DNA from: Squalus acanthias | Taxonomy: Eukaryota | Length of the DNA: 64,000 nt | Direction: 5' to 3' | Assembly (NCBI GenBank): GCA_030390025.1 | Contig: JASTWF010000033.1 | Location: forward strand, 3,350,001-3,414,000 | In this document: positions 1 through 64,000 of the stretch, piece by piece | How positions within the stretch are numbered: the first letter of the stretch is position 1 | Layout of the letters: every line of letters begins with the position of its first letter | Notes under the pieces: model-generated | The model's input: only the letters and a program-made list of their open reading frames with translations | Told to the model about the DNA's origin: nothing | Database searches by the model: none | Translations under genes and position numbers: made by a program

Positions 1-499
1 CCTGGTAAAAGCAGGCGTAAGATTTGAAAAAAGTTAAAAACTTTTTTTCACTCATTTATCATTTAAAAATACTTCAAAAAAGGTAACTTTATTTTTAGCC
101 CCATAATAATCTTTAATTATTTTTTTCAAAAGATTACATTTTTGTTTAAAATTTTTAATTTATTGTAATTTCAACTAATTTTTAAAATGTGGTTAAAAAT
201 ATATATTTAATATTTTAAAGTGTTTTTGGGGTGATCTCCATTCATATATTTGACAGGTCTGTCTGTCAAGTGTATGAAGGGAGATTCTATTCTTTGATTG
301 GCTCCACATGACCTACGTGATCCCAGGAACGCTTGCGAACCGCATGCGCCACTGGTATACGTGGGCCCTGCAGATTTCGAGTTGGAGAGGCCCAGGAGCG
401 GAAGTGCCCGGGCCTCGGGAGCCCTCAGGTAAGTCAGTAGATTTTCTCCAGATCGGAGGCCTCCGCACGCGGGAAGCGTCCGATCGGAAAATACGGCCC
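1..499. mobile_element. Harbinger-type MITE, right part (left end outside window)
   Basis: Ends ...AAAATACGGCCC; has the AT-rich core, the TTCATA..TTGACAG/CTGTCAA..TATGAA hairpin and the CGTGATCCCAG motif shared with elements at 9960-10711 and 57147-57512. Confidence 0.6.
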
Positions 500-799
500 A
501 TAATTTATTATGTCACGGTCTTTTCTAACATTTAAAATACAAGCTTTACAAAGAAAGAAGTGGACAAGACTTTAGTTTAGCACAAATGCATCAAATGAAA
601 TGTTCACCCGGCAGCGCGAGAGAGAAGATTCAGAGAAAAGGACAGAAGCAAATCGATGAATATAAAACGATATACATATTTCCCATCCTTGATGTTTCTC
701 TATTCCATCGCCAACCCTTCAGTGCCGGATAAATAATTTCAGTTAAAATCGTTCAGTTCGAGAACCGGCACCGGCAGAAAACTCAAATGAATTGAAAAC

Positions 800-860
800 T
801 GCCGAAACCCGGGATTGAACCAGGGAACTTTAGATCTTCAGTCTAACGTTCATCCAACTG
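800..860 (-). pseudogene. tRNA-Phe(GAA) pseudogene, 5' end lost
   Basis: Reverse complement matches vertebrate tRNA-Phe from the D-arm to the 3' end (GTTAGACTGAAGATCTAAAG..CCCTGGTTCAATCCCGGGTTTCGGCA). Confidence 0.85.
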
Positions 861-1261
861 TTTGTAAAAAATGACATTTTAGGTAAGAACACAAAAGACA
901 TGTCCGCGCAACCACAGCACCAAGTGCGGGTCGGCATCCACTTGAAATGTACAGTGAGGTGAAATATTACCACAAGCTGCTGATGGACATGTTTCCATGT
1001 CTAAAACACACGAACCTGACAATGCAGCTCCTGGGAAAACTGTAAATCCACGCAGAGCTGTCCGGCATCATTTGAAACAACAGTCAGACACAAGATTCTG
1101 CCAGTTTCAAATGGCTTCTCCTTCTGCTCCGATCACTTCTTTCCCTCCAGCCTCCTCTGCTCCTCCAGCCTGCAGGTGAATTAGATGCTTGATGCAAACG
1201 CGGCGAATTCATGACACAAACCCTTCCCTTTCCCTCCAAAAACAGCAGCGCTTGCTCTGTA

Positions 1262-1330
1262 GCGGAAATAAAGCAGTTGGGGGAGCGACTGGAGATTTTA
1301 AAGGTCCCTGGTTCAGTCCCGGGTTTCACT
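1262..1330 (+). pseudogene. tRNA-Phe-derived pseudogene
   Basis: GCGGAAATAAAGCAGTTGGGGGAGCG...AAAGGTCCCTGGTTCAGTCCCGGGTTTC; anticodon arm damaged. Confidence 0.75.
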
Positions 1331-2711
1331 AATTTAAAGTTTATTTGAGTTTCTTTCCGCTGCTATTCTCGACCTGAACGATTTAAACTGGAATTACTTA
1401 TCCGGCACTGAAGGGTTGGCGATGCAATAGAGAGACATCAAGGATTCATATGTATATAGTTTTTTTTAATATCTATTCTCTTCTGTGCTTTTCTCTGGAT
1501 GTTGTCTCTCTCGGTGCCGGGTGAACATTTCATTGATGCATTTGTCCAAAACTGAAGCCTTTTGCACATCTCGCGGGGTCAGAGCCGCTCTGTCTGTCTC
1601 TTCCTGCTTGTGACCATTAACGGGAACAGGCCGCCAGTTCAAAGTTCATCAGCAAACCCAGAAACACAAATAAACAGAAAGATGAGTCTCTCCGCCTCGG
1701 TGGCAAAGGTGTCCGTCATTTTACAGAAGGCAAGGAAGTGTATTTTGGATTGCTGCACCGAATGATGCGCTGCTGACTGTTGCGGCAGTAGCAGCGGTGC
1801 AGCAAGTTGAAAGCTTGATCAGGCTGCTTTGAGTGGTGGCAGTTCAAACAGCCCCAAAACGCAATGTTTCCTTACCGAGAATCGAATCCGGATCGTAGCT
1901 TTTCCTCAGAGACAGAAAGAAAGACAGAGACACACAGACGGAGAGAAGCCGTCGGGAAATTGAACACTGATCACTATACTATCAAGGACCTGGTAGAGGA
2001 AGTAGTTATGCAGTACTTGAGGCAAAGATTCAAACACACAGACAGACATGTGTGTGTGCTCTCTTTGTGTATGTATGTCTCTGATATCAGCCCTGCAAAT
2101 TTTTCCCATTCAATGATTTCTCCAATTCCCTTTTGAAAGTTACTATTGAATCTGCTTCCACCGCCCTTTCAGGCAGCGCAATCCGGAACACACTCCCTGA
2201 GTCACTGGGCTTATCCTCTTGTTTGCTGCCTCTGTTTTTTCTCAGTGCAATATTTAGTTTTGAGCTACTGGCAGTAATTGGCCACTAATCGCTCAAAGGG
2301 GAAAGTGACTGAGAAATAAACAGTGTCTGTGGCTGCATGAAACAGACATACTTTTTCCACTGATATGTCAATTTATTTATCAGCATCAAATCAGAAATTG
2401 AGCAGCTAAAATGATATTACAGTTCAATATAGAGCAGAGTGAATAAATTAATATACCTCAGGACGGGGATGGAGCCTCGGCCCTTCCCACAGAAGATCTA
2501 AATTATATTATTGATTATTGATGTTGGCCGATTTATTTCTACACCTTGGAATTCTGGACAACCTACTTCATTAGTTGTAGAACAAGCTGAGCCGACAGCT
2601 CCCTCCCTGTAAAAACAGATAAGGGTAAGCCAGCAATAGGTCTGGCTGATTTACCCGGTACACTCTGAGACTCTTAACTTACAGGGAGGTTCGGTCGAGC
2701 CCCACGTTGGG

Positions 2712-3270
2712 GTGATTGCCTGTTATCCTGGCAGCAGTCATGATGCCTTCATCCTGCACCAGTCTAGTTTACCAGCAATCTTCCAGCCACCATGTCAAAC
2801 CAAAGGATGGCTGCTCGGAGACAAGGGCTTTCCGCTATGCACCTGGCTGATGACACCTCACCAATACCCCAACCACTCGGGACCAGCACTCATATAATGA
2901 GAGCCATGCTGCCACGAGGTACCTCATCGCGCAGACTATCGGGCTGTTAAAGCAACGGTCCCTCAGACTTGACCGCTGATGAGGAGCTCTCCAGTAAACA
3001 CTGGAGTCCCATGTGGTGGTGATCTGCTGCATGCACCACAACTTGGCCATCTTGAGGGCGAAGTGATTGCCACCACGGGTTCTGGGACCACCTCAGGAGG
3101 AGGAGGAAGAGGAGGAAGAGCAGGAGGAGGAAGAGCAGGAGGCGGAATAGGTAGAAATGGAAGAGCAGGAGAACGAAGAAGAGGAGGATGGAGAAGGGAG
3201 GAGGCAGGCAGTAGATCCTTGTTCTGGACAGTCTGTCCGTGAGCGCCTCATCAGATTCCAGGTCCAGTGA
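2712..3270 (+). pseudogene. PIF/Harbinger DDE transposase C-terminal remnant (HARBI1-like)
   Basis: YPGSSHDAFIL...GWLLGDKGFPL..WLMTP, then YNESHAATR...IGLLKQR and CCMHHNLAI in shifted frames, then an acidic tail. Confidence 0.85.
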
Positions 3271-3499
3271 ATGAAACTCCACATGCCTGTTGCTCACCAG
3301 TTCCCCATCTTACCATCCCTCTGTCACAGAACATCACAGCGTCCTCCTGGTCACAAAGCTGAAATGAGAGCCACCACAAAACAAACATTCCAAACATAAT
3401 TTATAAAGTTATCAAATCACAATCAGAATAACAAAGTCAACTCTAATCACCCTTGTGCTTTCCCTCAGTGTCTGTCTTTCTTTCGTGTTGCTTCTCCTA

Positions 3500-4830
3500 C
3501 CATCGTGCTCCTACGAAGTGCTCCCCCAGTGGCTACGGAATGGCTGATGGTAGGCTGCTGACTTTCAATGGGGAGACTGCAGATGGACTTGCAGGAAGAC
3601 CTTGAGCTGCTCTGGGCCTGGAATGCCCGGCTGTAGACTGCACCACCTCGGCATGGACGGCAGCAGCCTGAGTTGGCTGGATGACAGCCAGCAGCAAGGG
3701 CACTGCCAGAGTTGCAGTGGTGGGAGTATGAATGCTGTCATCCTGAGAGAGGACTGCAGGTTCTTGCTCTGTGGAGGCACTGCCACTTCCCAGGGTGGCG
3801 CCTCAGCAATTCTAGCCATCTATTTGGTGAAAGATTGCCGGAGTGTTGTGAGACCCCGCACCTCATACTCGTAAATCCAGCCACGATGGCAGCAATGTGA
3901 GCTTCCACTGCAGTACTGAGACGTTGGGTCGCTTCCGCCTGTGCTGCAATGGAAGCTGTGACATCACACATCACACACAGCATCATGGCTGGGTCTACTA
4001 GGTCTCTCATGGAGTTGCCCATCATTTCCATCCTGGAAATCACGGGCTCCAAGCTCCGTGCAAATTCCTGTGCAATGTTGGAGCTGGACATCTCCATGCT
4101 CCTTGGCACTGACAAGAGGCCCTCTGGCAGGCTTCCCATTGCACCTAGCATTTCAGTGTGCATACCCATCACCCTTCTTCTGATGGCCGTCCCATTGAGG
4201 TCATGATCTGATTACTGTGCATCAGAACTCGTGCATGAACTCACCCACTGGGGAGCTGACACCCATCTATCTTTTTCCCCTGACCTGGCTGCAGCCCACT
4301 GGTGTCCAGTAACTCACCACCTGCAGAGCCTGCCTCTATACTACATTCTAAAATCCTCGCAGTGCCATTTTCTGAGCAGGTGCCTGTGAATATCAGATGC
4401 ATTGACGGTGGTCCTGCACTGCTCTCCTCCAAAGATTCGGGGACAGGTTGGCGTAGTTGGAATTCGTGCATATCTGAAAGGAGAAAGGCACAAGGGTCGA
4501 GATGTGGTGAGGGATGGGGGATAGCAAGATATCCATGCCTACACCATCAGTGTGTTGCATTGAGCAATGTGTGAGGCTTGTGGTACAGATGGTGCGATAT
4601 GGCATTTGATGATGCATTCAACCACCTTGACCACTCGTCTGAGGTCATTAAACTTTTTGCGGGACTACATCCAGGTCTTGGGGCTAACACTTGTCGCACT
4701 GACGGCTTCAGCGATCGCCTCCCACAGCCTTCTGTTGTCCTTCCTTGAAAGTCTCTTGCCACTCTTACATAGACGGCCTGACAGCGTCTTTGAAACTCGA
4801 GGACCAAGGCCTCCATTGCTGCATCTGAAA
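3500..4830 (-). pseudogene. Harbinger Myb/SANT-like DNA-binding partner protein, degraded
   Basis: FSDAAMEALV...WEAIAEAVSA...KKFNDL across a frameshift (4640-4830); coiled-coil-like ORF 3738-4172; convergent with the transposase, as in autonomous Harbingers. Confidence 0.7.
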
Positions 4831-6056
4831 ATCACCTCGTCCTTTCTCTTAGCTGTTGGAACATGGTTTTCTCCACAATGACAATGAGGTGATTAATGAC
4901 GGCGAACAAACAACATTCGCTGTTATTACCCCTCTGAAGCTGACCGCAACTTCAGGATGCAGCGCCTGGGCATCTGAACACGGAAATCCTGAAGTTGCGG
5001 TCAGTCATTCACTGCTCCGACACTGGCTGCGCTGTGCCCCCGCCCCCACCCACATAGCCGGCAATCAGTGGAATCAGGGAAATCAGTGAAACCGACCAAA
5101 CTCGGGCTTTTCCCGGCAATATCGCTGTTAAATACCCCGTTAAATGGATTCGGTGTAACTGGGGTTTTAACAGCGAATTGACTGCTAAACAAACGTTATG
5201 GCCCTGAATAAATATTTTTAATTTTGTGGAGTGTCAAATTTCTCCATTGTGATAAAATGAAGTATATTATAAACTTTAAACAAAATTATATTATTTGAAA
5301 CTTTGTTCATGTTTATTTCAGGTTTATCTTTTCCCCATGTGAGAGCCCCAATCTTTGATTTTCACTTTATAACATTTTTAAAAAGTCTGAAAAAAACGTA
5401 ACTTCTTCGCTTCCTGCTTCCTCTTAGAATTCTGCATTGTGCTGCACAGACTATAAATTAATAAATCAATCAGCGTCATTAACAAATATAATTAGTTGAT
5501 GCTAAAGCCAAAAGTCAGTAGATAGAATAAACAGGTAAGGATGAAATTGGTCCTGGGCGGAACAGTAAAGCGGGCGATAGTGAATCGGCAGCCTTTTTGT
5601 CGAGCCCTGGACTTACTTTTCAATTCAACACGGTGCTCCATACGGGGTCTGACCAAGGCTCTGTATAACTGAAGCCTTATTTCCTCCTATTCATATTTGA
5701 GCTCCCTTCAAATTTTATGTTTAATCCCCTCAGGACACCTTGGGAGTGGGAAAAAATGATGCCTAGCCAGAGCCGCCCACAAACCAAGGAGCAACAATTG
5801 AAAAAACTGAATTAATAATTGAAAAAGTGAACATTACGTGGTGCAGATGAAATATAAGAAGCGAAGATTTTTTTAGTGAATTATTACAAAATACAACACA
5901 TTATAGGGACAATAGTAGAGGCAGTTCAAACACCAACGACAAATAATATACATGGATGAGCGATTTGATTTCAATCTTACACCACGTATGTCTCGTAATC
6001 TTCTTTTCGAGTTTCAGTTTTACTAGAACACTTGGACAACTATCATCGTGGCTTCT

Positions 6057-6310
6057 TTAACATGAGAACCTCCGTAAAGCAAATGCATAGGGTTTATGCA
6101 ACCTGTCATCATAACTTAACCCTATAAGCCCTTGTATCATTCTGGTGAATCTGGGCTGTTCCTCCTCCAGGGCCATATATACATTTCCTGAGGGTCGATG
6201 CCCAAAATTAAATGCAGTTCCACAAATGGGGTCTGGCCAAGGCTTTGTAAAACTCAAGCATCTCTTCCTTTCATTTGTATTCCAGCCGCCATTAGCTTTG
6301 AATATTAAAG
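6057..6310 (-). mobile_element. CR1 LINE ORF2 C-terminal fragment
   Basis: ALEEEQPRFTRMIQGLIGLSYDDRL motif. Confidence 0.75.
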
Positions 6311-6803
6311 CCCTCGAGGCACCAAGGGAGTGGCAATAAATTGAAACTTGTCAGCATCGCCCCCAACCCAGGAACCAAAATTTAAATAAAAGGTATGTAT
6401 AATTGAAAAAGTTAAAACCAGAAGTGGTGCAGATGCAACAGAAAATGCAAAGGTATTTTTATTTCAAAATTACAGAAGAGAAAATAATCTGTGGCCACTA
6501 GTCGAGGCCTTTCATACACCAAGAACAAATAGCGAATCATCGATAGCCATTTTGATTCGAATATTACACTGGTGAATCTCGAGATTTTCGGTGGTGCCTT
6601 TTCTGTTGACAGCATTAAGAGAAACCATGGCAAACCATCAAAGTGTACTTTCAATATGAGAACTTCTGTCCAGCAAATGCACAAAGCATGGATGATTGAG
6701 TGAAAGGGCCACCTAATCTGATGAATTGCTGCTGCCAAGAGTTTGGGCCTTTGATTAATTAATTTAAAAAACCTTCTAGAAATCAGAGATAAGATGTGGT
6801 TTA

Positions 6804-8444
6804 AAGAACATAAGAACATAATAAATAGGAGCAGGAGTAGGCCATTTGGCCCCTCGAGCCTGCTCCGCCATTTAATGAGATCATGGCTGATCTGATCTTG
6901 AGCTCAGTTCCATTTCCCTGCCCGCTCCCCATAACCCATCACTCCCTTATTGTTCAAAAATCTGTCTATCTCCACCTTCAATATATTCAATGACCCAGCC
7001 TCCACAGCTCTCTGGGGCAGAGAATTCCACTGATTTACGACCCTCAGAGAAGAAATTCCTCCTCATCTCAGTTTTAAATGGGCGACCCCTTATTCTGAAA
7101 CTATGGCCCCTAGTTCTAGATTCCCACGTGAGGGGAAACATCTTCTCTGCATCTACCTTGTCGAGCCCCCTCAGTATCTTATATGTTTCAATATGATCAC
7201 CTCTCATTCTTCAAAACTCCAATGAGTATAGGCACAACTTGCTCAACCTTTCTTCATAAGTCAACCCCTTCATCTCAGGAATCAAACTCGTGAACCTTCT
7301 CTGAACTGCCTCCAATGCAGGAATACCCCTCCTTAAATATGGAGATCAAAATTGTACACAGTATTCCAGGTGTGTTCTCACCAATATCCTTTACATTTGT
7401 AGCAGAGCTTCCCTGCTTTTATACTCCAACCCCCTTTCAATAAAGGCCAACATTCCATTTGCGTTCCTGATTACTTGCTGTACCTGCATGCTAACTTTTT
7501 GTGTTTCATGCACAAGGTCCTCCACGTCCCTCTGTACTGCAGCATTTTGTAATCTCTCTCCATTTGAATAATAATTGTTTTTAAATGTTTCTTATCAAAG
7601 TGGATAACCTCAAACTTACCCACCTTATACTCCATCTGCCAAATGTTTGCCCACTCACTTAGCCTGTCTATATCCCTTTGCAGATTCTTTGTGTCCTCTT
7701 CACCACTTGCTTTCCCACCTGTCTTTGTATCATCAGCAAATTAGTCTACATTACACACGGTCCCTTTATCCATTCATTAATATAGATTGTAAACAGTTGA
7801 TGCATCAGCACTGATCCCTGCGGCACCCCACTAGTTACTGTTTGCCACCCGGAAAATGAACCATTTATGCCGACTCTCTGTTTTCTGTTAGTTAGCCAAT
7901 CCTCTATCCATGCTAATATATTAGCCCCAACCCCGTGAGGTCTTATCTTGTGCAGTAACCTTTTACGTGGCACCTTATCGAATGCCTTCTAGAAATCCAA
8001 ATGCACCACATCCACTGGTTCCCCTTTATTCACCCTGCTCGTTACATCCTCAAAGAACTCCTGCAAATTTGTCAAACATTCATAAAACCATGCTGACTCT
8101 GCTTGACTGTATTATTGTTTTCTAAATGTCCTGCTACTGCTTCCTTAATAATGGACTCCAGCATTTTCCCAATGACAGATGTTAGACTGACTGATCTATA
8201 TTTTCCTGCTATCTGTATCCCTCCCTTCTTAAATAGGGGCGTTACATTTGCGGTTTTCCAATCCACTGCGACCTCTCAAGAATCCAAGGAATTTTGGAAG
8301 ATTGCAACCAGTGCATCCACTATCTCTGCTGCCACTACTTTTAAGACCCGAGGATGCAGACCATCAGTTCCCTGGGACTTGTCCACCTTTAAACCCATTA
8401 TTTTACCGAGTGATTGTTCTTTAGTGATAGTGATTGTTTTAAGT
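6804..8444 (-). mobile_element. 5'-truncated CR1 LINE (RT, C-terminus, 3' UTR)
   Basis: DWKTANVTPLFKKG, SGVPQGSVL and RGHSFRIRGRPF peptides; (TATGTTCT)n-type tail near 6804. Confidence 0.92.
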
Positions 8445-8737
8445 TCGGACCGGATTCAGGCAATTTTCTGATCGCAAAGCGCTTTCAGTCCTTGTCAATT
8501 GCCCTGCGTTTCCCGATTCTGTCTGTCTCTCTGGCTTTGTTTATTCTGTGTGTGGCCACCTGCAGGTTGATTTTGAACGAACACCTGTGCATTTGTCTTG
8601 CCACATCAAATACATGAGGAATTGTGGCGCTTCTCTCCCTGACACTGGGGAAGCACTGAGACAGATTTTGGAGCATGAGTCTGGTTATTGTGAAACAGCA
8701 AAGAAAATATTAACTCCGGGATTATTCGGAAGAATAG

Positions 8738-8810
8738 TGACCCCGACGTGATTTGAACACGCAGTTTTCTAGATCTGGAGTCAGACGCGCTACCGTTGCG
8801 CCACGAGGTC
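8738..8810 (-). tRNA. tRNA-Trp(CCA), 1-nt insertion in anticodon stem, probably pseudogene
   Basis: GACCTCGTGGCGCAACGGTAGCGCGTCTGACTCCAGATCTAGAAAACTGCGTGTTCAAATCACGTCGGGGTCA. Confidence 0.88.
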
Positions 8811-9257
8811 CGTAATGTAAACGGGATTGTTTGTATATATGCGCGTTCCACAAACACTGTTTCATTTCTCCTGCCTTCTTCTGATTTCTCAGTTTCATGC
8901 AAAGAAGCGCCTCATGCCTTCATTTGTTTAAAGTAACAAGCAGACACAATCACAGCCATTCGTTCAAAATCAACCTGCAGGTGGCCAAACACAGAATAAA
9001 CAGAGCCAGAGGGACAGACAGAATCGGGAAAGATCGGGAAATGGACAAGAGATATTGACAAGGACTGAAAGCGCTTTGCGATCAGAAAATTGCCTGAATC
9101 CCTGTGGTTAATGAAAGGGCTTTTGTTGCTCGATTTCCTTACACACCTTGGGTTTCTGGAGAGCCTGGTTCGTGGTTTGCAGAACAAGTTAAACCCCTGG
9201 GGCTGAGCCACCAGGCGCCTGGCTGTAATCAGCGATAAAAATGTACGTGCTTGTGAG

Positions 9258-9330
9258 GCCCGGCTCGCTCAGTCGGTAGCGCATGAGGCTCTTAATCTCA
9301 GGGTCGTGGGTTCGAGCCCCACGTTGGGCG
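9258..9330 (+). tRNA. tRNA-Lys(CTT), best-preserved tRNA in the window
   Basis: 73 nt; three substitutions relative to the canonical vertebrate Lys-CTT sequence; B box intact; T-run shortly downstream. Confidence 0.9.
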
Positions 9331-9959
9331 AGTGCGTTTTGTTCAAATTTTATGTTGCATTCACGGAAAAGCATCATTAATTACCGATAAACTTATTTTG
9401 CACCATGAAAGAAATGATAATTGAGCGAGAGTCGATACTTCAATCATTTTAGTTGTGCTTTGCATGTTAACTATTAACCATATCTCATTTTACACAATGT
9501 ACTTTAGGTGTCTGGTTTAAAATGTTCATTGCTGATGACACCAGGAATCTGGGGCAACTTTTGTCACATTGAACAGGCCCGGTTATTTCTACCTTGCACA
9601 GAAAATAGAATCAGCAGTGAACATCAAATCCCATGGTGCTGACTTTCAGATTCAACGCAGTCAGATTTGGAATAAAGTGATATAATTTTAACTTTGAAAA
9701 TTTGGAAGTGATACATGTATTTGTGGCTTTAATTAAAGTTTGTGTCGACTGACTCCCGTTCATGTCTCTGAATAAGAAAGGAGGGGCTTGACGTTGACCA
9801 GACTGCACTGCGCCTGATGTTTGTGAGCTCATCCTTTATATTGAGCGTTTTCTCGGCCTTTCATCGGCGTCAGCTTTAGCCAAACGGTTACTTCGCAGCA
9901 CCAATTTGTTTGTAACTTCAAACCCTGGCTCACCGCAGGTGCTGCCTGGCATTTTTATT

Positions 9960-10711
9960 GGCCCGAAAATTAGACCTAATACGCGAGAGTACGCACTGTG
10001 TACTCTCGCGTATTAGGTCCCGAATTGCCGGTTTCCTGCATGCGCGGGAAACCGGCACTTCGTGTATTGCAAAGGGGGCGATTCCTAAGTGAACCGCGTG
10101 CGTACTACAGGTTGTGCGCACGCAGTGCACTTAGTTTTTTTTTCAGGTTTGAACGCGCAGGTAAGTGGTGAAGATTTTACACATAAAGAAAGCAGCGTAG
10201 GACCCCCTTTTAACAAGGTAAGTAGTTAATTAAGTGTTATTTTAAAATTTTTCAACAGGTTTATCTTTTTTAGAGACTTTAAAGAAAGGTAAGTTTATTT
10301 TTATAACTTTTAAAAAGATTTTAAATATTTTCAAAAATTGAATTTTTTGTTTAAAGTGGTTAATTTATTGAACTATAGTTATTTTATTAATGTGATGGCT
10401 TTTTAATAAATAATAATTGAGGTTTAGCTGTTCTTTTGGGGGCTTGTAGTATTCATAGCTTTGACAGCCCTTGATGTCAAAACTATGAATGAAAGATGGT
10501 GTGCTGCCTTTGGCTCTAACTGAATCACGTGATCCCAGAGCTCGCACGAACTAATTGCGCCTCTGGGACACGCAAGCACTGCACGCTGGCAACAGGGAGA
10601 GGCCCTGAAACTGAAGTTCGTGTGGGCCCGAAACAAAAAGGTAGGCGCGGAGTGCGATATCGAGGGGAATCCTTACCCCCGCGGGAACCATCGATTTTTA
10701 ATTTCTGGGCC
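9960..10711. mobile_element. Harbinger-type MITE (~750 bp) with TIRs and 3-bp TSD
   Basis: GGCCCGAAAATTA...TAATTTCTGGGCC termini; ATT on both sides; empty site in the paralogous block at ~13261-13283. Confidence 0.85.
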
Positions 10712-10814
10712 ATTATCATTTTCACAGAAACACATTGTCGCAGTGATTTTAATTTAGCAGTGTGAAATTTTTCGAGGGCACCTTTAAATGATTGAATAAC
10801 CTATTCCAAGCCTC

Positions 10815-10848
10815 CCGAGGGACCCGAGTTCGATTCCTAGTTAGGGAA
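10815..10848 (+). pseudogene. tRNA-Glu 3'-half fragment (similar pieces at ~13390-13423, ~14490, ~38606, ~1868)
   Basis: CCCGAGTTCGATTCCTAGTTAGGGAA resembles the Glu T-arm and acceptor end. Confidence 0.5.
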
Positions 10849-11985
10849 GTAATTTTGACATCACCGTTTCTAATTCATGAATCCGAAGTCATTTTATTAC
10901 ATTTATAACATGCATCTAATGTGATAAGATAAGAACTGCTTTAATCAGCATTAATTAACCGATAACTTTCTTTTGCAGAATGAAAGAAATGATAATCTTG
11001 TTACTGAGGGACAGTCAAAACTTCAGTATTTTATTTTGCTCTTTGCATGTGCTGAACTGTTAACCCATATCTCATTTTAGACATTGTATTTTAGGAGAAT
11101 GGTTTAACATGTTCATTGCTTGTGAGAGCAGGGATCTGGGGCAACTTTTGTTAAATTTAACGGGACCGGCTATTTCACAGAAAAAAAATATTCTCTGACA
11201 TGATGTTTTCAGACCATACACTGACCGATCTTTGATAGGTCCCAAGTGGATGATCTGACACTTGCCCGCATTGAACTCAATTAATCATTGTTCAGGGGGG
11301 ATTTCTTAGAGGTGATCAAAATTATGGGGGCAACAGTTTCCACTGGCAGGAGTATCAGCAGGGCTATGGAGAAGAGCACCGGACTGGGACTAATTGGATA
11401 ACTCTTTCAAATATGCGACATCAATTTCTCATTTTAATCTGCGATTGATAGATTTTATTTAACTAACGTTATTAACGGATCATTGAAGTCTGTGAGAGAC
11501 TTCATAATTGTTTCTATTTTCATTAATCAACCCACAACATTTTGTTGCACACTGCAGGAATTGCTAACATGTTTACCGGATGACAGTCAAACTTTAATAA
11601 CCTTTTACAGAATCATAGAAAATTGCCTGAACCCCTGTGGTTAATGAAAGAGATTTTGATGTCTGAGTTCCTTATACAACTTGTAATTCTGGAGAACATG
11701 GTTCGTAGTTTGCTGAAACGCAGCTTCGATCTGCTGTTGTGAACCGAGGCAAAGCTGCAGGATCCTTGAATAATCTTTCACTATTCAACTGAAAGCAGCC
11801 GGAATGTGCAGCTTTGAGAGGGGCTGTCGGCACCGTCATGGCTTGAAACGGGTGTGAGCGAGCGACACTCCAGTGTTTTGAGTGTGCACAGAGCTGTACA
11901 GAGAAACACAAATGGAACAGGACTTTGAATGACAAATGCGAATTTTTCCATTTTTCCACTATTAAATTGAACATGATTTAAGAAA

Positions 11986-12043
11986 TGTTTCCGCCCGGTT
12001 TCGTACCGCAGACTTTTCGCGTACGTGATAACCACTACGGACA
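11986..12043 (-). pseudogene. tRNA-Val pseudogene with deletions
   Basis: TGTTTCCGCCCGGTTTCG...GTGATAACCACTACGG is the reverse complement of tRNA-Val. Confidence 0.8.
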
Positions 12044-12575
12044 TTTTGTGCTGAATTTTGGGCTTCTGCGGTAAATCTATGATTCTGAAAAAAAATTATT
12101 GAAGTTTGACTGTATACCGGCAATTCATGTCAGCATTTCCGGAATTAATATGTTCTTTGCTGTTTCACAATAACCAGACCCTTGCTCCAAAGACTGTTTC
12201 ACTGATTCCCCAGTATCAGGGAGAGAAGCGCCACAATTCCTCATTTATTTAATGTGACAAGACACAAGCACAGGTATTCGTTAAAAATCAACCTGCAGGT
12301 GGCCACACACAGAGTAAACAGAGCCAGAGAGACAGACAGAATCGGGAAACAGAGGGAAATAGTCGAGAGATATTGAGAATGACTAAAAGCGCTTTGCGAT
12401 CAGAACATTGCATAAATCCCTGTGGTTAATGAAAGGGCTGTTGATGCTTGATTTCCTTACACACCTTGGAATTGAAGAGAACCTGGTTCGTGATTTGCAG
12501 AACAAGTTAAACCCCTGGGGCGGAGCCACCAGGTGCCTGACTGCAATAAGTGACCAGGGCGTGTAAAGTTGTCAG

Positions 12576-12649
12576 GACCGGCCAGCTCAGTCGGTAAAGC
12601 ATGCGACTCTTAATCTCAGTCGTCGTGGGTTCGAGCCCCACGTTGGGCG
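12576..12649 (+). pseudogene. tRNA-Lys(CTT) pseudogene
   Basis: Paralog of 9258-9330 with the same flanks and several substitutions. Confidence 0.85.
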
Positions 12650-36000: not shown

Positions 36001-37392
36001 ACTGCTGTGCCCTTACGGCACGCATCTCTAATTTCCCATTTAATGCCATCCCCAACCTCAGCATTATTGTTTGGGGGTCTGTATACAACTCCCACTAACG
36101 TTTTCTGCCCCTTGGTATTTCTCAGGTCTACCCATACAGATTCCACATCAACATAGCTAATATCCTTTCTAACTATTGTGTTAATCTCTTCTTTAACCAG
36201 CAATGCTTCCCCACCTCCTTTTCCTTTTTGTCTGTACTTCCTGAATATTGAATAACCCTGGATGTTGAATTCCCAGCATTGGTCACCCTGGAGCGATGTC
36301 TTTGTTACCCCAATTATATCATATCCGTTTTCATCTATTTGCGCATTTAATTCATCCACCTTATTACGAATGCACACGCATTAAGACACAAAGCCTTCAG
36401 GCTTGTTTTTTTTAACACTCTTAGTCGTTTTAGAATTATTATTTACTGTAACCCTGTTTGATTACACCCTTGATTTCTCTGCCTTCCACTTTTGCTTTTC
36501 TCCTTCCTGTTTTTTGCTTCTATCCTTGCTTCCCTTTCCTCTGTTCCCCTGCACAGTTTCTCAAACCCTTGCCTTTTTAGTTTAAACCCTCCCCAACAGC
36601 ACTAGCAAACACTCACCCTAGGACATCGGTCCCGGTACTGCCCGTGTGCAAACCATCCAGTTTGTACTGGTCCCACCTCCCCCAGAACCGGTTCCAATGT
36701 CCCAGGAATTGTAATCCCTCCCCCTTGCACCATTCCTCTAGCCACGTATTCATCTGAAATATCCTTCTATTTCTACTCTGACTAGCACGTGGCACCGGTA
36801 GCAATCCTGAGATTACTACCTTTGAGGTCCTATTTTTTAATTTACCTCCTAACTCCCTATATTCAGCTTTTAGGACCTCATCCCGTTTTTTACCTATATC
36901 GTTGTTTCCTGGGATTCCTGGGATGAGAGGGCTCTCCTATGATGAGATATTATGTCGAATGGGGCTATCCTCTCTGGAGTTTAGAAGAATGAGAGGTGAT
37001 CTCATTAAGATATATAAGATTCTGAAGGGGATTGAGACGTTAGATGCTGAGCGGTGGTTTCGCCTGGCTAGAGTGCCTAGATCTAGGGGGCAGAGTCTCA
37101 GGAGAAGGGGTCGGCCATTTAAGGCTGAGATGAGGAGAAATTTCTTCACTGAGAGCGTTGTGAATCTTTGGAATTCTCTGCCCCAGAGGGCTGTGAATGC
37201 TGAGTCTTTTGGTATATTCAAGGCTGAGATCAATATAATTTTGGAGTCTAGGTAATCGAGGGATATGGGGATCGGGCGGGAAAGTGGAGTTGAGGTCGAT
37301 GATCAGCCATAATCTTATTGAATGGTGGAGCAGGCTCGAGGGGCCGCATGCCCTACTCCTGCTCTTATCTCTTATGTTGTCTTGTTCTTATG
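33045..37392 (+). mobile_element. Middle CR1 (33045-~33500 plus ~36905-37392)
   Basis: ...[16 protein letters not shown] continues as PGMRGLSYDE after the inner insertion. Confidence 0.8.
33510..36904 (-). mobile_element. Inner CR1 (ORF1 esterase end, APE, RT, 3' UTR), degraded
   Basis: ORFs 36613-36804 (esterase DGLH), 35622-36377 (APE: GDFN, SDH), 34919-35149, 33620-33970. Confidence 0.92.
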
Positions 37393-37953
37393 AAAAACCA
37401 CTGTACAACTTCCACCAGTCCAAAAATCAACCGTTCACCTCTGCTCTCTGTTTCTTATCACTTAGACCAATTCCGTACCCATGCTGCCACTGTCCCTGTT
37501 ATTCCACGGGCTTCAACTTTGCTGGCAAGGTTATTATGTGGCACTTTGTCGAACGCCTTTTGGAAATCCATATATACTGCGTCAACTGCATTGCCCTCAT
37601 CAACCCTCTGTGTTACCTCATCAAAGATCTCAATCAAGTTAGTTAAACAGGATATCCTTGAACAAATCCGTGCTGGCTTTCCTTAATTAATCCACACATG
37701 TCCAAATGACTGTTAATTTTGTCGCGGATTACTGTTTCTATAATCTTCCCCAGCACCGACGTCAAACTGACGAGCCTGCAGGTTGATTTTGAACGAATAC
37801 CTGTATTTGTGTCTTGTCATATTAAATAAATGAGGGCATCAAGCGCTTCTCTCCCTGACACTGGGGAAACAGTGATACTGACTTTAGAGCAAGGGTCTGT
37901 TTATTGCGAAAAAGCAAAGAAACTATTAATCCTGGGTTTATCCAAAAGTCTTG

Positions 37954-38025
37954 TGACCCCGACGTGATTTGAACACGCAGCCTTCTGATCTGGAGTCAGA
38001 CGCGCTATCGTTGCACAACAAGCTC
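37954..38025 (-). pseudogene. tRNA-Trp(CCA) pseudogene
   Basis: 3' two-thirds canonical; 5' acceptor/D region mutated (GAGCTTGTTGTGCAACGATAG). Confidence 0.88.
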
Positions 38026-38351
38026 CACATTTCTAACATGGATGTTTGAATATATGAAGATACTCAAACACTGTTTCATTTATCCTGCCTCAGATTAATA
38101 AACGGGTTTTAAAATCCCCGCCCACTCGAGTCCACCGGGTGTCAGAAAGCATCAGAACCAGCGCTCACCTGTCAGTCACCGTCTCACGCCCGCTTTCACC
38201 ACCTGCTGCCGGCGGACTGCAGCAAATCCAATTACACGCACTGAGCCCCCACAATCATCACATCACAGGGAAATTGCTGTCCTGAGCAACAGAAAATGTA
38301 ACAGGACTTTGTTACATTGAACCACAAATGCGAATTCTCCATTTTTCAAAA

Positions 38352-38424
38352 TGTTTCCGCCCCGTTTCGAACGGGGGACTTTTCGCGTGTTCGGCACACG
38401 TGATAACCACGACACTACGGAAAC
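38352..38424 (-). pseudogene. tRNA-Val(AAC) pseudogene
   Basis: GTTTCCGTAGTGTCGTGGTTATCACGTGTGCCGAACACGCGAAAAGTCCCCCGTTCGAAACGGGGCGGAAACA. Confidence 0.85.
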
Positions 38425-38629
38425 GTTGCGCTGAAAGGACGCCTTCTGCGTCGGATCTATGATTCTGTAAAAAAGTTAATAACGTTTGACTGTCACCCGG
38501 CAAACATGTCAGCATTTCCTTCAGTGTGCAACAAAAATGTTTGTGGGTTGATTAAAACAATTATTAAGTGTCTCACAGACTTCAATTGTCTTTGTCAGTA
38601 CTGTTTTCCCTAACTGGGAATCAAACCTG

Positions 38630-39212
38630 ATTGATTCCTATGATGATGGGGTTGTCCTAGGAGGAGAGATTGAGTAGATTGGGCCGATATTCTCTGGAAT
38701 TCAGAAGAACGAGAGGTGTTCTCATTGAAAGGAACAATTTTCTTGGAGGGCTTGAAAGGGTAGATGCTGAGAAGGTGTTTCCCCTGGGTGTAGAGTCTAG
38801 AACTAGGGTCAGAGTCTCAGGATAAGGGGCCGGCCATTTGAACTGAGATGAGGAGACATTTCTTCACTCAGAGGGTTTTGAATTTTTGGAGTTTTCAACC
38901 TCAGAGGACAGTCATTGAGTATATTCAGGGATTTGGGTTTCCTTTTACAGGAAACACTGAAGTTAACGTGTATGTACACCAAGCAGTTAGGAAGGCGTTT
39001 GGCATGTTCGCCTTTATTGCAAGGGGTTTGGAGTACAAGAGTAAAGAAGTCTTCCTGCAATTGTTTGGGGCCTTTAGACTTTAAGAGAATCAAGGGATAT
39101 GGGGATTGGGCGGGAACGTGCAGTTGAGGTGGAAGGTCAGCTATGATCTTATTGAATGGCGGAGCAGGCTCGAAGGGCCGAATGTGCTACTCCTGCTCCT
39201 ACTTCTTATGTT
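38630..39212 (+). mobile_element. CR1 fragments including 3' end
   Basis: EMRRHFFTQRVLNFW; 3' UTR ending TTCTTATGTTCTT. Confidence 0.8.
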
Positions 39213-39214
39213 CT

Positions 39215-40088
39215 TATCTCCTCTGGAGATCTTCCCCCCATGTCTGCCAATCTCATAATTCCCCAACCCCGCACAGCCCGCTTCTACGTCCTTCCCAAGA
39301 TCCACAAAGACGACTGCCCTGGTAGACCCATCGTTTCAGCCTGTTCTTGCCCCACAGAACCTATCTCTTACTATCTCGACTATATTTCTTCTCCCCTTGT
39401 CCAGTCTGTTCCCACCTACATCCGCGACTCTTCCTACGCCCTCCGCCACTTTAACACCAGTTTCCAGTTTCCTGGCCCCAACCGCCTCCTTTTCACTATG
39501 GACGTACAATCCCTCTACACCTCCATCTGCCACCAGGATGGCAAGAGGGCGCTCCAATTCTTCCTTGAACAGTGGCCCAACCAGTCCCCAGCCACCACCA
39601 CCCTCCTCCACCTGGCTGAACTTCTTCTCACATTGAACAATTTCTCCTTTGACTACACTCACTTCCTCCAAATCAAAGGTGTTGCTATGGGAACCCGCAT
39701 GGGACCTAGCTGTGCCTGCCTTTTCGTGGGATATGTGGAACACTCTTTGTTCCCTGCGACTCAGGTCCCCTCCTTCACCTATTTTTCCGGTACATTGATG
39801 ACTGTATTGGTGCCGTTTCCTGATCTTGCCTTGAACTAGTTAATTTCATTCAATTTGCTTCCTATTTCCACCCTCCCCTCACCTTCAGATGGTCCATCTC
39901 CGACTCTTCCCTTCCCTTCCTCGACTTCTCCGTCACCATCTCTGGGGATAGGTTATTGACAGACATTCACTACAAGCCCACTGACTACCACAGCTACCTG
40001 GACTACACTTCCTCCCACCCCGGCTGCTGTAAGGACTCTATTCCAATCTCCCAGTTTCTCCGCCTCTGCTTCATCTGCTCTGACGATG
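39215..40088 (+). mobile_element. Penelope-like element reverse transcriptase fragment, cut by an LTR
   Basis: FYVLPKIHK..PGRPIVSACSCPT, DVQSLYTSI, GVAMGTRMGP, then RYIDD, LPFLD and YKPTD in shifted frames. Confidence 0.92.
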
Positions 40089-40746
40089 TGTAGACTTCGC
40101 AAAATCCCCCAGAAACTCGAACAGAACCCTAAGTGAAGTGATTTAAGGTAAAATCCTCAGTTTTGGACATTTTTATAGATTACAAGAAGAAAACCCTGAG
40201 GAAAATGACTTTTCGAATCTTACTATTGGGAAAGACACCTTTCACAGACACACAGGCTGCAGAGGGGCGTGGCCAGGCAGTGTATTAAGCTGTCTGGCAG
40301 TGTGTTTACACTGCCTTCCAATCAAGGAGGAAAAGACAAAACCCAAAACCCTCACAACACACCGAAATATGAATAATCCAATAGCTTTTTGAAATCAATA
40401 AAACATTAAGCAACCCGATTTACTTCATTAAGAACCAATCAACCAGGTATCCACAGGACAGAGTTAAAAGCCCGCCAATAGACCTAGGACAATAGGGATG
40501 AGATTTGTTGCGTATGTAATGCTTTGCCGAGATCGTAAAACGATCAGGACATGTTTAACCCTAAGTTAAAGCCATCAGAACTGGCAAGCCCTCCAAAACT
40601 AGACAATGGACTATACAGGGCTCATTTGAAACCAAAAGGAAACCGTTTTAGTAAGGGGTTTTGGGCGCGAAAAAGACAATATAATTGGAGCCTGTCCCAA
40701 GACTCTCTCTCTCTTGGACTCGCTGACAACGCTGGAACAGATCTCT

Positions 40747-40778
<32 letters not shown>

Positions 40779-41287
40779 GGCCTGCTCCAGCAAAAGACAC
40801 AACAAGCCACGAGGAGGAGGAAAGGAACGCCTACAACTCCACAAACAGACGCAAGAGAAAACAGAGCGACTGCCTCAGTGACCATCGGACACCTCGCAGC
40901 AACAAGGGCCTTACAAAATCTTTTAATCAAAAGATTCTAAAATCCCTGTCAAGCATTCGTTGGTGAGCATTATTCCTGATCTCCTGAAACTAAAAACCTA
41001 GCCAGATAGTGGGATATTTGTGAGGGATAAGGTCTGTGTTGAATATTCTCATCTCCCTCGCTTGTACCGTGTGTTCCCCAACCTGTGTTTTAGTATTAAG
41101 TGTGTTTTAAGTTTGTTACCTTTTTATTTTAATAAAGTCGAAATTCTTACATTAGAACCTGTTGTCTACTGCAATTTTGTTCACAACCCCTAAATAAGTC
41201 CAAAGTCTAGGAACCAGGGGCGTGGGAGCGATTCGAAACACTCACACAGTCAGAAGGCGAAGGCTGACCCCACTACCACTCCCTACA
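40089..41287 (+). repeat. 5' LTR (~1.2 kb)
   Basis: TGTAG...CTACA inverted termini; AATAAA at 41131; followed by a TGG-starting PBS-like motif; homologous to 47829-49024. Confidence 0.9.
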
Positions 41288-41289
41288 TA

Positions 41290-43090
41290 ATGGCGACTGA
41301 GGCAGGCTTTTGGCGAAAGGGTTGTGAAGCAGTAAATGCTGGTTTTGAGGAGAGAACAAAAATGGAAGAGAGGATGTCATCCGATGTATAAAAAAAGGTC
41401 AATATCACCAAGAAATGGGTCCTCAGGCTGTTGCATGCTGAACGTACTATGGACACTGCAGCTGCATGGACTGAGAGCAAGGAATACAATAAGTCTGTGG
41501 AGAAAGCCATATGGTTGGTCTGCTCCCAGAAACATATGCAGCTTATGGGGAAGCGCATTCAGGCTCTCACAGAAGAGCTAAAGGAAGAAAGCCAACTGTC
41601 CCGTGCCAGAGCTATAGCAGGGGGGAAGTTGTTAGCAGAGCTAGACACAAAAGATCATGATCAGTCACAGATGCTGGAGGATCACCGTGCCAGTAAGGGA
41701 TACCTCCATTGTCAGGCCACCGAGGCCAAAAGTAGTGAACTGGCATTGCGGGAAGAGAACACCCGCCTTGCCAAGCAATTAAGGGACTCACAGAGAAGTT
41801 AAACGATGTTCAGGCAGCTTGCAGAGAAGCCAATACAAGGGAGTTTGAGGTAGGGGTCCACGGTCCCTGTCAGAAGCAGATTGAGAGTCTGAAACTTGCT
41901 CTGTCCAAGACAAAAGGCATGCTGTGCCTGATAAGCCCGGGTGCGGCCCAGGTACGCCTGGAAGAGCAAGGGGAGACTGTTCAAACACCACCTGTGGCGC
42001 CAAGGAGAAGCTTGGTTAGGCAGCAGGAGGGGCAGACAATCTTTGAGGCTTATAGGGAGTGCAAACCAGCATCTGTGGCGCCGAGTTTTGACTCGGTCTG
42101 GCAGCAGGGAGAGGGGGGCGAACCGATGCAGGAGAAGTCGGAGCCAGGGCCAATGTGCCCAGCACGACAGCAAAAGTTGGGCCCGCCCGCCGGTAGTGGA
42201 GGTCAGGGTCCCCTTGAAAGTCAATTCTTGGCTCCCCACGGTACACAACAGCTTAGGGCTATGGTAAGACACCTGAGTAAACTTATCCAAAAGGAAAACC
42301 CCTCAGTCCACTTCATGGAGTTGGAGCAGACAGCAGGCATCAACGACTGTGATGATGCCGAGCTGGCAAAAATGCTCCTGTTCTCATTAGATTGCAAACT
42401 ATACCAGTCCCTCTCCACTGAGAGCAAGAGAGGACAGAATGGGTATGCCGCCGTCAGAGAGGAGGTTTTAGAGGCCATGGGAAAGAATGAGGGAAGTCCT
42501 TTCTCCCGGGTGGAGAAAACAGTGCAGCTCGCAGGGGAGACCCCATACGCTTTCGCAGACAGACTGTGGCCGGTGTACAAGGGTACTTGTAATGGGGCTC
42601 TCGAAAGGGCTAACCTGAACAGGGACGAGCTGGCCCACTGGCTATAGCCTAGTGGCAAACAGCTTGCCACGAATAAAAACCAAGGCTGAGCTTTTGTTTG
42701 ACCCGAAAGAACCCCGGGTCACCGTGGAGGCAGTGACCATGCAACTGACCCTAGCCTACCGGAACGGTAGGGGAGCTGAAGACACCCCACCGAAAGGGAA
42801 GGTGCATGCGATAAAGCCCAGTCAGGAAAAGAATGAGCGGCACCAGTAAGGTGGTAAACCCTCCAACACGAAGCGTAGCTGCTTCGGGTGCGGGAAGACT
42901 GGGCACTGGAGAAAGGACTGCAGGAATCCCTGGAAGGATAGCCTAGCAAAGAAGTCCCCAACTCCTGCCCCAAAAGTAGAGGCACCGACCTCTTCCCCCA
43001 CACAGGACAAAATAGTAGCGGCCATCAGAGTCCTGTTTGATTGCCCAGGGAAGGTAGCTACAGCCACTGGCGTTCCAATCACCAAGCCGA
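41290..43090 (+). pseudogene. gag-like gene (coiled coil, capsid-like region, CCHC), interrupted
   Basis: ORF pieces 41290-, 41431-41802, 41919-42647, 42652-42849; QLAGETPYAFADRL capsid-like motif; CFGCGKTGHWRKDC at 42880-42921. Confidence 0.8.
41291..41306 (+). promoter_or_regulatory. Primer-binding site candidate
   Basis: TGGCGACTGAGGCAGG 3 nt after the LTR; partially complementary to a tRNA ending GTCGCCA (Ser-GCT/Arg-like); primer identity uncertain. Confidence 0.6.
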
Positions 43091-43202
43091 CATGTTGGCC
43101 AAAGAGGGCGCCAGTACAGGCACGTTTTGGGATCCATATGGATCAAACCCGGTAGCAGCAATCTGAGGCAGAGGAGGGACCCAAGGGAGAGCAGGAGTAG
43201 CA

Positions 43203-44420
43203 TTGACCCCGGACCTAAAGACGGTCCAGGCACAGGATCCCATCCTAAAAACTGTCCTGGAAACGCTGGCTAGTGTGGAGAAGGTAGAGGGCCCATACGG
43301 TGCAGCAGCCATCAACCACAAAGAAGGCATGCTGTTCAGGAGGGAACAATGGGTAGTGCCGCAGCAGCACCGAAGGGATTTCCTCCAACTGGCCCTTGAG
43401 GGTCCAGGAGGGGGGCATCCCGGGCCAGAGAGCACCTGGCGGCGGGTGGAACAGGCAGGATGGTGGCCAGGAGTGAGGGAGGATTTCTGCGCGTTCTGTG
43501 CAGGCTGTCTGGTGTGTGCTGCTAACAACCCTGACCCCAAAAAAGGAAGGTATCTATGGGACACATCAGGAGGGTAGAGGGACCATGGCAGTCGATGCAG
43601 GTCGACTACATCGGTCCCCTACCCACCGCTCAGGGAGGCTACAAATACTGCCTAGTCTTGGTGGATGTCTTCTCAAAGTGGGTGGAAGCTTTTCCATGTC
43701 GAACAGCTACCGCTTTGGGTACAGCCAGGATCCTGGTCTGGGAAGTGTTCTCACGATGGGGGCTCCCACAGTATGTGGAGTCAGACCAGGGGAGTCACCT
43801 TACTGGGCAGGTTTTGCAAGAGACCCTCAGGGTACTCGGCATAGAAGGGAAATGGCACGTCGCCCACAACCAGGGATTGTGGAGCGTTTAAACCGTGCCA
43901 TGAAAGAAAGGCTGTGAAAGGAGATGGGAGACTCACCCAAAAAGTGGGTAGAAGCGTTACCGTTGGTCCTAATGGGGATCCGGGCCAGCCACTCAAAAAG
44001 CACGGGCTATTCCCCATACCAGCTCATGACTGGCAGGATTATGCGGACCCCACCCATGTGCTAGCCCCGGTGCTCACGGAAGGGCAGCTCAGGAAGGTGA
44101 ACCGGGACGGATTCGTCAGGAATCTGTTGGACCACCTTAAATAGGGCTACTGGCAGGCTGCGAGTAACAGGGGAAAACAGCATCGGGGTAACCGATTGCT
44201 GCTGGAACCAAACAAGCACCACGAGTGTGAGGTTGGAGATCAGGTCATGGTGAGAAATTTTGCCCGGGTAGGGAGTTTCGAACCATTGTACATGGGGCCC
44301 TACAACATTGTAGACAAGGCAAGCCCCATGGTCTATGCCATAAAGATGCCCCGCCGTACAAAGTGGTTTCACATCAACCAATGCAAACTGTTTAATCCTA
44401 AACGGGAACAGCCGGCAAAG
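43203..44420 (+). pseudogene. Integrase (zinc-binding, DDE core, GPY/F), frameshifted
   Basis: GHPG..WWPGV..CAGCLVC; PWQSMQVDYIGPLP..VDVFSKWVEAFP..SDQGSH; VERLNR; GDQVMVRN..YMGPY. Confidence 0.93.
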
Positions 44421-45203
44421 GTGGACTGCCCCCAAGTTAGAAATCCTCAGCGAGCCGCAGCTGTGGCAGACGCACACATGCAGCGGGAGGGACAGTGTGT
44501 TGTTCCACAGGAGATGTCACTCCACCGATTATGTGGGACTCAAACACACCCCCAGTGGCCAGAGCCCTAAGAAGGTCTCCCCGCACACCACAGCAAAGGT
44601 TACTGTGGCCACAGGTGTATCTTTTTAGAGGGTCCCAACCAAAGAGGGTTGCAACCCGAAGAAGAGCGCCCAAGAGCAGGGAACGTTATAAAGTTGGGGA
44701 TTCCCATCCTACAGCCTCCGACCGTGAGGGTTTCACAGGAGAGGTAGTACTGGGAGAAGAGAGAGATAAGTGTCCCCAGCCTGCAGCCTCAGGCTGGGAG
44801 GAGCCCACAGATATGAACGAGGGCGCTGCAGCCACACCAAAGGGGGTAGTGTGCTGCAGCACAGGACGCAGCTGGGATGTTAAGATACCCCCAGCGGTTT
44901 TGAGGAAGGCCTTCTGGGTCCGGCGGTACAGGCCGCACTGCTCCCCAGATGTACAAGCCATCCAGAGGCCACATAAGGCAGAGACTAAACAGGATTTAAT
45001 CTGCCCGTCCGGAGACGTGCGGCAAATGTGCAGATTGTTTTCGGTTTTAAGTAATTGCAGTTTTGGTGGTTATGGGTTATCATTAGTTTAGTTGTTTGTA
45101 GAGTTTTTTTTAAGTTTAAGGGCTTGATTAATTATCCAGCCAGAGAACCTTTCTGGGACATGGATATATGTTTTGTGTGTGCCCCGACAGAAAGTACTTC
45201 GGA

Positions 45204-47560
45204 ATGACAAGGTTTCTGCTCCTGCTCGCCCTGGTAGGGGTGAGCATCGGTGACCGAGGTGACGTGGAGGACTCCCACATCTATGGGTGCTCAGGAGTGA
45301 GAGCACCAGTCGTCACCGCAGGGGGTGGCGAGCGGGGAGTGGAGGAGCTCGACATCTACTTCCACGAGGGAAGATGGCCAGGGTGGCTGGGGTCCCACTC
45401 TACTAAATACCTCAACCAGCCCGGGTTCACGTACGGGGAGGCCTCCCTCCCATGCCCCAGAATGCAGGTCGTTGCCACAAGGGTCAGTGTCACCGAGGGG
45501 AAGCGTTTGTGCCTTACCTGTAAGGGACGAAATCCCCTGAATAGGTGGTGGTGGCTCAGGAGGCTGAGCAGGGAAGCAGGGGACCATACAGCCGAGTGGG
45601 AAAGATAAGGGAACGACACCCACCGGAAAATCACAGGAACCCAATGAGGAGTTAGTGTTTGTTGGAATAAGTTGTGGGAGTCGGAAGAGGGAGTCTATGT
45701 TTTATATGTGGGGATCTGAGGAAGCCTGCCCCACAGGGGTATCCATCATCTTCTCCAGCCAATGGCAAGATGCCGGGGAGGTGATAGGGTGGGATTCTAG
45801 CCTGCATGGGTGCGTGGTCCCACACATTCCGGTCCCAGTTAATGCCACTGAACTCGTGGCACACACCCGAAAGCCCCTACCCACGACCCAGGAAGAAAAG
45901 TGCCCTACCAACAGTAAGGGGCCAGGGAATGGGTTAGTGCTAGTACCAACCGAAAAGGTACTATACCAGTGGGTACACTATGCAGTAGCTTCAGTAATAT
46001 TAAACCTTACCGAGGTATACTTACCTGAGTGGTGTTCCAAGGAGACGAAGCAGCTGTACCAGGCCCTGCTAAAGGAAATATTTAGGACATTTTATGCATT
46101 TGATTTTGCCAATATTGACAAGGTAGAGCTATACAGAATACACCCTGAGAACCCTATGGGCACGGGTAGACAAAGAAGGGGAGCCTGGAATGATGTCTTC
46201 ACTGCCTATAGTACAGGGTCCTCTGTAATAAATAGCCTGGATGACATGGAATTACAGACACAGATAAATGGTTTAAAAACCCAGTTAAGAAAGATCCTGA
46301 ACGATGGGAACACAGTGGTTGGCTCAGAGCTACATGAGGACCAAGCTTTGACGGTTCATTTAAAGGAAATTATTGCAGAATTGGAAAGGCATGCCAAAAC
46401 AGTAAATGCACACATGCGGGAGGATATGAATGCACCGGATCAGGCTGCACAGAATGAGGTGTGTGTGCTGTACGGGGCATGGTTGCTGGGCGAGGGCAGT
46501 AGCAACCTGGAGGATTTAATGCAAGGTTTTGTCCCCTCCTGGATCAGCAACAAGCACCTCGAAGCCCTCCACCCGTTTAGTAATTCGCTAAGCCCATGCC
46601 AATTTCTTCTAGCCTCTGAAGCTTACCTTGTCCCAATAGATTGTGGGCGTTCAAATCACACTATCATGGGGATAGTAGTGAGAATGCCGGTCATGAGTGG
46701 GACAGCCCGACCCGTACCGGTATACAGGGTGGAGAACATTGGAGTCATTCAAGGGGGTGCACACATCCGTTTTACAGCGGTCCCACCTTATGTCATAAAG
46801 TAGGTGCACGCCATGACAGGGACTGACCTCTCCGGGTTGCGGAGCCGGGGTTTACACATAATACTGTGTCCCCAGCACTTGAACGCCTATTCGAAACCAC
46901 AGTGCGGGTTTAAAGCTGCTGACGCACGACCGATCAACTGTACCACGGAGGTGATGGCACACGGCCATGTTTCCCCACAGGTTGCATATATAGGGGGTTG
47001 GGCATATTGTGTCACCACAGGTGCGTCCCACTACCAGCATGGACACTTCTGGTGTCCGGTAAGTGACAGCAGTTTCTGCTTTAAACCCGAGGAAGAATTT
47101 CAAGTGGCCCAGGAACGGATTGTCCCCATTCCTGACCCCTCCACTGTTCACCTCACTGTAACAGAAAACATCACCAACCTGCAAAAGTATGTGACTTACT
47201 TTGGATGTAAAATTCCCCCTCTAAACGAACATCTTACCATCCTGCTTAAATCTGTAGAGATTTCACAAAAACATTTCTACACCCTGGAACAGAAAACAGT
47301 TGAAATAGGGGCAGAAATTTTGGATATAGTAGTTCCACCCTGGTGGTATATTTTCGAGAATATAGAGGTGCCTTCCTGGATCAGGATGGCTTCCCGCTCT
47401 TTTGGTGGTCTGCCAGCTCGGGATAGTTCTCTACCTGCTGTGTACAAAGTGCAGGGGAAGGGACGGGGAGCACTGCTCCAGACACGAAGGGACTTGGGAA
47501 GTGCTTCAAAATAAAGGCTATGGCCAGGAATGGAACGAACCTTGAATTTTGTCGTTTAAT
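45204..47560 (+). pseudogene. env-like class I fusion glycoprotein, several stops/frameshifts
   Basis: Signal peptide MTRFLLLLALVGVSIG; RQRR furin site at 46168-46179 followed by GAWNDVFTAYSTGSSVINS; heptad region; Cys-rich region; TM LVVCQLGIVLYLLC after a frameshift at ~47401. Confidence 0.8.
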
Positions 47561-47828
47561 AAAAAATGTTGTATATGTGTTGTGTCACTTTTATGATGTG
47601 TATGATGTGTTTTTTAAAAGCTGTGCAGGGGTGTCGGACCCTCTCCGTGCTTGGATGTGAAATAAAGATTGATTCTTACCTGTATGTACCTGAAACACCA
47701 CTTTCAAAAGAGGAATGAATGTTTGGGTTTTTAGTTTAGGTAATACAGGGGAAGGTTGGTTTTCGGGGACCGGAAATTTTGCTCACCTGTTAATGATACT
47801 AATTCAGTTATAGTATCAAAGTGGGGGA

Positions 47829-49024
47829 TGTAGGCTTCGCAAAATCCCCCAGAAACTCGAACAGAGCCCTAAAGGGAGTGATTTTTGGACTTTTCATACA
47901 ATCTTGGGATGATGGGGCCTAAGTGAAGTTATTTGATTTAAAAACCTAAAGATCAGGGAAGAAAACAACCTGAGGAAACTGACTTTTTGAATCTTACTGT
48001 TGGGAGAGACACCTTTCACAGACACAAGCTTCGAGGGTCGTGGCCGGGCAGTGAACAGATCAAGCTGTCTGGGAATTGTTTACACTGCGAATCCTACCAA
48101 GGTGCAAGAGACAAAGCAAAAACTCACAAACACATTCAAATATGAATTCCCAGGGGCAAAAAAGAGGCTGGAAATCTAAAAACGATTCCTGACAATAAAA
48201 TTTCGATCACACAGTTTCATAGCCATTATCCCATCAAAAAAACCAATCACCAGGTATCCACTGAACAGTTTTAAAAGCCCGCCAACAGACCTAGGACAAT
48301 AGGGTGGAGATTTGGCGCGTAGATAAGGCTGTGTTTAAATAGGAATACGATCAAGCCATGTTTAACACTGAGCAAAAGCCATCGGAACTGGCAAGCCCGC
48401 CAAAACTAGACAATTGGACTAAGCAAGGTTCATTTGCAACCAAAAGGAATCCGTTTCAGGAAGTGTTTTTTGGGCGTGGAAAAGAAACAGTATAACTTGA
48501 AAGCCTGGGCCATAATCTCTCTCTCTTTCGGACTGGCTGACCAGGCGTACACAGCTCTCTCCCTGCTCCAGCAAAACCTACCACAAGCCACGAGGAAGAA
48601 GGCCAGAAAACAGACCAGCACGCAAGAAGAAACCAGAGCGACTGCCTCAGTGACTTTCGGACACTTCGCAGCAACAAGGGCCTTGTGGAGTCTTTTAAAC
48701 AAAAGACTGTAAAAAATCCGTCAAGGATTCGTTGGTGAGCATTATCCCCGATCTCCTGAAAACAAAAACCGAGCTAGATAGTGGGATCTTTAGGAAGGAT
48801 AAGGTTTTGTTTGATATATTGTCATTTCCCTCGCTTGTACCGTGTGCTCCCCATCTGTGTTTTAAGTAATACGTGTGTTTCAAGTTTGTTACCTTTTTCT
48901 TTTAATGAAGTAAAATTCTTTCATCAGAACCTGTCGTTTACTGCAATTGTGTTCATAACCCCTAAATAATTCCAAAGTCCAGGAACCGGAGGGGTGTGGG
49001 AGCGATTACGATACCCCTTACACA
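47829..49024 (+). repeat. 3' LTR (right end degraded), preceded by PPT AAAGTGGGGGA
   Basis: Starts TGTAGGCTTCGCAAAATCCCCCAG; collinear with the 5' LTR. Confidence 0.88.
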
Positions 49025-49190
49025 TGTCACTGTAAATTTTAGTTCAATGTGGGTGGGAGGAAGTGTGTGTGAGTGAGAGAGGGGCAGACAGACAGTCAGT
49101 GAGAGAGAGAGACTTGAAATCAAAAGGCAAGATGCAGAATAGAAAGCCTGTTGCTTTAGGCCGCAAAGTAAAAGAATGAGATACTGAAAT

Positions 49191-49424
49191 TGTAGGCTTC
49201 GCAAAATCCCCCAGAAACTCGAACAGAACCCTAAGTGAAGTGATTTGAAGTAAAAACCTCAGTTTTGGACATTTTTAAAGATCAAGGAAGAAAAACCCCG
49301 AGGAAAATGACTTTTTGAATCTTATTGTGGGGAAAGACAACTTTCACAGACGCAGACAGGCTGCGGAGGGGCGTGGCCAGGCAGTGGACAGCTTTTGGTA
49401 TTGGGGCCCAATCAAGCTGTCTGA
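49191..49424 (+). repeat. Third, truncated LTR of the same family
   Basis: TGTAGGCTTCGCAAAATCCCCCAGAAACTCG...; ends where a CR1 begins. Confidence 0.85.
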
Positions 49425-49426
49425 AC

Positions 49427-51205
49427 AAAGAAATGGCAGATCAATTGAACAAGTACTTTGGTTCGGTGTTTACTGTGGAGGACACAAACAACCTTCCGGA
49501 AATAAAAGAGATCAAAGGATCTGGTAAGAGGGAGGAGCTGAGGGAAATCCTTATCAGTCGGGAAAAGGTGTTGGGGAAATTGATGGGACTGAAGGCTGAT
49601 AAATCCCCAGGGCCTGATGGTCTGCATCCCAGAGTACTGAAGGACGTGGCCTTGGTAATAGTGGATGCATTGACGATCATTTTCCAACATTCCTTAGACT
49701 CTGGATCAATTCCGAAGGAGTGGAGGGTTGCTAATGTAACCCCTCTTTTTAAAAAAGGAGGGAGGGAGAAAGCAGGGAATTATAGACCGGTCAGCCTGAC
49801 ATCGGTGGTGGGTAAAATGATGGAATCAATTATTAAAGATTTCATAACAGACCATTTGGAGAGTGGTGACATGATAGGTCCAAGTCAGCATGTATTTGTG
49901 AAAGGGAAATCATGCTTGACAAATCTTCTGGAATTTTTTGAGGATGTTTCCAACAGGGTGGACGGGGGGGGGGGGGGGGGCGGGGGAACCAGTAGATGTG
50001 GTGTATTTGGACTTTCAGAAGGCCTTCGACAAGGTCCCACACAAGAGATTGGTGTGCAAAGTTGAAGCACATGGGTTTGGGGGTAATGTGTTGACGTGGA
50101 TTGAGAACTGGTTGACACACAGTAAGCAAAGAGTAGGAGTAAATGGGTACTTTTCAGAATGGCAGGCAGTGACCAGCGGGTTACCGCAGGGTTCGGTGCT
50201 GGGGCCCCAGCAGTTTACATTATATATTAATGATTGGACGAAGGGATTAATTGTAATATCTCCAAATTTGCGGTTGACACTAAATTGGGAGGCAGTGTGA
50301 ACAATGAGGAGGATGCTAGGAGGCTACAGAGTGACTTGGACAGGTTGGGTGAATGGGCAAATGTATGGCAGATGAATTACAATGTGGATAAATGTGAGGT
50401 TATCCACTTTCGTGGTAAAAATAGGGAGGCAGACTATTACCTGAATGGTGGCAGATTAGGGAAAGGGGAGGTGCAACGAGACCTAGGCGTCATGGTACAT
50501 CAGTCACTGAAGGTGGGAATGCAAGTGCAGCAGGCAGTCAAGAAAGCAAATGGCGTGATGGCCTTCATAGCAAGGTGATTTTAGTACAGGAGTAGGGAGG
50601 TGATGCTACAGTTGTACAGGGCCTTGGTGAGGCCACACCAGGAGTATTGTGTTCAATTTTGGTCTCCTAACTTGAGGAAGGACATTCTTGCTATTGAGGG
50701 AGTGCAACGAAGGTTCACTAGATTGATTCCTGGGATGGCCAGACTGACATATCAAGAAAGACTGGATCAGCTGAACTTTTATCCTCTGGAGTTCAGAAGA
50801 ATGAGGGGGGATCTTATAGAGACGTTTAAAATCCTGACTGGTTTAGACAAATTAGATGCGGGCAGAATGTTTCCAATGTTAGGGAAAACAAAAACCAGGG
50901 GTCACAATCTAAGGGTAAAGGGGAAGCCATTTAAGACTGAGATGAGGAGGAACTTCTTCACCCAGAGAGTGCTGAATCTGTGAAATTCTCTACCACAGAA
51001 GGTTGTTGAAACCAGTTCGCTAAATATATTCAAAAGGGAGTTAGATATAACACTCACAACTAGGGCGATCAAGGGGTATGGCGAGAAAGCAGGAATGGGG
51101 TACTGAGGTAGCATGTTCAGCCATGAACGCATTGAATGGCGATGCAGGCTCGAAGGACCGAATGGTCTACTCCTGCACCTAGTTTCTATGTTTCTGTTTC
51201 TATGT
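49427..51205 (+). mobile_element. 5'-truncated CR1 LINE
   Basis: KSPGPDGLHP, NYRPVSLTS, DFQKAFDKVPH, GLPQGSVLGP; (TTTCTATG)n tail. Confidence 0.93.
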
Positions 51206-52649
51206 TTATACACAAAAAGAGACCTAGTGGGATTAACAAGGTCAGAAGATGACTGACAAGTAAAGGAGGGACATTTACCAGGTGTCAGAGAGCTAATTAC
51301 TGCCACTTGGGCAAAACGGGAGGAAATTGGGTATAAAAATGTAGATATTGAACACCGAAAGCAGCGTGTGAAATCAAAGGATGAGAAGCTTCAGTCAACA
51401 GAACACAGCAAGAGAATAAAGACATCGCACCACAGTCACTCGGAAAGAACGCCGTGGTTCAATGAACAGATTGCAAATATATTCTTGTTAAGTATTACTT
51501 CTTTGTACTGGATGTTTAATGCTTAATAACCCTGTTTTATTTATACACAATATAGTTGGACCCAGAGTGGTTTGTGGAGTCATGGACAAATTATTATAAA
51601 GAGCTTTTAAAAGCTACAACACTTCAGGAAGGATGTAAAGGTCTTAGAAAGGGAACAGAGCAGGTTTACCAGGATGTTACCAGGGATGCGGGACTTCAGA
51701 TATGAGGATAATTTGGCAAGGTTAGGAATATTATCCGTGGAACAGAGAAGCTAAGATGAGGTCTAATGGAGGTTTTCAGATGATGTGAGGTTTGATAGAG
51801 TAGAAAGAGAAAAAACATTCCCTCTGGGGAGTGGGTCACGAACTAGAGATATTGACTAACTTTACAGACCAGTTAATCACCAGTCAATTTGCCGCATCAA
51901 AGGTCGAGTTTTATGCCAGATGCTAAACTTCTCCCAATAGTTTGCTAGACTTTCACCTCCGCAAAATAATCGTAGAAGGGTTTCTTAGTAAAGCTCCTCA
52001 CATTTCCAATCATTGATGAAACTTCCCGTTTCCGTACTTCGACACTGTGGGTCTTGGTCCCACCAGATCTTCTCTAAGAACCGAGCGACCTCTCTCCAGT
52101 CCCAGTTAGTGTAGTGATGATTCGACTTCTGTCTATCCACCTTCCTGGGATACTGATGAATCAAAGAAACTTTAAAGATAAACATGATTCATCTTAATTA
52201 TAGAATCTGTTACGGGAAAACAATTGGACTATTTTTGTGAATATTAATAGGTTTTATTTTGAAATATTTACAACATGTTTGAATTAATTATTTTAATGTT
52301 AAATGGTTCTTTTGTTTCCCCCTATTTATAGGGACTATACTCACTCACAATACCTGCTGCTAAATCCAGCTCCGCCACAGTAACATTCCACTGATGGTGA
52401 TTAACCAGGGGCGGAAACCTGCCTCCATATGATATCACAAAGGAGAGAGGAGACAATCATACAGCTGCCAGTAGTAATATCACAAAGCAGCCGGAGCTTC
52501 GCCCAGTCGAGGTGTCACAGGGTCACAAGGCCAGTCTCTGCTCCTGGTGCACAGTCTCACTGGGCATGAACACAGGTTGTACAATCAGTCCTGACTCCGA
52601 CCACGCTCAAAGCATCAGAGACAATAAGTGGAGGGATCATCAGTGGTTA

Positions 52650-53085
52650 GAAACAGTACCCGTAAGATATAGGGTAAATTTCACTCAACGCTGTACTATC
52701 AAACACTCACAGGGCAGGTACGGCATGGGTTAGATACAGAGTAAAGCTCCATATACACCGTCCCATCAAACACTCCTAGGGAAGGTACATGACGGGCTAG
52801 ATACAGAGTAAAGCTCCCTCTACACTGTCCTATCATATACTCCCAGGACAGGTACAGCACGGGTTAGATACGGTATTAAGCTTCCTTTCTACTGCTCTGT
52901 CAAATACTACCAGGGCAGGTCCAGCAGGGGGTAAATACAGTGTAAATCTCGCTATATTTTGGTACAGCAAGAACTTTCAACTCAGATACAGCATGTGGTC
53001 AATGCAGCGTAAACCTCCTCTGACACTATCCAATGAAGCAAACTAACTCAGGTACAGCACGGTATGGATACAGGATAAAATTCCA
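52650..53085. repeat. Degenerate 67-bp tandem repeat (~6 copies)
   Basis: AGGGCAGGTACAGCACGGGTTAGATACAGAGTAAAGCTCC... units start at 52711, 52778, 52845, 52912. Confidence 0.85.
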
Positions 53086-53649
53086 CGTGCTTGTAATTTT
53101 CAAGCTCTCCCAGGTGGGGTATGGGCAAGATTCGCTTGTGAGTGAATCCACAGTCACATTGCCGCATCAAAGACCGAGCCTTACGGCAAATGTTGACCAA
53201 CTGCCGATAGCGGGTTCGACTGTCACCTCGGCAAAATCCTGGACTGATCGGATTTTCAGGGAAAGTTCCTCATCATTCCAATCATTGCTGAAGCTTCCTG
53301 TTTTATCCCGTCTTTGACACGGGGGTCATTTTACCACCAGATCTTTTCTGTGAACCCAATTAAATTTCTCCGGTCCCAGTTAATGTGGTGTTGATTCGAC
53401 TTCTCTCTCTGTCCACCTTCCTGAGATAGTGCTGAAACCACGAAAATATAAAAATGATTAATATTAATTCCTTAAACTATATGGAATTGTTTGTGTTAAT
53501 TGTTCGTGTACAAACCGTTGAATAGCGGATGGGGAGTCGGTCTCTTGTCCCACTGACGCTCTCCCTCACTGGTCAGAAGCTGAGTTGGTGAATCTGGTGG
53601 CAGTTGCACAGTTGGCTGGTCCTTTTTTAACGCTATTATATTGGCTGGA

Positions 53650-56600
53650 GAGATGATGCAGTAGGGAGGGCTTTAGATTCCTGAGGCATTGGGACCGTTG
53701 CTGGCGGGGGGGGGACCTCTACAAGCCGGACTGTTAACACATTAACAGAGGCGGGACCAATATCCTCGCTGCGTGGGGGTGGGGGGTTGCTAGTGCTGTT
53801 GGGGAAGGTTTAAACTAGCTTGGCATGGGGGTGGCAACCTGAGAGTTTTTTCAGATTGGCGGGGATCAAAGCTGAAAATGGAGGGCAGAAAATTAGTTAA
53901 CGAGTTTGGAAGGCAGAGGAAACAAGGGCTAGGAAATAGACAACAATGCAGTTTGGCAATGCTAAATGCTATATACTTGAATGCAAGGAGTCTGGGAAAT
54001 AAGGGAGATGAGCTCAGGGCACAGATAAACACGTGGGAGTATGATATTTTGGCTATTACTGAGACATGGCTGAAAGAAGGACTGGCAGCTCAACATTCCT
54101 GTTTACAGGGTCTTCAGGCGAGATAAAGAGGGGTTAAAAAGGAAGGGGTCGCAGTATTGATTAAAGAGACAATTTCAGTTGTGAACACTGATGAATTGTT
54201 CGAAGGATCATCAAATGACGCCATATGGGCTGAACTAAAGAACAAAAAACGGGCAATCACACGGCTGGGAGTGGATTATAGAGCCCCAAACAGTCCGATG
54301 GAGAGAGAGGAGTAATTTGTAGGCAAATTTCTGACAAGTGCAAAAAAAATAGGGCAGTAGTAGTTTCAGATTTCAATTATCCCAATATTAACTGGGATAC
54401 TACCAGTGTAAAAGGTATAGAGGGCACGGAATTCATTTTTGGTCGTGATCATTATTCAGATATGTTTCGCCTAGTAATGGAAAAGGACAAAGAAAAATCA
54501 GGAGTAATGTTTCTAAATTGGGGAAGGCCAATGGTTGAGAAGTGATTTAGCAAAAATGCAGGGGAAACAGTTAATTGAATGTAAATAAGTATCAGAGCAG
54601 TGGGAGGCATTCAAGAGGGAGATACATGGAGTTCAGGGTAAAAATGTTCCCACACAGAAAAAGGGCAGAATTGGCAATTTTAGAGCCGCCTGGATCACAA
54701 GGTGTATACAGTGTAAGATAATGCAAAGAAAGGAAGTCTATATCAGATATCGTGAGCTCAATAATACAGAAAGCCTAGAAGAGTGTAGAAAGTGTAGGGT
54801 TGAAATTTAAGAAGGAAATTAGGGAAGTAAAAAGAGGGCATGAGAAAATACTGGCTAGTAGAATCAAAGAAAATCCAAAGATCTTTTATAATTACATAAA
54901 GAGCAAGAGGATAGCTAACGAAAGAGTCGGGCCTATCAGGGACCAAAATGGCGATCTATGTATGGAGGCGGAGGATGTGGGGAAGCTACTTAATGAAAAC
55001 TTTGCAGCTGTATTCAAGAGGAGGACGCTGCCGATACTGAAGTTAAAGAGGAAGATAGTGAATTATTGGACGGGATAAACACAGTAAGAGAAGAATTATT
55101 AAGGGGTTTAGCATCATTGAAAGTAGATTAATCGCCAGGGCCGGTTGAAATATATCCAAGGCTCTTAAAATAAGCAAGGGAGTGAATTGCGGATGCTCTG
55201 ACCATCATTCGCCAGTCCTCCCTGGCTACAGGAGTGGTGTCAGAGGTTTGGAGAACTGCGAACGTGTACCATTGTTTTTAAAAGAGAGGAAGGGATAAAC
55301 CGAGCAATTACAGGCCAGTTAGTTTAATCTTTGTAAAATTACTGGAATCAATTCTGAGGGACAGTATAAACCTTCATTTAGAAAGACACAGATTAATCAA
55401 GGACAGTCAGTATGGTTTTGTGAAGCGATAGTCATGTCTGACTAAGTTGATTGAATTATTTGAGGAGGTACGAAGAAGGGTAGATGAGGGCAGTGCGGTT
55501 GTGTAGTCTACATGGATTTTAGCAAGGCCTTTGACAAGGTCCCACATAGCAGGCTGATCAATAAAGTTAAAGCCCATGGGATCCAAGGGGGAGTGGCAAA
55601 TTGGATCCAAAGTTGCCTCAGTGGCAGGAAGCAAATGGTAATGTTTTAGGGTTTTTTTGCGACTGGAAGGCTGTTTCCAGTGGGGTTCTACAGGGCTCAC
55701 TACTCGGTCCCTTACTTTTTGTTGCATATATTAATGATTTAGAATTAAATGAGGGGGCATGATAAGAAATGTGCAGATGATACAAAAATTGGCCGTGTGA
55801 TTGACAGTGAGAAGGAAAGCTTTAGACTGCAGGAAGATATCGATGAACTAGTCAATTGGGCAGAAAAGTGGCAAATGGAATTCAATCCGGAAAAGTGTGA
55901 GGTAATGCATTTGGGGAGGAGCAACAAGGCAAGGGAATACACAATTAATGGGAGGATACTGAGAGGTGTAGAGGAACAGAGGGACCTTGGAGTGCATGTC
56001 CACAGATGCTTAAAGGTAGCAGGACAGGTCGACAAAGTAATTAAAAAGGCATACGGAATGCTTTCCTTTATTAGCCGAGGCCTAGAATATAACAGCAAGG
56101 AGGTGATGCTAGAACTGTATACAACACTGGTTAGGCCACAGCTAGAGCACTGCGTGCCGTTCTGGTCACCACATTACTGGAAGGATGTGATTGCACAGGA
56201 GAGGGTGCACAGGAGATTTACGAGGATGTTGCCAGAACTGGAAAATTTTAGCTATGAGGAAAGATTGGATAGGCTGGGGTTGTTTTCCTTGGAACAGAGG
56301 ATGCTGAGGGGAGATTTAATTAAGATGTATAAAATTATGAGGGGCCGAGATAGAGTGGATAGAAAGGACCTATTTCCCTTAGCGGAGAGGTGACGAAGCA
56401 GGCGGCATAGATTTAAAGCAGTTGGTAGTTGGGTTAGAAGTGAGCTGAGGTGAAAAATGTCAACCAGAGGGTGGTGGGTGTCTGGAACTCACTGCCTTAA
56501 GTGTTGTAGAGGCAGAGACCCTCATCACATTGAAAAAGTACTTGGATATGCACATGAAGAGCCGTAACCTACAGGGCTACGGACCTAGCGCTGGAAAGTG

Positions 56601-56680
56601 GGATTAGGCTGGGGAGCTCTTTTCTGACGGACACGATGGACCGAATGGCTTTCTTCTGTGTTGCAGTTTTTCTATGATTC
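53650..56680 (+). mobile_element. Degraded CR1 (esterase end, APE, RT, 3' UTR)
   Basis: YLNARSLGNK..ITETW; ADDTKIG..WQMEFNPEKC..RDLGVHVH; TTCTATGATTC tail. Confidence 0.92.
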
Positions 56681-56732
56681 ATAAGGATCGAGTCATTCGG
56701 AAAACATCACCTGAAATATTCAAAACTAACAC

Positions 56733-56806
56733 AGGCACGGACGGGGAGTGAACCCGCGATTTTCGAAGTTTATAAGACCAACTTCTTACCGCTGGGCCAG
56801 CGCACC
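56733..56806 (-). pseudogene. tRNA-Thr(CGT)-derived pseudogene (anticodon decayed to TAT)
   Basis: GGTGCGCTGGCCCAGCGGTAAG..GGTCTTATAAAC..ATCGCGGGTTCACTCCCCGTCCGTGCCT matches the Thr-CGT body. Confidence 0.75.
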
Positions 56807-57053
56807 GACTACACGCGTACCGCGGACGTGACACTCCAGATGTCACACTCCAGATTTCAAATAATGTCCAATGTTAATTTCGGAATTGACCTTTTCCCAC
56901 GTGGACCCGGGGTTCTGACCGATAGTCCGACCTCCAGATGACTTGATATTTAACGCTTCATTCGAAGAAACGCCGCCGCCGACAGTGCGGCGCCGGGGCG
57001 GAGCCAACAGCCGCCTCTCTTCAATAAGTGACAATGACGGAGCGGGGCAACAG

Positions 57054-57126
57054 GCCCGGCTCGCTCAGTCGGTGCAGCGTTAGATTCTCAATCTCAGGGT
57101 GCTGGATTCCAGCCCCATGTTGCGCT
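57054..57126 (+). pseudogene. tRNA-Lys pseudogene
   Basis: GCCCGGCTCGCTCAGTCGGT..AATCTCAGGGT..AGCCCCATGTTG. Confidence 0.75.
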
Positions 57127-57146
57127 GAGTTTTATTTCGGTTCCAT

Positions 57147-57512
57147 GGCCGAATTCCAGCTCAATTTATTCAACTTTTTTTGTTATTTTAAAAATGTGAT
57201 GTTTTTTTAAAAATTATTTGAAGTTGAAGTGTGATTTTGGGGCCGATCTCTATTCATAGATTTGACAGGTCTTCCTGTCAAATCTATGAATGAAAATGCC
57301 CTGCTAGGATAGGTTCCCAATGGCCCACATGATCCCAGGGAACGCTTTGAACTAACTGCGCCCCTGCGATACACAAGCACTGCGCGCCGTTAGCTGGAGG
57401 AGACCCAGCACCCAAAGTCCTCGTGGGCCCAAAGCACAACGGCAGGCGCGGTAGGCAAGTGCGCGCGTGATGCTCGCACCCGCAGGAAGCCTGAAAGCTT
57501 AAGTTTTGGCCC
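57147..57512. mobile_element. Harbinger-type MITE (left end uncertain)
   Basis: Ends AAGTTTTGGCCC; hairpin and right half homologous to 10451-10711. Confidence 0.65.
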
Positions 57513-57589
57513 ATTTTAACTACTTTAAAACAAAATTTAAATTTTTGAAAAAAATAATTATCCTTGTAACGGGTGCGTACTCACCCGAC

Positions 57590-57930
57590 AACAGCCGAAT
57601 TGCTGGCCCATCGCGGGTGTCGCTTGTGAAAAAGAAGGCCCACAGGAACAAAGTTTGATTATACAGGATTGATTATACGGGCACTTGTCTGCTACCGCTC
57701 GGGGTGGGGAATATCTTTCGGTTGCTGTCGATGTATTCTCACGGTGGGCAGAGGCTTTTCCTGCCCGCATCAAACGGCTGAAACTACCGCGACTATACTT
57801 GTTTATGACGTCTTTAATCGGCGGGAGATCCCTCGAACAGTTGATTGTGACAATGGATCGTCATTTGTGGGGACTGAGGGAAAAGATAACTTGGGGATAC
57901 TCGAGATTGATCAGAATTACACATGTTTTC
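57590..57930 (+). pseudogene. Isolated retroelement integrase core remnant
   Basis: EYLSVAVDVFSRWAEAFP; IPRTVDCDNGSSFVG. Confidence 0.75.
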
Positions 57931-58296
57931 TTTGCTTTTTCATCTTAACGAGAAACTTATTCTAAAGTCTGTCTCATTAGTTGTCCAGTGTCATGCAGAG
58001 AAGCGCCGCATCCCATAATTTATTTAATGTAACAGACACAAAGAGCTATAAACACAGCAAGAGATACAGACAGTGTCGGGAATCACCGTGAAATAGACAG
58101 GAGATATTGACAAGGACAAAGCGCTTTGCTGTCAGAAACATGCCTGAACTGCTGTGGTCAATGAATGGTTTGATGGTTGACTTCCTGATACACCTTGGAA
58201 TTCAGGAGGACTTGTTTCGTGGTTTGTAGAACAAGTTGAACCCGTGGGGCGGAGCAAACAGCCGCCACTCTGCAATAAGTGAAAAAGTTAAAACAG

Positions 58297-58369
58297 GCCC
58301 GGCTCGATCAGTCGGTGGAACGTTAGATACTTATTCTCAGGGTCGTGTATTCGAGCCCCGCGTTAGGCG
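58297..58369 (+). pseudogene. tRNA-Lys(CTT) pseudogene
   Basis: GCCCGGCTCGATCAGTCGGT...TCAGGGTCGTGTATTCGAGCCCCGCGTTAGGCG; upstream spacer shared with the other Lys copies. Confidence 0.8.
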
Positions 58370-58392
58370 AATATTTTTGTCGTTTTCGCCGA

Positions 58393-58477
58393 GTTTGGAT
58401 GACCGGGCGGTGTTAGGTGCTGCGTTCAGGTTTCAATCGTCTATTGCAAGGCGTGGATTCGAATCCCCCTTCTAACA
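58393..58477 (+). pseudogene. tRNA-Leu(CAG) pseudogene
   Basis: GGATGACCGGGCGGT..GCTGCGTTCAGGT..GGCGTGGATTCGAATCCCCCTTCTAACA. Confidence 0.75.
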
Positions 58478-58495
58478 TGCAGATCTTTCCACTTA

Positions 58496-58631
58496 TCCGG
58501 CCAGTTGTATTTTATGGAATTAGCTGCAACTGCTTCTCCGGCCAGTTGTATTTTATGGAATTAGCTGCAACTGCTTCACCGGACAGTTGTATTTTATGGA
58601 ATTAGCTGCAACAGCTTCTCCGGCCAGTTGA
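58496..58631. repeat. 41-bp tandem repeat, ~3.3 copies
   Basis: TCCGGCCAGTTGTATTTTATGGAATTAGCTGCAACTGCTTC. Confidence 0.9.
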
Positions 58632-58664
58632 TTTTTTCCCATCAACCCATTTAACCCACGGATT

Positions 58665-59070
58665 GTTTTGTTAGAGCAGAGAAGGTTAAGGGGAGACCTA
58701 AAAAAGGTATTCAAAATAATGAGGGGTTATGATAGAGAAGGGAGAAAGTGTTTCCTCTGGCGGGTGGATCGACAATCAGAGGTCATAAATTTAAAATAAT
58801 TGCCAAAAGAACTAGAGGGACATTAGGGGAATTCTTTTCACACAGAGGGTTGTTATGATCTGGAACGGATTACCTGAAAGGATGGTGGAATCAGATTCAA
58901 TAGGAACTTTCAAAAGGCAATTGGACATGTCTTTGAAGAGGACTTATCAGTAGGGTTATGGGGAAAATCTGGGGTGTGGGACTGAATTGGGCAGTTCTTT
59001 CAAAAAGCCGGCACAGGCAGGATGGTCCGAATGGCCTCATTCTGTGCTGTAAGATTCTATGATCCTAATA
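58665..59070 (+). mobile_element. CR1 3' end
   Basis: LEQRRLRGDL..; TTCTATGAT tail. Confidence 0.8.
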
Positions 59071-59111
59071 TTCTATAATTATGTGACTCCGGTCTCTTGT
59101 ACATCCCCCAA

Positions 59112-59848
59112 AAACATGGCCGTCTGTAGGTTACACAAACATGGCCGTCTGTAGGTGACACAAAACATCGCCGTCTGTAGGCCACACAAACATGGCCGTC
59201 AACAGGCGACACAGACATGGCCGTCTGTAGGTGTCACAAACATGGCCGTCTGTAGGTGACACAGACATGGCCGTCTGTAGTTGACACAAACATGGCCGTC
59301 TGTAGGTGTCACAGACATGGCCGACTGTAGTTGACAAAAAAATGGCCGTCTGGAGGTGTCACAATCATGGCCGTCTGTAGGTGACACAAACATGGCCGTC
59401 TGTAGGTGTCACAGACATGGCCGACTGTAGTTGACAAAAAATGGCCGTCTGGAGGTGTCACAATCATGGCCGTCTGTAGGTGACACAAACATGGCCGTCT
59501 GTAGGTGACACAAACATGGCCGTCTGTAGGTGACACAAACATGGCCGTCTGTAGGTGACACAAACATGGCCGTCTGTAGGTCACACAAACATGGCCGTCT
59601 GTAGCTGACACAAACATGGCCGTCTGTAGGTGACACAAACATGGCCGTCTGTAGGTGACACAAACATGGCCGTCTGCAGGTGACACAAACATGGCCGTTT
59701 GTAGGTGACACAAACATGGCCGTCAGTAGGTGACACAAACATGACCGTCTGTAGGTGACACAAACATGGCCGTCAGTAGGTGACATATTCATGGCCGTCT
59801 GTAGGTGACACAAACATGGCCGTCTGTAGGTGACACAAACATGACCGC
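59112..59848. repeat. 25-bp minisatellite, ~29-30 copies
   Basis: AAACATGGCCGTCTGTAGGTGACAC head-to-tail. Confidence 0.97.
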
Positions 59849-59974
59849 CCGAAGTTGTCCTTTTCCCTTCGGTGGATGACGCGTTCACCAGGAGTAGTTG
59901 AAGCAAATAATAGAGACACATTTAAGGGGATGTTAGATAAACACATGGTGGAGAAACGAATAGAAGGATACGTT

Positions 59975-60468
59975 CGAGGAACAGCACCTCATCTTTCGTT
60001 TAGGCACGCTACAGCCCTCTGGACTCAATATCGAGTTCAACAATTTTAGATCATATCCTCAGCTCCAATCACATTTATATTTTATTTTATCCACCCTTTT
60101 ATTTGTCCCCCCCCACCTTTTTTTTTCCTCCTAGAAGCTGGCAGCTGTCCTTCATTCTGCCAGTGGATTTCACACTTCATTCAGCCTTAATCTGTCACAT
60201 TAACACCACCTCTAGCCTTGCATATCTCTTAATGTCTCTTAATGTCTCTACATCTCCCCCTTGTTCCTTTAACCCCGCCCCCTTTTCCCAGCTTTACCCT
60301 GGCCTTAAATCTATTTGATTTCCGGCTCTTCCCAGTTCTGATGAAAGGTCATCGACCTGAAACGTTAACTCTCTTTCTCTCTCCACGGATGCTGCCTGGC
60401 CTGCTGAGTTTTTCCAGCGTTTTCTGTTGTTATTTCGGATTTCCAGCATCCGCAGTATTTTGCTATCG
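59975..60468 (+). mobile_element. 5'-truncated Penelope-like element (GIY-YIG C-terminus plus terminal region) inserted in a CR1 3' end
   Basis: EQHLIFRLGTLQPSGLNIEFNNF; 14-bp TSD TAGAAGGATACGTT at 59961-59974 and 60469-60482. Confidence 0.9.
60334..60370 (+). ncRNA. Minimal type I hammerhead ribozyme motif
   Basis: AGTT-CTGATGA-A-AGGTC-ATC-GACCT-GAAACGTT-AACT. Confidence 0.82.
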
Positions 60469-60889
60469 TAGAAGGATACGTTGATGGATATAGAAGAGGA
60501 AGGGTGGGAGGAGGCTCGAGTGGAGCATAAACACCGGCATGGACCTTTTGGGCTGAAAGGTTTATTTCAGTGCTGTAAATATTTTATAATACACTCTCCT
60601 CCCGGGAACAGTCAGAGAACTTCCTGCACTGATCTCTCTGCACACAGTCTGCAGTTGCCAATCTCTCTCCTCCAGGGAACATCAGGTGATTCCTGCTCGT
60701 ACATCAAATTGCAAAGCATTGACAGGACGTTATTCTTGTGCTTTCTGATTGATAACCTGTGATAGCACATCGCACCCACAAGATGGATAGCTTCAGACTG
60801 AAGCTATAAATACGTGCCGCAGTTCCCTGACAGTTCGCGGGCAGAGAGTCTGTGATTGACAGGTGCAGACTATATGAAGAGATAAGTGG

Positions 60890-62430
60890 AGAAATGTTGA
60901 GGGTGTTAGGTGGAGGTGGGGTGCTGCTCAGTATATTAGATGGATGTGGAGGATCTGAGAATGTTAGATTTAGCTGGGGAGGAGCTGAAGATATCAGGTG
61001 AGCAATGGAGGAACTATGGACATTAGGAGGGGTGGGAAGGATCTGAGGAAATTATTTTGGTGGTGGGACTTTGAGTATATTTTGTTGGGTGTTGATGAAC
61101 TGAGGATATTAGGTGGGTTTGGGGAGCAGCTGAAGTTATTAGGTGGGGTGGTGAGGAGCTGAGGATAATTGGTGGGTTGGGGAGGAGCTGAGGATATTAG
61201 GTGGGCTGGGGAGGAGCTGACGATATTAGGTGGGGTGGGGTGTAGCTGGGGATATTAGGTGGGGTGGGGAGGAGCTGAGGATATTCGATGGTTGGGGAGG
61301 AGTTGAGGATATCAGGTGGGTGGGGAGGAGCTGAGGATATTAGGTGGGGTGGGGAGGAGCTGAGGATATTAGGTGGAGTGGGAAGGAGCTGAGGATATTA
61401 GGTGGGGTGGGGAGGAGCTGAGGATATTAGTTGGGGTGGGGAGGAGTTGAGGATCTTAGTTGAGGTGGGGAAGAGCTGACGATATTAGGTGGGCTGTGGA
61501 GGAGCTGAGGATATTAGGTGGGTTGGGGAGGAGCTGAGGATGTTAGGTGGGGTGGGAAGGAGCTGATGATATTAGGTGGGGTGGGGAGGAGCTGAGGATA
61601 TTAGGTGGAGTGGGAAGGAGCTGAGGATATTAGGTGGGGTGGGGAGGAGCTGAGGATATTAGTTGGGGTGGGGAGGAGTTGAGGATCTTAGTTGAGGTGG
61701 GGAAGAGCTGACGATATTAGGTGGGCTGTGGAGGAGCTGAGGATATTAGGTGGGTTGGGGAGGAGTTGAGGATGTTAGGTGGGGTGGGGAGGAGCTGATG
61801 ATATTCGGTGGGGTGGGGAGGAGCTGAGGATATTAGGTGTGGAAGGGAGGAGCTGAGGATATTAGATGTGGTGGGGAGGAGCTGAGGATATTAGGTGGGG
61901 TGGGGAGGAGCTAAGGATATTAGGTAGGGTGGGGAGGAGCTGAGGATATTAGGTGGGGTGTGGAGGAGCTGAGGATATTAGGTGTGGTGGGGAGGAGCTG
62001 AGGATATTAGGTGGTGTGGGGAGGAGCTGAGGATATTAGGTGGGGTGGGGATGAGCTGAGGATATTAGGTGGGGCGGGGAGGAGCTGAGGATATTAGGTG
62101 GGGTGGGGAGGAGCTGAGGATATTGGATGTGGTGGGGGGAGCTGAGGATATTAGGTGGGGTGGGGAGTAGCTGAGGATATTAGGTGTGGTGGGGAGGAGC
62201 TGAATATATTAGGTGGGGTGGGGAGGAGCTGAGGATATTAGGTTTGGTGGTGAGGAGCTGAGGATATTAGGTGGGGTGAGGAGGAGCTGAGCATAATTGG
62301 TGGGTTGGGGAGGACCTGAGGATATTAGGTGGGGTGGGGAGGAGCTGAGGATATTAGGTGGGGTGGGGATGAGCTGAGGATAATTGGTGGGTTAAGGAGG
62401 AGCTGAGGATAAAAGGTGGGTTGGGGAAGA
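60890..62430. repeat. 29-bp G-rich minisatellite, ~50 copies
   Basis: GAGGAGCTGAGGATATTAGGTGGGGTGGG; degenerate at the left edge. Confidence 0.97.
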
Positions 62431-62635
62431 GTCGTGGTGACAAGTTGTTTTTCAGACTGGAGGGAGGTATACAGAAGTGTACCGTAGGAGTCGCTATTAG
62501 AGTACTGCTATTTTTGATACATATTAATGACCTAGAGTTGGGTAAACACAACATCATTTTATAGTTTTCGAATTAAACGAAATTCTGAAATCCAGTACAC
62601 AATGAGAAGGGCAGTAACAGAGTTCAGGAGAAAAA

Positions 62636-62718
62636 TGAGAAGTCGCACAACACCAGTTTATATTCTAACAGATTTATTTAAAATTACAAGCTTTCGGAGC
62701 TGTCGCACCTTCCTCAGG
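62636..62718 (-). mobile_element. Uninterrupted, diverged copy of the hammerhead element targeted by Tx1, inserted in a CR1 fragment
   Basis: TGAGAAGTCGCACAACACCAG...ACAAGCTTTCGGAGCTGTCGCACCTTCCTCAGG. Confidence 0.75.
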
Positions 62719-63139
62719 GAGGACATGGACTGACTGGGCAAAATAGGAACAATAGAAATAGGAGCAGGAGTAGGCGATTCGGGACTTCGAGCCTACTCCG
62801 CCATTCAATACGTTCATGGCTGAACTTTGTTTAAAAACACATTGATGTAACATTTTCTAACAAACCCTCATTCCGGCATGTATCGTTATCTCATTACTCA
62901 TTTTTCTGGTATATTTTGCATTCACAGAATAAATTATCAGTGTAACTTAAACAGACGCTAAATCCCACGTAAAACAGATCCTATGAAGCAAATTTGTCTG
63001 GGTCTTGACCCTCATAAAATGTTCTCAGGCTGCGGGTTCCGAGAGATTTATGAAGTCCGTGACCTGATGCTGCACTTCCCCGATGGAGTTTCTTTCCAAA
63101 TCCAATCCCTTCGCTTACAACATAAACCGAACTCTGATT

Positions 63140-63960
63140 CAAATGTGCAGACATATGGCAGATTAAATTTAACACAGAGAATTGTGAAGTGATGCATTTT
63201 GGTAGGATGAATGGGGAGATGCAATATGAAATAAATGGTACAATTTAAAAGTGAGTGTTGGTCAGAGAGACCTGAGGTGCATGTACACACATCTTTGATG
63301 GTGGCAGGACAAGTTGAGAAAGCTGTTAAAAAAGCATATGGGATTATTGTCTTTATTAATAGATCAATAGAGAACAAAAGCAAGGAATTCATGATAAAAC
63401 TTTATAGGCTTCAGTGGGAGTATTGTGTTCAATTCTGGCAACCAAACTTTAGGAAAGATATCAAGGCCTTGGAGCGTGAGCAGAAGAGATTGACCAGAAT
63501 GGTACCAGGGATGAGCAACTTCAGTTATGTGGAGAGACTGGAGAAGCTGGGGTTGTTCTCCTTCTACCAGTGAAGTTTTAGAGGAGATTTGATAGCGGTG
63601 TTCAAAATCTTAAATTGATTTGACAGAGTAAATAAGGAGCAACTGTTTCCAGTGGCAGATATGTCTTTAAACAGAGGACACAGATTCAACGTGAGTGGCA
63701 AAAGAACCAGAGACGACATGAGGAGGCATTTTTATTTACAAAGCGAGTTGTTGTGATCTGGAATGTACTGCCTGAACGGGGGGTGCAAGCAGATACAATA
63801 GTAACATTCAAAAGGGATTTGGAAAATGTACTTGATGTAAAAAAAATACCGGGGAAAGAGCAGAGGAGTGGGATTAATTGGGTCCCTCTACCAAAGAGCT
63901 GGCACAGGCACAATGGGCCGAATGGGCACCTTCAGCGCTGTATCATTCTATGTTTCTATA
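63140..63960 (+). mobile_element. CR1 3' portion
   Basis: QVEKAVKKAYG..EYCVQFW..RMVPG..ERLEKLGLFS; TTCTATG tail. Confidence 0.88.
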
Positions 63961-64000
63961 ATCACCTGCAATTTAGACAATAAGAAACTGAATGGGGCAG

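What the first reader, a model, noticed from the sequence alone, without database searches (positions are those of the whole stretch)
45204..47560. env-like gene combining an Ig-like domain with a non-orthoretroviral class I fusion protein
The stitched protein reads: signal peptide; Ig-like pattern (VSVTEGKRLCLTC...WWW...VCWNKLWESEEGVYV, resembling the B-strand Cys, C-strand Trp and D/E-x-G-x-Y-x-C motif); RQRR cleavage site; fusion-peptide-like segment; heptads; a long Cys-rich region; then a TM helix. The long post-cleavage ectodomain, with no visible immunosuppressive/CX6CC motif, looks more like paramyxo/pneumovirus F or errantivirus/baculovirus F. F-like env is established for lokiretroviruses. 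The Ig-like module could be a captured host domain for receptor binding (inference).
Basis: partly seen in the sequence, partly recalled or inferred. Interest (0 to 1): 0.75.

Follow-up and report, generated by a model that had tools for sequence, protein, structure and literature searches.

The report
Ig-headed F-type shark retrovirus envelope
This is a broken copy of the envelope gene of an abundant endogenous retrovirus in a shark-type genome; its unbroken sister copies encode a predicted paramyxovirus-F-type fusion protein topped by a likely antibody-like (Ig) domain that probably grips the target cell, on a backbone that is likely snakehead-retrovirus-like rather than lokiretroviral.

Summary
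Observation confirmed; interpretation mostly right. 45204-47545 is a dead env (three stops, two frameshifts) of an LTR element that lacks PR-RT-RH. The family has at least 40 copies at 94-100% identity, and 7 of 30 fetched have an open 784-codon env. Residues 232-735 of a natural open copy fold like class Ib fusogens: Foldseek hPIV3 F E 6e-11; VIA Z 12.2 NDV F, 8.7 foamy Env. No CX6CC motif. The extra ~230-residue head likely holds a V-type Ig domain. Landmarks and spacing are exact and conserved, but scores are weak (Pfam Ig_3 E 0.008-0.1, model pLDDT 50-63, Z 5-6). A distant relative carries a clearer V-set head on the same core. RT places the family inside retroviruses proper, apart from lokiretroviruses (AU p 0.025-0.063), nearest snakehead retrovirus by hand comparison. 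'Non-orthoretroviral' is overstated: walleye epsilonretrovirus Envs also match the fold. Receptor binding and host capture are inferred, not shown. Related Envs carry different heads, suggesting head swapping. I found no paper on this layout in 10 searches. This scan already noted it on many other copies in the same genome.

The parts
40089..41287 (+). 5' LTR (TG...CA)
   Evidence: blastn against the 3' LTR 75%; ends; K2P 0.16 to the 3' LTR
41291..41308 (+). primer binding site, degenerate here; in family copies complementary to tRNA-Arg(TCG)
   Evidence: family PBS; pattern built from it gave 429 genomic matches, 0 for the control; ARAGORN calls tRNA-Arg(tcg) at 2 of 2 loci scanned
41309..43075 (+). 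gag, broken, with CCHC zinc knuckle (~42877-42925); start boundary approximate
   Evidence: zf-CCHC E 1e-4; frames
43075..43076 (+). junction where ~2.37 kb (protease, RT, tether, most of RNase H) present in full-length copies is absent
   Evidence: blastn of 20 upstream regions; 13 of 20 hold a YVDD RT
43167..45091 (+). integrase (H2C2, rve, SH3-like CTD) plus ~200-residue C-terminal pol tail, broken
   Evidence: Pfam; open 1419-aa pol in a sister copy
45204..45251 (+). env signal peptide
   Evidence: sequence; hydropathy
45252..45452 (+). N-terminal extension ahead of the Ig core (residues 17-83); conserved in skate and sawshark relatives, fold unresolved
   Evidence: pLDDT <50
45453..45775 (+). 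likely V-type Ig-like domain (residues ~84-190); two stops and one frame change lie inside it in this copy
45776..45900 (+). Cys-containing segment and Pro/Thr-rich linker
45901..46179 (+). F2-like subunit ending in furin site RQRR (46168-46179)
46180..47380 (+). F1-like ectodomain: fusion peptide, HRA, beta-rich Cys domains, HRB; one stop at 46801
   Evidence: AF2 model of an open sister copy; Foldseek and VIA
47381..47545 (+). TM helix and ~35-residue cytoplasmic tail, after a frame change
47812..47828 (+). polypurine tract
47829..49022 (+). 3' LTR

Best explanation
The gene is a dead copy of the env of a multi-copy endogenous retrovirus, likely of the snakehead-retrovirus (SnRV)-like lineage, whose Env is predicted to be a paramyxovirus-F-type (class Ib) fusogen with a likely V-type Ig domain at its front that probably serves as the built-in receptor-binding head. 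SHOWN: LTR-gag-pol-env family, open 784-codon env in sister copies, RQRR site, TM. PREDICTED: F fold for residues 232-735; beta-sandwich for residues ~84-190. INFERRED from class Ib biology (PMC11468914): Env trimerises and is cut by furin at RQRR. The N-terminal subunit (Ig head + linker + F2) stays part of the fusion core. The head binds a cell-surface receptor, and binding (possibly with endosomal pH) frees the fusion peptide so that HRA/HRB refold into a six-helix bundle. A lone F-type Env has no separate attachment protein, so the head would play the part of coronavirus S1 or the foamy RBD. The head was likely acquired from a host Ig-superfamily gene long ago and has been swapped between lineages.
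For: F core: Foldseek PDB top hits hPIV3 F E 6e-11, RSV F 4e-10, NDV F 2.5e-9, foamy Env 6.5e-7. VIA: all 16 chains with Z>=5 of 48,161 are F or foamy Env, best Z 12.2 (rmsd 18.1, 339 aligned) against 4.7 for the next. BFVD: lispivirus, baculovirus F and paramyxovirus F. Ig: Pfam Ig_3 over residues 85-167, E 0.008-0.1 in 4 of 4 queries and E 0.0085 in homolog P0009. ESM Atlas top hits Ig clan at 0.85. The model's beta-sandwich matches mostly V-set domains, Z 5.2-6.1, and Foldseek rows are nearly all V domains. B-Cys, C-Trp, G-x-Y-x-C kept in 30, 30 and 27-29 of 30 copies and in skate and sawshark homologs at 57-71% identity. E-strand-to-F-Cys spacing equals an antibody V domain (13 residues), and the two extra cysteines (C103, C153) fall on the paired B/E positions L20/L74 (Kabat numbering recalled). 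Distant homolog P0033 (20% identity over the core) has a clearer V-set head (Atlas 0.93, 185 of 256 features). Ig region pN/pS 0.38 vs 0.74 for F1 among 7 open copies (small counts, shared ancestry). RT: inside retroviruses proper 100/96, loki clade separate 100/99. 36 of 47 residues identical to SnRV in the core RT block vs 27 WDSV, 25 ZFERV-2, 24 a loki, 23 HERV-L (hand count). Precedents: Ig-type RBDs and SIRP capture in gamma-type Env; N-terminal RBDs on class Ib scaffolds.
Against: The head model is low confidence (mean pLDDT 39, core 50-63). Its best VIA hit was a phage tail protein (Z 6.1, tied with TCR/antibody V domains), no Foldseek row reached E<=0.001, and Atlas 0.85 is lead-level only. 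Pfam scores are below cut-off, and the PDB sequence search found nothing. The head shows no significant profile similarity to the heads of P0013, P0024, P0033 or the second shark family beyond shuffles. No host donor was identified; P0033's best cellular hit (HEPACAM) has E 5.4. No binding or fusion data. The fusion peptide is weakly hydrophobic. No named SnRV sequence was in my tree, and the wider-clade AU test against loki was not significant (p 0.063).
Confidence: 0.6

Rival explanations
1. The Ig head is real but is not the entry receptor-binding domain. It is an immune mimic or decoy (as viral CD200/CD48/SIRP-like proteins are) or a shield that stabilises the prefusion trimer, and attachment is done by the F core itself, as in RSV/hMPV F.
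For: Loki Envs read in the supplement start directly at the F2 motif with no head, so an F core can stand alone. Heads differ between lineages on the same core. P0033's head resembles adhesion-type V domains. Viral Ig decoys and F-mediated attachment are recalled.
Against: The head is fused in the N-terminal subunit, at the position class Ib scaffolds use for receptor modules. Ig-fold RBDs are established in gamma-type Env. Head swapping mirrors the RBD transfers described by Hotzel.
Confidence: 0.22
2. The head is a beta-sandwich that only resembles Ig (convergent or of old viral origin); it was not captured from a vertebrate gene.
For: Low-confidence model; top VIA hit a phage tail protein; no significant similarity to any host protein. 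Unusual W-x-x-W-W in place of the usual I-x-x-L; the second shark family mostly lacks the F-strand Cys (20 of 25 have W).
Against: Exact V-domain spacing and landmarks; four methods point to the Ig clan; a relative has a clearer V-set head.
Confidence: 0.12
3. The element is a cartilaginous-fish lokiretrovirus, or an SnRV-like pol that took its env from a lokiretrovirus and later added the head.
For: By eye the core shares loki Env motifs (GP-x-x-G-x-V-L at the F2 start, furin site, Y-R/K-x-x-x-V/I-G, C-G). Dual RNase H. Wider-clade AU p 0.063.
Against: RT motif LPQGFHNSP vs loki (C/T)PFGY(A/S)NSP; separate strongly supported clades; narrow AU p 0.025. None of the 6 chondrichthyan genomes I looked up in the loki survey is starred as positive. 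The env-swap version was not tested with loki Env sequences in a tree.
Confidence: 0.06

Closest known systems
Lokiretrovirus Env (Wang and Han, PMC7947760; main text parts 1-3 of 4 and supplement passages read)
   Same: F-like Env with signal peptide, R-x-K/R-R site, fusion peptide, coiled coil and TM on an LTR-gag-pol-env element with tether + RNase H; core motifs alignable by eye
   Different: The loki Envs seen (4 near-complete of 23 listed) begin at the F2 motif with no ~230-residue head; RT motif and clade differ; not reported in the shark genomes screened
Snakehead retrovirus (SnRV) and SnRV-like / clade Huo ERVs (PMC4422223 part 1 of 2; PMC6001957, PMC4977317, PMC12193657 passages)
   Same: Closest named RT by hand count (36 of 47); RNase H motifs alike; SnRV-like ERVs known in elephant shark, coelacanth and amphibians, matching the hosts of the pol and env hits; Arg PBS (SnRV's Arg PBS is recalled)
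   Different: SnRV Env was not retrieved, so its fold and head are untested; SnRV has a 136-residue Env tail and accessory ORFs, here the tail is ~35 residues
Foamy virus Env, class Ib (PMC11468914; passages and section 10 read)
   Same: Retroviral Env built on the paramyxo/pneumovirus F core (VIA Z 8.7 and 8.3) with an added receptor module
   Different: Foamy RBD is a novel fold inserted inside the N-subunit; here the module is N-terminal (like coronavirus S1) and Ig-like; Gag has a CCHC knuckle
Gamma-type RBD-C and SIRP-like RBD of Env-Dbi (Hotzel, bioRxiv 10.1101/2024.03.17.585361; abstract and passages read)
   Same: N-terminal IgV-type receptor-binding domain on a retroviral Env; host capture and RBD swapping
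   Different: Those sit on class Ia gamma-type scaffolds; here the scaffold is class Ib, and no host donor is recognisable
Errantivirus / baculovirus F-type Env (bioRxiv 10.1101/2023.10.26.564294, section 6 part 1 read) and walleye epsilonretrovirus Env
   Same: Same F fold (BFVD: baculovirus F E 7e-12, WEHV-1 Env 6e-8, WDSV Env 1e-5)
   Different: Errantiviruses are Ty3/gypsy; no Ig head is described in the part read; epsilon Envs are 1150-1300 aa

Membership tests
Class Ib (F-type) fusion protein | F-like three-domain core built from both subunits | tested here: met
   AF2 pLDDT 66; Foldseek E 6e-11; VIA Z 12.2
Class Ib (F-type) fusion protein | Furin site, then fusion peptide, HRA, HRB, TM | tested here: met
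   RQRR at residue 327; helices 119-213 and 449-482 of the model; TM at 733; fusion peptide only weakly hydrophobic
Class Ib (F-type) fusion protein | Trimer and membrane fusion activity | not tested
   No trimer model run; activity needs the bench
Gamma-type Env | CX6CC, ISD and short class Ia TM subunit | tested here: not met
   No CX6CC/CX7CC; ~400-residue post-cleavage ectodomain with F fold. ISD not searched separately; no TLV_coat Pfam hit
Ig superfamily V-set | B-strand Cys, C-strand Trp, D/E-x-G-x-Y-x-C with V spacing | tested here: met
   C106, W116/117, E161-x-G163-x-Y165-x-C167, conserved in 27-30 of 30 copies; spacing comparison recalled
Ig superfamily V-set | Significant profile or structure match | tested here: inconclusive
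   Pfam E 0.008-0.1 below cut-off; Atlas 0.85; Z 5-6; Foldseek E>=0.003
Ig superfamily V-set | Identifiable host donor gene | tested here: inconclusive
   None for this head; HEPACAM E 5.4 for a relative's head; host genome not searched with this head
Lokiretrovirus | RT falls in the loki clade, sister to sampled retroviruses | tested here: not met
   Loki-motif clade 100/99 excludes the query; AU p 0.025 (narrow), 0.063 (wide); loki rows labelled by motif from the supplement
Lokiretrovirus | F-like Env and dual RNase H | tested here: met
   (shared with other retroviruses, so not diagnostic)
Retroviridae (ERV) | LTR-PBS-gag-pol(PR-RT-tether-RH-IN)-env-PPT-LTR with TSD | tested here: met
   Family level; 4-bp TSD read in 3 of 10 copies; window copy lacks PR-RT-RH
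SnRV-like / clade Huo | RT groups with SnRV in a tree | tested here: inconclusive
   No named SnRV row available to the tree; hand count 36 of 47 favours SnRV; nearest rows are frog and coelacanth ERV pols
Spumaretrovirinae | Gag without Cys-His box, A9 protease, internal RBD in Env | tested here: not met
   zf-CCHC present; protease hits RVP/gag-asp families and no foamy family listed; F2 only ~95 residues (family features recalled, RBD)

The most novel reading that the evidence does not exclude
SnRV-like retroviruses of sharks, skates and frogs use an undescribed Env design: an F-type class Ib fusogen with a swappable N-terminal attachment head, captured repeatedly from host Ig-superfamily genes. 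At least four head types sit on one core: this W-rich IgV, a second shark IgV-like head, a Cys-less HEPACAM-like V-set, and a non-Ig Cys-rich module. This would make F-type Env widespread or ancestral across Retroviridae (loki, foamy, SnRV-like, walleye epsilon), and would give a retroviral counterpart of coronavirus S1 acquisition.
Probability: 0.4. Interest if true: 0.7.

Novelty: new variant of a known kind. Interest (0 to 1): 0.5.

Why it matters
F-type Envs were thought to mark foamy viruses and lokiretroviruses as exceptions among retroviruses, and Ig-type receptor-binding domains were known only on gamma-type scaffolds. An Ig head on an F core in a third lineage, with different heads on related cores, supports the idea that the class Ib scaffold is a modular chassis, and bears on which Env type the first retroviruses had. 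The family is young in part (LTR pairs 1-2% apart) with open env frames, so the head's structure and binding partner are directly testable as an isolated domain. Both ingredients have precedents, and this window's copy is dead, which caps the surprise.

Tried and rejected
PDB sequence searches with the open Env and with P0033 found nothing; P0013 gave only weak antibody VH hits, E 0.05-0.85. The core profile gave only E 0.11-0.18 to foamy Env. The N-terminal profile search was spoiled by a zinc-finger overhang from a chimeric gene model. A first N-terminal alignment misaligned the three distant homologs; they were left out of the fold alignment. hhalign between heads of different families did not clearly beat shuffles, so common origin of the heads is not shown. 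Pfam finds no Fusion_gly or Baculo_F on the query; weak hits only on relatives (Baculo_F E 0.001 on P0035, Fusion_gly E 0.036 on L086). Expression: no RNA holder on record; three runs only guessed to be RNA have contigs across the stretch, which I do not count as evidence. An integrase tree was not built; RT was used instead. No complex prediction was run. SnRV Env was not seen by name in any hit list (20 of 46 env hits were looked up; BFVD ranks 2, 15 and 50 are unnamed), which does not exclude it. Literature: 10 searches found no description of an Ig head on an F-type retroviral Env. The cartilaginous-fish foamy virus paper (PMC9972966) was not held; Calcraft 2024 (Cell) was seen only as a citation; bioRxiv supplements are closed; the loki supplement was cut at 300 of 318 pages. 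Any of these could bear on novelty.

Full report
OBSERVATION. The window copy is dead: stops at 45606, 45645 and 46801, frame changes near 45,70x and 47,39x. The stitched reading is nonetheless real. A DNA search of the own genome (3.7 Gb) scored 40 of 3392 candidates, all 94-100% identical over nearly the whole gene. Of 30 fetched loci, 7 hold one open 784-codon frame. I used such natural copies unchanged for all searches and folds.

THE ELEMENT. The env lies in an LTR element: 5' LTR 40089-41287, PBS, gag with a CCHC knuckle, integrase, env, PPT, 3' LTR 47829-49022. It has no RT. Of 20 sister copies checked upstream of env, 13 carry an extra ~2.37 kb at window 43075/43076 with protease and a YVDD RT, and 7 belong to another deleted subtype. 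One copy has an open 1419-aa pol: PR-RT-tether-RNase H-IN. The family PBS matches tRNA-Arg(TCG). Of 10 full-length copies, LTR pairs differ by 1.3-2.2% in four, 0.6-2.5% over partial alignments in three, and about 8% in two; one gave no pair. 4-bp TSDs were readable in three. The window copy's LTRs differ by 16% although its env is ~5% from young copies, so it is probably old and recombinant. At least four other loci share its 5' flank at 92-96%, so it was also spread by segmental duplication. The host is a cartilaginous fish by inference: the nearest homologs are from Rhinoraja and Pristiophorus.

FUSION CORE. AlphaFold2 on residues 232-735 with a 32-row alignment gave pLDDT 66. Foldseek's best PDB hits are hPIV3 F (E 6e-11), RSV F, NDV F and henipavirus F, with foamy Env at 6.5e-7. 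In VIA, all 16 chains with Z>=5 of 48,161 are F proteins or foamy Env (best Z 12.2, rmsd 18.1, 339 aligned; next unrelated 4.7). BFVD adds lispivirus and baculovirus F, and also WEHV-1 and WDSV Env (E 6e-8, 1e-5). There is no CX6CC. The core is therefore a class Ib fusogen in the sense of Fernandez et al. (PMC11468914), not gamma-type. The fusion peptide is only weakly hydrophobic.

THE HEAD. The loki Envs read in the supplement of PMC7947760 begin directly at the GP-x-x-G-x-V-L motif that here sits at residue ~244, so ~230 residues are extra. Evidence for Ig is concordant but individually weak. Pfam Ig_3 covers residues 85-167 at E 0.008-0.1. ESM Atlas gives 0.85 with 9 of 10 family hits in the Ig clan. 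The model has mean pLDDT 39 (core 50-63), and its matches are mostly V-set domains at Z 5.2-6.1, though the top row is a phage tail protein; Foldseek E is >=0.003. The landmarks C106, W116, G163, Y165 and C167 are kept in 30, 30, 29, 29 and 27 of 30 copies and in skate and sawshark relatives at 57-71% identity. From recalled Kabat numbering, the E-strand-to-F-Cys distance equals that of an antibody V domain, and the two extra cysteines C103 and C153 fall on the cross-strand pair L20/L74. pN/pS is 0.38 in the head versus 0.74 in F1 among the 7 open copies (few sites, non-independent). I put the Ig fold at about 0.8.

RELATIVES AND HEAD DIVERSITY. phmmer over 1.84 billion proteins gave 46 hits at E<=0.001. 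Of 20 looked up, the named ones come from sharks (Mustelus, Chiloscyllium, Heterodontus, Scyliorhinus, Heptranchias, Pristiophorus), a skate, frogs (Pelodytes, Xenopus) and coelacanth. Full-length relatives carry different heads. P0013 is annotated 'Ig-like domain-containing' by UniRef. P0033 has a Cys-less V-set head (Atlas 0.93; weakest-grade hit to HEPACAM, E 5.4). P0024 has an Ig-like pattern by eye. P0012 and P0028 have a different Cys-rich head. A second family in the same genome has a related core, an RT in the same clade and a head sharing an unusual W-x-x-F/W-W-x4-G-x-Y signature but mostly lacking the F-strand Cys. Profile comparison between heads does not clearly beat shuffles. In a core tree the query falls on the side of the Cys-rich-head Envs, away from P0013/P0024/P0033 (95/93). 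This pattern suggests repeated head gain or exchange; that is inference.

LINEAGE. An RT tree from 120 homologs, then IQ-TREE on 52 rows thinned from them, gives gypsy outgroup | a (C/T)PFGY clade (100/99) | retroviruses proper (100/96). The PFGY motif is that of the published lokiretroviruses. The query (LPQGFHNSP) is in the third group, with frog and coelacanth ERV pols (96/92). Forcing it with loki gives AU p 0.025 (query and closest row) or 0.063 (whole near group). None of the 6 chondrichthyan genomes I looked up in the loki survey is starred as positive. No named references could be put in the tree. By hand count on a 47-residue RT block the query matches SnRV at 36, WDSV 27, ZFERV-2 25, a loki 24 and HERV-L 23. 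SnRV-like ERVs are reported from elephant shark, coelacanth and amphibians. So: likely SnRV-like, not loki. SnRV is described as an unclassified orthoretrovirus, so 'non-orthoretroviral' holds for the fold class as published but not for the carrier.

MECHANISM. Most likely (0.6) the Env trimer is furin-cleaved, the Ig head on the N-subunit binds a cell receptor, and the F core refolds to fuse membranes. Class Ib scaffolds take receptor modules at the N terminus (coronavirus spike) or internally (foamy), and IgV-type RBDs, including a captured SIRP domain, are known on gamma-type Env. Rivals: immune decoy or prefusion shield (0.22); non-Ig or non-host sandwich (0.12); loki member or loki-derived env (0.06). 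No binding, fusion or expression was shown.

NOVELTY. Ten literature searches found no report of an Ig head on an F-type retroviral Env or of the fold of SnRV-like Env; unread papers and supplements are listed under Tried and rejected. Papers seen: PMC7947760 (main text parts 1-3 of 4, supplement passages), PMC11468914 (passages, section 10), PMC4422223 (part 1 of 2), bioRxiv 2023.10.26.564294 (abstract, section 6 part 1), bioRxiv 2024.03.17.585361 (abstract, passages), and passages only of PMC12583693, PMC10435555, PMC6001957, PMC12193657, PMC4977317, PMC9967133 and PMC13709493. The scan itself had already noted this layout on other copies in the same genome; those notes are not independent support. 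Verdict: new variant of a known kind, interest 0.5.

Noticed in passing
BFVD hits Q9WHI8, A4GTG3: Predicted Envs of walleye epidermal hyperplasia virus 1 and walleye dermal sarcoma virus match the F-type model (E 6e-8, 1e-5), suggesting exogenous epsilonretroviruses also have class Ib Env; a review passage calls their Env 'distinct' from gamma-type.
   Followed up: no
L086 (G000:C4:121881432-121886423) and L123: A second ERV family in the same genome (83 matches to P0013) with an F-type env, a different Ig-like head mostly lacking the F-strand Cys, and an RT in the same clade.
   Followed up: partly
P0012 (Mustelus), P0028 (Pristiophorus): Same F core with a different, Cys-rich N-terminal module that has no convincing Pfam match.
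   Followed up: no
window 44441-45091; L053 pol residues ~1220-1419: Pol has a ~200-residue C-terminal tail after the integrase CTD with no Pfam hit.
   Followed up: no
L044, L046, L048, L052, L058, L060, L061: Second deleted subtype (7 of 20) that keeps gag, protease and env but lacks RT through most of IN; likely non-autonomous and amplified in trans.
   Followed up: partly
window 39747-49060 vs L032-L034, L038, L002: The window insertion is duplicated with its host flank on other contigs at 92-96%, and a 99% inverted copy lies ~250 kb away on the same contig.
   Followed up: partly
window 49191-49386: A truncated third LTR start (~197 bp) just downstream of the 3' LTR.
   Followed up: no
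L003-L030, about 4130-4620 on the strand opposite to env: An antisense stop-to-stop frame of 163-216 codons over the PPT/U3 start in many copies; may be chance inheritance.
   Followed up: no
P0003, P0004, P0035: Shark gene models fuse pieces of this env family to zinc-finger, Niban-like and FBXO15 genes; could be annotation artefacts or exonisation.
   Followed up: no
window 20214-26330: GC-rich non-LTR retrotransposon with an ORF1 containing a zinc knuckle and an open 1306-aa endonuclease-RT ORF2, Tx1-like by recalled resemblance.
   Followed up: no
window 59112-59847 and 60898-62431: Minisatellites of 25 bp x 29 and 29 bp x 53 copies.
   Followed up: no
G000:C26 about 39.0-42.2 Mb: Long tandem arrays (period ~1.62 kb) matching tRNA-Arg(TCG), one with a neighbouring tRNA-Ser gene; 429 pattern matches genome-wide.
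   Followed up: no
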